From contig JBIJDH010000029.1 of assembly GCA_044344255.1 (NCBI GenBank), positions 1 through 64,000 on the forward strand: 64,000 bases of DNA, given 5' to 3'. Every line of letters starts with the position of its first letter. The stretch's first letter is position 1. Positions 1 to 64,000 of the stretch are shown in pieces. This DNA comes from Myxococcota bacterium (GTDB lineage Bacteria > Myxococcota_A > UBA796 > UBA2385). Position numbers and translations under genes: made by a program. A model generated the notes under the pieces. The model was not told the origin of the DNA and did not search any database. It saw only the letters and a list, made by a program, of their open reading frames with translations.

Positions 1-73
1 CCGGCGTTCGGCCCTTCTTGACGAGCGAGACCAGGTGAGACCGGAACTCGGGGGTGTAGATCTTGCGTGGCAT
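1..73 (-). CDS. IS3-family transposase OrfA, N-terminus (partial)
   Basis: ATG at 73 gives MPRKIYTPEFRSHLVSLVKKGRTP..., matching the Y-x-P-E-F-R HTH start of IS3 OrfA proteins; not in the ORF track. Confidence 0.8.
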   Translation of the reverse strand, partial: MPRKIYTPEFRSHLVSLVKKGRTP

Positions 74-127
74 GCGGACATCCTCTCACGTTGATTTGAT
101 GGTGTCCACCAATTCGGGGCTACTCCA
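1..127 (-). mobile_element. IS3-family insertion sequence, left end (element continues beyond window start)
   Basis: Minus strand reads TGGAGTAGCCCCGAATTGGTGGACACC from 127 (5'-TG end, IS3-like terminal IR), then an RBS (GAGAGG) and an OrfA-like start. Confidence 0.8.
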
Positions 128-133
128 ATTCGT

Positions 134-421
134 ATGCAGGAGCTCATCACGGTGTTCGCCGCCGCCGCCGCCCAGCCTCCGGAGCAGGCCCCTGCAGTAG
201 GGTTCCATAGAGCCCTGACGATGCAAGCCCGCATGGCCCAGACTCCCGTAGGCGGGGGACCGGTGCCCCTGACGTCGGAGCACTCCCTGAGCCGGTCGGA
301 GGAGTCCTTCGAAGCCACGGACACTCCACCAATGCTGGCGGTCTTAATCGCCTCGGCCCTCAGCCAAGTACCATCGTTGTCGTGGGATTCGGAGGTCGAC
401 CTGTTTCCGGCTTCAATGTGA
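134..421 (+). CDS. hypothetical protein, possibly the 3' remnant of a gene interrupted by the IS3
   Basis: Frame is open from the IS boundary at 128; stop lies 9 bp before the next gene; no recognisable motif. Confidence 0.3.
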   Translation: MQELITVFAAAAAQPPEQAPAVGFHRALTMQARMAQTPVGGGPVPLTSEHSLSRSEESFEATDTPPMLAVLIASALSQVPSLSWDSEVDLFPASM

Positions 422-430
422 GGACATAGC

Positions 431-892
431 ATGAGATCCATTCGCTACATCACTATTTATGTCTTCGTTTTTCTCCTATTCGCTGCCTGCGGTGCAGAAC
501 GCGGGGGCACTCCCAAAGGAGAAATTGGTGACACTGGCGGAGCCGGTGACACTGGCGAAGAAGCATCGTGTGCGTACGGAAATCCCTATCTCACACTGGA
601 TGAGTATGTGGCCGATATGGTTGCGTTATACTGTTCAGTTGCGGTTCGGTGCCATACGGTATCATTAAGTTACGACGAATGCGTGGCGTCTGAAAGCACA
701 ACCAGATTCACAGAGGAACACTGCAAGTGGGAGGGGTCCTTCGGCTGCGAGGCGCGGGAGTGCATCGAAAAGTGGACCGAGCTCAATCACCAGCAGACGA
801 CTGAGGACCCCGACTGCATAGAAGGCGGCTTGATTCCTGGAGTATGCTTTCAAGTTGAACACGACATGGACTGCGACGAGCCGGACATGTAG
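431..892 (+). CDS. Cys-rich lipoprotein
   Basis: RBS GAGG; signal peptide with lipobox LFAAC; about 10 further Cys; visibly lower GC than neighbours. Confidence 0.75.
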   Translation: MRSIRYITIYVFVFLLFAACGAERGGTPKGEIGDTGGAGDTGEEASCAYGNPYLTLDEYVADMVALYCSVAVRCHTVSLSYDECVASESTTRFTEEHCKWEGSFGCEARECIEKWTELNHQQTTEDPDCIEGGLIPGVCFQVEHDMDCDEPDM

Positions 893-1090
893 TCCCACAC
901 AATGGCCGAATTCGTGGGCGTCTTAAATCCGGAGAAGGTTGGCGGGTTGGTGGGACATTCTACGGGTCAGTCGCCCCCCCCCCGTGGGCTTTCCATTGAA
1001 AGCATCGCCACCAGCGGTTCATCAAGCGGCATAATTCCCTGCTTCTGGTACTCTGTCGCGGGACCTTGACTGATTGAAAGTAGCATTTGA

Positions 1091-1248
1091 CCTCCCCCTC
1101 TCCCGCTGGGAGATGGTGCCCGTAGGGCGGGTGAGGGCGATCGGTGCTCGATGAGAATCCCGAAACCAAGGTGACCCTTTGGGAGCTGCGAGCGCCCCTC
1201 ATCCGTCGCCGATGCGGCGCCACCTTCTCCCGGAGGGAGAAGGGGAGG
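1091..1248. repeat. inverted pair of REP-like palindromic elements
   Basis: 1091-1137 (cctccccctctcccgctgggagatggtgcccgtagggcgggtgaggg) resembles the reverse complement of 1195-1248 (cccctcatccg...caccttctcccggagggagaaggggagg); each copy has an internal ctccc/gggag hairpin. Confidence 0.7.
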
Positions 1249-1500
1249 ACACCAGGTCTCAACCGAACAACACCATCCAGGTCGAGCACTCGTCACAATA
1301 ATATAGGTGAAATAGGCGCCTTCGACGATGTGACCGATCGAAAGCCCACGAGGGGGGAGGAGACGCAATTTGCAGGCTGGTGGAATACTCCATGGGCCTG
1401 GCACCCTTCCCCCCTCGGGGTGGTGGCCCGCCAGCCTTCGTGTTCTGTTGTCCCCTCCCCCGTCTTCACCGGGCCCAGGGCCCCTTCCCACGGAGAGGCC

Positions 1501-1977
1501 ATGAGCTCGACCCTCGCCGTCCGCACCTGCCTCTGGTTCACCCGCGGCGGCCTCGAGGCCGCGCAGCGCTACGTCGCGCTGCTGCCCAACAGCGCCATCG
1601 AGAGCCCCACCGGCGGCGATGGCGAGCCCCTGATCGTGCTGTTCCGGCTGAACGGGGCCCCCTTCTCCATCCTCAACGGCGGGCCGCACTACACGTTGAG
1701 CCCCGCGGCCTCGATCGTCGTGAGCACCCCCGACCAGGCCGAGACCGATCGCCTCTGGGCGGCGCTCTGCGAGGGCGGCACGCCGAGCCGCTGCGGCTGG
1801 CTGGTCGATCGTTTTGGTGTGTCGTGGCAGATCGTGCCCGAGGCGCTGCACCGGCTGCTGGGCGCCGAGGATCGGGCGGCGGCCGGGCGGGCGATGCAGG
1901 CGATGCTGAAGATGGGGAAGCTGGACGTGGCGGTGCTGGAGGCAGCATTCCAGGGAGCGACAGAGGGCGAAGCCTGA
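1501..1977 (+). CDS. VOC/PhnB-like (3-demethylubiquinone-9 3-methyltransferase family) protein
   Basis: CLWF, LNGGP, CGWLVDRFGVSWQIVP and AMLKMGKLD motifs; RBS GGAGAG before ATG 1501. Confidence 0.9.
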   Translation: MSSTLAVRTCLWFTRGGLEAAQRYVALLPNSAIESPTGGDGEPLIVLFRLNGAPFSILNGGPHYTLSPAASIVVSTPDQAETDRLWAALCEGGTPSRCGWLVDRFGVSWQIVPEALHRLLGAEDRAAAGRAMQAMLKMGKLDVAVLEAAFQGATEGEA

Positions 1978-1989
1978 GGGGGAGGGCGG

Positions 1990-2373
1990 ATGCAGATCTT
2001 CGTCACGGGTGGATCGGGTTTTGTCGGCGGCCACCTCATTCGGGCCCTCGTGGCGGCGGGGCATGGGGTCTCCGCTCACTCCCGCTCGCCGAAGTCGGCC
2101 GCTGCGGTCGCGGCCAAGGGCGCGCGGCCCGTCTCGGGAGAGCTCGGCGCCCACGGAGTGCCTCCGGGGAGTGGACTGTGTCATCCATGCCGCGGCCTAT
2201 GTGGAGGGCACCGAGGCGGCCCTCTTTGCGGGACAGGCGCTGATCGACATCGACGAGTCCGCGCCCTATCCCTCGACCCAGCGATGACCGTGCGCACAGA
2301 CCGGGCGAAGGCCGAGCTCGGTTACGCGCCGGTCATCACGGTGGAGGAAGGGATCGCCGCGATGCGGCGATAG
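1990..2373 (+). pseudogene. NAD-dependent epimerase/dehydratase pseudogene
   Basis: N-terminal IFVTGGSGFVG; the middle part (GVDCVIHAAAYV...IDESAPYP) is in another frame; the C-terminal KAELGYAPVITVEEG returns to the first frame; total length is far below the usual ~320 aa. Confidence 0.8.
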
Positions 2374-2416
2374 GCGCAGCCCCTCGGCCCCGAAGGCGAC
2401 GGCCGCGACCGCCTCC

Positions 2417-3544
2417 TCACGCCCCGTCCCCACCCTCGGCCGAGCCGCGGGAGAGCCACAGCACCCACTCGGCGTGCGGGCTCTGGGGGAAGCTGTCGAC
2501 CCCGGTGAGCCGCCGCGGCCGGTAGCCGGCCTCCCAGAGCGGCCCGAGGTCACCGACGAGGGCGGGGCCGTGGCAGGAGACGTAGAGGAGCTCCTCGGGG
2601 GCGAGGCGGAGGAGCTCGGGGAGGAAGGGCCCGAGGCCCGCGCGCGGCGGGTCGACCAGGGCCGCGGGGGCGGGCTCGGCGCGGCGGAGCACCCGCACCT
2701 TGTCGGTGAGGCCCGCCGCGGCGGCGCCCTGGGCGAGGCCGGCGATGGCGAGAGGGTCCACCTCGAGGGCCGCCACCCCCTCCGACACCGCGGCGAGGGG
2801 CAGCGTGAGGTTGCCGTTGCCCGCGCCGTACTCGAGCCAGCGCTGCGGCAGGCCGCGGGCCCGGAGGCGCTCGCCCACCGCCACCGCGAGGTCACGGATG
2901 AGGCCCACCAGCACGCGGTTCCCCGCGAGGCTCGGCTGGGAGAAGCCCCCCACCGGCCCGAAGAGGGGGGTGGGCCGCTCGGCGCTCAGCCAGGTCTCGA
3001 ACCAGGGGAGGAGCTCGGGGTTGCCGAGGCGCAGGGGCTCGCCGAGGACGAGGCGCTTGCGGCGCTGGCCGAGCTCGACCACCGCCCGCCCGGCCGCGCG
3101 CCGGAGCCAGGCGCCCTCGTCGAGGAGGGCCTTCGTGTCAAGGTTGGCGAGGTCGAGCCAGAGGCCCTGCGCGCCGCTCGGGGACACCCGCAGCCGCAGC
3201 CCGGCGCGAGCGACGGGCGGGAGATCGGCCCGCACCTGGTCAAACCAACCCGCCAGCGCGGGGCTCATCATCGGGCAGGCGCTGAGGTCGACGAGCTCGG
3301 CGCCGTCGAGCGACCAGAGGCCCAAGCGACCGCCCTCGAGCCGGAGATCGGCCCGGTCGCGCAGGCCGCCCTCGCCGAGGCTGTGGAGGCCCCCAGCGGA
3401 GACGGCGGCCTCGAGCGCGCCCCGGAGCGGGCCCACGGCCAGCGCGAGGAGCTGCGCGAGCTTGTCGGCCTGCTGCGCCCGGAGCGGCCGCCCGATCCAG
3501 GGGCAGCCGCCGCAGCGTTGACCGTGGGCGCAGTCGAGGCTCAT
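2417..3544 (-). CDS. TrmA/RlmD-family RNA m5U methyltransferase (Fe-S type, no TRAM domain)
   Basis: CAHGQRCGGC plus distal ACP Cys; FSQ, YGAGNG, VDPPRAG, YVSC and DSFPQSPHAE motifs. Confidence 0.9.
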   Translation of the reverse strand: MSLDCAHGQRCGGCPWIGRPLRAQQADKLAQLLALAVGPLRGALEAAVSAGGLHSLGEGGLRDRADLRLEGGRLGLWSLDGAELVDLSACPMMSPALAGWFDQVRADLPPVARAGLRLRVSPSGAQGLWLDLANLDTKALLDEGAWLRRAAGRAVVELGQRRKRLVLGEPLRLGNPELLPWFETWLSAERPTPLFGPVGGFSQPSLAGNRVLVGLIRDLAVAVGERLRARGLPQRWLEYGAGNGNLTLPLAAVSEGVAALEVDPLAIAGLAQGAAAAGLTDKVRVLRRAEPAPAALVDPPRAGLGPFLPELLRLAPEELLYVSCHGPALVGDLGPLWEAGYRPRRLTGVDSFPQSPHAEWVLWLSRGSAEGGDGA

Positions 3545-3550
3545 CCCGCG

Positions 3551-4276
3551 CTACTCGATGCCCGCTTCGCGGAAGGAGTGGGTCACGACGGCGTCCCACT
3601 GGGCGAGCAGCTTGGCGCGCATCACGCTCGCGATCGGCGCGGTGGCGAAGAGGCCGACGTAGCAGAGGATGGCGCCGAGGGGGGCGAGCATGTTCAGCAG
3701 GAACATGCCGAGCCAGGTCATGAAGTAGGCGCCGAAGTTCATCTTGATGGCCGTGAGCGTGCGGCCGATCGAGAAGATGGGGAAGCTCTCGCCGTTGTAG
3801 ATGCGGCGGGAGACGTCCATGCCGACGAGCCCGACGAGCAGCGAGCCGAGGATGATGATGCCGTAGCCGACGATCATCCCGAGCATCATCAGGAGGCCCC
3901 AGATCGGGCTCGGATCCTGACCGTCCACCGCCGAGCCGATCGCCGCCACGCCGACGCCGACGCCGCCCATGCAGCCGAAGCCCACGCCGAGGAAGAGCGA
4001 CATCGGCAGGAGCAGGTTGACGGCCACGAGGAGGGCGCGGAAGCCGGCGCCGATGTCTTCCCCGAGGGAGGGCGAGGGCATCTCAGCCTCCCCGTCGCGG
4101 GCCGCCGCGTAGACCCGCTTGTGGTAGCCGGCGAACTGGAAGGGGCCGACGAGCGGGATCAGGATGCAGACGCCGCTGATCAGGCACTTCTTGATCCACG
4201 CGGGATCGCTCGTCACGCTGGAGACCGCCGCTCCGATGTTGACGCTGGGCTTCGCAAGGTTCGACTCGTAGCTCAT
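3551..4276 (-). CDS. DUF4013-type membrane protein
   Basis: Start MSYES at 4276; DPAWIKKCLI...IPLVG...GY pattern; several TM helices. Confidence 0.75.
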   Translation of the reverse strand: MSYESNLAKPSVNIGAAVSSVTSDPAWIKKCLISGVCILIPLVGPFQFAGYHKRVYAAARDGEAEMPSPSLGEDIGAGFRALLVAVNLLLPMSLFLGVGFGCMGGVGVGVAAIGSAVDGQDPSPIWGLLMMLGMIVGYGIIILGSLLVGLVGMDVSRRIYNGESFPIFSIGRTLTAIKMNFGAYFMTWLGMFLLNMLAPLGAILCYVGLFATAPIASVMRAKLLAQWDAVVTHSFREAGIE

Positions 4277-4421
4277 GGGGGCCTCGTGGAGAGCCTGGAG
4301 CGTATTCAGTTCCCTCAACGTGCGGGAAAGACACAAGGCGATCCCTACACAAATGACACCGGGCAGCCCAATGGTCCCCGGCGGCTCCCCTGTCCCCCCT
4401 CGCCGCGATAGCTCCGCCCCC

Positions 4422-6518
4422 ATGCAGATCCGCGCGCTGGCCGAGCGCATCCTCTTCGGCGCCGACATCGACGAGGACAAGCTCTTCGCCCCCGACACAG
4501 TGGAGGACGACGCGCCCGGCGGCCCCATCGCGCTGCCGCCCGGCCCGGCCCGCCCGCGCGGGCTGCGCTTCGAAGACCGCCCCGACCGCCGCTTTGACCT
4601 CCCCGGCCCCAAGGCCCTCGAGGAGGACGCGCTCCGTGGGCGGCTGCTGCACGCCTTCGCCAACCACGAGCTGCTCGCGATGGAGCTCATGGCCCTGATG
4701 CTGCTCCGCTTCCCCGAGGCCCCCGCCCCCTTCCGGCGAGGCCTCGTGCGGATCATCGGCGAGGAGCAGGCCCACCTCCGCCTCTACCGCGGGCGCATGG
4801 AGGCCCTCGGCGTGGGCCTCGGCGAGGTGCCGGTCAACGACTTCTTCTGGCGCGTGCTGGCCCCCGCGGCGACCCCGATGGACTTCGTCGTCGGCATGTC
4901 GCTCGTGCTCGAGCAGGCCAACCTCGACTTCGCGCTCCATTATGGCCGGCTGTTCCGCCAGATCGGCGACGCGCCGACCGCGGACGTGATGGACCAGGTG
5001 CACCAGGACGAGGTCGGCCACGTCAAGCACGGCCTGCACTGGTTCCGCCGCTGGAAGGACCCCGCGGAGTCGGACTGGGAGGCCTTTGACCGCCGCCTCC
5101 GCCTGCCGCTCAGCCCGGCGCGGGCCAAGGGGGAGGGCTTTGACCGCGCGGTGCGCGAGGAGATCGGCTTCGACGCTGACTTCATCGACCGCCTCGCCGT
5201 CTTCGGGCGCTCTCGCGGGCGGCCCCCCACCGTCTTCCTGTTCAACCCCGCTTGCGAGGCGGAGATCTGCCACACCGAGCGTGGGCACGGCCCGCAGAGC
5301 TTCACCCCCGCCCTCCCGGTGGCCACGCTCGCCCGCGACCTCGCCACCCTGCCGATGGCCTTCGCCGCCGAGGGCGACGTGGTGCTGGTGCCCGAGGAGC
5401 CCGATCCCGCCTTCCTCTCCACCCTCTCGGCCGCCGGCTTCACCCTGCCCGAGTGGGTGAGCCCCGCCGGGCTGGCCGGGCTCGCGGAACGGAAGCTCGG
5501 GCGGCTCGAGCCCTGGGGCTGGAGCCCGGTCGTCTCCCAACAGCTCGCCCCCCTCTCGCCGCAGGTGAGCCACGGGCGACGCGGCTGGGAGCCCGCCTGG
5601 GCCGAGCTGGCCGCCAAGACCTGGAGCGTGGCCGAGCGGCCCGCCCTCGTCGCCGCCCTCGACGATCCACGGGTGGTCGATGTCCCCGCCCGCGTCTGCC
5701 GCAGCGCCGAAGAGGCCGCCGCTGCCGTGGAGGCGCTGCTCCCGCTCACCGGGCAGGTGGTGATGAAGTCCCGCCTCGGCAGCAGCGGCCAGGGCGCGCT
5801 GCGGGTCGAGGCCCCCCTCCAGGCGAAGGAGCGGGCCTGGCTCGCCCACACCCTGCCCGTCCAAGGGGCCGTGGTGGTCGAGCCCTGGCTGGACCGCCGC
5901 CTCGACCTCTCCTTCCACTTTGACCTCGAGCCCGGCGGTCATGCCCGCTGGCGGGGTGCGCTCCGCTTCGAGGCCGACCGCCGCGGCCAGTTCACGGGCC
6001 TCCACCTCGGCCTCTGGAACGAGGGCCTCGACGCCGCGCTGGTGCGCTTCCTCCACGAGGGCGACCGCCGCTGGCTCAGCCGCGTCGGCCAGCGCGTGAT
6101 GCGGCACCTCGCCCCCCGCCTCGCCGCCGCCGGCCACAGCGGGCCGGTCGGCGTCGACGCGCTCGTCTTCCAGGGCCCGGACGGGCTCCGCCTCCACCCC
6201 TTCGTCGAGCTCAACCCGCGCTTCACGATGGGGCGGCTCGGCCTGCACCTCCAGGCCCACCTCGCCCCCGGGAGGGTCGGCCGCTGGCGCATCGTGCCCC
6301 TCCAGCAGGTCGAGCGGGAGGGCTACGCCGGCTTCGTCGACTGGGCGGCGGCGCAGCGGCTCCGGGCCCCCCTCCGCATGAAGGACGGCCACATCGAGGA
6401 GGGCGCCCTCCTCACCACCGATCCGGCGCGCGCCCGCCGCTTCGCCACCCTGCTCGAGGTCAGCCGCCCGCAGGGTCCGGCGTATGGGCCGGCGCAGGCG
6501 CCCGAAGCCGAGCCCTGA
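4422..6518 (+). CDS. ferritin-like DUF455 domain fused to ATP-grasp-like domain
   Basis: N-half di-iron motifs ANHELLA, EEQAH, LEQANLD, DEVGH; C-half VVMKSRLGSSG, VVEPW, GVDALV, ELNPRFTMG. Confidence 0.8.
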   Translation: MQIRALAERILFGADIDEDKLFAPDTVEDDAPGGPIALPPGPARPRGLRFEDRPDRRFDLPGPKALEEDALRGRLLHAFANHELLAMELMALMLLRFPEAPAPFRRGLVRIIGEEQAHLRLYRGRMEALGVGLGEVPVNDFFWRVLAPAATPMDFVVGMSLVLEQANLDFALHYGRLFRQIGDAPTADVMDQVHQDEVGHVKHGLHWFRRWKDPAESDWEAFDRRLRLPLSPARAKGEGFDRAVREEIGFDADFIDRLAVFGRSRGRPPTVFLFNPACEAEICHTERGHGPQSFTPALPVATLARDLATLPMAFAAEGDVVLVPEEPDPAFLSTLSAAGFTLPEWVSPAGLAGLAERKLGRLEPWGWSPVVSQQLAPLSPQVSHGRRGWEPAWAELAAKTWSVAERPALVAALDDPRVVDVPARVCRSAEEAAAAVEALLPLTGQVVMKSRLGSSGQGALRVEAPLQAKERAWLAHTLPVQGAVVVEPWLDRRLDLSFHFDLEPGGHARWRGALRFEADRRGQFTGLHLGLWNEGLDAALVRFLHEGDRRWLSRVGQRVMRHLAPRLAAAGHSGPVGVDALVFQGPDGLRLHPFVELNPRFTMGRLGLHLQAHLAPGRVGRWRIVPLQQVEREGYAGFVDWAAAQRLRAPLRMKDGHIEEGALLTTDPARARRFATLLEVSRPQGPAYGPAQAPEAEP

Positions 6519-7206
6519 CCCGCTCCACCTCGGCCGGGGTCCAGGCGCCCACGGGGCTCACGTAGACGCGGCGGGGGGAGGACGGCGCCTCGAGGTGCTC
6601 GACGGACTGGGCCTCTCCGACGAGGCAGGGCCGCCGCAGCGCCGCCGCCGGGGAGCGGTTGGGCGTCTGGAAGGCGACCGCCTCTTGGATGGGCAAGCCC
6701 TCGATCCAGGGGTCGACGCAGTCCGGTCGGTCCACCGCGAGCGCGAGGTCGATCGGCAGCCGCTCCACCAGCTCGCGGAGCAGCGACCCCAGCCAGTCCT
6801 TGGAGAGGCGGGTGGTGGGGTCGATGCGCAGCCGGTGCACCCCCGGCAGCCGGGAGCGCGAGAGGAGGGCGTCGACGAGGGCCCCCCGCGGCGGCTCGCC
6901 CTCGACGGCGAGGCGGAGGATCAAGACCTGATCGGCCTCGGGGTCGAGCTCCACCGGGGACTGGCGGGGCGAGAAGGAGACGGCGCCGCTCGGGTCGACG
7001 GAGAGCTCCCCGCCCACGACGGCCACCTCGGTCCAGTCCGGCAGCTCGGGGAGCGCGGTGGGCACGTCCTCGACGACGAGCACGACCGTGTTCCAGCTCC
7101 CGACCTGCAGGCAGCCGACCAGGGCCAACGGTCCGAAGACCGCCGCCGCGAGGGAGGGCCACCCGAGGCGCCGCGGCGAGGCGGATGCGCGCGCGGCGAG
7201 GATCAT
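6460..7206 (-). CDS. membrane-anchored hypothetical protein, degenerate DUF3142-like
   Basis: N-terminal hydrophobic segment; FSPRQSPV, LRID, LLRELVERLP, WIEGLPIQEAV and RRVYV..AWT segments follow the DUF3142 pattern as I recall it, but the DFD motif is absent. Confidence 0.5.
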   Translation of the reverse strand: MILAARASASPRRLGWPSLAAAVFGPLALVGCLQVGSWNTVVLVVEDVPTALPELPDWTEVAVVGGELSVDPSGAVSFSPRQSPVELDPEADQVLILRLAVEGEPPRGALVDALLSRSRLPGVHRLRIDPTTRLSKDWLGSLLRELVERLPIDLALAVDRPDCVDPWIEGLPIQEAVAFQTPNRSPAAALRRPCLVGEAQSVEHLEAPSSPRRVYVSPVGAWTPAEVERVRARLRAPAPAHTPDPAGG

Positions 7207-7215
7207 CGGCGGGGC

Positions 7216-7848
7216 CTAATCCGTGTCCCCGTCGACCGACTCCGGCAGGTCAAAGTCGGCCCGCTCGCCGGGGGGCGGCAGCACCTTGGAGAGGAAGAGC
7301 CGGCGGTCGGTCGAGGTGTGGCCGTCCATTCGCCGCGCGGGGACCTCCATGTACACGCCCATGTCGTCGAAGCCGAGGTGCATGTACATCTCGTAAGAGG
7401 CGTTGCGGATCGCGCTCGTGCGCAGCACGACGTGGCGGTACCGGCTGCGGTCGATGTGCCGCAGGCGGAGCTGGACGAGCTGCCTCCCGAGGCCGCTGCC
7501 GCGCGCGCTGTCGAGCACGCCGAGGTCGGCGAGGTAGAAGGTCTCGCGGATCGGCAGGAGTCCGCGAAGCTCCCGCACGACGTCGGGGCGGGAGGCCAGC
7601 GGCAGCCCCACCCCGAAGCCCACCACCCGCGCCCGGCCGGTCACGGCGATGAGCGTCAGGTTCTCGGGGGTCTGGAGGTACTGCTGGAGCACCCCCTCGG
7701 CCTCGGCCGGGAAGAAGCGCTCGTTGTAGGGCGGCTCCGAGAAGATGTCCTGATAGGCCCCCGCGAAGGAGGCCCGGTAGACGATGGCCTCCTCGGGGCG
7801 ATTGATGCGGACGATGCGGGTGCCATCGGGGCGTTCAGCGACGATCAC
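7216..7848 (-). CDS. GNAT-family N-acetyltransferase
   Basis: YLADLGV...RGSGLGRQL acetyl-CoA motif; N..Y..LGF motif B. Confidence 0.85.
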   Translation of the reverse strand: MIVAERPDGTRIVRINRPEEAIVYRASFAGAYQDIFSEPPYNERFFPAEAEGVLQQYLQTPENLTLIAVTGRARVVGFGVGLPLASRPDVVRELRGLLPIRETFYLADLGVLDSARGSGLGRQLVQLRLRHIDRSRYRHVVLRTSAIRNASYEMYMHLGFDDMGVYMEVPARRMDGHTSTDRRLFLSKVLPPPGERADFDLPESVDGDTD

Positions 7849-7865
7849 GGGGGCGTCCTTGACGT

Positions 7866-17918
<10,053 letters not shown>

Positions 17919-18056
17919 GGGCAGAGCTCTCCGATCCCTCTGGGTAAACCACTTAGGGTGCCCTGGCCAGCCGGCCGCCGCGCGGACCGAGCCCCTTCCA
18001 TCGGAGGGGGGCGGCGTATTAAGGTGGGGCCACAACCTGCGGCGCCGAGGCTGCCT

Positions 18057-19049
18057 TTGACGAACGAACCTGAATCTGGCGAAGTGGAATCCGGGGACTG
18101 GGAGTCTGCTGACGACGACCTCGAGCCCTCCGGCGGCGGATCACGGCGCATCTCCCTCTCGATTCCGGCCGTCATCGCCGCCCTCGGCTTCGGCCTGCTC
18201 GGCGGTGTGGTGCTCGGCTACGCGGTCAAGGCCTTCACGACCGAGCCGGTGGTCGTCATTCCGCCCGCGCAGGTCATCAAGGAGGGGCTCTCCGCCGAGG
18301 ACATGGCTCTCCTCTGTGTAGACCAGGTCGAGCCGGAGACCGAGAAGGCCCGTAAGGCCCAGCAGCGGGTGATGGACCTCGAGAAGGAGCTCACCGAGAA
18401 GGAGGCCGCCCTCGCCGCCGAGATGGCCCAAGACCAGAAAGACGAGGTCAAGCGGAAGGCCGCCGCCAAGAAGTGGAAGGCGATGGAGGCCGACATCGCC
18501 AACCTCCGCGTGCAGCTCGCCAGCGCCGAGCGGCAGCGCGACGAGATCAAGGTCAAGCTCGAGCGCACCGTGCGTGACCTTCGTGTTCAGATCAAGGAGA
18601 CCAAGAAGTACCAGGAGGCGGCGAAGGAGTACAAAGGCGAGTCCGAAGAGAACCTCTGGGCGGCCTTCAACGCCAACGCCAAGGTCGAGATCTGTGACCG
18701 CGGCACCCGGAAGCGCCACGAAAAGTGCCACGAGGCGGTCGACACCGCCATCGCCGGCTACCACGGCCGCTTCAAGGAGTGTGTCGGCGACTTCCAGGCC
18801 GTGCCGGTCTTGAAGCAGCTCGCCAAGAAGGAGCCGCAGCCCGAATTCTCCGAGAAGCTGCCCGAGGACAACAAGTTCACCCGCAGCGACTGGGTGATCA
18901 TCTTCTGCGATCCGAGCCTGCCGCAGTCCCCCGGCAACGCCCAGGATGACGTCGATCTCGACAAGGCCATCGTCGAGCCCGACTCCATCCGCGACGCCGA
19001 AGAGACCCTCAACGCCACGCCCGAGCCCACCGGCGAAGAAGAGCCCTGA
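18057..19049 (+). CDS. single-TM coiled-coil hypothetical protein with Cys-containing C-terminal domain
   Basis: TTG start after GAGG; TM segment, then long K/E-rich heptads; typical codon usage. Confidence 0.75.
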   Translation: MTNEPESGEVESGDWESADDDLEPSGGGSRRISLSIPAVIAALGFGLLGGVVLGYAVKAFTTEPVVVIPPAQVIKEGLSAEDMALLCVDQVEPETEKARKAQQRVMDLEKELTEKEAALAAEMAQDQKDEVKRKAAAKKWKAMEADIANLRVQLASAERQRDEIKVKLERTVRDLRVQIKETKKYQEAAKEYKGESEENLWAAFNANAKVEICDRGTRKRHEKCHEAVDTAIAGYHGRFKECVGDFQAVPVLKQLAKKEPQPEFSEKLPEDNKFTRSDWVIIFCDPSLPQSPGNAQDDVDLDKAIVEPDSIRDAEETLNATPEPTGEEEP

Positions 19050-19079
19050 GCCAGCCTCCTCCGCGGCGGCGCCCGGGGC

Positions 19080-19946
19080 TCAGCCCTTGACGCCGCCTGC
19101 GGTGAGGCCCTCGACGAGGTGGCGCTGGAGCACGAAGAACAGCGCCATCACCGGGATGCTCACGATCACGGCTCCCGCCGCGAAGTGCCCCCACTCTGTC
19201 CCGTAATTGTTCACGTAGCTGTTCAGCACGACAGGCAACGTGTACGCGCGGGCGTCCGAGAGGAAGGTGGCGGCGAGGATGAACTCGTTCCACGCCGTCA
19301 TGAAGCTGAAGAGCGCCGTGACGGCGAGGGCCGGCCGGGCGAGCGGCAGCACGATGCGGGTGAAGGTGACCCAACGGCTGGCGCCGTCCATCAGGGCCGC
19401 CTCCTCGAGCTCCTTCGGCAGCGTGTCGAAGTAGCCCTTGAGGTTCCAGGTACAAAAGGGGATCGCGGTGGTCGAATAGACCAGCGACAGCCCCACGAGC
19501 GAGTTCAAGAGCCCGAGCTCGTCCATGAGGATGTAGAGCGGGATCGCCATCACCACGCCGGGGAACATCTGCGTGACCAGGAAGAGCTGCATGCCCCGCT
19601 CCCGCCCCGGGAAGCCGAAGCGGCTCATCGCATAGGCCGCCGTCGTAGAGAGCCCGATGCCGATCACGCTCGTGACGGCGGCCACCACGAGGGAGTTGAA
19701 GGTCTGCCGCAGGAAGAGCGAACAGTCGTCGTTCGGACAGATCACCTCGCGGAAGTTGTCGAGCGAGAGCTGGCTCGGCAACAGCGTGGGCTCCATCTGG
19801 AAGGCCTGCGAGGGCGTCAACGCCATCTGCACCACCCAGAGCACGGGGTAGAGCACCACGAGGCAGGTCAGGCCGAGCAGCGCGTGGGTGAGCGCCTGCT
19901 GGAGCAGGGAGACACGGGTGATGGAGTCGGGGCGGTCGGCGGTCAC
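19080..19946 (-). CDS. carbohydrate ABC transporter permease (MalG-like)
   Basis: EAA loop (ELEEAALMDGAS), AWNEF, QRHLVEGLTAGGVKG. Confidence 0.92.
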   Translation of the reverse strand: MTADRPDSITRVSLLQQALTHALLGLTCLVVLYPVLWVVQMALTPSQAFQMEPTLLPSQLSLDNFREVICPNDDCSLFLRQTFNSLVVAAVTSVIGIGLSTTAAYAMSRFGFPGRERGMQLFLVTQMFPGVVMAIPLYILMDELGLLNSLVGLSLVYSTTAIPFCTWNLKGYFDTLPKELEEAALMDGASRWVTFTRIVLPLARPALAVTALFSFMTAWNEFILAATFLSDARAYTLPVVLNSYVNNYGTEWGHFAAGAVIVSIPVMALFFVLQRHLVEGLTAGGVKG

Positions 19947-20080
19947 GGCTGTCCTTTCGGCGGCCCCACTCTATCAGACACGCCGTGCCGGCCACATTCT
20001 ATTCGAGCGGCGTCGAAGGACCTGGGCGGCTGCGGCGTCCTCGGGATAGCTCGCTGTCAGCGTTCCACGGAGACCCCGAC

Positions 20081-20746
20081 ATGACTCGCCTCCTCCACGC
20101 CCTTTTGCCCCTCCTCGTCCTCGGTGCCCTCGCGACCGCGCCCGGTGTGGCTCACGCCAAGAACGGCGACGTCAAGATGGTCGGCATCGACTCCGTTGAC
20201 GACGTGCTGAAGCAGGTGAAGAAGCTCGACAACCTCGTCGATGACGCATCCAAGCAGCGCACCCTCGCCCGTGACGGCCTGAACACCGCGCTGGGCCTGA
20301 AGAAGGGCACCCCCTTGGACGACGCCCTCAACGACCTCCGCAAGAAGGCGGCCGGCAAGGTGAAGGTCGTCTCGCGCGGCGGGCAGCTCGCCCTCGAGCC
20401 CACCGACGCCGTCCCCGCCAACGTGAAACAGGGGATCGACGCCCTGAACAACGCCATTACTGGCTACACGGGCGCGATCATCTCGTTGAAAGACGTCCCC
20501 GGAGAGGCGGTCAAGCTCAAGGGCAAGTGCCAGAAGCTCCCGAAGAAGTTCAAGAAGGAGGTCCTCGGCGGGAACCCCCTCAAGATCATCAAGAGCATCA
20601 AGAAGGTGGGCGTGCTCAAGGATGACGTCAAGATCGCCTTGGAGCTCCCGAAGCGCACCGCCAAGGTCACCAAGGGCCTGAACAGCGACATGGGCATGAT
20701 GGTCGGCACCTTCGGAGGGTCCTGGCCCCCGAAGGTCGGCAACTGA
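20081..20746 (+). CDS. secreted Lys-rich helical hypothetical protein
   Basis: RBS GGAG; signal peptide ending AHA. Confidence 0.75.
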   Translation: MTRLLHALLPLLVLGALATAPGVAHAKNGDVKMVGIDSVDDVLKQVKKLDNLVDDASKQRTLARDGLNTALGLKKGTPLDDALNDLRKKAAGKVKVVSRGGQLALEPTDAVPANVKQGIDALNNAITGYTGAIISLKDVPGEAVKLKGKCQKLPKKFKKEVLGGNPLKIIKSIKKVGVLKDDVKIALELPKRTAKVTKGLNSDMGMMVGTFGGSWPPKVGN

Positions 20747-20770
20747 CGGGTCGGCAACGGAAGGGTCGGC

Positions 20771-22003
20771 CTAGGCCCCTCCCCCCTGGAGGAGCCGGAA
20801 GGCGCCGCGGTTGAGGAGCGGCGGTAGGAGGGCGACCAGGGCGACGAGCCCGCTCAAGGCGAAGTGAGCGGGATAGCCCAGCGCGGCCGCGCTGAAGCCC
20901 GCCACCGCCCCCGCGATGCCCGTCGCGAAGACGACCACCGAGGCCTGGATGGTGTAGTCGGTGCCGGCGTGCTCGGCGCCGCAGGCGTCCATCATCCAGG
21001 TGAACAGCACCGCCGTGGCGAGGCCGCTCGTGAAGTGCTCGCCGACGCAGAGCAGGAGCGTGCCGGGCAGCGGCAGGGGGAGCGTGGCGAGCAGCGCGTA
21101 GCCGCCCACCATCAAGGCCTGCAGCGCCCCGAAGAGCAGCAGCGCCCGCCGACGCCCGAGCGGCTGCAGCGCCGCCCCGCCCACCAGCGCGCCGAGCAGG
21201 CCGGCCGAGAAGCCCGCGCCGCCGAGCACCCAGCCGATGTCGATCAGGCTGAGCCCGCGATCGACCAGCATCGGCCGCAGCATGCTCACCCCCATCGCCT
21301 CGCCGGCCTTGAACAGCGCGAGGAAGCCGAGCCAGGGCAGGGCCCCCGGGCGGCGGAAGAAGCGGGCGAAGATCTCGAAGGCGCCAGACCGCCCTCCCGC
21401 GCCGACGGCCGCGCCCTCGACAGCGGCGGGGGGCGCCTCGGTGTGGAGGGCGGTCGGCAGCGTGCAGACCAGAGCCACCGCCGCCATGACGAAGAAGGCG
21501 GCGCGCCAGCCGATCTCGCCCAACAACACGAGCAGGAGCCCGCCGCCGATGATCATGCCGAGCCGATAGCCGGCGACCTGGACCCCATTGCCGAGCCCGC
21601 GCTCTTCCCGGGCGAGGAGCTCGACGGCGAGGCCGTCGGTCGCGATGTCCTGGGTGGCGGCGAAGAGGTTGAGCAGGAAGAAGCCGCCGAGCACGAGGCC
21701 GAGCTGGACGTCGAGGTCGAGCAGGCCCACGGCGACCAGCGCCGCCACGATCAGCGCCTGGAGCGGCAGGATCCAGCTCCGCCGCCGCCCCCAGCGCGGT
21801 GACCAGTGGCGGTCCACCCAGGGGGCCCACAAGAACTTGAGCGACCAGGGCAAGGCGAGGGCGCCGAGCGAGCCGATGACGGGCAGCGAGGCGCCCTGGT
21901 CGCGGAGGATCGCCGGGAGGGCCTGGCTGTAGAAGCCGAAGGGGAGGCCCTGGGACAGATACAGCGCCAGCAGGAGACCGAGCCGACGCCAGGCGGAGGA
22001 CAT
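20771..22003 (-). CDS. MFS transporter, AmpG/RhtX/FptX family
   Basis: LYLSQGLPFG, LPWSLKFLWAPWVD, ATQDIATDG; about 12 TM segments. Confidence 0.9.
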   Translation of the reverse strand: MSSAWRRLGLLLALYLSQGLPFGFYSQALPAILRDQGASLPVIGSLGALALPWSLKFLWAPWVDRHWSPRWGRRRSWILPLQALIVAALVAVGLLDLDVQLGLVLGGFFLLNLFAATQDIATDGLAVELLAREERGLGNGVQVAGYRLGMIIGGGLLLVLLGEIGWRAAFFVMAAVALVCTLPTALHTEAPPAAVEGAAVGAGGRSGAFEIFARFFRRPGALPWLGFLALFKAGEAMGVSMLRPMLVDRGLSLIDIGWVLGGAGFSAGLLGALVGGAALQPLGRRRALLLFGALQALMVGGYALLATLPLPLPGTLLLCVGEHFTSGLATAVLFTWMMDACGAEHAGTDYTIQASVVVFATGIAGAVAGFSAAALGYPAHFALSGLVALVALLPPLLNRGAFRLLQGGGA

Positions 22004-22032
22004 GAACACCTCCGACGCCGGCTAACCCCGCC

Positions 22033-22374
22033 TCAGGGCTCGCCGACCGTCACCGTCACATCGTCGCGATACCGCCCCACCTGCATGGTGATGGTGACCT
22101 CTCCGGCGACGAGGAAGGTTGCGACGTACTCGTCGAAGGTGACGGTGTCGGCGGGATCGGAGCGGAAGGTGCTCGCCCCGGTGAGCAGCGCGTCGTCGCA
22201 GTACAGGAGCAGGTTCCAGTGGTCGCCCACCACCGGCGCGGGGGGCCCGTCGGGGCGGAGCTCCACCACCCCGCAGGTCTCGCCCGAGGACTCGGGCCGC
22301 TCGTCGCCAGTGTCGACGGCGGTGTCCGCCTCGCTGGACTTCTCGCCGCAGCCGGCCCCCACGACCATCAGCAT
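22033..22374 (-). CDS. small lipoprotein, beta-rich (start uncertain)
   Basis: Hydrophobic stretch ending GAGC, acidic linker, beta-strand-like C-terminus. Confidence 0.55.
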   Translation of the reverse strand: MLMVVGAGCGEKSSEADTAVDTGDERPESSGETCGVVELRPDGPPAPVVGDHWNLLLYCDDALLTGASTFRSDPADTVTFDEYVATFLVAGEVTITMQVGRYRDDVTVTVGEP

Positions 22375-22743
22375 CGACAAGAGGCCGTGCGCCAGGCGGC
22401 GGCGCAGCAGAGGCCGAGAGAGGGGGAGGGCGAGTGGCAAGGCGGCGCTCCAGCGGCGGGGTCCGCCATCTTCGGTCAAGGCGGCGGCTCCGTCAACGCG
22501 CCAGACCCGTCCCCGCGACCGACGGACCTCCTCCGGGCGCGCTCGGCGAGCCGCGCCCAGCTCTCCGGCGGGCTCGCTGGATGACACTTGTCAGCGTTGA
22601 ACGCCGCTGGACCATGAGCCGTCAACGCACTAAGCCGCGAGACCCGCGCCCTCGCCCCGGCGGGCGACACGGCGTGTTCAGGCGCCCCCCGCTCGTCCGA
22701 CGTCGCATGTCCCGCGGAAGGTCGCCCCCGCACCGGAGATCCA

Positions 22744-25626
22744 TTGTTCGAAGCCTTGGCACGCTTTGTCACCGATCGGCGCTCGGCTTGGCTCATCGTC
22801 TTCGGCACCTTGCTCGTCACCGTGCTCTCCGCGGTGTTGTCGCTGCGCCTCGAGAAGGAGGACGACGTCCTCGCCTTCCTCCCGGCGACCAACCCCGAGG
22901 TCAAGGCCTTCCAGGATATCAATCAGCGCTTCGGTGGCCTCGACGTGGCGCTGATCGGCGTCCAGAGCGCCGACGTCTTCGCCCCCGCCTTTCAGGAGGC
23001 CTTGAAGGCCACCACCACCGAGCTCGACGACCTCCAGGGCGTCGACAACGTGCTCACGCTGGCCAACGTCCAGGACTTCCAGCCCGATCCCATGGGCGGC
23101 ATCCGCTCCGCCACCCTCATCGAGGCCGTGCCCACCGACGCCGCCGGCGTCGAGGCCTTGCGCGCCCGGGTGATGTCCCGCGAGCAGGTGGTGGGCAACC
23201 TCGTCGATCACGACGGGAAGGCCGTCATGCTCTACGTCTTCAAGGCCTGGGGCACCGACACCCGCACCTTCGCCACCGCGGTTGAGGCGATCGTGAAGCG
23301 GGGCTTCCCGAACGAGCAGCTCTACTGGGGCGGCGCCCCCTTCGTCTCCCGCTACATCTTCGACGCCACCGAGCGCGACCTCGCCCGCCTCACCCCCTGG
23401 GCGGTGGCCGCCATCCTCGCCGTGATGCTGCTCGCCTTCCGCGACCTCGTCGGCACGCTGCTCGGCGTCATGACCACGGCGGTGGGCATCTTCGTGACCC
23501 AGGCGATGATGGTCGTCGCGGCCGAGCGCTTCAACATTGTGCTCGGCTCAATGCCGGTCATCCTCTTCGCGGTCGGAAGCGCCTACGGCATCCAGGTGCT
23601 GTCCCGCTACTACCTCCACGCCCTCGAGGGCAGCCCGGCGGAGGCCGTCCGCCGAACCCTCGTCGACACCGGACCCGTCGTCGTCCTCGCCGGCCTCACC
23701 ACCATCGCCGGCATGGGGTCCTTCGTGATGATGGACATCCTGCCGCTGCGGGTGTTCGGCATCTACACGGCGCTCGGCGTCCTCATCACCATGATCGCGG
23801 CCCTCACCTTCATCCCTGCGGTGTTGGTGCTCGTCGGGGTCAAGGGCCACCGGCCGGGCGGCGATCCGCTGCGCAGGGTCGTCATCGCCGTCGCCCGCTT
23901 CGCGGGTACGAAGCGCCTCGCCGTCGGCCTCAGCCTCGGCCTCGTCGCTCTCGTGGGGGTCGCGGGCACCACCCGCCTCGACACCCGGATGGACCAGGCC
24001 TCCTTCTACGACCCCGGCACGCCCCCCGACGAGGCCGACCGCTTCCTCCGCGAGCGCTTTGGCGGCTCGCTGTTTGTACAGATCTGGGTGAAGGGTGACA
24101 CCGGTGACCCCGAGCTCTTGCGGGAGCTCAGCGCCCTCGGCGACCGCCTCTCTCTCTTACCCGGGGTCGCCCAGGTCCAGCACGTCGGTGACGTGCTGCT
24201 CACCATGAACGAGGCGATGGACGGCCAGAAGCGGCTGCCCGACTCGGCGCAGAAGGTGGGGCTGCTCCACGGCCTGCTCGCGGGGAACCCGGCCATCCGC
24301 CAGCTCCTGAGCGACGACCGCCAAGAGGCGCTGATCCACATCCGCCTCCGCTCGAGCGAGCTCGACGCGGTCGCCGACACCCTCGTCGCCATCGAGGCGA
24401 TGGTGAAGGACACCGCCCCCACCCGCTTCACGATCCAGCCCCGGCCGGCCGACGGCGGTCGCATCATCGACCGCACCGTCTCCCACCTCCTCGCCCTCTG
24501 TCACAAGGAGGTGGCCGACTGTCCGGCCGCGGGCACCGAGGCCGCCCTCCGGCAGCTCGTCGTCGCGGCCGCCGCCATCGGCCCCGACGCGGCCGACCGT
24601 GGCGCGGTCGCTCGACGCCTCACCGACTTCCTGCAGTCCGGCGAGTCGAGCGTCCTCCTCGAGCCCGCCGCCGCCGAGGCCCTCGGCGCCGCGCTCGCCG
24701 CGCTCGGCGCCGCCCCCGAGGAGGCCGCCCTCCGCGCCGCCATCCAGGCCACCCTGCGCCCCGCGGCCGGCGACCCGCTCGAGGACGACCTCCTCCTCTC
24801 GCTCGACGCCCCCCTCCGCGAGTCCTGGTCGGCCGAGGTGGCCGTCGCGCGCGCCGCGCCGATGCTCGAGGGCGTCATCCCCCTGCCCGCCGGGGCCGAG
24901 CGACGGGCGCGCTTCGAGGCCTCGCTCCGCTCCGTCCTGCTCGACCTCGACAGCCCCACCGTCGCCGTGCCCGCCGAAGACGGCGACCACACGGCCGCCT
25001 GGGTGGTGAGCGGCCTGCCGATCATGCACCGCGGCCTCTCCGACAGCGTCACCGGCAACCAGCTCCGCAGCCTCGCCTTCTCCATCTTCTCCTGCGCGGC
25101 GCTGCTGGTGATGGCGATGCGCTCGCTGTCGGGCGGCCTCGTCGCCGCCGCCCCCACCGCGCTCACCATCCTCGTGCTCTACGGCGCCATGGGCTTCCTG
25201 GGCGTTCACCTCGACATCGGCACCTCGATGCTGGCGAGCATCGTCATCGGCGCGGCCGTGGACTACGCGCTCCACCAGATGAGCGCCTGGTACGCCACGC
25301 CCGAGGAGCCCCTCGTGATGGGGGCCATTCGCTCCGCCGCCCGGGTGTCGACCGCCACCACCATCGGCGCCGTCGCGATGGCGGCCGGCTTCTTCGTGCT
25401 CACCCTCGGTGAGGCGCGCCCCCTGCGCAACGTGGGCGGCCTGACCTCGGCCGGGATGTTGCTGTCGGCGCTCTCGACCTTCCTGGTGCTCCCCGTGCTG
25501 GCCCGAAGGCGGAGCTACTTCCCGAACGCCGCTGAGCCCGATCCGGCCGACGAGGGGCTCCCCGACTACGGCGCGACCGCCTCGAAGCCCAAGCCCTCCT
25601 CGACCCCGATGATGGAGACGACATGA
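22744..25626 (+). CDS. MMPL/RND-family exporter
   Basis: Two repeats of TM1 + periplasmic loop + 5 TM; AVDYALH motif; ATGA overlap with the next gene. Confidence 0.9.
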   Translation: MFEALARFVTDRRSAWLIVFGTLLVTVLSAVLSLRLEKEDDVLAFLPATNPEVKAFQDINQRFGGLDVALIGVQSADVFAPAFQEALKATTTELDDLQGVDNVLTLANVQDFQPDPMGGIRSATLIEAVPTDAAGVEALRARVMSREQVVGNLVDHDGKAVMLYVFKAWGTDTRTFATAVEAIVKRGFPNEQLYWGGAPFVSRYIFDATERDLARLTPWAVAAILAVMLLAFRDLVGTLLGVMTTAVGIFVTQAMMVVAAERFNIVLGSMPVILFAVGSAYGIQVLSRYYLHALEGSPAEAVRRTLVDTGPVVVLAGLTTIAGMGSFVMMDILPLRVFGIYTALGVLITMIAALTFIPAVLVLVGVKGHRPGGDPLRRVVIAVARFAGTKRLAVGLSLGLVALVGVAGTTRLDTRMDQASFYDPGTPPDEADRFLRERFGGSLFVQIWVKGDTGDPELLRELSALGDRLSLLPGVAQVQHVGDVLLTMNEAMDGQKRLPDSAQKVGLLHGLLAGNPAIRQLLSDDRQEALIHIRLRSSELDAVADTLVAIEAMVKDTAPTRFTIQPRPADGGRIIDRTVSHLLALCHKEVADCPAAGTEAALRQLVVAAAAIGPDAADRGAVARRLTDFLQSGESSVLLEPAAAEALGAALAALGAAPEEAALRAAIQATLRPAAGDPLEDDLLLSLDAPLRESWSAEVAVARAAPMLEGVIPLPAGAERRARFEASLRSVLLDLDSPTVAVPAEDGDHTAAWVVSGLPIMHRGLSDSVTGNQLRSLAFSIFSCAALLVMAMRSLSGGLVAAAPTALTILVLYGAMGFLGVHLDIGTSMLASIVIGAAVDYALHQMSAWYATPEEPLVMGAIRSAARVSTATTIGAVAMAAGFFVLTLGEARPLRNVGGLTSAGMLLSALSTFLVLPVLARRRSYFPNAAEPDPADEGLPDYGATASKPKPSSTPMMETT

Positions 25627-26417
25627 ACACCCCTGCGACGTCACGCACGCTCCGCGCGAGGCTCCTGGGCCTCGGGCTCAGCCTCGCCCTCTCGGTCGGC
25701 CTCTCGGCGGGCCTCGGCTACAGCGCGCCCGCCTCGGCCGTCGACGCGAACGCCCTGCTCTCGAGCGTAGACACCGCCGCCACCCCCGCGGGCACCAAGT
25801 ACCTCAAGTTCGAGGCCACCACGCAGGAGCCCGGTAAGCAGCCGAAGCAGGCCACCCTGGCCTTCAGCTCGCTCGGCCCCAAGCGCATCGTCGACTTCTT
25901 GGCCCCGGGCGACGTCAAGGGCACGCGCGTGCTCGTCATCACCGCCGACCAGATGTACATCTACCTGCCGGCCTACAACAAGGTCCGCCGGGTAGCGAGC
26001 CACACGACCACGCAGGGGATGCTCGGGATGGTCTTCGGCGACGCCGAATTCTCGATCACCCGCTACTCCGACATGTACACGGCGGTCCTCGACTCCGAGA
26101 CCGCCACCACCACCGAGCTCAAGCTCACCGCCAAGCCCGGGGCGGCCACGGCCTACCCCACGCTCGGCCTCTCCGTGCGCAAAGACAACAGTCTCCCGGC
26201 GGAGATCCGGTATTTCAACGCCAAGGGCGAGAAGCTCAAGACCGAGACCCGGCAGGACTACATCTGTGACGGCCCCATCTGCGCGCCCCAGCGGCTCCGC
26301 CTCACCGATCACACCCGCGGCGACGCCTGGACAGAGCTCAAGCAGGTCGAGTGGAAGGTCAACACGGGCATGACCGAAGAGGACTTCAGCTTGAGGAGCC
26401 TCCAACGTGCTGGCTGA
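25623..26417 (+). CDS. outer-membrane lipoprotein-sorting (LolA-like) protein
   Basis: Signal peptide; F..PGDVKGTRVL, QMYIYLPAYNKVRRV, DFSLRSL typical of the LolA_like family. Confidence 0.85.
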   Translation: MNTPATSRTLRARLLGLGLSLALSVGLSAGLGYSAPASAVDANALLSSVDTAATPAGTKYLKFEATTQEPGKQPKQATLAFSSLGPKRIVDFLAPGDVKGTRVLVITADQMYIYLPAYNKVRRVASHTTTQGMLGMVFGDAEFSITRYSDMYTAVLDSETATTTELKLTAKPGAATAYPTLGLSVRKDNSLPAEIRYFNAKGEKLKTETRQDYICDGPICAPQRLRLTDHTRGDAWTELKQVEWKVNTGMTEEDFSLRSLQRAG

Positions 26418-28119
26418 GCTGCTCCTCCTCTCGGCCGGGGCGGCCCTCGCCGACGAGCCCACCCTCGACTTCGGCGGCGCGGTGTCCACCGACATCCGCT
26501 ACCGCCTCTCCCCCATCACCACCGGCCCCTGGTACCAGACCTTCGAGCTGCCGGAGGGCTTCGTCCGCTCCGAGAGCCGGGCCACCTTCAAGCTCAAGGC
26601 GCGCTCCGGCAAGGCCGGCCTCGTCACCGACTTCGACCTCATCTACGTCGGCCTCCCCCAGCCCGAGACGGTGGGCGACCTCGCCCTTCACGAGGAGCTC
26701 GACCCCTTCCGCATCGACGCCCGCACGATGGCGCTGCAGGTCCGCGACCTCGGCCTCGCCGGCCTCGACCTCAAGCTCGGCCAGCAGCTCGTCCAGTGGG
26801 GCACGGGCGACCAGTTCAACCCCACCAACAACCTGAACGCCGACAACCTCGAAGACCCGCTGCGCTTCGGGGAGCAGCTCGGCAACATGATGGTGCGGCT
26901 CGACTACAACCCCCTCGGCTGGTTCACGCTGACCGGCGTGGTCGTGCCGGTCTTCAAGCCCGCCCTGCTGCCCGCGACCGGCGAGCTCTCTCTCGCCGCC
27001 ATCGACCGCGTGCCGGTAGACGAGGATGAGCTCCGCTGGCGGCTCCTGAGCGAGCAGAACTTCGCCCGCGACTCCGGGGCGGTGCTCAACCCCACCATCG
27101 TGAGCGGCACCACCGTCGACCTCCCCGACCTCACCCTCGGCGAGATGCAGGAGGCCGTCCAATTCGCCACCTCGGTGGGCGGCCAGGACGTCGCGCTCTC
27201 CTATTACCGCGGTCGCAGCGACTTCCCCGTCGCGGCGGCGAACCACACGGTCCAGGAGATCTACGCCGAGCCCCATTGCAACCCCGACGACAGCGAAGAC
27301 TGTATCAACGGGATGTTGCACACAAACGTGACGCTCGCTTACCCGAAGATGCAGGTGCTCGGCCTGAACGCGGCCGGCCAGCTCAACGCCTTCGGCTGGA
27401 TCAACCCGAGGGTCAAGCCCCTCGGCTACCGCCTCGAATTCGCCTACATTCGGCCTGAAGAGACCACCATAAAGCTCACCAACGAGGCCATCGACTTCGG
27501 GCTCATCAAGACGGAGGCCGGCGAGTACGAATACGAGCTCGGCGAGGGCGAGCGGCCGGTGGTCTCGCCGGGCGACGACTTCATGAAGTGGGTGGTGGGC
27601 GTCGACTACACGATCACCAAGTACTTCTACACGAACATCCAGTGGGTCCACGGCATGCCCGATGAGTTCGGCGCCGGCGACTGGATCACCGCCGGAGAGG
27701 TGGTGCGGGCCGCCAGCACCCCCGTCGAAGACCCCGCGCTCCTCGCCTGCGCCTTCGATCGCGACGGCTCGACCTGCGCCACCGAGACCCTCCGCCCCCG
27801 CATCGGCGACTACCTCGTGGCCGGCTTCGACGTGAAGCTGGGCAGCACGCTGATGCGCGTCTTCGGCATCGTCGACCTCACCGGGGTGGCCGTGGAGTCT
27901 TACGACGCCGACAAGGGCGAGCGGGTGCGCAAGGAGTACGGCTGGACCACGCCGGAGGGGCGCTCCATCGTGCTCTATCCGGAGCTCAGCCACAACTTCT
28001 TGAACGGCTTCGAGCTCTCGGCGGGGGCGCTCTTCCTCGTGGGAGAGCCCTACACCAAGTTCGGTGACCCGGCCTCCGGTGGCAACCTCGCCTTCACACG
28101 CGCGAAATACAGCTTCTGA
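26407..28119 (+). CDS. DUF1302-like outer-membrane beta-barrel protein
   Basis: LGQQLVQWGTGDQFNPTNNLN motif; C-terminal AKYSF (terminal Phe); overlaps the upstream stop. Confidence 0.75.
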   Translation: MLAELLLLSAGAALADEPTLDFGGAVSTDIRYRLSPITTGPWYQTFELPEGFVRSESRATFKLKARSGKAGLVTDFDLIYVGLPQPETVGDLALHEELDPFRIDARTMALQVRDLGLAGLDLKLGQQLVQWGTGDQFNPTNNLNADNLEDPLRFGEQLGNMMVRLDYNPLGWFTLTGVVVPVFKPALLPATGELSLAAIDRVPVDEDELRWRLLSEQNFARDSGAVLNPTIVSGTTVDLPDLTLGEMQEAVQFATSVGGQDVALSYYRGRSDFPVAAANHTVQEIYAEPHCNPDDSEDCINGMLHTNVTLAYPKMQVLGLNAAGQLNAFGWINPRVKPLGYRLEFAYIRPEETTIKLTNEAIDFGLIKTEAGEYEYELGEGERPVVSPGDDFMKWVVGVDYTITKYFYTNIQWVHGMPDEFGAGDWITAGEVVRAASTPVEDPALLACAFDRDGSTCATETLRPRIGDYLVAGFDVKLGSTLMRVFGIVDLTGVAVESYDADKGERVRKEYGWTTPEGRSIVLYPELSHNFLNGFELSAGALFLVGEPYTKFGDPASGGNLAFTRAKYSF

Positions 28120-28180
28120 GCGAAGCACGCAGCGAGCGGAGCCGCCGCGGGGAGCTCGGGACGATGGAGCGGGGTTCGGG

Positions 28181-28888
28181 ATGAAGATCGGCCTCCGCCG
28201 CCGCCTGCTCCGCCGCGGTCCCGCAAGGGACTGCGGGGGTCCCGCCCAGCCGCGATACCGCGACCGGAGCTTCCTCGGCGATGAGGTGAGCCCCGACCAG
28301 GCCTGCATCGAGGGGAAGCTCGACGGGCTCCTCGCAGGCGAGCGGGGAGCGGGTCGGCCGCGCTGGCTGCACGTGGGCATCGGCGGCTCCCGCATCGCGC
28401 GACGGTACGCCCCGGGGTTCGCCGACATCGACGGCGTCACGGTGCAGCAGGACGAGCTCGACCAGGCCCTCGCGCTGGCGCTCCCCGGCTACCGGCCGCG
28501 CCTCCTCGACAAGTACGGCCCCGCGCTCGCCCGGCTCGAAGGCCCCTATTCGCTCATCATCGACAACAACCCCTCGAGCTTCGCCTGCTGCCTCCGCCAC
28601 TTTGACGAGCTGCTCCAGACGTACGCCGCGCGGCTCGCACCGGGGGGCCTGCTGCTCACCGCCTCCCGTGGCCTCGCCTTCTGTGAGCCCTACGCCTTCG
28701 GCCTCCGTCCCTGGGAGCTCGGGCTCCGCGGTCGCCGCCTCGGGCTCCGGCTGGTCTACCTCGGTGACACCGTGTGGGGGCTGCGGCGCCCGGTCGTGCC
28801 CGCCGCGGCGCCCGAGCCGGCTGGCCCCTCGAGGGCCTCCACCACGTCGAGCACGTCGCCCTCGTCGAAGAAGTCGACCAGCACCTGA
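28181..28888 (+). CDS. hypothetical protein, possible SAM-methyltransferase-like fold
   Basis: WLHVGIG, YSLIIDNN, LAPGGLLLT resemble Rossmann MTase motifs. Confidence 0.55.
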   Translation: MKIGLRRRLLRRGPARDCGGPAQPRYRDRSFLGDEVSPDQACIEGKLDGLLAGERGAGRPRWLHVGIGGSRIARRYAPGFADIDGVTVQQDELDQALALALPGYRPRLLDKYGPALARLEGPYSLIIDNNPSSFACCLRHFDELLQTYAARLAPGGLLLTASRGLAFCEPYAFGLRPWELGLRGRRLGLRLVYLGDTVWGLRRPVVPAAAPEPAGPSRASTTSSTSPSSKKSTST

Positions 28889-29682
28889 TTGGGCAGCCGA
28901 CCGGTCTCGGCCTCGCAGCGGCGGATGTGCTCTTCCAGCGCCGACCGGGCGTTGGCGACGGCGGCCAGCTCGGCGTTCGCGATAGGATCAGTCACGAAGT
29001 GGTTCAAATTGTACAGATCATTCGTGATCTCGCCCCGATCGGCCCCACAGGTGAAGGGGTCCCCCTCTTTGTAGCTGTACGGATTGTCCACCCAATAGGT
29101 CCACTGGTCGAGGTACCAGCCCTCCGCACCGCCCCCATCGCTGGTCCACACCGCGACCCGCTCTCCCCCCTCGATCATCTCCGCGAGCGTCGGCCAGGGC
29201 TCCCCCGCCTCATGGTGGAGGACGAGGTCGAGCAGGCCGCTCTCGGCGAAGGCGGCCTCCGTGGTGGCCGCATCGACGTAAGCCTCGAAGGTGATGATCA
29301 ACACCTCATCGGGGTTCTCATCGAGGAAGGCACGGATCTCTCCGAGGCCCTCTACCAACGGCTGGCTGCCGAGCGAACAATAGCCGTGGCAGAGCTGCGC
29401 GACGCCCGCCGCCTCTCCCTCGGTGCCGAGGTGGGTGTCGAGGTTGAGGCCGCGGACGCCGGCCTCGAGCTGCGCGGGCACCGCGACGTGCTGGTTTGGC
29501 CCGAGCCAGCCGCGCTCCTCGGAGGACATGGCGTTGTGGGTGGCGGCGAAGGTCACCTGATCGAGGCGCCGATCGCAGCGCGCCTCGTCTCCGTTACAGC
29601 GGAGCGCGCCGCCCTTCGCGCCCGGCCCGGCGCAGGCCAAGAGGGCGGCCGAGGCGAGCAGGAGCGGGGAATACGGGGACAT
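28756..29682 (-). CDS. PI-PLC X-domain (PLC-like phosphodiesterase) lipoprotein
   Basis: Lipobox LLAC; ATHNA, QLEAGVRGLNLDTH, LCHG, NHF, PNQVLVDF. Confidence 0.85.
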   Translation of the reverse strand: MSPYSPLLLASAALLACAGPGAKGGALRCNGDEARCDRRLDQVTFAATHNAMSSEERGWLGPNQHVAVPAQLEAGVRGLNLDTHLGTEGEAAGVAQLCHGYCSLGSQPLVEGLGEIRAFLDENPDEVLIITFEAYVDAATTEAAFAESGLLDLVLHHEAGEPWPTLAEMIEGGERVAVWTSDGGGAEGWYLDQWTYWVDNPYSYKEGDPFTCGADRGEITNDLYNLNHFVTDPIANAELAAVANARSALEEHIRRCEAETGRLPNQVLVDFFDEGDVLDVVEALEGPAGSGAAAGTTGRRSPHTVSPR

Positions 29683-29885
29683 CGGGGCCTCCATCATGCC
29701 AAGCGCCCTCATCCTGTCACAGTCTCGTCATGACACAGCCCCGTCCGACCACCGCCGGGCGCCGCAGTGACGGGTCCGGTCAGGCGCCTGACAGATCTCG
29801 GCAGGTCGCGGCGGGTCGTTCCACGAGGCTCCCGAGAAAGGGCGTTTCCGCCAACGTGGAACTTCGATCTCGGCAGGGGTGTCGA

Positions 29886-29901
29886 TGGCATACTTGTTGC
29901 A
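29886..29901 (+). promoter_or_regulatory. sigma54 (-24/-12) promoter
   Basis: TGGCAT-ACTTG-TTGCA, correct GG-N10-GC spacing, in an intergenic AT-rich patch. Confidence 0.7.
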
Positions 29902-30022
29902 ACATTTTACGAATCGTGACCCTTCCCGACCTACACCGCATGCGCCCCCCCCCTGTCCCACCGCACCGTGGTTCGGCGGCTCCCAGGAGGAGCCCCTCGC
30001 CCCTGCGCGTGGGGTGCGCGGG

Positions 30023-31213
30023 ATGATCTTCGGTCAGCGCGTCCTCATCGTCTTTGAGGCCGAGGGCCCCCGCGCCGAGCGGGCCCTCGAACAGCTGGCT
30101 CGGAACATCGACGGCTACGGGCACCTGCGAAAGAACACAGTCGACCTCCTGCTCCGCGGCTCCCCCCTGGTGCCTCCCCTGGGGCTCCCCTTTCGGGCCG
30201 TCCGTGAGCTCGGCCCCCTCGAGCCCGAGCTCTTCCCCGGCTTGGGCGCCGAGCAGCTCCGCCACCTCGAGGGGGCCGGCGCGCCGCTGCTACCGCTGCT
30301 CTTCGCCGCCCGCGAGGCGTACGACCACGTCCTGCTCTGGGACGGCGCCGAGCACCCGGTCGCCGCGGTCGGGCCCCGCGAGCGGCCCCAGCTCGCCGCG
30401 ACCGACGTCCTCGGCGCGCACCTCAGCCCGGACGCCGATCTCACGCTCGGCTTCGTCACCGGCTACACCTCACCGCTCCCCGGCTTCGACGCCGCCGGGC
30501 TCAGCCCCTCCGCCGTGGAGGCCTTCTCGGCTGCGCTGCAGCTCATCGCCCCCCACATCGACCCCGAGCCCCTGCTCGGCCCCCGCCGGCCGCTGCGCGC
30601 CCTCGCATCCCTGCCTGCGAATCGGCGAATCACCGACGCCGACGAGATGCCGACCTACCAGGGCAACCTCTGCATCCGCGTGGCCGCCATCCGAGAGGGC
30701 CGCCTCCCCGCCTTCCACGCTTCGCCCGGCGGAGCCGTCGAGACCCTGGGCGACTTCTCCCACGCCCGGGTGATGGGGGTGCCTGCCGGGAGCTTCCGGG
30801 ACACCATCGGGGAGCAGCCCGCGCTCGACCGCCCCGAGCTGCCCACCCGCTTTGAGGCCCCGGAGCGGGACGCCGAGGCCGCGTTGCGCCGCTTCGGCGT
30901 CGCGCTCCGCTCCGCGATCGCGCAGGCGCCGCTGCGGGTGCACCTGCAAGACGGCGCCCTCGCCTGGGTCCGCCTCGCCGAGCTGAGCATCCGCCTCCGC
31001 CCCCTCGACGCCCGGCTCCACGCCGAGTGGCCGGCCCTGGCCGCCCTGCTGCCGGGGGGCCTCTCCGGCGGACTCGACGCCGCCATCCGGCGCCTCCCGC
31101 GGGATGTCGCCGCGCTGGAGGACACCCGCCGCCTCTGGGGAGGCCTCTGGGGCCCGAGGGGGCAGCCCCGCCGCGGCGCCGTCGGCCTGCCCACCCTCGC
31201 CCTCCCAGGCTAA
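30023..31213 (+). CDS. hypothetical protein
   Basis: Long ORF with typical codon usage; start placed at ATG 30023 because it lies downstream of the sigma54 site. Confidence 0.65.
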   Translation: MIFGQRVLIVFEAEGPRAERALEQLARNIDGYGHLRKNTVDLLLRGSPLVPPLGLPFRAVRELGPLEPELFPGLGAEQLRHLEGAGAPLLPLLFAAREAYDHVLLWDGAEHPVAAVGPRERPQLAATDVLGAHLSPDADLTLGFVTGYTSPLPGFDAAGLSPSAVEAFSAALQLIAPHIDPEPLLGPRRPLRALASLPANRRITDADEMPTYQGNLCIRVAAIREGRLPAFHASPGGAVETLGDFSHARVMGVPAGSFRDTIGEQPALDRPELPTRFEAPERDAEAALRRFGVALRSAIAQAPLRVHLQDGALAWVRLAELSIRLRPLDARLHAEWPALAALLPGGLSGGLDAAIRRLPRDVAALEDTRRLWGGLWGPRGQPRRGAVGLPTLALPG

Positions 31214-31255
31214 TCCTCCACGGGCGGCCCCTCCCTGCGCGCCCCGGGAGCGGGA

Positions 31256-32467
31256 GTGACGAGACCGCGGCGCCTCCGTGCACTTGGACAGTGGCTCATC
31301 CTGGGATCGACCGTCGGGGTGGTGTCGGGGAGCGCCTCCGCCCTCTTCCTCACCCTGCTCGACCTCGCCACCGAGACCCGCGAGGCGCACGAGGGCCTCG
31401 TCTTTGCCCTGCCCGCGGCGGGCCTGTTCATCGGCTGGTTCTATGAGCGCTACGGGGCCCCCATCCGGGGTGGCAACAACCTCGTCATCGACACCCTCCA
31501 CACCTCCCTTCGCCAGGACGGCCCCGCCCTCCCCCTCCGTATGGCGCCGATGGTGCTCTTCGGCACCGTGCTCACCCACCTCTTCGGCGGCAGCGCCGGG
31601 CGCGAGGGCACCGCCGTGCAGATGGGGGCGAGCCTCGCCGACGCCCTGGCCCACCGCCTCGGGCTCCCGCGCGAGCTCCGTCGACAGCTGCTCATCGCCG
31701 GGGTGGCAGGCGGCTTCGGCTCGGTCTTCGGCACCCCCGTCGCCGGGGCCCTGTTCGGCCTCGAGCTCCCGACGCTCGGTCGGATCGACTCCCGCGCCGC
31801 GGCCCCCGCCTTGGTGGCCGCGCTCGTCGGCGACATGACCACTCGCGCCTGGGGCGTCACCCACAGCGCCTACCCCCTCGCCCCCACGGTCGCGCTCGGG
31901 CCGGGCCTCGCCCTGCGCTGGCTGCTCTTCGCCGGCGCGGTCGCCCTCGTCTCCGCCGTCTTCATCGAGCTCACCCACCACATCAAGGGGCTCGGTGAGC
32001 GGCTCATCCCCCGGCTGCCGCTGCGCCTCTTCGTCGGCGGCGCGGCCCTCGTCGGCCTCTGGCAGCTCGCGGGCACGAGCGACTACCTCGGCCTCGGGGT
32101 CCCGACGATCCTCCGCGCCTTCTCCGATCCCGCGCTGCCGGCCCACACCTTCGCCCTCAAGCTCCTCTTCACGTCGCTCACGCTCGGCGTGGGCTTCCTC
32201 GGCGGAGAGGTGACGCCGCTCTTCTTCATCGGCGCCGCCCTCGGGAGCGCGCTCTCACCCTGGATCGGGGTCCCCACGGCGCTCGGCGCGGGTGTGGGCC
32301 TCGCCGCGGTCTTCGGCGCCGCGTCGAACACGCCGATCGCGCTCTCGATCATGGCGGTGGAGCTGCTCGGCGCCGGCGCCCTCCCCCACGTCGCCCTCGT
32401 CTCGGTCGCCGCCTGCTTCTTCAAGGGGAAACGGAGCATCTACCCCGCGCAACGGGCCGAAGGATGA
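31256..32467 (+). CDS. eriC: CLC-family channel, fluoride/H+ antiporter (CLC-F) subtype
   Basis: GNNLV, GREGT and GEVTP motifs, the CLC-F signatures. Confidence 0.88.
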   Translation: MTRPRRLRALGQWLILGSTVGVVSGSASALFLTLLDLATETREAHEGLVFALPAAGLFIGWFYERYGAPIRGGNNLVIDTLHTSLRQDGPALPLRMAPMVLFGTVLTHLFGGSAGREGTAVQMGASLADALAHRLGLPRELRRQLLIAGVAGGFGSVFGTPVAGALFGLELPTLGRIDSRAAAPALVAALVGDMTTRAWGVTHSAYPLAPTVALGPGLALRWLLFAGAVALVSAVFIELTHHIKGLGERLIPRLPLRLFVGGAALVGLWQLAGTSDYLGLGVPTILRAFSDPALPAHTFALKLLFTSLTLGVGFLGGEVTPLFFIGAALGSALSPWIGVPTALGAGVGLAAVFGAASNTPIALSIMAVELLGAGALPHVALVSVAACFFKGKRSIYPAQRAEG

Positions 32468-32763
32468 CAGCCGAAGCTTGACAATTGCACAGGCCATCGT
32501 GAATGCGTCGAGGTGCGCGAAGCGAAGCCCTCCGTCCAGCGACTTCCAATTCGGAATCTTCGGCGGATTGATCCCAATTCGGCCCCCTCGCAAGTCCTCC
32601 CCTGAAAACCTTATCAATTGCACATACGCGGGCGGGCCGGTGGCCGAGCGCGCCCCGCGGATGGTCGTGGAGCGCAAGCCACTCTGACCGGAGGCCCCGT
32701 GGAGGGGCGGGCCCCCGTGGCCGGGCCCCCTCGCGAGAGGTAGAGCAGGCGCCGAGGGCGAAC

Positions 32764-33594
32764 ATGGGCACGAACACCATCACCCCGGGGACGCTGGCCT
32801 GGACTGTGCTCCAGCGCCTCGTGGAAGACCCGGGCGCCCTGACCGGGGCAGACCTCGCCCTCGATCTCGCCGCCGAGCTCGGAGAGGCGCCGCCCCCCTT
32901 GCCGCCGCTCCGCTGCGCCGCCGGCGCGCCGCCGACACGGTGGGCCCGCTACGGGCTGCGGCCGGTCTTCTCCACCTTCGCAGACCTCACCCGTCGCCGC
33001 GAGCAGCGAGCCGCGCACGCGGAGCTCGTCACCCTCCACCGCCGGCGGGCCCGGGCGGCGATGGCCCGCCTCGTCGACGCCCTCGAGGCCGAGGGCCTCG
33101 TCGAGCCGCGCCGCGCCGAGATCTCGCTCTCCCCCTCCTTCGCCGCCCAGGTCGAAGCCCGCGGGCTCCTCCACGCCATCGCCTTCTCTCGGATGAGCGC
33201 GCCGCTCTTCGTCGACCGCCCCGCCGCGGCCAGCGGCTGGGAGGGCGGCCAGGTCTCTCCGGAGGGCGAGGTCACCCTCTCCGATGAGGCCGACGAGGTC
33301 GCGATCGACGAGGAGGCGCCCCCCGAAGACGCGGCGCTCACGCAGGGCGAGGCCGCGCCAGCGCCCGCCGGGCCCGCCGCCGCGCCGGTCCGCCGTCAGA
33401 CCGCAGACACGCTCCGCCGCGCCCTCCTCGAGGCCCTCCAGCGGGGCCCCTGCTCCCGCGAGGCGTTGCTCGGTCCGTCGCCCACCCGCGCCGGCCTGCG
33501 CGCGCTCGCCGACCTCGCTGAACAGGGCATGATCAGCCTGCCCGCCTGTCGTTGGCCCTCCGAGGCGGGCCGCCAGCTCATCCTCGTCGGCTGA
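32764..33594 (+). CDS. hypothetical protein (possible winged-helix-like segments)
   Basis: RBS GAGG; LEAEGLV and LAEQGMI ends resemble wHTH wings; acidic linker between them. Confidence 0.6.
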   Translation: MGTNTITPGTLAWTVLQRLVEDPGALTGADLALDLAAELGEAPPPLPPLRCAAGAPPTRWARYGLRPVFSTFADLTRRREQRAAHAELVTLHRRRARAAMARLVDALEAEGLVEPRRAEISLSPSFAAQVEARGLLHAIAFSRMSAPLFVDRPAAASGWEGGQVSPEGEVTLSDEADEVAIDEEAPPEDAALTQGEAAPAPAGPAAAPVRRQTADTLRRALLEALQRGPCSREALLGPSPTRAGLRALADLAEQGMISLPACRWPSEAGRQLILVG

Positions 33595-33867
33595 GGCCGC
33601 GCCCCCGCAGGCGCGCGCGGCGCCGAGGGCGGTAAACGCGAACGGCGAACGCCTACGACCCGTGCACCGCTCGCCGAACGAGCGCGCACCGGACCCGGAT
33701 GAGCGCGCATCGCCGCCGCCGCCCGGGGGACGGCGACCACGTGGACCGATCGGTGGCAGACAGAATCGAAATTACCTTTGTACAACGACAACCTTCCCCC
33801 ATCGGCGGGCACACCCGCCCTCCCTCGCTCGGCCGACCCCGCTCGCCCGCCGGGGGCTCCGCCGGGC

Positions 33868-33883
33868 TGGCACGGGGCTTGCT
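33868..33883 (+). promoter_or_regulatory. sigma54 (-24/-12) promoter
   Basis: TGGCAC-GGGGC-TTGCT is an exact match to the consensus TGGCAC-N5-TTGCW. Confidence 0.8.
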
Positions 33884-33966
33884 TTGGTCTGTGTCACATC
33901 GGCGCCGCGACGCAAGAAGCGACGGAGGCCGATGGACAGACCGCCCGACCCCGAACGGAGCTCACC

Positions 33967-34032
33967 ATGAAGACGCGCACCAACTTGAAGTCCGGTTTCA
34001 ACCCCCAGCCCGACCCCCCAGGTCGCCACTGA
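33967..34032 (+). CDS. 21-aa micropeptide MKTRTNLKSGFNPQPDPPGRH
   Basis: GGAG RBS 6 nt before the ATG; sigma54 promoter upstream; strong hairpin downstream. Confidence 0.7.
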   Translation: MKTRTNLKSGFNPQPDPPGRH

Positions 34033-34070
34033 GCCTTTGAACTCAGCCGATTGACTTGTGACACCGAGCA

Positions 34071-34105
34071 GCCCCCGACACACCGCGATCCGGCGTGTCG
34101 GGGGC
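34071..34105 (+). terminator. stable hairpin 3' of the micropeptide gene (terminator or mRNA stabiliser)
   Basis: gcccccgacac (34071-34081) pairs perfectly with gtgtcgggggc (34095-34105); no clear U-tract. Confidence 0.55.
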
Positions 34106-34175
34106 GCGCTCATTTGGGGCCGTTTGGGGCGCGCACCCGGCCGGACGCCGCGGTGAGGCCGCGCTACGAAGAGGG

Positions 34176-34979
34176 ATGTCCACCGCGACCGATCGGCCCC
34201 AGCCTCCTCCCGCCGCGGATGGCCCAGAACCCGGCGCCCCCGCCCTCGAGCTCCTCCACCTTACGAAGCGCTTCGGCGAGAAGGTGGCGGTGGACAACCT
34301 CAACCTCACCGTCCCCCAGGGCGCCTTCCTCGGGCTCCTCGGCCGCAACGGCGCGGGCAAGTCCACGACCCTCAAGATGGCGACCGGGCTCATCGACCCC
34401 ACCGCGGGCTCCGTGCGGGTGCTGGGCCACGATCTGCGGGGGGCGCCGATCGCCGCGCGCCGCCTCATGGGCGTCGTCCCCGAAGACATGGCCCTGCTCG
34501 AGCTGCTCACCGGCCGGCAGTACCTCCGCTTCGTCGGTCGGATGTATGGCCTCGACGACGGGACGGCTGACCGTCGGGGCGCTGAGCTCTGCGAGACCCT
34601 CGACCTCCGGCCCGGCCCTCGCACCCTGGTGGCCGACTACAGCTTCGGGATGAAGAAGAAGCTCGCCTTCTCCGCCGCGCTCCTCCACGGGCCCCGCATC
34701 CTCTTCCTCGACGAGCCCTTCGAGGGCATCGACGCCGTCACGAACCGCACGATCAAGGACATCCTGCTCGCCCTGCGGGACCGCGGCGTGACGCTCATCC
34801 TCACCAGCCACATCCTCGAGGTGGTCGAGCGGCTCTGCCCCGACATCGCCATCATCGACGAAGGCCGGCTCCTCGGGCACGGCCCGCTGGGGGCGCTCCT
34901 CGACGGCGGGGGCTCGCTCGAGCGCCGCTTCCTCGAGCTCGTCGGCGGCGCCCCCCGGAGCGCCCCCGCGTGGCTCTGA
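34176..34979 (+). CDS. ABC transporter ATP-binding protein (ABC-2 export type)
   Basis: Walker A GRNGAGKST, signature YSFGM, Walker B LFLDEP, H-loop TSH. Confidence 0.92.
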   Translation: MSTATDRPQPPPAADGPEPGAPALELLHLTKRFGEKVAVDNLNLTVPQGAFLGLLGRNGAGKSTTLKMATGLIDPTAGSVRVLGHDLRGAPIAARRLMGVVPEDMALLELLTGRQYLRFVGRMYGLDDGTADRRGAELCETLDLRPGPRTLVADYSFGMKKKLAFSAALLHGPRILFLDEPFEGIDAVTNRTIKDILLALRDRGVTLILTSHILEVVERLCPDIAIIDEGRLLGHGPLGALLDGGGSLERRFLELVGGAPRSAPAWL

Positions 34980-36583
34980 ACGACCCGCCGCCGAGCGCCC
35001 TGCGCGCGGTCTGGCTCACCTTTCGGGCCCTCGCTGCTGCCCACCTCCTCGGGAGCTGGAACCGCCTCGGTCGACAGGCCGGGGTCGAGGGTCGGGCGGC
35101 GGTGGTCGCCCTCTACCTGCTCCTCGTGCTCTCCCTCGTCCTGCCCCTCCTCGCAGGCTTCGGCGCCCTCGGCTACCTGCTCGGTGAGACCCTCTCCGAC
35201 GGGGGGCCGGGGCTCCCGCTTGGGGGTGCCCTGCTGACCCTCTTCCCCGTCGTGGCCGGCGGCTTCGGCGGCCTGTCGAGCGGCTCACGCCAGCTCCCCT
35301 GGGAGACGCTGCGGGGCTTCCCCGTCCGCCCGACCGTGCTCTTCGGCGCCGAGCTCTTCGCCGGGGGCGCGGAGGCCGTCACCCTGATCGAGCTCGCCGC
35401 CCAGGCCTCCCTGCTCCTCGGCGTGGCGGTCGCGGTCCCCCGCGCGGCCCCGCTGCTCCTCGTGCTCCTCACTTCGCACACCCTCTTGCTGCTCGCCTTT
35501 CAGCAGCTCATCGGCAGCCTCGCCGAGCGGATGGCCCGGCGTGTCCGCCTGCTGCTGCTCCTGCTCCCGCTCACCGCCGTCTCGATGCCGTGGTTGATCG
35601 AGCAGCTCCGCGCCGCCTGGGGTGACCGCGGGCCCGGCCCGGCCTGGTCGGCCCTCCAGCAGGCATCGAGCCTGCTGCCCGCCTCGCGGCTCCTCGCCGC
35701 CGCCGCTGACACCCTCCAGGGGCGGGCCGATCCGACCGACCTCCTGCTCGCGGCGCTCGCCGTGGCCGGCTCGGCGCTGGGTGCCGTGGCGTTGGCCTAC
35801 TCCTTCGTCTCTCGAGAGCGGGCCCTCGACCTCGACCTCGGCGGTGGCCACGAGCGCCTCTGGACCTTCCGAAGCCCGGCCCTCGGGATCGCCCGGCTCC
35901 AGTGGCGGGCCCTCGCGAGCAGCCTCCCCGGCCGCTTCGGCCTGATGGTGCCGCTCTTCACGGTGGTCCTCGTGCGCGGGCCGCTGGCCACCTTCCTGCC
36001 GAGCTCCGGCTGGGCGGTGCCCCTCGCCTTCGCCTACGCGGCGATGGCCGGCGCCAACCTGCTCTTCAACCAGTTCGGACTCGACCGTCATGGCGTGAAG
36101 GTGCTGCTGCTCCTGCCCATCGAGCCCGAGGCCCTCCTCCGCGGCAAGCTGCTCGGCTTCGCCGCCTGGCAGGCCCTCCAGGCGCTGCTCCTCGTCCTGC
36201 TGCTCTCCCTCGGGGGGCGAGGAACGCCGACCTCCCTGCTCACCGGCGTCCTCCTCTACGCCTGCATCTTCCTCGTGCTCGCCCTGGTGGGCCAGCGGGT
36301 GAGCCTGTGGCTGCCCCGCCCGCTGAAGAAGAACGGCCTCCGGGCTGGCCAGCCGCCCTTCCTCCTCATGCTGCTCATCACGCTCTCCACCCTCGGCACG
36401 ACCGGCGGCCTCTTCGGCCTCCTCCTCCTCCTCCGCCACTTCGTCGCCGGCTGGGCGCCGCTCGGGCTCGTCGTCGTGACGGGCGCCCTCACGCTCTGCC
36501 TCGGGCCCGCCCTCCGGTGGAACGCCCGGTACCTCGTCGAGAGCCGGGAGCGGCTGGTCGAGACCCTCGGCGCCTCGGGCTGA
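34970..36583 (+). CDS. ABC-2-type exporter permease (large, multi-TM)
   Basis: Overlaps the ATPase stop; many TM segments; NQFGLDRHG...LLRGK motif. Confidence 0.8.
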   Translation: MALNDPPPSALRAVWLTFRALAAAHLLGSWNRLGRQAGVEGRAAVVALYLLLVLSLVLPLLAGFGALGYLLGETLSDGGPGLPLGGALLTLFPVVAGGFGGLSSGSRQLPWETLRGFPVRPTVLFGAELFAGGAEAVTLIELAAQASLLLGVAVAVPRAAPLLLVLLTSHTLLLLAFQQLIGSLAERMARRVRLLLLLLPLTAVSMPWLIEQLRAAWGDRGPGPAWSALQQASSLLPASRLLAAAADTLQGRADPTDLLLAALAVAGSALGAVALAYSFVSRERALDLDLGGGHERLWTFRSPALGIARLQWRALASSLPGRFGLMVPLFTVVLVRGPLATFLPSSGWAVPLAFAYAAMAGANLLFNQFGLDRHGVKVLLLLPIEPEALLRGKLLGFAAWQALQALLLVLLLSLGGRGTPTSLLTGVLLYACIFLVLALVGQRVSLWLPRPLKKNGLRAGQPPFLLMLLITLSTLGTTGGLFGLLLLLRHFVAGWAPLGLVVVTGALTLCLGPALRWNARYLVESRERLVETLGASG

Positions 36584-36829
36584 GCGCGGGCCCCCGCCTC
36601 TCGCCTCCCGGGGCCCCACCCGGCCAGGCGTGGACCGCCCGCTGCTGTTCTTGACTTGCGTACACTCTCACAACAAACACCTGACACTCTGCATGACAAC
36701 TGCAAACCATAGCGTTTTAACTGCATTATTTAAACAACAACAAGAATAAAGGTTGGCATCCTGAGGCCGCTTGACGTCCCTTGACACAGCTTTGCTTTCG
36801 GTCCTGACGGCTGCGTGCATGTTGTCAGC

Positions 36830-38269
36830 ATGCGAACCAAGACCCCCGCCTTCCTCACGCTCTCCCTCTCGCTGTGTGCCAGCGCCCTCGTCGTCGGCTG
36901 CGCGTCGAAGCCGGCGCCGGCCTTCTCGGAGGGCGACGTCGACACCGCGCAGCTCGGAACGTGTCAGGCGGATCCCGATAACTCCACCCGCGCGACCTGC
37001 ACGGTCAACGTGACCTCACCCACCCGGATCGAGGTGGAGATGGACCTCGGGATGGAGCTCGTCACCGAGGCTCGGCAGGTCGAGACTGGACAGACCAGCT
37101 TTACGGTGAACGGACTGATCGCAGACACTGTTGTTCAGTGGTCCCTGGCCTCGGAAGACAACGAGCAGAGCGGAGAGCTACACACCGCGAAGCAGGGCGA
37201 CGCTCACCGGGTCCCGCTCAAGATCACCGACAGCGGGCGGTCCACCGTGAAGCAGGTGCTCCTGCCCGGCATGTGCGGGGAGTCGAGCGAGCTTTACGTG
37301 GTGGACGCCAAGGGCCATGTGCGCTGGTACGGAGACCTTGACCCGGAGGGGCGCGCCTCCCCGAGCTGGGTCACAGCCCTGTCCGTCTCGGACGAGGGCA
37401 CCTTCGTCGGCATGGTGGGCGACTCCCGCATCGCTGAGGTCACCCTCGACGGGGAGCTCGGCCTCGAGCTGGAGCGCGGCCGCGACTTCGACCTCCCGGT
37501 CCACCACGACCTGTCGCTCCAGGGCGGTCGACTCCGCGCGCTGATGGCCGACGAGATCACAGCGCCGGACGGCATCCGCCAGGTGGTGGACGGCGTCTAC
37601 ACCTTCGACGCCGAGGGCGCGCTCGAGGACGAGTGGCTGATCTCCGACCACCTCACCCTGCCGCTCGAGCTCCCGCCCGACGCCACAGACAACGGCGTCT
37701 GGAAGGAGGAGTGGCCGGGGGCCTATGACGTCACCCACGCCAACTCGCTGGCCGTCGACGCGCAGGGCGACCTGCTCATCTCGGCGCGCCACCTCGACGC
37801 CGTGATCCACGTCAAGGGGCTCGACGACGCGGAGCCCGGCCGGATCGACTGGACGCTCGCCGCCTCGGGCATCATCCCCTCCACCTTCCGGGTGGACAGC
37901 GCGGTGCAGGGCACCTCGACCTTCGCCTCCCAGCACCACGCGACCTGGATCGACGGCACCCACCTCCGCCTCTTCAACAACGGCGGCCCCTTCGAGACCC
38001 CGAGCTCCGTCCCCTCGACCGCGCTCAGCCTCTCGCTCGATCCTGTCACCGGCGTGGCCACCATTGAGGAGAGCGTGAGCTACAGCAGCTTCTGTGACTT
38101 TGGAGGCTCCGCCTATCCCCTGCCCTCGGGCAACCTCCTGCTCTCCTGCTCGGAGGGCGCCTCGGCGATCGAGGTCGAGCCGAGCGGGGAGGTGGTGTGG
38201 CGGATGGTCGCCGACTGCGGGGGCTCTCCCGCGGTGCTCGTTCGCGCGATCCCGGTCGACCTGTTCTGA
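36830..38269 (+). CDS. aryl-sulfate sulfotransferase (ASST)-family lipoprotein
   Basis: Lipobox VVGC; HHD, HANS, ISARH, QHH, LFNNG; beta-propeller repeats. Confidence 0.8.
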   Translation: MRTKTPAFLTLSLSLCASALVVGCASKPAPAFSEGDVDTAQLGTCQADPDNSTRATCTVNVTSPTRIEVEMDLGMELVTEARQVETGQTSFTVNGLIADTVVQWSLASEDNEQSGELHTAKQGDAHRVPLKITDSGRSTVKQVLLPGMCGESSELYVVDAKGHVRWYGDLDPEGRASPSWVTALSVSDEGTFVGMVGDSRIAEVTLDGELGLELERGRDFDLPVHHDLSLQGGRLRALMADEITAPDGIRQVVDGVYTFDAEGALEDEWLISDHLTLPLELPPDATDNGVWKEEWPGAYDVTHANSLAVDAQGDLLISARHLDAVIHVKGLDDAEPGRIDWTLAASGIIPSTFRVDSAVQGTSTFASQHHATWIDGTHLRLFNNGGPFETPSSVPSTALSLSLDPVTGVATIEESVSYSSFCDFGGSAYPLPSGNLLLSCSEGASAIEVEPSGEVVWRMVADCGGSPAVLVRAIPVDLF

Positions 38270-38300
38270 GCCGCCCCGCTCGCTGCGCTAAGCTCTGGCG

Positions 38301-39716
38301 GTGACCCAGCCCCACCGCCCGACCGCCCCGCCGCCGACCGCCCTCATCCCGAGCGCCGCGATCGTGCTGCCGGAGCGGGCCGCCGCGCTCACCCGCCGCG
38401 CCCTCGACTTCGACGACAACACCGCCCCCTGGCAAGAGGGCGCCCCCGAGGTCGAGCCCGGCCCGCCCCTCACCCGAGACATCGACGCCGACGTCGTGAT
38501 CATCGGCGGCGGCTTCACGGGCATGAGCGCCGCCTGGCACCTCTCCCAGCGTCACCCCACGCTGCGGATCGTGCTGCTCGAGGCCCGTCGGGTGGCCAAC
38601 GGGGCGAGCGGCCGTAACGGCGGGCAGATGCTCAACTGGGTCAACGGGGTCGACACCGCCGACGAGGCCCTCACCCAGCGGGTCTTCGCGCTCACGCGCG
38701 GTGGGATCGACGACATCGTCAACCTCATCCGCGACCAGGGCCTCCGCGTCCGCCACGCCCGCGACGGCGCCCTCGAGGTGCAGCGCAGCGCCGAGGGGGC
38801 CGAGCACGCCCACGAGAAGGCCGAGCGCCTCGCCCGCTGGGGCATCCCGCTGCGCTTCATCCAGGGGGCCGAGCTCAGCGCCACCCTCTCCATGACCGGC
38901 GCCCGCGGCGCGCTGCTCGACCCCACCGCCGGGCAGCTCAACGGGGTGGACTACCTCCGCGAGCTCCAACGCCTGCTCGTGGCCCGCGGGGTGCAGATCT
39001 GCGAAGACAGCCCCGTGCTCACGATCGAGGAGGGGGCGACCCACCGGGTGGTCACCGCGGCCGGCGCGGTCCGGGCGCCCACCCTCGTGCTCGGCACCGG
39101 GGGTTACACCCACCGACTGGGCTATTTTCGAATGGGGGTCTTCCCCCTCCACTCCCACGCCCTGGCTACCGCCCCGCTCACCGCCGCCGAGCGAGAGGAG
39201 CTCGGCTGGCGGGCCACCAGCGCCTTCTGCGACGACCTCGACCGCATCTCCTACGGCTGCCTGACCGTCGATGGTCGCGTCGTCTTCGGGGGCGGCAGCA
39301 ATGCCGCCTATGACTACGGCTACGGCGGCCCCACGGCCTGGCGACACGACCGGACGGCTGCCTTCCAGGCCATTCAAGACCGCCTGTTCCACTACTTTCC
39401 GCGCCTCCGCACGGTCGGCGTCACCCACCGCTGGACGGGCACCCTCTCGATCACGCTCAGCCGGATGTGCAGCATCGGCGTGCGCGGCGCCCACCAGAAC
39501 GTCTACTTCGGCCTCGGCTTCAGCGGCCACGGAGTGACGCTCGGAAACCTCGCCGGCCGCATCATCGCCGACCTCTACGATGGCGAGGGCGAGCGGTACG
39601 CCGGCCTCCCCTTCGTCAACAAGGCCCTCGGCGGCATCCCCCCCGACCCCTTCCGCTGGGTGGGCTACCACGCCTACACACGGCTCACCGGCCGCTCGCC
39701 GCGCCGCTCGACCTGA
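38301..39716 (+). CDS. FAD-dependent oxidoreductase, DAO/PuuB family
   Basis: IIGGGFTG, GASGRNGG, GFSGHGV. Confidence 0.9.
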   Translation: MTQPHRPTAPPPTALIPSAAIVLPERAAALTRRALDFDDNTAPWQEGAPEVEPGPPLTRDIDADVVIIGGGFTGMSAAWHLSQRHPTLRIVLLEARRVANGASGRNGGQMLNWVNGVDTADEALTQRVFALTRGGIDDIVNLIRDQGLRVRHARDGALEVQRSAEGAEHAHEKAERLARWGIPLRFIQGAELSATLSMTGARGALLDPTAGQLNGVDYLRELQRLLVARGVQICEDSPVLTIEEGATHRVVTAAGAVRAPTLVLGTGGYTHRLGYFRMGVFPLHSHALATAPLTAAEREELGWRATSAFCDDLDRISYGCLTVDGRVVFGGGSNAAYDYGYGGPTAWRHDRTAAFQAIQDRLFHYFPRLRTVGVTHRWTGTLSITLSRMCSIGVRGAHQNVYFGLGFSGHGVTLGNLAGRIIADLYDGEGERYAGLPFVNKALGGIPPDPFRWVGYHAYTRLTGRSPRRST

Positions 39717-39721
39717 GCCCC

Positions 39722-40036
39722 TCAGCGACGGGCGTCGGTGGGCGGCGGCAGCGCGGCGCTGGCGCGGAGGTAGGCGTCGATGCGCGCCGTGTCTTCGGGG
39801 CCGAGGCGCGCCTTTCGGCCCATCTGCTCGAGCAGCTCCGGCCAGTCTTCGTCGGCGGTCATGGCCGGCTCGGGAGGGCGGTGGCAGCCGGCGCAGCGCT
39901 TGAGCACCAGCGCGCGCCCGGCCGCGAGGGAGTCGAGCGAGGCGTCGGGCCGCTCCCGTTGTGCCAGCGCGACCATGTCGGCGTTCGGCTCGGGGAGGTG
40001 GACCGAGAGGCAGGCGGTGAGGAGCAGCGACAACAT
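39722..40036 (-). CDS. small monoheme cytochrome c lipoprotein
   Basis: Lipobox LTAC; CAGCH; downstream W...M candidate axial ligand. Confidence 0.8.
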   Translation of the reverse strand: MLSLLLTACLSVHLPEPNADMVALAQRERPDASLDSLAAGRALVLKRCAGCHRPPEPAMTADEDWPELLEQMGRKARLGPEDTARIDAYLRASAALPPPTDARR

Positions 40037-40049
40037 GGTCGGACCCCTA

Positions 40050-40772
40050 TCAGAGATCGATCCCGAAGAGCGAGCGGGCCTGGACCTCCGCGTCGTCTCG
40101 CGAGGGGCCGGAGAGCGCGAAGAGGGTGGAGACGGTCCAGCTCAAGCGCCCGCCCCCGCCGGCGAGGTGCACCGTGGGCCCCGCCCAGAAGAAGGGCCCC
40201 TCGAGCGGATCGACAAAGACCACCTCGGCCTTGGCCTCGCCGCCGAAGGCGAAGGACGGGGTCGCCCGCCAGACCGCGCCGGCGGTCGGCTCGAGCACGG
40301 GCTCCGTGCCGTCGGGGGAGAGCTCGAGCTCGCCGGTGACGTTGAGGGCCGCGCGGACGGACTTTCCTTCGTGGGCGACGATCAGCTTCGCCTCGACGCC
40401 GTGCTCCTCGAAGGTCGGGCTGCCGATGTACTCGAGGTAGCCGGCCATGTCGACGCCCTTGGTGCCGAGCGGCCAGAAGCGGTAGCGGGCGCGCGCCTTG
40501 TAGCCCGAGTAGCTGAGCGGCCCGTCGTTGACCTGGGTGGTGACGAAGTAGACGCCGCCCTCGAGGGCGTTGGTGATGCCGAACTCGAGCTCGGCCTCGT
40601 GCTTCCACTCCGCGACCAGGGCGTCGCCCTCGTGGTGCGTCTTCAAGGTGCTGATGGGCTCGAGCTCCATCTCGCCCTGGGGGACGGTGTCCGCCCCGTA
40701 GGACCAGGCGAGGAAGCGCTCTCCGGCGGAGGCCGTGGGGAGCACGAGGGCGAGCAGCGGGAGGATCGACAT
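40050..40772 (-). CDS. outer-membrane beta-barrel-like protein (DUF6662-like)
   Basis: Signal peptide ending ASA; alternating beta-strand pattern (ELEFGIT, ARYRF, GPTVHL); C-terminal FGIDL. Confidence 0.7.
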   Translation of the reverse strand: MSILPLLALVLPTASAGERFLAWSYGADTVPQGEMELEPISTLKTHHEGDALVAEWKHEAELEFGITNALEGGVYFVTTQVNDGPLSYSGYKARARYRFWPLGTKGVDMAGYLEYIGSPTFEEHGVEAKLIVAHEGKSVRAALNVTGELELSPDGTEPVLEPTAGAVWRATPSFAFGGEAKAEVVFVDPLEGPFFWAGPTVHLAGGGGRLSWTVSTLFALSGPSRDDAEVQARSLFGIDL

Positions 40773-40805
40773 GGGGGCTCCGGGGGCGAGGGCCAAGCAC
40801 CCAAT

Positions 40806-40824
40806 CTTGATAATGATTTTCAAG
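40806..40824. promoter_or_regulatory. Fur box
   Basis: CTTGATAAT-G-ATTTTCAAG: 9-1-9 inverted repeat with one mismatch, containing GATAATGAT; ~34 bp upstream of ATG 40772. Confidence 0.8.
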
Positions 40825-40866
40825 TTCAACGTCAAGCGAGACCGACGCCCCAGCCCTCCGGGAGGC

Positions 40867-40896
40867 CCGGTAAGGACCGGTAAGGGCCGGTAAGGG
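40867..40896. repeat. 10-bp direct repeat x3 (ccggtaaggR)
   Basis: ccggtaagga ccggtaaggg ccggtaaggg in the divergent intergenic region. Confidence 0.85.
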
Positions 40897-40966
40897 GCCG
40901 AACGCGCGGCCCCCGATATGCCCTCTTCGCCTCCCGTTGGGGGCCTCTGGACCACAGGACACCACC

Positions 40967-41359
40967 ATGATCACGCCTTCCCGCTCTCCCGCTCTCCACT
41001 CCCCGTCCCGCTCCCGCCGCCTCATCGCAGGCGCCATGTTTTCCCTCGTCGCGATGGCCAGCGGCTGCGCCAAGGAGGCCGAGGAGTGCCTGGGCGCTGA
41101 GGCCGACGGTGGTGAAGGCGGGTACGAGTCCGTCGGGGTCGACGAGGCCGACGTCGAGGCCGCCGCGGAGTTCGCCGTCGAGGAGATCACCGGGACACCG
41201 GGGTCCGAATACGAGGTGCTCTGTGCGCAGGAGCAGGTCGTCTCAGGCACCAACTACCGCCTCGGCCTCGACATCGACGGCGCGAGCTGGCTCGTCGTGG
41301 TCTACGAGGACGGCGAGACGGGCACCTACGAGCTCACGTCGTCCGAAGAGGTCGAGTAG
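40967..41359 (+). CDS. cystatin-like lipoprotein
   Basis: Lipobox ASGC; GG...AAEFAV helix; QVVSGTNY matches the cystatin QxVxG motif. Confidence 0.75.
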   Translation: MITPSRSPALHSPSRSRRLIAGAMFSLVAMASGCAKEAEECLGAEADGGEGGYESVGVDEADVEAAAEFAVEEITGTPGSEYEVLCAQEQVVSGTNYRLGLDIDGASWLVVVYEDGETGTYELTSSEEVE

Positions 41360-41448
41360 CCCGGCCGCCTCCGCCAGCGCACCGAGAGGATGCCCACCCT
41401 CGGCGGAGGCAGCAGAGTTAGGCTCGGGAGACGCGGCGAGGCCTCCCC

Positions 41449-44400
41449 ATGCACATCATCCCCGGCGACCCCTCCACCCGCGCCCCCCTCCGGGCCCTCG
41501 GGCCACCTGCCCTCCGCGCCGGGGTGGCCCTGCTCGCCCTCCTCACGGCCTGCTCGGACGACCCCGCAGGTAAGGGCGGGGGCGCGCCGCCCGCGGAGGG
41601 CGAGGGGGAGCCCGAGGATGACACCGCCCCCGACGGGGGAGACACCGGCGACACCATCGACGAGCTGCCCGCTCCCGGGGAGCCCTGGCTCCGCGACGAG
41701 CGGGCGGCGCCAGGCTCGATCACCTGGAGCGAGCTCCTCTACAACCAGCCGGGTGACGGAGATCTCGAGTGGTTCGAGCTCCACAACCCGATGGCCATGG
41801 ACGTCGACCTCTCGGGCTGGTCGGTCTCGGGCGGGGTGAGCTACGCCTTTGAGGAGGGGGTCACCCTCCCCGCCGGCGGCTACCTCGTGGTGACGGCCGA
41901 TCCCGCGCACCTCAGCGCCGAGACGGGCTACTCGAGCGCGCTCGGGCCCTACAGCGGCCGCCTCTCCAATGACGGGGAGCGGCTCGAGCTCTGGAACAAC
42001 AGCGGGCGCCTCATCGACACGGTCGCCTACGGCGAGGATGACCCCTGGCCCGTCGCCCCCGACGGCTCCGGCCTCTCCCTGGCCAAGGCCGACCCCGACG
42101 CCGCGAGCGACCACGCCGAGAACTGGACCGCGAGCGCCGAGCTCGGCGGGACGCCCGGCCAGGCGAACGGCCTCGACCCCCACGCCGCTCCCACCACGCT
42201 GTCCCTCATTGACCTCGAGGCCGAGTGGGCCTATGACCTCTCGGGCGCCTATCCCTCCCCCGACTGGGCCCAGGCTGACTACGACGACAGCGCCTGGGAT
42301 CGCGCCCCCGCCGTCTTCTTCGCGGGCGCCTCCGATGAGGCCCTCCTCGGGACCCTCGCGGCGACGGCCGACAATTATTTCGCGGTCTATCTCGGCGCCG
42401 CCGACGGGACAGACCTGCGGCTCGTCGGTGAAGACCAGGACGGAGACTGGACCACCGTGGAGCGCTTCGACGTCGAGGTCGGCCCCGAAGACCACCTCTT
42501 CCTCGCCGCCTGGGAGGCCTCCTGGGACTACGGCGGCCCGCAGATGACCCTCGCCGAGGTGACGCTGCCCGACGACGTGATCGGCACCGACCAGGCCGGC
42601 TTCGAGTGGATCCTCGGGCCCACCGGCGGAGCCCCTGGCATCCCCCCGGCTGACCCGCCGCCGACCGAGGCCGAGCTCGCCCTCCTCATCGCCGACGCCG
42701 ACGCCGCCGGCGACTGGGCCGCCCCCGCCGTTGAGGCGGACCGCGCCTCCTCCCCCTGGGGCTGGGCCGTCAGCCGTTGGTTCACCGACGCCACGAAGTA
42801 CGTCTGGCCCGACACCTTCTCCGACACCTCGATCACCAACACGCGCGACACCTACGCCCTCTTCCGCTCGGTCGAGCCCCTTCAGGGCGCGCGCGGCAGC
42901 ACGGAGCTCAGCGCCGTCCCCACCACGGCCACCTTCCGCACCGCCTTCACCCTCGACGCCGACCCCGCCGCCACCACCCTCTCCCTCTCCTGCCTGCTCG
43001 ACGACGGCGCTATCGTCTATCTCAACGGGGTGGAGGTCCACCGGGAGAACCTGCCCGCGGGCCCCCTCACCGCCACCACCCTGGCCGGCACCCCCATCGA
43101 GGTGGTCTCCACCGTCGCGGCGGAGCTCTCGACCGCGTCGCTCCTCCGCGGCGCCAACGTGCTCGCCGTCGAGCTGCACCAGGCCGAGCCCGCCGACCTT
43201 GACCTGACCTTCGGCTGCGCCTTGAGCGCCCGCGTCACCGCGGAGACCCCGCTGCCGCCGGTCCTGTTCAACGAGGTGTCGCCCGCCGCCGCTTCACCGA
43301 CCGCCGAGGCGCCCGCCTGGGTCGAGCTCATCGGCCGCAGCGAGACGCCGGTCGCGCTGGGCGGCCTGATCCTCACCGCCTCGACCGGGGCGGAGCGGGT
43401 CCTCTCCGACGGCGAGCTCGCTTTGGGGGAGCTCCACACAGAGGGTGACCTCGGCTTCCCGGTCGAGGCGGGCGACGTGCTCTTCCTCTACTCGGCCGAC
43501 CGCAGCGCCCTCCTCGACGCCGTGCGGGTGGGGGCGAGCCTCCGCGGCCGCGAGCCGGAGGGCGGGCCCTGGCGCTTCCCCGTGGCCGCCACCCCGGGGG
43601 CCGACAATGAGCTCGAGCGCTTCGATGACATCGTGATCAACGAGCTCCAGTACCACGCGGCCCCGGTCTCCCGAGAGGGTGAGCCGGTCACCGCGCGGCC
43701 CGAGGAGTGGATCGAGCTCACGAACCGCGGCGCCGCCGAGGTCGATCTCAGCGGCTGGCAGCTCGTCGACGCCGTCGCGTACACCTTTCCGGACGGCACG
43801 ACCCTGTCCCCCGGCGAGCTGCTCGTCATCGCGAAGGACGCCGCGGCCCTGCGCTCGGCGCACCCCGACATCACCGTGCTCGGCGACTTCAAAGGCCAGC
43901 TCAACAACAGCGGTGACCGCGTGCTCCTCCTCGACGCCCGCGGCAACCCTGCCGACACGGTGCGGTATTACGATGGCGGGCGCTGGCCCGACGCGGCGGA
44001 CGGCGGCGGCTCCACCCTCGAGCTCAAAGACCCCCGCGCCGACAACGCCGCGCCCGAGGCCTGGGCGGCGAGCGCGGAGGGCGGCCGCGCCGAGTGGGTC
44101 ACCGTCTCCTATCGCGGAGAGGCCACGCCGAGCGTGGTCGGGCCGGACGGGGTCTGGCAGGAGCTCGTCCTCGGCCTGCTCGACCAGGGTGAGGTGCTGA
44201 TCGACGATCTCCGCGTCATCCAAGACCCCGACACCGCCCCGGTCGACCTCATCCAGAACGGCGGCTTCGACGACGGCTCCGACGGCGGAGCGGCCCACTG
44301 GCGCCTGCTCGGGAACCACCGCCACAGCGAGGTCATCGCCGACCCCGACGACGCCTCGAACGCCGTGCTGCGGCTCCGCGCCTCGGGCCCCACCGGCCAC

Positions 44401-46323
44401 ATGCACAACCACGCCGAGACCACGCTGCTCCGGCCGATCACCACCACCGAGTACGAGATCTCCTATCGGGCCCGCTGGGTGTCGGGCTCGAACCAGGTCC
44501 ACAGCCGCCTCTATTTCAATCGCCTCCCCCACACCGCCCTCGTGGAGCAGCCAGAGGCCTCGGGCTCCCCCGGGGCCGCCAATTCCACGCGAATCGACAA
44601 CCTCGGCCCCACCTTCTCGGGCGCCGGCCAAGACATCGCCGTCCCCGCCGCCTTCGAGCCGGTGCGGATCACCGCCACCGCCGCCGATCCCGACGGCGTC
44701 ACCGGCCTCACCCTCTGGAGCGCGGTCGATGGCGCCGCCTTCGAGCCGACCGACATGGTCGAGTCCGCGCCCGGGGAGTGGGTCGCCGCGCTCGACGGAC
44801 AGGCCGCCGGGGCGATCACCCAGTTCTACATCGAGGCCGAGGACAGCCTCGGCGCCCTCTCCACCTTCCCGGCGGCCGGCCCCGACTCCCGGGCCCTGCT
44901 CCAGGCCGACGACGGGCTGGCCGAGTCGAACGGCCTCCACAATTTCCGCATCCTGATGACCGAGGCCGACTCCGACTGGCTGCTCGACGACGTCAACCTC
45001 ATGAGCGACGACCTCATCGGCGCCACGATCGTCTACGACGAAGCCGAGGTCTTCTATGACGTGGGCGTCCGCGCCAAGGGCAGCGAGCGCGGCCGGCCCG
45101 AGGTGCCGCGGCTCGGCTACGGCGTCTCCTTCCACAAAGAGCAGCCCTTCCGCGGCAGCCACACGAGCGTGCTCGTCGATCGGTCCGAGGGGGTGGGCTT
45201 CGGCCAGCGCGAGGTGCTGATGAACCTCGTGATGACCCACGCGGGCTCGGTCTCCGGCGAGTACAACGACCTCATCCACGCGCTGACGCCGCGCGCCGAG
45301 CACACCGGCCCGGCCGAGCTCCAGCTCGACCGATTCAGCGACCTCGTGCTCGACGCCCAGTTCGAGGCCGGCTCGAGCGGCACCCTCTTCGAGTACGAGC
45401 TCATCTACTACCCCTACACCACCGACGACGGCAGCGCCGAGGGCCTGAAGCTGCCCCAGCCCGACGCCGTGGTCGGCACCGCCATCACCGACCTCGGCGA
45501 CGACAAGGAAGACTGGCGCTGGAATTTCCTCATCCAGAACAACGAGCGAGAGGACGACTACGCCCGCTTCATCGACCTCGGACAGACCTTCGCCCTCTCC
45601 GACGCCGACCTCCTGGCCGAGGTCGAGGCGGTGATCGACGTCGACCAGTGGCTGCGCGCCTACGCCTTCGCCACGCTCTCCGGCGCCGTCGACAACTACG
45701 GCGGCGACGGCAGCCAGCACAACGCGCGCTTCTATGTCCGCCCCGAAGACCAGCGCCTGCTCTACTTCCCTCACGACCTCGACTTCTATGGCGGCTACAC
45801 GATGCCCGTGGTGGGCAACGGAGACCTCCGCCGCCTCCTCGAGGCGCCGGTCTATCGCCGGGCCTATTACGGTCACCTCAACGACATCATCGGCCGGGCT
45901 TACAACCGCGAGTACCTGGCCCCCTGGTGTGAGCAGCTCGGCGCCCTGCTGCCGAGCCAGGACGTCTCCGGGAATTGCGACTTCATCGCCAACCGCGCCG
46001 ACTGGATCCTCTATGGCGCGACCGACTCGGTGAGCGCGGTCTATCCGGCGGTCTCCTTCGCCATCACCACCGCCGGCGGCGCCGACCACTCGGTCGCGTC
46101 CACCGAGGTCGTGCTCGAGGGGCAGGGCTGGATCGACGTGCGATCGATCGCCCTCGACAGCGACGGCCTGCCGCTCGAGCTCACCTGGGCTGACGGCACC
46201 CACTGGGCCATGACCGTGCCGCTCGAACCCGGGGCGAACGCGCTCACGCTGGTGGCGACGGACCACCAGGGCGCGATCGTCGGCACCGACACCATCGTCG
46301 TGACCTCCACCGCGGGTGAGTGA
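41449..46323 (+). CDS. large lipoprotein with lamin-tail domains and a CotH-kinase-like domain
   Basis: Lipobox LTAC; three (S/N)E...W(F/V/I)EL LTD repeats; C-terminal GVRAKG, DNY, HN..FY, FPHDLD CotH-like motifs. Confidence 0.8.
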   Translation: MHIIPGDPSTRAPLRALGPPALRAGVALLALLTACSDDPAGKGGGAPPAEGEGEPEDDTAPDGGDTGDTIDELPAPGEPWLRDERAAPGSITWSELLYNQPGDGDLEWFELHNPMAMDVDLSGWSVSGGVSYAFEEGVTLPAGGYLVVTADPAHLSAETGYSSALGPYSGRLSNDGERLELWNNSGRLIDTVAYGEDDPWPVAPDGSGLSLAKADPDAASDHAENWTASAELGGTPGQANGLDPHAAPTTLSLIDLEAEWAYDLSGAYPSPDWAQADYDDSAWDRAPAVFFAGASDEALLGTLAATADNYFAVYLGAADGTDLRLVGEDQDGDWTTVERFDVEVGPEDHLFLAAWEASWDYGGPQMTLAEVTLPDDVIGTDQAGFEWILGPTGGAPGIPPADPPPTEAELALLIADADAAGDWAAPAVEADRASSPWGWAVSRWFTDATKYVWPDTFSDTSITNTRDTYALFRSVEPLQGARGSTELSAVPTTATFRTAFTLDADPAATTLSLSCLLDDGAIVYLNGVEVHRENLPAGPLTATTLAGTPIEVVSTVAAELSTASLLRGANVLAVELHQAEPADLDLTFGCALSARVTAETPLPPVLFNEVSPAAASPTAEAPAWVELIGRSETPVALGGLILTASTGAERVLSDGELALGELHTEGDLGFPVEAGDVLFLYSADRSALLDAVRVGASLRGREPEGGPWRFPVAATPGADNELERFDDIVINELQYHAAPVSREGEPVTARPEEWIELTNRGAAEVDLSGWQLVDAVAYTFPDGTTLSPGELLVIAKDAAALRSAHPDITVLGDFKGQLNNSGDRVLLLDARGNPADTVRYYDGGRWPDAADGGGSTLELKDPRADNAAPEAWAASAEGGRAEWVTVSYRGEATPSVVGPDGVWQELVLGLLDQGEVLIDDLRVIQDPDTAPVDLIQNGGFDDGSDGGAAHWRLLGNHRHSEVIADPDDASNAVLRLRASGPTGHMHNHAETTLLRPITTTEYEISYRARWVSGSNQVHSRLYFNRLPHTALVEQPEASGSPGAANSTRIDNLGPTFSGAGQDIAVPAAFEPVRITATAADPDGVTGLTLWSAVDGAAFEPTDMVESAPGEWVAALDGQAAGAITQFYIEAEDSLGALSTFPAAGPDSRALLQADDGLAESNGLHNFRILMTEADSDWLLDDVNLMSDDLIGATIVYDEAEVFYDVGVRAKGSERGRPEVPRLGYGVSFHKEQPFRGSHTSVLVDRSEGVGFGQREVLMNLVMTHAGSVSGEYNDLIHALTPRAEHTGPAELQLDRFSDLVLDAQFEAGSSGTLFEYELIYYPYTTDDGSAEGLKLPQPDAVVGTAITDLGDDKEDWRWNFLIQNNEREDDYARFIDLGQTFALSDADLLAEVEAVIDVDQWLRAYAFATLSGAVDNYGGDGSQHNARFYVRPEDQRLLYFPHDLDFYGGYTMPVVGNGDLRRLLEAPVYRRAYYGHLNDIIGRAYNREYLAPWCEQLGALLPSQDVSGNCDFIANRADWILYGATDSVSAVYPAVSFAITTAGGADHSVASTEVVLEGQGWIDVRSIALDSDGLPLELTWADGTHWAMTVPLEPGANALTLVATDHQGAIVGTDTIVVTSTAGE

Positions 46324-46393
46324 GCGCCCCTGTCACCACCTCCATCGTCTACGACGCGCCGCTGAGCTGGCGGCGCCGAGAGGCCACCTCCTG

Positions 46394-47566
46394 ATGTCCG
46401 CATCCGCTGCGCCCGCCGCCACCCTCCTCCGCTCCGCCCGCCTCGCCCCGCTCCTCCGGGCCCGCCCGAGCCTCGCCGCCCGCCTCGAAGGCTCCGACGA
46501 GGAGGCCGAGGCCGCCCTGCTCGACGCCGCCGCGGCCGGCGACTGCGCCCTGCTGCCGCTCGTGACCTGGCTCCAGGTCCGCCGCGCTTGGGCCGCGCCG
46601 CCGCCCGCCGCGCCGGAGGCCGCGAGGTCGCAGGAGGCCCCGACCCCGCCCGAGGGCCAAGACCCCTACCGCGCCGGGATCCGCGCCGCGCACGCGCAGA
46701 TCGTCACATCCGTGCAGGAGACCTGCCCCGAGGTGGGAGCGGGCTTCGCCGCCTGGACGACGAGCCTCACCCGCGGCGCGCCGCCCGAGGACTACTTCAC
46801 CCACCCCGACGCCTTCCCAACCCTCTGGCTGCCCTATGTGCTCGAGCGGGCCCTCGACGGAGAGAAGCTGGCCGCCGGCCTCTTACGCTCCTCGGTGGCC
46901 GGCTACTACGCGATCCGCATCATGGACAACCTGATGGACGGCGACGCCACGGTCGAGGCGGCCCTCCTCGCCGCGCTCGCCCCCCTCTCCGCCCTGTTTG
47001 TCCAACCGCTCCGAGAGCAGCTCGGCGATGACCTCGAGTTCCAGGCCCTCTTCGACGAGATCTGGACCCGAAGCGCCGAGGCCACCATCCTCGACGGCGA
47101 GCTCGACGACGTAGACGAGGCCACCTTCGTGGGTGTCTCGGCGCGGAAGGTCGAGGCCGCACTCATCCCGGTGGTCGCCGTCTGTCGCGCCTATGGGCAG
47201 CCCCAGCGGGTCCCGCGCTGGTCCCAATTCCTCGCCCGTTACGGCGCCTGGCACCAGCTCGCCAACGACACACGCGATTGGCAGCGGGACCACCAGAAGG
47301 GCCGCCTGACCTGGCTCCTCGCCGAGGGCCGCCGCCGCCGCGCCGCCGGAGAGGGGGTGGAGCTGTGGATCGTCCGCGAGGGGCACGACTGGGCGACGGC
47401 GCAGCTCGATCGCATCATGGCGGAGTGTCGGAGCCTCGCCGCTGACCTCGACTGTCCCCCTGTGATCGACTTCCTCGACGCCCGCTCCGCCACGGAGCAG
47501 GAGCGCCGCGACCAGGCCGAGCCGGGCCTCGCGCTGGCGCGGAGCCTGCTCCGCCTGATCCGTTGA
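46394..47566 (+). CDS. class I isoprenoid-synthase-fold protein
   Basis: IRIMDNLMD (DDxxD-like) and HQLANDTRDWQRD second metal-binding motif. Confidence 0.6.
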   Translation: MSASAAPAATLLRSARLAPLLRARPSLAARLEGSDEEAEAALLDAAAAGDCALLPLVTWLQVRRAWAAPPPAAPEAARSQEAPTPPEGQDPYRAGIRAAHAQIVTSVQETCPEVGAGFAAWTTSLTRGAPPEDYFTHPDAFPTLWLPYVLERALDGEKLAAGLLRSSVAGYYAIRIMDNLMDGDATVEAALLAALAPLSALFVQPLREQLGDDLEFQALFDEIWTRSAEATILDGELDDVDEATFVGVSARKVEAALIPVVAVCRAYGQPQRVPRWSQFLARYGAWHQLANDTRDWQRDHQKGRLTWLLAEGRRRRAAGEGVELWIVREGHDWATAQLDRIMAECRSLAADLDCPPVIDFLDARSATEQERRDQAEPGLALARSLLRLIR

Positions 47567-47662
47567 GGGAGATCCGCGCCCTGGTCGGACAGGCCCCGTG
47601 ATAGGGTTCCCTCTCAAGGAGGCCCTCACCTGCGCCCGATCTCGCCCGCGCCGTCCACGCTC

Positions 47663-48082
47663 GTGCTCCTGCTGCTCGCGGCCTGCTCGGCTGCTGGCAC
47701 CGGAGATCCGCGGGCGGCCGGCGAGGATGGCCCGGGCGGCTCGGAGGAGACGGGAGGGCCCGACGAGACCGGCGGGTCCCACGAGACCGGCACCCCGACC
47801 GACCCCTTCTGTGACGGTCAGCCCCAGGTCACCTGGGCCAACTTCGGCCACGGCTTCCTCCTCGGCGCCTGCCAGGGCTGTCACGCGGCCTCCGCCCCCG
47901 ATCGCCACGACGCGCCCGAGAGCGTCACCTTCGACACCGTAGACGAGGCCTGGGCCTGGGACGCGCGGATCCTCTCGCGCTCCACCGGGGAGGCGCCCAC
48001 CATGCCGCCGCTCGGCGGGGTCTCCGACGACGACCGGCTCCTCCTCGAGATCTGGCTGCGCTGCGCGACCCCCGGCACCTGA
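47663..48082 (+). CDS. monoheme cytochrome c lipoprotein
   Basis: Lipobox LAAC; CQGCH; TMPP (Met ligand). Confidence 0.8.
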   Translation: MLLLLAACSAAGTGDPRAAGEDGPGGSEETGGPDETGGSHETGTPTDPFCDGQPQVTWANFGHGFLLGACQGCHAASAPDRHDAPESVTFDTVDEAWAWDARILSRSTGEAPTMPPLGGVSDDDRLLLEIWLRCATPGT

Positions 48083-48146
48083 GCCCTGCGCCCGCCGCGC
48101 CTCGCTGGTCCAGGCTGTGGTACCCTCCCTCCAACCGGAGCGTCCT

Positions 48147-49205
48147 GTGCACCACCGCCGACTCCCCCGCACCCTCTGGGCGCTCCTGCCGTGCGCCCTC
48201 CTGGCTTGCACCTCCGAGAATCAGGTGGTCGGGTCCGCGCCGACGGGCGCCACCCCCGGGGCCGACCCGGGCGACGGGGCGGACGGAGGCGCCGACGAAG
48301 GCGACACAGCCCGACCCGACGGCGACGACACGGGGGACGCGCTCCCCACCGAGTATGTGATCGAGGACGACGAGCCTCCCCCCCTGCTCAGCCTGCCCGA
48401 GGTCGAGCAGTCGCTCGTCGAGGTGGTGGCCGCCTTTCGCAACTGGCGCCCCTTCCTCGTCTACGAGGCCCACGCCGCCATGCTCGCCGACGGCGACGGC
48501 GCCTGCCCCATCCCCTATGACTATTATTTCCCCACCTATGGGTACTACTACTACTATGGGAGCTGCGTCGCCGGGTCCGGGCTGACCTACGACGGCTACA
48601 TCTACGGCATCACCTACGGGACGGAGCTCGACACCGCCTCCTACGTCTATGACCACTACGCCTGGTGGTACGGCGAAGGGGCGGCTCGCCTCTCCGACGA
48701 TCAGCGCTTCGACATGTCCGGGTATTTCTATACCTACAACTATCGGTACCTCGACACCGAGGTCTCCACGGTCTATCTGAGCTTCACGGGAGAGGCCCTG
48801 TGGACTGGCGAGACCTACGGGGACACCTGGCTCGGTGAGGCCCGCAGCCTGAGCCTCACGGTCTCGGGCAACGGCGCCCCCGGCCAGGGGGCGGCGATCT
48901 CGCTCGAGGGCGGCATGAGCGGGCTGTCCACCACCCACACCGACACCGTGCGCTTCGAGGAGGTCTACATGGCCACCGAGGCCTGGGGCTCGGACTGTCC
49001 GATCGAGCCCTCCGGCATCGTCTCTGTGCGAGACGCCGCGGGCGAGTGGTACTCGGTCACCTTTGACGGCCCCGCCCACGCGGGCGCCGAGTCTTTCCCG
49101 CCGAAGTGCGACGGCTGCGGCGAGGTGTGGTACCGCGGCGCCTCCCTCGGAGCGGTCTGTCCCGACCTCGGCGCCTTGACGAGCTGGGAGCGGAACCCAT
49201 GGTGA
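48147..49205 (+). CDS. Tyr-rich beta-structured lipoprotein
   Basis: GGAG before GTG; lipobox LLAC; YDYYFPTYGYYYYYG; several Cys. Confidence 0.75.
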   Translation: MHHRRLPRTLWALLPCALLACTSENQVVGSAPTGATPGADPGDGADGGADEGDTARPDGDDTGDALPTEYVIEDDEPPPLLSLPEVEQSLVEVVAAFRNWRPFLVYEAHAAMLADGDGACPIPYDYYFPTYGYYYYYGSCVAGSGLTYDGYIYGITYGTELDTASYVYDHYAWWYGEGAARLSDDQRFDMSGYFYTYNYRYLDTEVSTVYLSFTGEALWTGETYGDTWLGEARSLSLTVSGNGAPGQGAAISLEGGMSGLSTTHTDTVRFEEVYMATEAWGSDCPIEPSGIVSVRDAAGEWYSVTFDGPAHAGAESFPPKCDGCGEVWYRGASLGAVCPDLGALTSWERNPW

Positions 49206-49212
49206 GGTCGTC

Positions 49213-50877
49213 ATGGTGATCTGGCTGGCGCTGGCTTGCGCCGACTCTACTCCCCCGGCGACGGTCCTCGTGGATCCCGCGCTCCAGGCCGAGCCTGAGG
49301 CCGGCGGCGACTCAGCGGCCCCGCTCAGCCCCGAGGTCGGCGGCCCGCCCGCCCGGCCCGTCGAGGCCCTCAGCCGAGCCAGCCTCGACCTGCGCGGGGT
49401 GCGCCCGAGCTTCGAGGAGCTCGCCCTGGTGGAGGCCGATCCCGCGGCCTTCGACGCCCTCGCGGAAGGTTTCCTCCACGACCCCCGCTTCGGCGGACGG
49501 GTGAGAGAGATGTGGGGTGACCTCTACCTCACCCATGTGGACTATTACTACGTCACCGCCTCCGAGTACGGCATCGACGACAGCGTCGGCTTCATCCGCG
49601 CGGTGGGTGACGAGCCGCTGCGCATCCTGTCCACCATCGCCGAGGAGGACCTGCCCTACACGGAGCTCGTCCAGTCCGACTGGACGATGATGAACGAGCT
49701 CAACGGGCGCGCCTTCTTCACGGACTACCCGGCCGACACGACGGGCTGGCAGCGCGTCCACTACACCGACGGCCGCCCCGCCGCCGGCATCCTGTCCACC
49801 AACGGCATGTGGTGGCGATACACCAGCACCGACTCCAACGCCAACCGCGGTCGGGCGAACGCCGTCAGCCGGATGCTCGTCTGCAGCGACTACCTCTCCC
49901 GGCCGATTGAGTTCGATCGTAACGTCAACCTCCTCGACTCCGAGGCGCTGGACGACGCGCTGCAGAACAACCCGGGCTGCGTGAGCTGCCACGCCACGCT
50001 TGACCCCATCGCGAGCTACTTCTACGGCTTCTACCACTATATCTACACATCCAAAGATGAGCTCACCGGCTATCACCCCGAGCGGGAGGGGATGTGGGCC
50101 GAGGCCACCGGGGTGGCCCCCGGATGGATGGGGGAGGCCGGATACAACCTCTCCGACCTCGGCGACCAGATCGCGGCCGACCCTCGCTACCCCGAGTGTC
50201 TCGTCCGGCAGGTCAACGAGCGGCTGCTCGGTCGGGAGCAGGGGCTGAGCGACTTTGATCGCCTGAGCGCCCATCGGGAGGCCTTCCTCCGAGAGGGGCT
50301 CACAATTCGCTCGGTCTTTCGGGCCGTGCTCGCCGAGCCCGAGTACCGCGACGGCGCCCGGGCCGACGGCGGCCTCGCGCGGCGCATGATGAGCCCCGAC
50401 CAGGTGGCGAGCGTGCTCGAAGACCTCACCACCTTCCGCTTCACCGCGGGTGGCTACGACATCCTGCAGAGCGACACCTACGGCGTGCGCACCCTCGCAG
50501 GGGGTGTGGACGGGGTCTATGCCACTCGCCCCGCCACCGAGCCCAACGCCACCATGCTGCTCGTGCACGAGCGGGTCGCTCAGGCCGCCGCCGACCACAT
50601 CGTCCGGCGGGACGCCGCGGCCCCGGCCGAGGAGGACCACCTCTTCCGGCGGATCGACTTCACCGAGACGCCGGACCGTGGCGGGGAGGCGATGGTGCTC
50701 CAGCTCCAAGACCTCCACCTCCGCCTCTTCGGTCGCCACGTCGCCGCGGACGGGCCGGAGGTCGAGGCCAACCTCGGCCTGTGGACGGAGCTCTACGCCC
50801 TCAGCGGGAGCGTCACCGGCGCCTGGACCGGCCTCCTCTCCGTCCTCCTCCGCGACCCCGACCTCCTGATCTATTGA
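49213..50877 (+). CDS. DUF1549/DUF1553-like protein with a CxxCH motif
   Basis: RASLDLRGVRPS start, AGILST, CVSCHATLDP; lies upstream of a DUF1501 gene. Confidence 0.7.
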   Translation: MVIWLALACADSTPPATVLVDPALQAEPEAGGDSAAPLSPEVGGPPARPVEALSRASLDLRGVRPSFEELALVEADPAAFDALAEGFLHDPRFGGRVREMWGDLYLTHVDYYYVTASEYGIDDSVGFIRAVGDEPLRILSTIAEEDLPYTELVQSDWTMMNELNGRAFFTDYPADTTGWQRVHYTDGRPAAGILSTNGMWWRYTSTDSNANRGRANAVSRMLVCSDYLSRPIEFDRNVNLLDSEALDDALQNNPGCVSCHATLDPIASYFYGFYHYIYTSKDELTGYHPEREGMWAEATGVAPGWMGEAGYNLSDLGDQIAADPRYPECLVRQVNERLLGREQGLSDFDRLSAHREAFLREGLTIRSVFRAVLAEPEYRDGARADGGLARRMMSPDQVASVLEDLTTFRFTAGGYDILQSDTYGVRTLAGGVDGVYATRPATEPNATMLLVHERVAQAAADHIVRRDAAAPAEEDHLFRRIDFTETPDRGGEAMVLQLQDLHLRLFGRHVAADGPEVEANLGLWTELYALSGSVTGAWTGLLSVLLRDPDLLIY

Positions 50878-50918
50878 TTGGGTCTATTGATCCCCCGGTA
50901 TCCGGAGCGCCGCTGGCC

Positions 50919-52226
50919 ATGATGAAGACCAACCGCATCTACCTGTCCCGTCGTGGGCTCCTTCGCGCGGGCGGGCAGTCGCTCGGGGTGGGCCTCGGGG
51001 CGATGGGCCTCGGCGCGCTGGGCCTCGGCGCGAGGCCGGCGATGGCCGCCTCCGTGTCTGGCTCCGACCTCAAGTTCCTCTTCGTGGTCTGTTACGGCGG
51101 CTGGGACCCCACCCGTGTCTTCGCGAGTGAGCTCGACAACCCCTTCGTAGACCTCGAGGGAGACGCCGGCCTGGGCACGAGCGGAGACCTGCGCTGGATC
51201 GAGCATGACAGCCGCCCTGCGGTGACCGAATACATGTCACTCCAGGCCGCCCGCACGCTCTTCTTCAACGGCGTGCTGGTCCAGTCGATCGCGCACGAGA
51301 ACTGCCTCCGCATCCAGCTCACCGGCTCCACCGCACAAGACCGCAGCGACTGGGGGGCCATCCTCGCCGGCGAGCGGGCAGAGGCCTTCGCGTTGCCGCA
51401 GGTGGTGGTCGGCGGGCCCTCCTTCCCGGGCGACTTCGGCGCCTTCGTCACCCGCACCGGCACTGGGGGCCAGCTCACGAGCCTCCTGTCCGGAGACATC
51501 GCGGCGACGAGCGACACTCCGGTCTCCGCCGTGGACGGGACGGCGGAGGCGATCATGGACCGCTACCTCCGGTCCCGCTCCGCCGCGCGGCTATCCGGCG
51601 CCGCCGCGGGCGAAGACGCGCTGCTGATGGACGCCTTCGACCGCGCCCTCGAGCGCGAGCAGCTGCTCAAGAGCCTGCGCCACGACGTCCCCTGGAGCGC
51701 CGCCACCACCTTCGCCGGACAGGCCCGACTGGCGATCGAGCTCATGTCGCTGGGCCTGTCGCGGGTGTCTACCCTGTCCTACTCGCTGTACGGCTGGGAC
51801 ACCCACACGATGAACGACACCTACCAAGCCTTGAACTTCCAAGGCCTGTTCACCGAGCTCAACACCATCCACGACCGCCTCGCTCGCACCCCCGGGACGA
51901 CCGCGGCCACCCTGGCCGACGAGACCGTGGTCGTCGTGATGTCGGAGATGGGCCGCACGCCCCAGCTCAACGGGAATGACGGGAAGGACCACTGGCCCTA
52001 CACCGCCACGATGGTCACCGGCCCGAACATCCGCGGCGGGCGGGTGATCGGCGGCTACGACAGCGCCTACTACGGGCGCACCATCGACCCCGCCACCGGC
52101 GACGTCACCGATGACGCCACCAACCTCTCGAGCGACGTCGTGGGAGCCACCCTGCTCGCCCTCGGCGGGGTCGATCCGAGCGGCTACACTACCGGGGTCG
52201 AGCCCGTGCTCGGCGCCCTCGCCTGA
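50919..52226 (+). CDS. DUF1501 protein with Tat signal
   Basis: SRRGLL; GGWD, GWDTH, SEMGRTP, GKDHWP. Confidence 0.88.
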   Translation: MMKTNRIYLSRRGLLRAGGQSLGVGLGAMGLGALGLGARPAMAASVSGSDLKFLFVVCYGGWDPTRVFASELDNPFVDLEGDAGLGTSGDLRWIEHDSRPAVTEYMSLQAARTLFFNGVLVQSIAHENCLRIQLTGSTAQDRSDWGAILAGERAEAFALPQVVVGGPSFPGDFGAFVTRTGTGGQLTSLLSGDIAATSDTPVSAVDGTAEAIMDRYLRSRSAARLSGAAAGEDALLMDAFDRALEREQLLKSLRHDVPWSAATTFAGQARLAIELMSLGLSRVSTLSYSLYGWDTHTMNDTYQALNFQGLFTELNTIHDRLARTPGTTAATLADETVVVVMSEMGRTPQLNGNDGKDHWPYTATMVTGPNIRGGRVIGGYDSAYYGRTIDPATGDVTDDATNLSSDVVGATLLALGGVDPSGYTTGVEPVLGALA

Positions 52227-54801
52227 GGAGCAGGGCCAAGAGCGCCATCGACAGGCCGCCCCGCGCCGGGCTCGTCGAGCAGCCTCCCTTGCTCCCCTCC
52301 GCCCCGCCCTCCGCCGCCGGCTCCTCCGCGCCGACTGGCGCGCCGCTGTCCTCATCCTCCACCGGCTCGGCGCTGTCGGCCTCCCCGCAGTCCAGGGCGC
52401 GGCTGGCGTCGAGGTCATCGCAGTCCTCTCCGCCGTACTCCGCGGCGTCCACCCCGTCCCCGTCCTGATCATAGTCGGAGCCCTGGCAGTCGCTGTCCGC
52501 GCCGTCATACCAGACCTCGGGCGCGCCGGGATAGACCGCGGCGTCTCCCTCATCACAGTCCAACCAGGCGAGGACCCCGTCACCGTCGGCGTCGTCGGTC
52601 CAAGTGTTCGGGCCACCCATGAGACCGATGTCGCTGCGACTGCCGTCGGGATCGACGAGGCTCGGGTCTCCGGCGTCCCGGAGGGGGCTCTCGGGCGACA
52701 GGGTGAAGGTGTCGTCGAGCGAGTTCCCGTCACCGTCATACCGAGCGAAGAGCGGGTCACCCTCCACCTTGTCGGTGTAGAGCGCCGCGGTGAGGGCCCC
52801 GCCGAGCTCCGCCGGGCTGTTCTCGTGGGTCGCGACCCAGGCGGCTTCGCTCCCCTCGGCGTCGTCCCCGACCACGGCGGCGCTGCCCCCGCTGTTGTAG
52901 GCCACCACCGAGTTGATCAGCGTGAAGGGGGCCTGCCAGGCATAGAGGGCGCTCCCCTCCACGCTCGCTCGATTGCCGATGAGGGCGGCGTTCCGAAGGG
53001 TCAGCGCGCCCCCCTCCAACAGGCAGAGCCCGGCGCCGGTGGTGGAGTCATTCTGCTGGGAGAGGATGTTCTCCGCCTGCCCCTCCAGGACACCTCGGAG
53101 ATAGAGCCCCCCGCCATAGGGCGCGGTGTTCCCCCGGACCCGCAGGCGGGTGAGCGCGACCGAGCTGGCTTCGCGCAGGTGCAGCCCGCCCCCGCCCATC
53201 GCCGCCTCGTTCTCGTCGAGGTCCACGTCCACCAGCTCCAACAGGCCGAGCTCCGTCCCGGAGAAGCCCCCCCCGGCGTCTCCCGTCTGGTTGTTGGACA
53301 GGTTCGCCTCCCGGAGTGAAAAATCGCCGCCACGAACGGCGACGCCGCCGCCCCCGTAGAGGGAGGAGACATTGCCGGTCACGACGAGGTCGCGGAAGGC
53401 GGTGTTGGAGGCCTCGATGAGCAGGCCGCCACCGCCCTGGGCGGCGGCGTTTCCATCCAGGGTGAGCGTGGAGCCGCTCACCATCGTGTTGCCGAGGAGG
53501 TAGGCCGCACCACCGCCGCCGTTGACGGCCTCGTTCTCCGTCCAGGTCTCATTCGAGAGCACAGCCAGCACGCCCACGTACGCCAGATAGAGGGCGCCGC
53601 CGCTGTAATAGGCGCGGTTCTCGGCGTACACGTTGTCCGACAGGGTGAGCGACGACATGTAGCCGATGGACAGCGCTCCCCCCGAGCCGTAGGTGGCCAG
53701 GTTCTCCTCGAAGGTGCTCCCGCGGATGACCCAACTGTCTCCGGAGTACGCATACGCGACCCCCCCGTTGTACAGGGCGGTGTTGGTCAGGAACAGGCTG
53801 TCCTCCACGCTGAGGCTGCTGACCGTCGACCCGTAGAGGACGCCGCCATAGATGGCGTAGTTCGACGTGAACTCGACCTCGTCCAGCGAAAGATCGATGT
53901 AGGAGAAGGCGCCCAGCGCCCCACCCCCATAGGCCTGATTGGACGAGAAGTCCGATCCGGAGATGACCCCGCTGCTGTAGTTATAGAACATGATCGCGCC
54001 GCCATAGCCGGCGTCGGCGGCGTTCCCGCTGAGCGAGGAGGCGCGCAAGATGAGCTCGGATGCGTAGCCCATGAAGAAGGCGCCGCCGTAGCCCCCCGTC
54101 GAGGTGTTGCCCTCCACCGTGAGCCCCTCGGCGGTCACGAGGGAGGCGCTGTCGAACCAGGCCGCGCCGCCGTGGTTGGAGGCTGTGTTGCCGACCAGCT
54201 CGGAATTCCAGAGCTCGACCACCGTGCCCGCCGTGTAGATCGAGCCCCCGTAGGTGCTGCTGCCGAGGCTGAAGCGGCTGTCCTCGATGAAGAGGCTGCC
54301 CCCGTTGCTGTAGATGTGGGCTCCGTAGAGCGCCGCGCCGCCGGTGAAGGTGGAGCCGGTGATGAGCAGAGAGACCCCTCCGGTCGCGGCGATGGCCCCT
54401 CCCACGAGGGCGCTGTTTCCGAGGTCATCGAAGAGGCAGTCGACGAGCTCGAGGTCGGTGTTGGTCGCGAAGACACCCCGGTAGCCCGCGTTTCGGACCG
54501 TGAAGCCCTCGAGCCGCACCGTGCCGGCGCCCGTGTTCGACGACTTGAAGGCCCAGGTGCCCGCGCCCGCCGGATCGAGCTCCGTCACCGCGGCCCCGTC
54601 AACGGCGAGGATCGAGAGCGCCTTACCCTCGAGGGTCAAGGACTCCGCCCACGTCCCGGCGCCCACCTCCAGGGTGTCGCCGTCGCTCGCCGCCGCGACG
54701 GCCGCCGTCAGGGTGGCGAAGTCGCCGCTGCCGTCCTTGCGGACGGTCCAGATGCCAGCGGCGGCGTCAGAGAGGAGGGACAGCAGCAGGAGGGGCGACA
54801 T
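52189..54801 (-). CDS. surface beta-helix (Pmp-like repeat) protein with MopE-type motif and MYXO-CTERM
   Basis: Repeated GGA(I/L)...F..N; DCDEGDAAVYPGAPEVWYDGADSDC; GGCS...LLALLLRRGRR tail. Confidence 0.85.
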   Translation of the reverse strand: MSPLLLLSLLSDAAAGIWTVRKDGSGDFATLTAAVAAASDGDTLEVGAGTWAESLTLEGKALSILAVDGAAVTELDPAGAGTWAFKSSNTGAGTVRLEGFTVRNAGYRGVFATNTDLELVDCLFDDLGNSALVGGAIAATGGVSLLITGSTFTGGAALYGAHIYSNGGSLFIEDSRFSLGSSTYGGSIYTAGTVVELWNSELVGNTASNHGGAAWFDSASLVTAEGLTVEGNTSTGGYGGAFFMGYASELILRASSLSGNAADAGYGGAIMFYNYSSGVISGSDFSSNQAYGGGALGAFSYIDLSLDEVEFTSNYAIYGGVLYGSTVSSLSVEDSLFLTNTALYNGGVAYAYSGDSWVIRGSTFEENLATYGSGGALSIGYMSSLTLSDNVYAENRAYYSGGALYLAYVGVLAVLSNETWTENEAVNGGGGAAYLLGNTMVSGSTLTLDGNAAAQGGGGLLIEASNTAFRDLVVTGNVSSLYGGGGVAVRGGDFSLREANLSNNQTGDAGGGFSGTELGLLELVDVDLDENEAAMGGGGLHLREASSVALTRLRVRGNTAPYGGGLYLRGVLEGQAENILSQQNDSTTGAGLCLLEGGALTLRNAALIGNRASVEGSALYAWQAPFTLINSVVAYNSGGSAAVVGDDAEGSEAAWVATHENSPAELGGALTAALYTDKVEGDPLFARYDGDGNSLDDTFTLSPESPLRDAGDPSLVDPDGSRSDIGLMGGPNTWTDDADGDGVLAWLDCDEGDAAVYPGAPEVWYDGADSDCQGSDYDQDGDGVDAAEYGGEDCDDLDASRALDCGEADSAEPVEDEDSGAPVGAEEPAAEGGAEGSKGGCSTSPARGGLSMALLALLLRRGRRARARPR

Positions 54802-54864
54802 CGAGGCTCCGCGGGGCAGCAGAGTATCACCGTGGCGAACCCACGGACCCCTCCACCGCCGCCT

Positions 54865-55107
54865 CTACCGCCGCCTCCACCGCCGTCCAGAAGTGGTCCG
54901 TCCCGAGGCCAGGAACCGATAGAACGAATCGACAGCGGGGAGCTGCCCCTCGACGCGCCGCTGAGAGAGCTCCACCCGGTGGGAGCCGACGACGCGACAG
55001 ACCGAGGAGAGGACCGCGTCGCGCCCGCGCGTGAGCGAGCCCGCGAAGACGAAGTCGTAGGCTCGCTCGTCGTCGCGATAAAGGTTCTCCAATTCTCCAA
55101 TCACCAC
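54865..55107 (-). CDS. small hypothetical ORF or gene fragment
   Basis: Protein-like composition (MVIGELENLYRDD...), co-oriented with neighbours; no motif recognised. Confidence 0.25.
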   Translation of the reverse strand: MVIGELENLYRDDERAYDFVFAGSLTRGRDAVLSSVCRVVGSHRVELSQRRVEGQLPAVDSFYRFLASGRTTSGRRWRRR

Positions 55108-55137
55108 GGTCCGTCTTCGCCAGGGCTGCCCGGCAAT

Positions 55138-55188
55138 GAACCCGGAGATGAACCCGGAGAAGAACCCGGAGAAGAACCCGGAGAAGAA
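55138..55188. repeat. 12-bp tandem repeat x4 (gaacccggagaW)
   Basis: Units at 55138, 55150, 55162, 55174. Confidence 0.9.
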
Positions 55189-55225
55189 GGCGGGCCGATC
55201 GACTTCGCCCGAGGTGTCGCCCGAG

Positions 55226-57811
55226 TCAGAGCTCGAAGCAGTAGATGCCCGAGGACTGGCTGCAGAAGAGCCAGCCCACGTTCGTCCAGCCCGAGCCGGT
55301 CTCGTAGCTCCGCCCGGTCGTCGCGTAGAAGTGGTTCCCGTAGCAGACACCACAGCCGTTCGTCCAATTGGTGCAGAGCCCGTTGGTCGAGCTGCTGGTG
55401 CCGCGGGTGCCGTTCGTGTCCGTGCCGGTCTTCACCCACTTCGACTGGGTGGCGCCGTTCTCGTCCAGGTTGATGGCGTGGCTGATGCTACCGTCGGTGA
55501 GGTCGGCGCGCGAGGTGGCGATGACCGTGCCGTCGAGGAGCACGAAGGGGCCGAGGCCGACGCGGTCGATGGCGTTGGTGCCCGTGTCGGACATATAGGC
55601 CACCCACGCCCCGCCGAGGCCGGCGGTGTCGGCGGCGTCCTGACAGATCAGATCGGCGCCCGTGAGGCCGCTCGTGTCGCCGGAGAAGTCGCTCGCGGTG
55701 ACGAAGACGCGGTCCACGCCGTCGTCGATCGTGACGCTGACGCTCGCCGGGGCGCCGTCGTCGGCGCCGTCATTCGGCGTGACCGTGCAGGTCCAGAGCT
55801 CCCGCGCCGCGGTGTCGGCGCCCGTCGCCTCGTCGTCGGGCCAGGTGACCGTGCTCGGCCCGACGTCGCCGCTGCGGGGATAGGCCGCGCCGTCCGCCGT
55901 CCAGCCCATCCGATAGGAGACCGTGTCACCGTCCGCGTCACTGGAGGGGCTCGTGACCGAGCAGAGCACGTCCTCCCCCTCGTCAGGGTCGGGCGGGGTG
56001 AGCGCCACCGCGGGGGCGGTGGGCGGGCTGTTCTGGATGGTGAGGGAGGCGCTCCGCTGCGTGGCTCCGACCCCGTGGGCGTCGCGCGGGGTGACGTCGA
56101 GCGCGACCACATCCCCCTTCTGGGAGTAGGAGGCCCCGAGGCTCGTGCCGGTCACGCCCACCGAGATGCCGTTCACCAGCCAGTCGTACGACAGGCTGAT
56201 GGCGTCGCCCTCGGGGTCGGTGGCGGTGACGGAGGCGACGAGGGTGTCGGTGGTCACCGGCGCCGAGGGGCTCAGCGAGATCGCGACGATCGAGGGCGGC
56301 GAATTGGAGATGGTGAGGCTGGCAGACAGCGGAGCGCCCGCGTCGGTGCCGTCAAAGGGGGTGGCGGTGCAGGTCACCGTGTCGCCGGTCTGGAAGGCCC
56401 CAGCGAGCGTGTCGCCCACGCCAGCCGCGGTCGAGCCCACCGTCCAGGCGTAGGTGCTCAGATCGGCGTCGCCATCCGCGTCCGCAAAGCCGCTGAGCGT
56501 GCAGCGCAGCGTGTCCGCGGCGGTGGCGGGGTCGGGCGTGATGGCCAAGGCCGCGGCGCTGGGGGCGGTGTTGCCGACCAACACCTCGGCGACGCCGGCG
56601 GCCCCTGGCCCCACACCGTCGTTGGCCCGCACCGAGACCTGCCAGCGCTCCCCCCGCGCGGTGGCGGTGGCGGGGAGCACCCCGGTGTCGCTGGCCAGGC
56701 TGAGGGTGCCGTCGACGAGCCACTCGATGGTGTAAGCGAGGGTCTCTCCTTCGGGGTCAGTCGAAACGACGTCGAGGTTGAGGGTGAGGTCATCGCCGGT
56801 GCGCGGGCTGGCGGGGCTGATCGACACGATCGGCGCGTCCGGCGCACCGTTCACCTGGAGGGCGACGGAGTCCGTACAGACCGCGCCGCGGCTGTCGGTG
56901 ACCGTGAAGGCGAGCAGGTGGTCTCCACGAGAGAGCGCGGGCGCGACCACCACGCTCCGCCCCCCGCTGTCGAGGCTGGCGGCGTCGATCACCCCGTCGA
57001 GGCTGCTCTCCCAGGTGCCCACCAGCGTCCCCGCGCTGTCCTCCCCGTCGGCCCCCTCGCCGATCAGCTCCACCGCGGCGCCCTCGCGCAAGACTGCTCC
57101 GTCGGAGGGCGCAAGGACGCCGCAGGTGGGCGCCTCATTGGGCTCCACCACGGTGATGAGCACGCTCGCGGTGTCGGTGGCGCCGGCGGAGTCGGTCACG
57201 ACCACCTGCAGCGCCTGGGCCCCGAGGGGCAGGCTCACGTAGGCCTCGGCGAGGCCGTCGCTGTCCAGGGTCGACTCCACGGACAGCGCCCCGTCGAGCG
57301 TGGAGCTCCAGGCGAGGGAGAGCTCTTCGGGGGAGTCCTCCTCATCGGAGATGCGGGCCAGCAAGCGCACCGGCGCGTCGCTCGGCCACTCCGAGCCCTC
57401 CGTGGGGCCCTCGATGGTGACGGAGGGCGGGGCGTTGGGGTCGATTGAGAGGATGCGGGAGGTCTGCCCGACCGCCCCGTCCGGGTCGCGCACCTCGAGC
57501 TCGATCTGGAACTCGGTGCGCGGCACGAGGATCGAGCACTCGGTCCCTCCAGCGGTGTCCGGCGTGCCCACGCAGGCCGGCTCGTCATCGACGAACCAGC
57601 GGGCCTCCAGATCGAGGGGCGCGTCATCGGGATCAGAGGCGCTCCCGCGCAGCACGACCGCCATCCCCTCCGGCACGGCCTCGTGCTCGGCGGGGGAGGT
57701 GATCTCGGCCTTCGGCCCAGCGTTGTGCTTGGTGAGCCCGCCGTCGCTGCAGGCGACTGCGACGCTCAACACCGCGCTGGGAAGGAGGCGCGACGGCCGC
57801 GCGGCCACCAC
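55226..57811 (-). CDS. lipoprotein with Ig/PKD-like repeats and a C-terminal DUF1554 (endostatin-like) domain
   Basis: Lipobox AVAC; repeated N..P...I.P, D.DGD, VTP.DG; RVFVT...GLTGADLICQ...WVAYMS. Confidence 0.8.
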   Translation of the reverse strand: MVAARPSRLLPSAVLSVAVACSDGGLTKHNAGPKAEITSPAEHEAVPEGMAVVLRGSASDPDDAPLDLEARWFVDDEPACVGTPDTAGGTECSILVPRTEFQIELEVRDPDGAVGQTSRILSIDPNAPPSVTIEGPTEGSEWPSDAPVRLLARISDEEDSPEELSLAWSSTLDGALSVESTLDSDGLAEAYVSLPLGAQALQVVVTDSAGATDTASVLITVVEPNEAPTCGVLAPSDGAVLREGAAVELIGEGADGEDSAGTLVGTWESSLDGVIDAASLDSGGRSVVVAPALSRGDHLLAFTVTDSRGAVCTDSVALQVNGAPDAPIVSISPASPRTGDDLTLNLDVVSTDPEGETLAYTIEWLVDGTLSLASDTGVLPATATARGERWQVSVRANDGVGPGAAGVAEVLVGNTAPSAAALAITPDPATAADTLRCTLSGFADADGDADLSTYAWTVGSTAAGVGDTLAGAFQTGDTVTCTATPFDGTDAGAPLSASLTISNSPPSIVAISLSPSAPVTTDTLVASVTATDPEGDAISLSYDWLVNGISVGVTGTSLGASYSQKGDVVALDVTPRDAHGVGATQRSASLTIQNSPPTAPAVALTPPDPDEGEDVLCSVTSPSSDADGDTVSYRMGWTADGAAYPRSGDVGPSTVTWPDDEATGADTAARELWTCTVTPNDGADDGAPASVSVTIDDGVDRVFVTASDFSGDTSGLTGADLICQDAADTAGLGGAWVAYMSDTGTNAIDRVGLGPFVLLDGTVIATSRADLTDGSISHAINLDENGATQSKWVKTGTDTNGTRGTSSSTNGLCTNWTNGCGVCYGNHFYATTGRSYETGSGWTNVGWLFCSQSSGIYCFEL

Positions 57812-59734
57812 TCAGATGCACCAAGCCAGCGAGAAGCTGCCGCCGCCCGAGGCCGACTTGATGAAGACCCGGTAGGTGGCGCTCGAGCCCGCGTAGCTGA
57901 CCGACTCGGTGGAGGTCGAGGTGGTGCCCGAGGCGACGTCCACCCAGCTGCGGCCCGACTTCTTCTGCAGGTAGATGTCGAAGTCGGCGGAGCTCGGCCC
58001 GGCGAGGCTGAGCGTCTGGGTCACCGCGCCGACCGACTTGCCGGAGCTCGAGGGGGCGTAGGCGGTCTTGCCGGTGCGCGAGAGCGAGCCCGTGTAGGTC
58101 GTGGTGGTGCAGGTGGTCGACCCGCCGCCGCCGTAGGCCGAGCCCACGCCCACCGCGGCCCAGGCGTTCGTGACCGCCTGCACCTCGGCGCTGGTGGCCC
58201 CGTAGGTCGCGGTGGCCGCGTTGATCATCGCGGTGCGCGCGCCCGAGAAGTTGGTGCTCGACGTCATGTAGTTGGCGAGGGCGTTGTACCAGATGGCCGC
58301 CGCCTTGTCGGCGCCGATGCCCGTGACCGCCACCGTGCTCTTGCCGCGGGGGTGGGTGCCACCCTTCGCCATCAGGTAGAAGGCGAGGTTGGGGACGCCC
58401 GAGCCGTAGTGGACGTCGACCGAGCCGATGCTCGAGCTGTAGTAGTCCTTGCTGTACCCATCGGCGGCGGGGTCCGCCATGTAGCGGAGGGCGTCCCCGG
58501 AGGTCGCCGGGGTCCAGGTGGTCTCGCCGACCAGCCAGGTGTTGCTGCTCTCGCCCGACACCGAGCGCTCGACCATCGCGCCGAAGACGTCGGAGATGGA
58601 CTCGTTCAGGTGCCCGGGCTCGCCCGAGTAGGTGAGGTTGGCCTCGTACTGCGTGACGCCGTGGGTCATCTCGTGGCCGGCGATGTCGAGGGTGGTGAGC
58701 GAGCCGGAGTTGACCCCGTCGCCGTCCCCGTAGGTCATCCCGGTGCCGTCCCAGAAGGCGTTCACATAGTTGGTCGAGTAGCTCGTGTAGGAGGACATGA
58801 AGGCGACCCCGTGAGAGGTCACGCCTGCCGGGCCACCCGCGCCGTCGATGCCGTTCCGGCCGTAAGCGGCGAGGTAGAAGTCGTAGGTGGCGGTGGCGGC
58901 GTAGTGCGCCTCGTAGGCGTTCTTGTAGGTGGCCGACGTCGCGGGGAAGGTCGAGCTCGTGCTGCTCACGTAGTAGAGGCTGGTCGTGGTGTTGTTGTAG
59001 CTGTAGGTCGCGACCTTGCGGGTCGTGTCCTCGGTGTACCAGCTCGTCCCGTCGCTGTAGCAGCCGGTGGTCGGCGTCCCGTAGAAGTTGGTCGTGCCGG
59101 TGCAGGAGTCGGTCTGGAGGTTCTCGTAGCTCCAGACGAGCTCGCCCGTGTGGGCGTCGATGAAGCCGACCGGCATGGTGGGATCGTGGATGCCATCGAT
59201 GCTGCGGAGCTGCACACGCCAGACGAGGTGGTCTTCACCCTCGTGGCGGAGCACCCAGAGGTCGGTCTCGGGGTCGTCGGTCAGCACGTCCCAGCCGCCG
59301 AGGAGGTCACCCACGGCGAGGTCTGCGGCCTCGTCGAGGTCGAGCTCGGGGACGCTGTCGACGCGGATCCCCGCCACGAGGTCATCGGTGACGGCGAAGG
59401 TGGAGCCGTCGTCGCGCAGGTGGACGATCGCCTCGCCGCCCCACACCGGCACGCCCTCGTGGAGCTGGCGGGCGCGGGCGTGCGCGATGCCCTCGTCGTC
59501 GGCGCGGAGGCGGGTGAAGCGGAGCTCGGTGACCCCCTTCAGGCTGGCGGCGCCGTCGGCGGCGAAGAGCACGTCGGTGGCGACGTCCTCGATGAGGGAG
59601 AGCTCGGCGTCGGTGCCGGCGGAGAAGCCTGGCGAGAACTGGGGATCGGAGGCCTCCGGGGTCTCGACCGCGCAAGCGGCGAGCAGGAGGAGAAGGGCGG
59701 AGGGGAGGGCGGCGGTCATCCGAAGACCAGGCAT
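57812..59734 (-). CDS. M4 (thermolysin-family) metallopeptidase with propeptide and C-terminal PPC-like domain
   Basis: NAFW, HEMTH, GHLNESISD, DVHYGSG; RBS GAGGAG; lipobox LAAC. Confidence 0.92.
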   Translation of the reverse strand: MPGLRMTAALPSALLLLLAACAVETPEASDPQFSPGFSAGTDAELSLIEDVATDVLFAADGAASLKGVTELRFTRLRADDEGIAHARARQLHEGVPVWGGEAIVHLRDDGSTFAVTDDLVAGIRVDSVPELDLDEAADLAVGDLLGGWDVLTDDPETDLWVLRHEGEDHLVWRVQLRSIDGIHDPTMPVGFIDAHTGELVWSYENLQTDSCTGTTNFYGTPTTGCYSDGTSWYTEDTTRKVATYSYNNTTTSLYYVSSTSSTFPATSATYKNAYEAHYAATATYDFYLAAYGRNGIDGAGGPAGVTSHGVAFMSSYTSYSTNYVNAFWDGTGMTYGDGDGVNSGSLTTLDIAGHEMTHGVTQYEANLTYSGEPGHLNESISDVFGAMVERSVSGESSNTWLVGETTWTPATSGDALRYMADPAADGYSKDYYSSSIGSVDVHYGSGVPNLAFYLMAKGGTHPRGKSTVAVTGIGADKAAAIWYNALANYMTSSTNFSGARTAMINAATATYGATSAEVQAVTNAWAAVGVGSAYGGGGSTTCTTTTYTGSLSRTGKTAYAPSSSGKSVGAVTQTLSLAGPSSADFDIYLQKKSGRSWVDVASGTTSTSTESVSYAGSSATYRVFIKSASGGGSFSLAWCI

Positions 59735-59972
59735 CAGCGATCTCCTCAAGAGGGGGCAGGCGAAGTCACATGTATGTCACCCACTTTGGGCCGGCGGTCC
59801 AGCCCTTGTCAGAACCCGTACAGGTCCACGCCAGATCGACCTCAACCCACCCGGCTCCGCGATCGTGCTCCACGGGGTCGCAGGCGCCCGAGGCCGGGGC
59901 CGACGCCGCAGGCTACGGGCCCGAGGGAGCTCCCTCCGCAGCGCCCGACACCTCCTCTCCCCGGGGCCAGCC

Positions 59973-61226
59973 TTGCTCCCTCGCTTCTTGCTCCGCCAGC
60001 TCAGCTACGATCTGGACACGAACCTGCTGTTCCGTCCCGCGATCCTGCTGGTCGCGCTGCTCCTCGCCGGCGTGCTGCTGCCCTCGGCGGAGCTCGCGCT
60101 CAGCGCCCGGCTCCCCGGCGTCGCCCTCCTCTCGGACCTCCTCGCTCCCAACGCCGCGACCTCCCAGCTCGTGCTCGCGACCGTGGCCGGCGCGATGATG
60201 TCGGTGGTCTCGGTGGTCTACTCGATCCTGCTCGTGGCGCTGTCCCTCGCCTCGATGCAGTTCTCCACACGGATCCTCGCCGGCTTCATGCGCGACCCGC
60301 TCAGCCGGAGCGTGCTCGGGCTCTTCGTGGGCACCTTCGCCTACTGCCTCGCCCTCCTCACCCGCATCCACGACGGTCCGGGCGGCGTCCCCGGCCTCTC
60401 GGTGGCCGGGGCGATGCTGCTGGCCTTCACCGCGCTCGGCGCCCTGGTGCTGTTCATCCACCACATCGTCCGCTCGATCCAGGCCAACGTGCTGATCGAC
60501 CGCATCGCGCGGGAGACGGAGGTGGTGCTCGACGCGGTCTTTCCCCCGAGCGCCGCCCTCGCGCCGGCCTTCACCGAGGCCCCCCTGCCCGTCACCGTGC
60601 GCTCTGGGCGGAGCGGCTACGTCCAGCTCGTCGACAGTGAGGGCCTGCTCCGGGCGGCGCCAGGCGCCAACCTACAACTACTTAGAGGAAACGGTGCCTT
60701 CGTCGCGGAGGGGGTCGCGCTGCTGCGCGCCGATCGACCGGTAGACGCGGCGCGCCTGCTCGCCTGCATCGACATCGGTCCCGAGCGGACGATGCAGGAC
60801 GACGCCGAATTCGGCCTCCGACAGATCGTCGACATCGCGCTCAAGGCCCTCTCCCCCGCGGTCAACGACCCCTCCACCGCCGCCACCTGCGTCGATCACC
60901 TCGGCCGCCTGCTCATCCGCGTGGCCGGCCGCCCGATGGGAGCGCAGGTGTGCCAGGGCGGCGGCGGGGCCTTGCTCATCCCTTGCCCGCGCTTCGAGGA
61001 CCTCCTGGACCTCTCGGTCGAGCAGATCCGCCAGTACGGCAAGGGCGACATGGCGACCGCCCTCCGCTTGATGCGGGTCCTCGGTGAGCTCTGGCACACC
61101 GTGCCGGAGGGCGACCGGCGGGATCGCATCCGCATGCACGCCGAGCGGGTGCGGGAGGCCGCCCAGGCCAATTTTTGCGCGGGCGACAACGTCGAGCTCG
61201 ATCGGCGCTTCGCCGCGCTCTGCTGA
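59973..61226 (+). CDS. DUF2254 membrane protein
   Basis: SMQFS.R, FIHHI..SI, RSGYVQ, ERTMQDD, DIALKALSPAVNDPSTA, QIRQYG; start approximate. Confidence 0.88.
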   Translation: MLPRFLLRQLSYDLDTNLLFRPAILLVALLLAGVLLPSAELALSARLPGVALLSDLLAPNAATSQLVLATVAGAMMSVVSVVYSILLVALSLASMQFSTRILAGFMRDPLSRSVLGLFVGTFAYCLALLTRIHDGPGGVPGLSVAGAMLLAFTALGALVLFIHHIVRSIQANVLIDRIARETEVVLDAVFPPSAALAPAFTEAPLPVTVRSGRSGYVQLVDSEGLLRAAPGANLQLLRGNGAFVAEGVALLRADRPVDAARLLACIDIGPERTMQDDAEFGLRQIVDIALKALSPAVNDPSTAATCVDHLGRLLIRVAGRPMGAQVCQGGGGALLIPCPRFEDLLDLSVEQIRQYGKGDMATALRLMRVLGELWHTVPEGDRRDRIRMHAERVREAAQANFCAGDNVELDRRFAALC

Positions 61227-61275
61227 GCGAAGACTCTGCTGAGGGACGAGTCTGCTGAGGGACGAGTCTGCTGAC
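61219..61275. repeat. 16-bp tandem repeat x3.5 overlapping the stop codon
   Basis: tctgctgag-initial units at 61219, 61235, 61251 and a partial tctgctga copy at 61267. Confidence 0.85.
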
Positions 61276-61393
61276 CGGCGGTACCGAGACGCACGTCATC
61301 TTAGACTCTGCTTAACTCGTTATCGAAGGTGTCCCGCGGCACTACAGGACGCGCGGGGCGGAGGATAGAGAGTGAACCCCGCTCGAGGTAGAC

Positions 61394-62455
61394 ATGACCG
61401 CCGCGCTGATCCTCCTGTCCCTCTTCGCCTGCTCTGACCCTCCGGCCCCACCGCCGCCGCCCGCCGCGCCCCCCAAGCCCGCGGTGGTCACCGTCGATCC
61501 CGGGCTGCTCAAGGCCTTCGGCAGCCCCACGAGCCCGATGCTGGCCGCGGGCGCCGCCGCGCCCACCGGGGCCCAGGTCGACCTCGGGCGCATCCTCTAC
61601 TACGAGAAGCGCCTCTCCAAGAACCACGACGTCTCCTGCAACACCTGCCACCTGCTCGACAAGTACGGCGTCGACGGCACCCCCACCAGCACCGGTCACA
61701 AGGCGCAGAAGGGCGGCCGCAACGCGCCCACCGTGTACAATGCGGCCGGCCACATCGCGCAGTTCTGGGACGGTCGCGCCGCCGACGTCGAGGCGCAGGC
61801 CAAGGGCCCCGTCCTCAACCCCATCGAGATGGCGATGGCCGACGAGAAGTCCGTGGTGGCCGTGCTCGAGACCATCCCCGAGTACACGCCCCTCTTCCAG
61901 GCCGCCTTCCCCGGCGAGGAGAAGCCGGTCACCTACGACAACATGGCCAAGGCCATCGGCGCCTTCGAGCGCGGCCTCGTCACCCCCAGCCCCTTTGACC
62001 GCCTGCTCGCCGGCGATCAGACCGCCCTCACCGACGCCCAGAAGGCGGGCCTCACCACCTTCGTGCAGTCGGGCTGCACCACCTGCCACACCGGCCCCTT
62101 GCTCGGCGGCGGCATGTACCAGAAGCTCGGCCTCGTCACGCCCTGGCCGAACCCGAGCGACGCCGGGCGCTTCGACGTGACCAAGAACGAGGCCGACAAG
62201 CAGCTCTTCAAGGTGCCGAGCCTGCGAAACATCGAGGAGACGGGGCCCTACTTCCACGACGGCTCGGTGGCCACCCTCGACGAGGCCATCCGGCTGATGG
62301 GCCACCACCAGCTCGGCCGCGAGCTCAGCCCGGAGCAGGTGGGGAGCATCCAGACCTTCCTCGGCAGCCTCACCGGCGAGCTGCCCACGGCCTACATCGC
62401 CGAGCCGCCCGCCCTCGCCTCGGGCCCGAAGACCCCGAAGCCCGACCCGAGCTGA
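61394..62455 (+). CDS. di-heme cytochrome c peroxidase (CCP/MauG family), lipoprotein
   Basis: Lipobox [41 protein letters not shown]. Confidence 0.92.
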
Positions 62456-62584
62456 GCTGAGCTGGGCCTTCGCGGTCGGCCCCACGGAGGCCGCCGCCTG
62501 TGGCAGGATGTCGCCCCCCGCGGGCGGACCGTCGCCGCGCCCACCGGCGCGGCGGCCGCCCGTCCGCCCCCTCGAGGAGCCCCC

Positions 62585-62971
62585 TTGCCCGACATCCAGA
62601 GCCTCCAGGAAGCGCTCCTCGCACAGAAAGCCAAGATCGAAGCCGAGGGGCCGATCGAGGTCCGCACCGACCAGGACGAGCACGACAAGGTGCGCCTCGA
62701 CGAAGACGCCGCCCCCCTCCATGAGATGGGGCAGGCCATCGCCTCGGCCCGAAACAAGGAGCGCGCCCAGCGCCTCGTCCAGATCGAGATCGCCCTGCGC
62801 CGAATCAGCGAAGATCCCGACGGCTTCGGCATCTGCGAGGTCTGCAAGGAGGAGATCCCCGACAAACGCCTGCTCCTCATGCCCTGGACGCGCCGCTGCG
62901 TGGCCTGCCAGTCGCGCAAGGAGATCAAGGGGCCGGTCGTCCGCCGGAAGGTGACCGACTACAAGGACTGA
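62585..62971 (+). CDS. TraR/DksA C4 zinc-finger protein
   Basis: RBS GAGGAG before TTG; ALRRI..FGICEVC...RL...P..RCVAC. Confidence 0.88.
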   Translation: MPDIQSLQEALLAQKAKIEAEGPIEVRTDQDEHDKVRLDEDAAPLHEMGQAIASARNKERAQRLVQIEIALRRISEDPDGFGICEVCKEEIPDKRLLLMPWTRRCVACQSRKEIKGPVVRRKVTDYKD

Positions 62972-63015
62972 GCCTGTAAAGACTGAGCCTGTAGAGACCG
63001 AGCCTGTAAAGACTG
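62966..63015. repeat. 15-bp tandem repeat x3.3 overlapping the stop codon
   Basis: gacYgagcctgtaRa units at 62966, 62981, 62996 plus gactg. Confidence 0.9.
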
Positions 63016-63030
63016 TGCACTGGAGGCCCC

Positions 63031-63825
63031 ATGTCCGTCGCCCGGTTGACCCGCCGACCCGCCCTCCGCCGGGGCCCCGTCGGGGCCGTGGCGCTCCTCC
63101 TCGCCCTCGCCTGCGGCGGGGCTGACCCCACCCCCTCGGCGCCGCCCGCCCCACCCGCGGCGCCGCCCGCTCCCCCGCCGTCGGCCCCATCCGCCCCGTC
63201 GGCGCCCCCGGTCGCCGACCCCGAGGCGCCCGGCGAGTGGAAGGCCGAGTCCACCGCCGAGGGTGACCTCAACGGCGACGGCGCCCCCGACTCCGCCCGC
63301 GTGCTGTCCCGCGAGGTCGACGGGGCCCTCGAGGCGAAGCTCGCCGTCTCGCTCTCGACCGCGGGCGGGCCGCCCACCCTGGTCGAGGCCCCGAAGGCCG
63401 TCTGTGTGCAGTGTGGCGGCGTGAAGGGGGCGCCCGTGCCCTTCGAGGTGGAGATCGACGCCGCGCGGGGGGTCCTCTCCCTGTCGTATTTCGGCGGCTC
63501 CCGAGAGGTCCGCGGGCAGACCACCAAGTGGCGCCACCAGGGCGGTGAGCTCACGCTCATCGGCGTGACCGAGGCGGTCACCGACACCTTCCCCGAGGGG
63601 GTGGGCGCCATCGCCTCGGTCGAGTGGGACGTGAACCTCTCCACCCGCCAGATGACCGAGACCGTCGACCGCGTGAGCGGCCCGGCGGCGAAGCCCGACG
63701 AGATGCCGCCCACCACCGCCACCGTGACCACGTGCGCGGTGCCGCCGAGGCCGCCGGTGACGCTCACCGGCTTTCGCCAAGAGGCCTGGGAGACCCCCCG
63801 CTGCACCGCGACGATGGTGGAGTGA
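63031..63825 (+). CDS. hypothetical lipoprotein
   Basis: RBS GGAGG; lipobox ALAC; Pro-rich linker; GDLNGDG; CVQCGG. Confidence 0.75.
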   Translation: MSVARLTRRPALRRGPVGAVALLLALACGGADPTPSAPPAPPAAPPAPPPSAPSAPSAPPVADPEAPGEWKAESTAEGDLNGDGAPDSARVLSREVDGALEAKLAVSLSTAGGPPTLVEAPKAVCVQCGGVKGAPVPFEVEIDAARGVLSLSYFGGSREVRGQTTKWRHQGGELTLIGVTEAVTDTFPEGVGAIASVEWDVNLSTRQMTETVDRVSGPAAKPDEMPPTTATVTTCAVPPRPPVTLTGFRQEAWETPRCTATMVE

Positions 63826-64000
63826 TGGCGGCCCTCCCCGCGCGCGCGGACCGCCCCGAGATCGACGTCTCGGCCCTCTTTGAGTGGCTCATCGACGGCG
63901 CGCCGGGGGCGGTCGGGCCGGTGGCGGTCGTGGCCCACATGGGGCCGGCGATGGTCGCGCGCGGCGTCCCGATCAGCCGAATGGCCGCCTTCGTGCGCAC
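63825..64000 (+). CDS. probable adenylate/guanylate cyclase-family protein, N-terminus (partial)
   Basis: TGATG overlap with the upstream stop; MAALP...WLIDGA...ARGVPISRMAAFVR resembles, from memory, the N-terminus of bacterial class III cyclase proteins; not in the ORF track. Confidence 0.6.
   Translation, partial: MAALPARADRPEIDVSALFEWLIDGAPGAVGPVAVVAHMGPAMVARGVPISRMAAFVR

Follow-up and report, generated by a model that had tools for sequence, protein, structure and literature searches.

A 21-residue peptide gene with a lysine-rich leader and a portable FNPQP[DE]PP core in Myxococcota, and its likely C39-peptidase exporter

A very short open reading frame lies in front of two ABC transporter genes in the window analysed here, a stretch of 64,000 nucleotides from a Myxococcota bacterium. 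It raises the question whether so small a frame is a gene at all and, if so, how its product would leave the cell and for what use. The original prediction was of a sigma54-driven precursor, a candidate peptide signal or RiPP-like system, exported by the neighbouring ABC pair.

The peptide gene and its predicted transcript

The frame (33967-34032, plus strand) reads directly as the 21-residue peptide MKTRTNLKSGFNPQPDPPGRH, and the predicted GGAG, ATG and reading frame were found as described (Table 1). Longer starts (TTG at 33778, giving 84 aa) were rejected because homologues keep only the ATG ten codons before the Phe. A GTDB scan yielded 25 further genes at 16 loci in 15 genomes of Myxococcota and Acidobacteriota, of the form MKxK[ST]x[VIL]K[AS]G-FNPQP[DE]PP. 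Both the leader and the NPQPxPP motif, which the prediction had ascribed to uncharacterised small proteins, do recur in such proteins. Cultured carriers are Minicystis rosea, Nannocystis radixulma and Archangium lansingense.

Table 1. Coordinates of the peptide gene, its predicted signals and the neighbouring genes in the window
Feature	Position	Strand	Remarks
AT-rich patch	33760..33789	.	Possible activator or bending site, ~80-110 nt upstream of promoter
Sigma54 (-24/-12) promoter TGGCAC-N5-TTGCT	33868..33883	+	11/11 consensus positions; 83 nt before ATG
Predicted 5'-terminal hairpin	33893..33937	+	Fold of predicted transcript, z -4.3; begins at putative +1 (~33894)
Shine-Dalgarno GGAG	33957..33960	+	6 nt before ATG; from sequence
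Leader MKTRTNLKSG, 10 aa, basic	33967..33996	+	Putative cut after Gly10
Core FNPQPDPPGRH and stop	33997..34032	+	Putative mature exported peptide
3' hairpin	34066..34111	+	Putative transcript end or 3' stabiliser between peptide mRNA and ABC genes
ABC-2/DrrA-like ATPase	34176..34979	+	PF00005; 34176 is the likely start; judged outside the peptide system
Unannotated ABC-2-like permease, 537 aa	34970..36583	+	Neighbour judged outside the peptide system

In the alignment of all 26 family genes (the 25 from the scan and the window gene), K2, S/T5 and P18 are invariant although the search pattern did not fix them. Entropy is 0.40/0.32/1.23 at the three codon positions, with variation concentrated at third positions; over codons 11-18, pairwise comparison gives 1123 synonymous and 88 non-synonymous codon differences, a ratio partly forced by the search pattern. 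A purine-rich Shine-Dalgarno sequence precedes 23 of the 26 genes. Judged by this comparative evidence, the 21-residue peptide gene is real and has been overlooked.

The peptide matches nothing in Pfam or NCBIfam, no family model was found for the peptide family, and Rfam gave no family at gathering score. Of eight genome-derived peptides of the family or its paralogues, five, the window peptide among them, are absent from a collection of 15 billion proteins. The ESM Atlas returned unnamed clusters only, with low recognition, and three metatranscriptome assemblies of the same study contained only short Walker-A-type matches from other organisms, which speaks neither for nor against expression. 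A literature search found no paper on the FNPQP motif or the family.

The sigma54 consensus was confirmed at every position. An exact site is expected in a random 200-nt window with a frequency of 0.0003, and the genome holds 42 against ~4 expected. Exact sites also lie at 7 of 12 leader paralogues of the source genome (see below), and a relaxed site was found 26-51 nt upstream in 7 of 11 homologue loci from Myxococcota/Deltaproteobacteria, but in none of the five from Acidobacteriota. The AT-rich patch, in which enhancer or IHF sites had been expected, is present (63% A+T in a 30-nt window; genome 29% A+T, 71% GC), but the region 33650-33900 contains no IHF consensus with two or fewer mismatches. 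The sigma54-activator motif has ~28 matches in the genome; neither it nor a kinase was found on contig C5. Proximity to kinase and activator genes was rejected as a general rule because, of the 12 paralogues, C75 alone has both within 5 kb.

Behind the peptide gene, the predicted hairpin has a perfect 11-bp stem (34071-34081/34095-34105) that can be extended to the limits in Table 1 (z -5.5, 0/200 shuffles). The stem is strong and the U tail weak (ATTT only), and the element was not called as a terminator. In many homologues a strong hairpin likewise stands behind the gene, or behind the last of its tandem copies, in some with a T tail (L029, L063), and 5' hairpins are also predicted at the putative +1 of several homologues and paralogues. 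Long-range 5'-3' pairing as in type I toxin mRNAs was rejected, being outside the MFE structure and unconserved.

A recurring leader, a portable core and a probable, unlinked exporter

Within the leader, Gly occupies position -1 in all 26 genes and Ala (20), Ser (5) or Gly (1) position -2, both positions being constrained by the search pattern. Position -4, outside the pattern, is V/I/L in 23 of 26 (Leu in the window) and His in three Nannocystis genes. At -7 we found K/R in 20 and Q in 4 of the 26 genes, and the leader, with only 10 residues, does not display the hydrophobic -7/-12 positions of canonical double-glycine leaders. In ~11 paralogues of the source genome this leader end stands before other cores, and elsewhere before microviridin-like or YG-repeat cores. 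This variety of cores behind one leader end bears out the bipartite structure, with a boundary after Gly10, that had been read from the single sequence. As a search pattern the leader is weak: its strict form matched 5 of 150 genomes of the phylum against 3 for a reversed control, which is near chance, and relaxed forms were noisy.

The core FNPQP[DE]PP is present in 26 of 26 family genes. It also follows GG-type leaders in 14 of the 41 scan loci, a Sec-type small-residue site in ~12 of 146 proteins (by eye) and the lipobox Cys of lipoproteins; it occurs in PEP-CTERM proteins (5 of 30 scanned), in surface-type proteins that also carry Ig-like, Kelch, SH3/TSP3 or S74 domains, and as tandem repeats in small Sec-type proteins, whose repeat-only forms have no Pfam or NCBIfam match. 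Viral contigs yielded one motif locus, encoding a PEP-CTERM-like protein, and plasmids none. In the six-frame translation of the whole 8.2-Mb source genome, NPQPxPP occurs once. Going by these contexts, the core is a portable motif that is used with several other export signals. Since the core also comes after double-glycine leaders, Sec sites and lipoboxes and is found in PEP-CTERM proteins, Phe11 is most likely the first residue of the mature peptide.

That the near-invariant core is found in Sec-type, lipobox-bearing and PEP-CTERM proteins alike suggests an extracellular binding partner. It is conceivable, if doubtful, that FNPQP[DE]PP is an unrecognised extracellular short linear motif shared across phyla, a peptide signal or docking tag with at least four delivery routes that is also displayed on PEP-CTERM and surface proteins, with the window gene as its minimal free-peptide form. 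The four routes are a lysine-rich leader ending in AG and served by a C39 exporter subfamily of its own, the classical GG leader, Sec and the lipoprotein pathway. If true, this would imply a conserved extracellular receptor or enzyme, and a sigma54-controlled layer of peptide signalling in Myxococcota.

The likely partner of the peptide, going by gene distribution, is a HlyD + C39-peptidase ABC exporter on contig C54. The module (HlyD, C39-ABC and a second ABC protein, ~9.6-15.6 kb) stands alone; its exporter is the only full-length orthologue in the genome and shares 49-57% identity with its counterpart next to the multi-cassette precursors of L039. The catalytic Gln/Cys/His/Asp are invariant in all 15 aligned C39 domains, and the nearest solved structures are domains of PCAT1, ComA and LahT. 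The exporter was found in 17 of the 20 peptide genomes, compared with 9 of 150 background genomes of the same phylum and 3 of 100 Acidobacteriota, where the best 15-23 candidates per genome were scored; among genomes of at least 7 Mb, it was found in 16 of 16 carriers and 5 of 31 background genomes. The three carriers in which it was not found are assemblies of 4.0, 4.2 and 6.0 Mb, completeness not given. P-values for this co-occurrence are overstated because the peptide genomes are partly related (two are Nannocystis; L028 and L059 are nearly identical).

In five genomes the exporter lies within ~5 kb of the peptide, 0.7-4.4 kb from a short peptide gene in three and directly behind multi-cassette precursors in two; it is far from the peptide gene in 12 of the 17 exporter-positive carriers and on another contig in the source genome. 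Since the strict 10-aa leader occurs in only 1 of 9 exporter-positive background genomes (related leader ends, by eye, in ~5), the exporter is not specific to this peptide. The original prediction had missed this dedicated-looking module, which tracks the peptide family, and the use of the core with other export signals; of its two options for maturation, in trans or absent, the first is supported.

A 10-residue leader class that had not been modelled, and a matching C39 exporter subfamily, are now defined. With them, precursors that gene callers miss for their shortness can be mined, and orphan loci of lanthipeptide, graspetide and cupin type in Myxococcota and Acidobacteriota could be matched to maturation acting in trans. 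Since cultured carriers exist and the peptide is easily synthesised, secreted peptide signals in myxobacteria are directly testable.

Proposed mode of action and its alternatives

We consider it somewhat probable that the gene encodes an orphan, monocistronic precursor of a leader-directed peptide export regulon, processed in trans to release a probably unmodified extracellular ligand. An unlinked sigma54 activator would turn on transcription of a short mRNA, ~210-220 nt long and bounded by a hairpin at either end, from a promoter recognised by sequence and conservation, and the mRNA would be translated into the 21-aa precursor, whose codons bear the mark of selection. The C39 domain of the C54 module would recognise the 10-aa lysine-rich leader, cut after Gly10 and pass the core across the envelope, a step that rests on co-occurrence, repeated linkage and intact catalytic residues. 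The product would be FNPQPDPPGRH, probably unmodified and with a free Phe at its N-terminus, and outside the cell FNPQP[DE]PP would be the ligand of a putative binding protein. We tentatively propose an intercellular signal as its most likely role. Several other peptides of the genome, some of them enzymatically modified, would be routed by the same leader through the same exporter. Cleavage, export and function are all inferred. The non-canonical leader and an exporter that was not found in some carriers and is mostly unlinked count against this explanation.

With the same leader and exporter, the peptide could instead be a matrix or surface component (for adhesion, self-association or as a docking tag) and not a diffusible signal. 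The tandem-repeat Sec-type, PEP-CTERM, other surface-type and lipoproteins that carry the motif agree with such a role, as do gene dosage through tandem copies (four in Minicystis, three each in L027 and L051) and the precedent of the GG-leader EbfG proteins exported by PteB, as described in PMC4997328. We regard it as unlikely, given that a free core of 8-11 residues is small for a structural element and that some genes stop right after PP. Multi-cassette precursors adjoin genes for ECF sigma factors or Ser-Thr kinases, in keeping with signalling. Next to the short peptide genes no receptor or recurrent regulator was found, a point against the main explanation.

The core might also be modified in trans, before or after export, by hydroxylation of Pro, Asn or Asp (cupin or 2OG oxygenase), C-methylation (B12 radical SAM) or C-terminal amidation at PP-G-R/K, which would make the peptide a true RiPP; to this we assign a low probability. 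Leader paralogues of the source genome directly precede LanB, a 2OG-oxygenase with an MvdD-type ATP-grasp, and two cupins. TIGR03975 methyltransferases, scoring above cut-off, lie next to two unrelated FNPQP loci with GG leaders (L044, L049), and a LanL/LanKC-like kinase-lyase lies next to another (L025). A G comes after PP in 236 copies of the motif, and GK/GR in 95 of 345, and PP-G-R/K resembles the amidation signal of animal neuropeptides; several family genes, however, stop at PP or PPG and so lack the basic residue. The core contains no Ser, Thr, Cys, Tyr or Trp, a Pfam/NCBIfam scan of the neighbours placed no modifying enzyme beside the window gene, and no enzyme recurs at the short-peptide loci. 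The two candidates tested genome-wide were rejected as required modifiers: TIGR03975 is below cut-off in the source genome and was found in only 6 of 20 peptide genomes, and an orthologue of the C73 cupin in 1 of 16. Among these candidates, by distribution, no modifier is co-distributed with the peptide. The paralogue and multi-cassette precursors scanned had no Pfam or NCBIfam match, save a spurious L36 match far below cut-off. The label "RiPP-like" stands for the leader, which paralogues beside RiPP enzymes use; of the modifying enzymes tested, none tracks the core.

Retention in the cytoplasm, uncut or trimmed, for example as a decoy or competitor for leader-binding machinery or as regulatory leader of the ABC operon, appears quite improbable. 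It would accommodate the three carriers in which no exporter was found, the non-canonical leader and a hairpin that could attenuate read-through into the ABC genes, but the core is invariant as well as the leader, and recurs after Sec, lipoprotein and GG signals. A conserved attenuator role is excluded because the genes downstream of the peptide vary from locus to locus and often lie on the other strand.

The ABC ATPase and large permease are present as originally described, on the same strand and 144 nt from peptide stop to ATPase start. The ATPase (best NCBIfam match TIGR01188, below cut-off) resembles DrrA and lantibiotic-protection proteins, which would suit export of the peptide or protection against it. 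The permease has ~10 predicted TM segments and no Pfam or NCBIfam match of its own; its relatives match ABC2_membrane_3/ABC_tran_2 weakly, and the named ones among 109 are Myxococcaceae/Archangium hypotheticals. It was found in none of the 20 peptide genomes, by a profile that does match the source genome and G058, and at none of the 41 scan loci. Conversely, neither peptide nor sigma54 site precedes any of the four homologous ABC loci with intact upstream DNA (three further loci have none). The pair also lacks a peptidase domain and is separated from the peptide gene by the strong hairpin. The predicted peptide-ABC linkage is largely refuted by this comparison and very improbable, and we judge the pair to be a bystander.

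A chance ORF or non-coding RNA, which the absence of the exact protein from the 15-billion collection and the strongly structured predicted transcript might suggest, is scarcely credible in view of codon-level conservation across two phyla with Shine-Dalgarno sequence, ATG and stop, and no Rfam family at gathering score.

Comparison with known systems

Double-glycine/PCAT systems (ComC/ComA, CtA/PCAT1, LahA/LahT; PMC10885120, PMC6959990) share with the window gene a short precursor, a small-residue-Gly junction and a hydrophobic -4, and with its putative exporter a C39-ABC architecture with intact Gln/Cys/His/Asp and, as in LahT, one exporter for many cores. As described there, their substrates have GG, GA or GS at -2/-1 (PMC10885120) and hydrophobic -7 and -12 residues on a helix (PMC6959990), whereas the window leader is lysine-rich, 10 aa long and ends in Ala/Ser-Gly without a hydrophobic -7/-12. 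Other differences are the usually unlinked exporter, the sigma54 control and the conservation of the core across phyla. Pheromone cores are typically strain-variable.

The NHLP/Nif11 module (TIGR03794/03796/03797) has the same layout of HlyD, peptidase-ABC and peptidase-less ABC, but the C54 proteins score far below cut-off (182 of 853 bits; 98 of 709 bits) and the precursor has no Nif11/NHLP domain. EbfG1-4 of Synechococcus elongatus are likewise small secreted proteins of GG type whose export needs a peptidase transporter, PteB, and the abstract names no modifying enzyme (PMC4997328); the core here is 8-11 aa long and proline-rich, and the likeness drawn is one of description.

Among microviridin-type graspetides and myxobacterial RiPPs (PMC8939145), the leader end KTx[VLI]KAG is common to PFFARFL/TxKYPSD precursors beside an MvdD-type ATP-grasp and the same exporter subfamily, and to the C70 paralogue. 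The window peptide differs in having no PFFARFL, no Ser, Thr or Lys in the core and no adjacent ligase. The Acidobacteriota multi-cassette KVKTxVKAG...NHNQT precursors use the same leader unit and exporter and carry FNPQP[DE]PP as one cassette core; the motif occurs in 21 of the best 120 matches of a query that itself contains it. With neither NHNQT nor a linked kinase or ECF sigma gene, the window gene represents these precursors in their minimal form, with a single cassette.

The peptide gene and its homologues

The sigma54 site, GGAG, reading frame, hairpin and ABC genes of the original prediction all lie at the coordinates it gave (see table). The AT-rich patch upstream of the promoter is also present (63% A+T in an 8.18 Mb genome of 71% GC), but no IHF consensus with up to two mismatches was found in it. 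Named protein relatives suggest that the genome belongs to the Myxococcota.

Features of the peptide locus and its surroundings
Feature	Position	Strand	Basis or remark
ORF	29879-31213		no Pfam or NCBIfam match
ORF	32764-33594		no Pfam or NCBIfam match
sigma54 consensus, perfect	33868-33883		read from sequence
12-aa upstream ORF	33932-33970	+	
GGAG ribosome site	33957-33960		read from sequence
peptide ORF, MKTRTNLKSGFNPQPDPPGRH	33967-34032	+	read from sequence
hairpin, 11-bp perfect stem	34071-34105		z -5.5
ABC ATPase	34176-34979	+	downstream of hairpin
permease, 537 aa	34970-36583	+	follows ATPase
second AT-rich intergenic stretch	36640-36800		precedes lipoprotein gene
arylsulfotransferase-like lipoprotein gene	36815-38269		

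The stop of the 12-aa upstream ORF overlaps the peptide start codon (ATGA), and its own GGAGG is placed only 3 nt before its start, inside a 5' hairpin. It was not seen in the 5' UTRs of homologues, and translational coupling and chance are both possible.

A single run of an exact pattern for codons 8-17 over 185,579 species genomes returned 41 loci, two of them on the same contig. Sorted by regular expression, 17 have a short gene whose leader is 10 aa long, 14 have a GG-type leader, 3 have a KxK leader that is long or multi-cassette, and 7 are of another type, although two of these seven resemble long KxK leaders by eye. The short class comprises 25 genes at 16 distinct loci in 15 genomes, including Minicystis rosea (four tandem copies), two Nannocystis, Archangium lansingense and several Acidobacteriota. 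Lys2, Ser/Thr5 and Pro18 are invariant in 26/26 genes (window included), and all three lie outside both the search pattern and the Met that our extraction script demanded at -10. The entropy by codon position (0.40, 0.32 and 1.23 in the 26 genes) reveals coding selection, and 23 of the 26 have a Shine-Dalgarno sequence, which makes a non-coding stretch barely conceivable. Judged by this conservation, the 21-aa ORF is a real gene. Its predicted link to sigma54 also extends to relatives: a sigma54-type site lies 26–51 nt upstream at 7/11 Myxococcota/Deltaproteobacteria loci and 0/5 Acidobacteriota loci (control windows, 0.3–4%). Folding often places hairpins at both ends of the predicted family transcripts, suggesting compact monocistronic mRNAs. 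Of 1.84 billion representatives searched with a 21-position profile, 372 matched at E<=0.001.

At one locus (L052:4980-5583), two peptide genes face each other, each with a near-identical promoter and downstream hairpin. From its sequence, this pair is a recent inverted duplication with the core doubled in one copy.

Leader paralogues in the same genome

A regular expression for the leader end found 23 short ORFs in the genome of the window, 12 of which were retained by eye on Shine-Dalgarno and leader likeness. Seven of the 12 have a sigma54 site matching at 11/11 positions within 200 nt (background 0.0003), but one had entered through a regex letter added after the promoter list was seen, leaving an unbiased count of six; none of the 11 discarded ORFs has such a site. 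Four paralogues lie directly 5' of peptide-modifying-type genes, and the remainder are orphans, as is the window gene. On contig C77, a 39-aa peptide with a Ser/Thr/Tyr/Trp core directly precedes a full LanB (L004:4604-10510) and follows an unannotated 450-aa CxxCxxCC-like gene; LanC was not among the scanned neighbours, and we regard this as a candidate unusual RiPP locus. On C70, a graspetide-like precursor precedes a 2OG-Fe(II) oxygenase and an MvdD-type ATP-grasp (L008:5965-7801); three near-identical orphan copies occur on C26, C77 and C83, two with perfect sigma54 sites. Peptides with Arg/Lys-rich cores directly precede JmjC/cupin genes on C73 and C77 (L006:6085-7587, L011:6047-7501). 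Two 19-aa paralogues (L001, C69:28435; L002, C75:3706) share the leader, an IFDRPS core and perfect sigma54 sites; that on C75 is convergent with a sigma54 activator gene, which adjoins a Ser/Thr kinase-WD40 gene.

The same leader end also occurs in other genomes before YG-repeat radical-SAM and microviridin-like cores. In G190, a precursor with the leader end KTNLKAG and repeated PLYG units, which resemble spliceotide YG motifs, precedes a radical SAM/SPASM gene (L201:2800-4437). In G056 and G146, microviridin-like TMKYPSD precursors (L202, L205) cluster with ATP-grasp genes and the exporter subfamily described below.

A portable core and a probable exporter in trans

Classical GG-type leaders precede the core motif FNPQP[DE]PP in Chloroflexota, Actinomycetota, Proteobacteria and others, and in myxobacterial lipoproteins it comes after the lipobox Cys. 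PEP-CTERM proteins (5/30 scanned) also contain it, as do Ig, Kelch, SH3 and S74 proteins. Of the 146 best profile matches newly listed, in a ranking that favours repeat proteins, a crude classifier assigned 23 to KxK leaders, 62 to signal-peptide-like sequences and 61 to others. In about 12 of the 146, judged by eye from 23 rows, the motif begins immediately behind a Sec-type small-residue site. Independent leader types would thus deliver the same N-terminal Phe, our strongest argument for where the cut falls and for a role outside the cell. It is possible, if doubtful, that the core motif is the hallmark of a new extracellular signal or tag shared across phyla. In P0343, P0349, P0356, P0360, P0366, L014, L015 and L223, a secreted domain of roughly 200 aa that lacks annotation carries the motif twice at a constant distance, and many of these end in a PEP-CTERM tail.

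At two loci (L039, L045), multi-cassette precursors with this motif directly precede HlyD and C39-ABC genes. The genome of the window has one full orthologue of that exporter, with catalytic residues intact by sequence comparison, in a HlyD, C39-ABC and second-ABC module on C54; no precursor was found beside it. Of 20 peptide genomes, which are KxK-leader carriers picked from the 41 loci with one locus per genome, 17 have an orthologue (E<1e-63 in each) and three gave no match; by group the counts are 10/10 Myxococcota/Delta, 7/9 Acidobacteriota and 0/1 Verrucomicrobia, and the kin among these genomes are not independent. Background genomes gave 9/150 and 3/100, and among genomes of at least 7 Mb the figures are 16/16 carriers versus 5/31 background. 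The strict 10-aa leader occurs in only one of the nine exporter-positive background genomes. In three genomes, including two of Nannocystis, short gene and module lie 0.7, 3.8 and 4.4 kb apart; in most exporter-positive carriers they are unlinked. The C54 module, acting in trans, is the likely exporter of the window peptide, although the three carriers with no match, the frequent lack of linkage, the single strict leader among the nine background genomes and the kinship count against this, as do the hydrophobic residues missing from the leader at -7/-12.

We lean towards the following route. Sigma54 would drive a short mRNA, translated into a 21-aa precursor; the unlinked C39 module would cut after Gly10 and export the core, and the released FNPQPDPPGRH would act as a ligand outside the cell, with signalling as its most likely role.

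Alternatives and known systems

The peptide might instead be a matrix or surface tag, by analogy with EbfG/PteB (PMC4997328); this seems rather unlikely. A modified RiPP is unlikely: no recurrent enzyme adjoins short-class genes, TIGR03975 is absent from the genome of the window and from 14/20 carriers, and an orthologue of the C73 cupin was found in only one of 16 genomes searched. TIGR03975 B12 radical SAM C-methyltransferases do abut two loci with GG/Nif11-type leaders and FNPQPEPP precursors (L044:163-5100, L049:2828-5200), from the genomes of a Thermodesulfovibrio and a member of the Holophagae. The frequent PP-G-K/R ending resembles an amidation signal, but several family genes stop at PP. 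An unmodified product is the simplest reading. An intracellular role is very unlikely.

Export by the adjacent ABC pair, the association originally proposed, is highly improbable. A permease profile built from 24 sequences, which matches the genome of the window and G058, had no match in 20/20 peptide-bearing genomes, and the permease itself matched none of the 41 scan loci. Sequence upstream of the ATPase is present at four of eight homologous permease loci, and neither such a peptide nor a sigma54 site occurs at any of the four. Neighbours of the short genes differ in identity and strand between loci. By these comparisons, the pair is a bystander.

The peptide matches no Pfam or NCBIfam model, and sources naming its relatives call them 'hypothetical' almost throughout. 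Listings and abstracts of openly accessible literature yielded no publication that deals with the motif, the leader or the family. The C54 exporter scores far below the NHLP-exporter cut-offs. PCAT1 and LahT need hydrophobic leader residues at -7/-12, according to PMC6959990 and PMC10885120, and the window leader has none at these positions. Because the exporter co-occurs yet these hydrophobic residues are missing, the peptide would work like a double-glycine substrate but not as a canonical member. It is judged a variant of the PCAT-exported kind of peptide.
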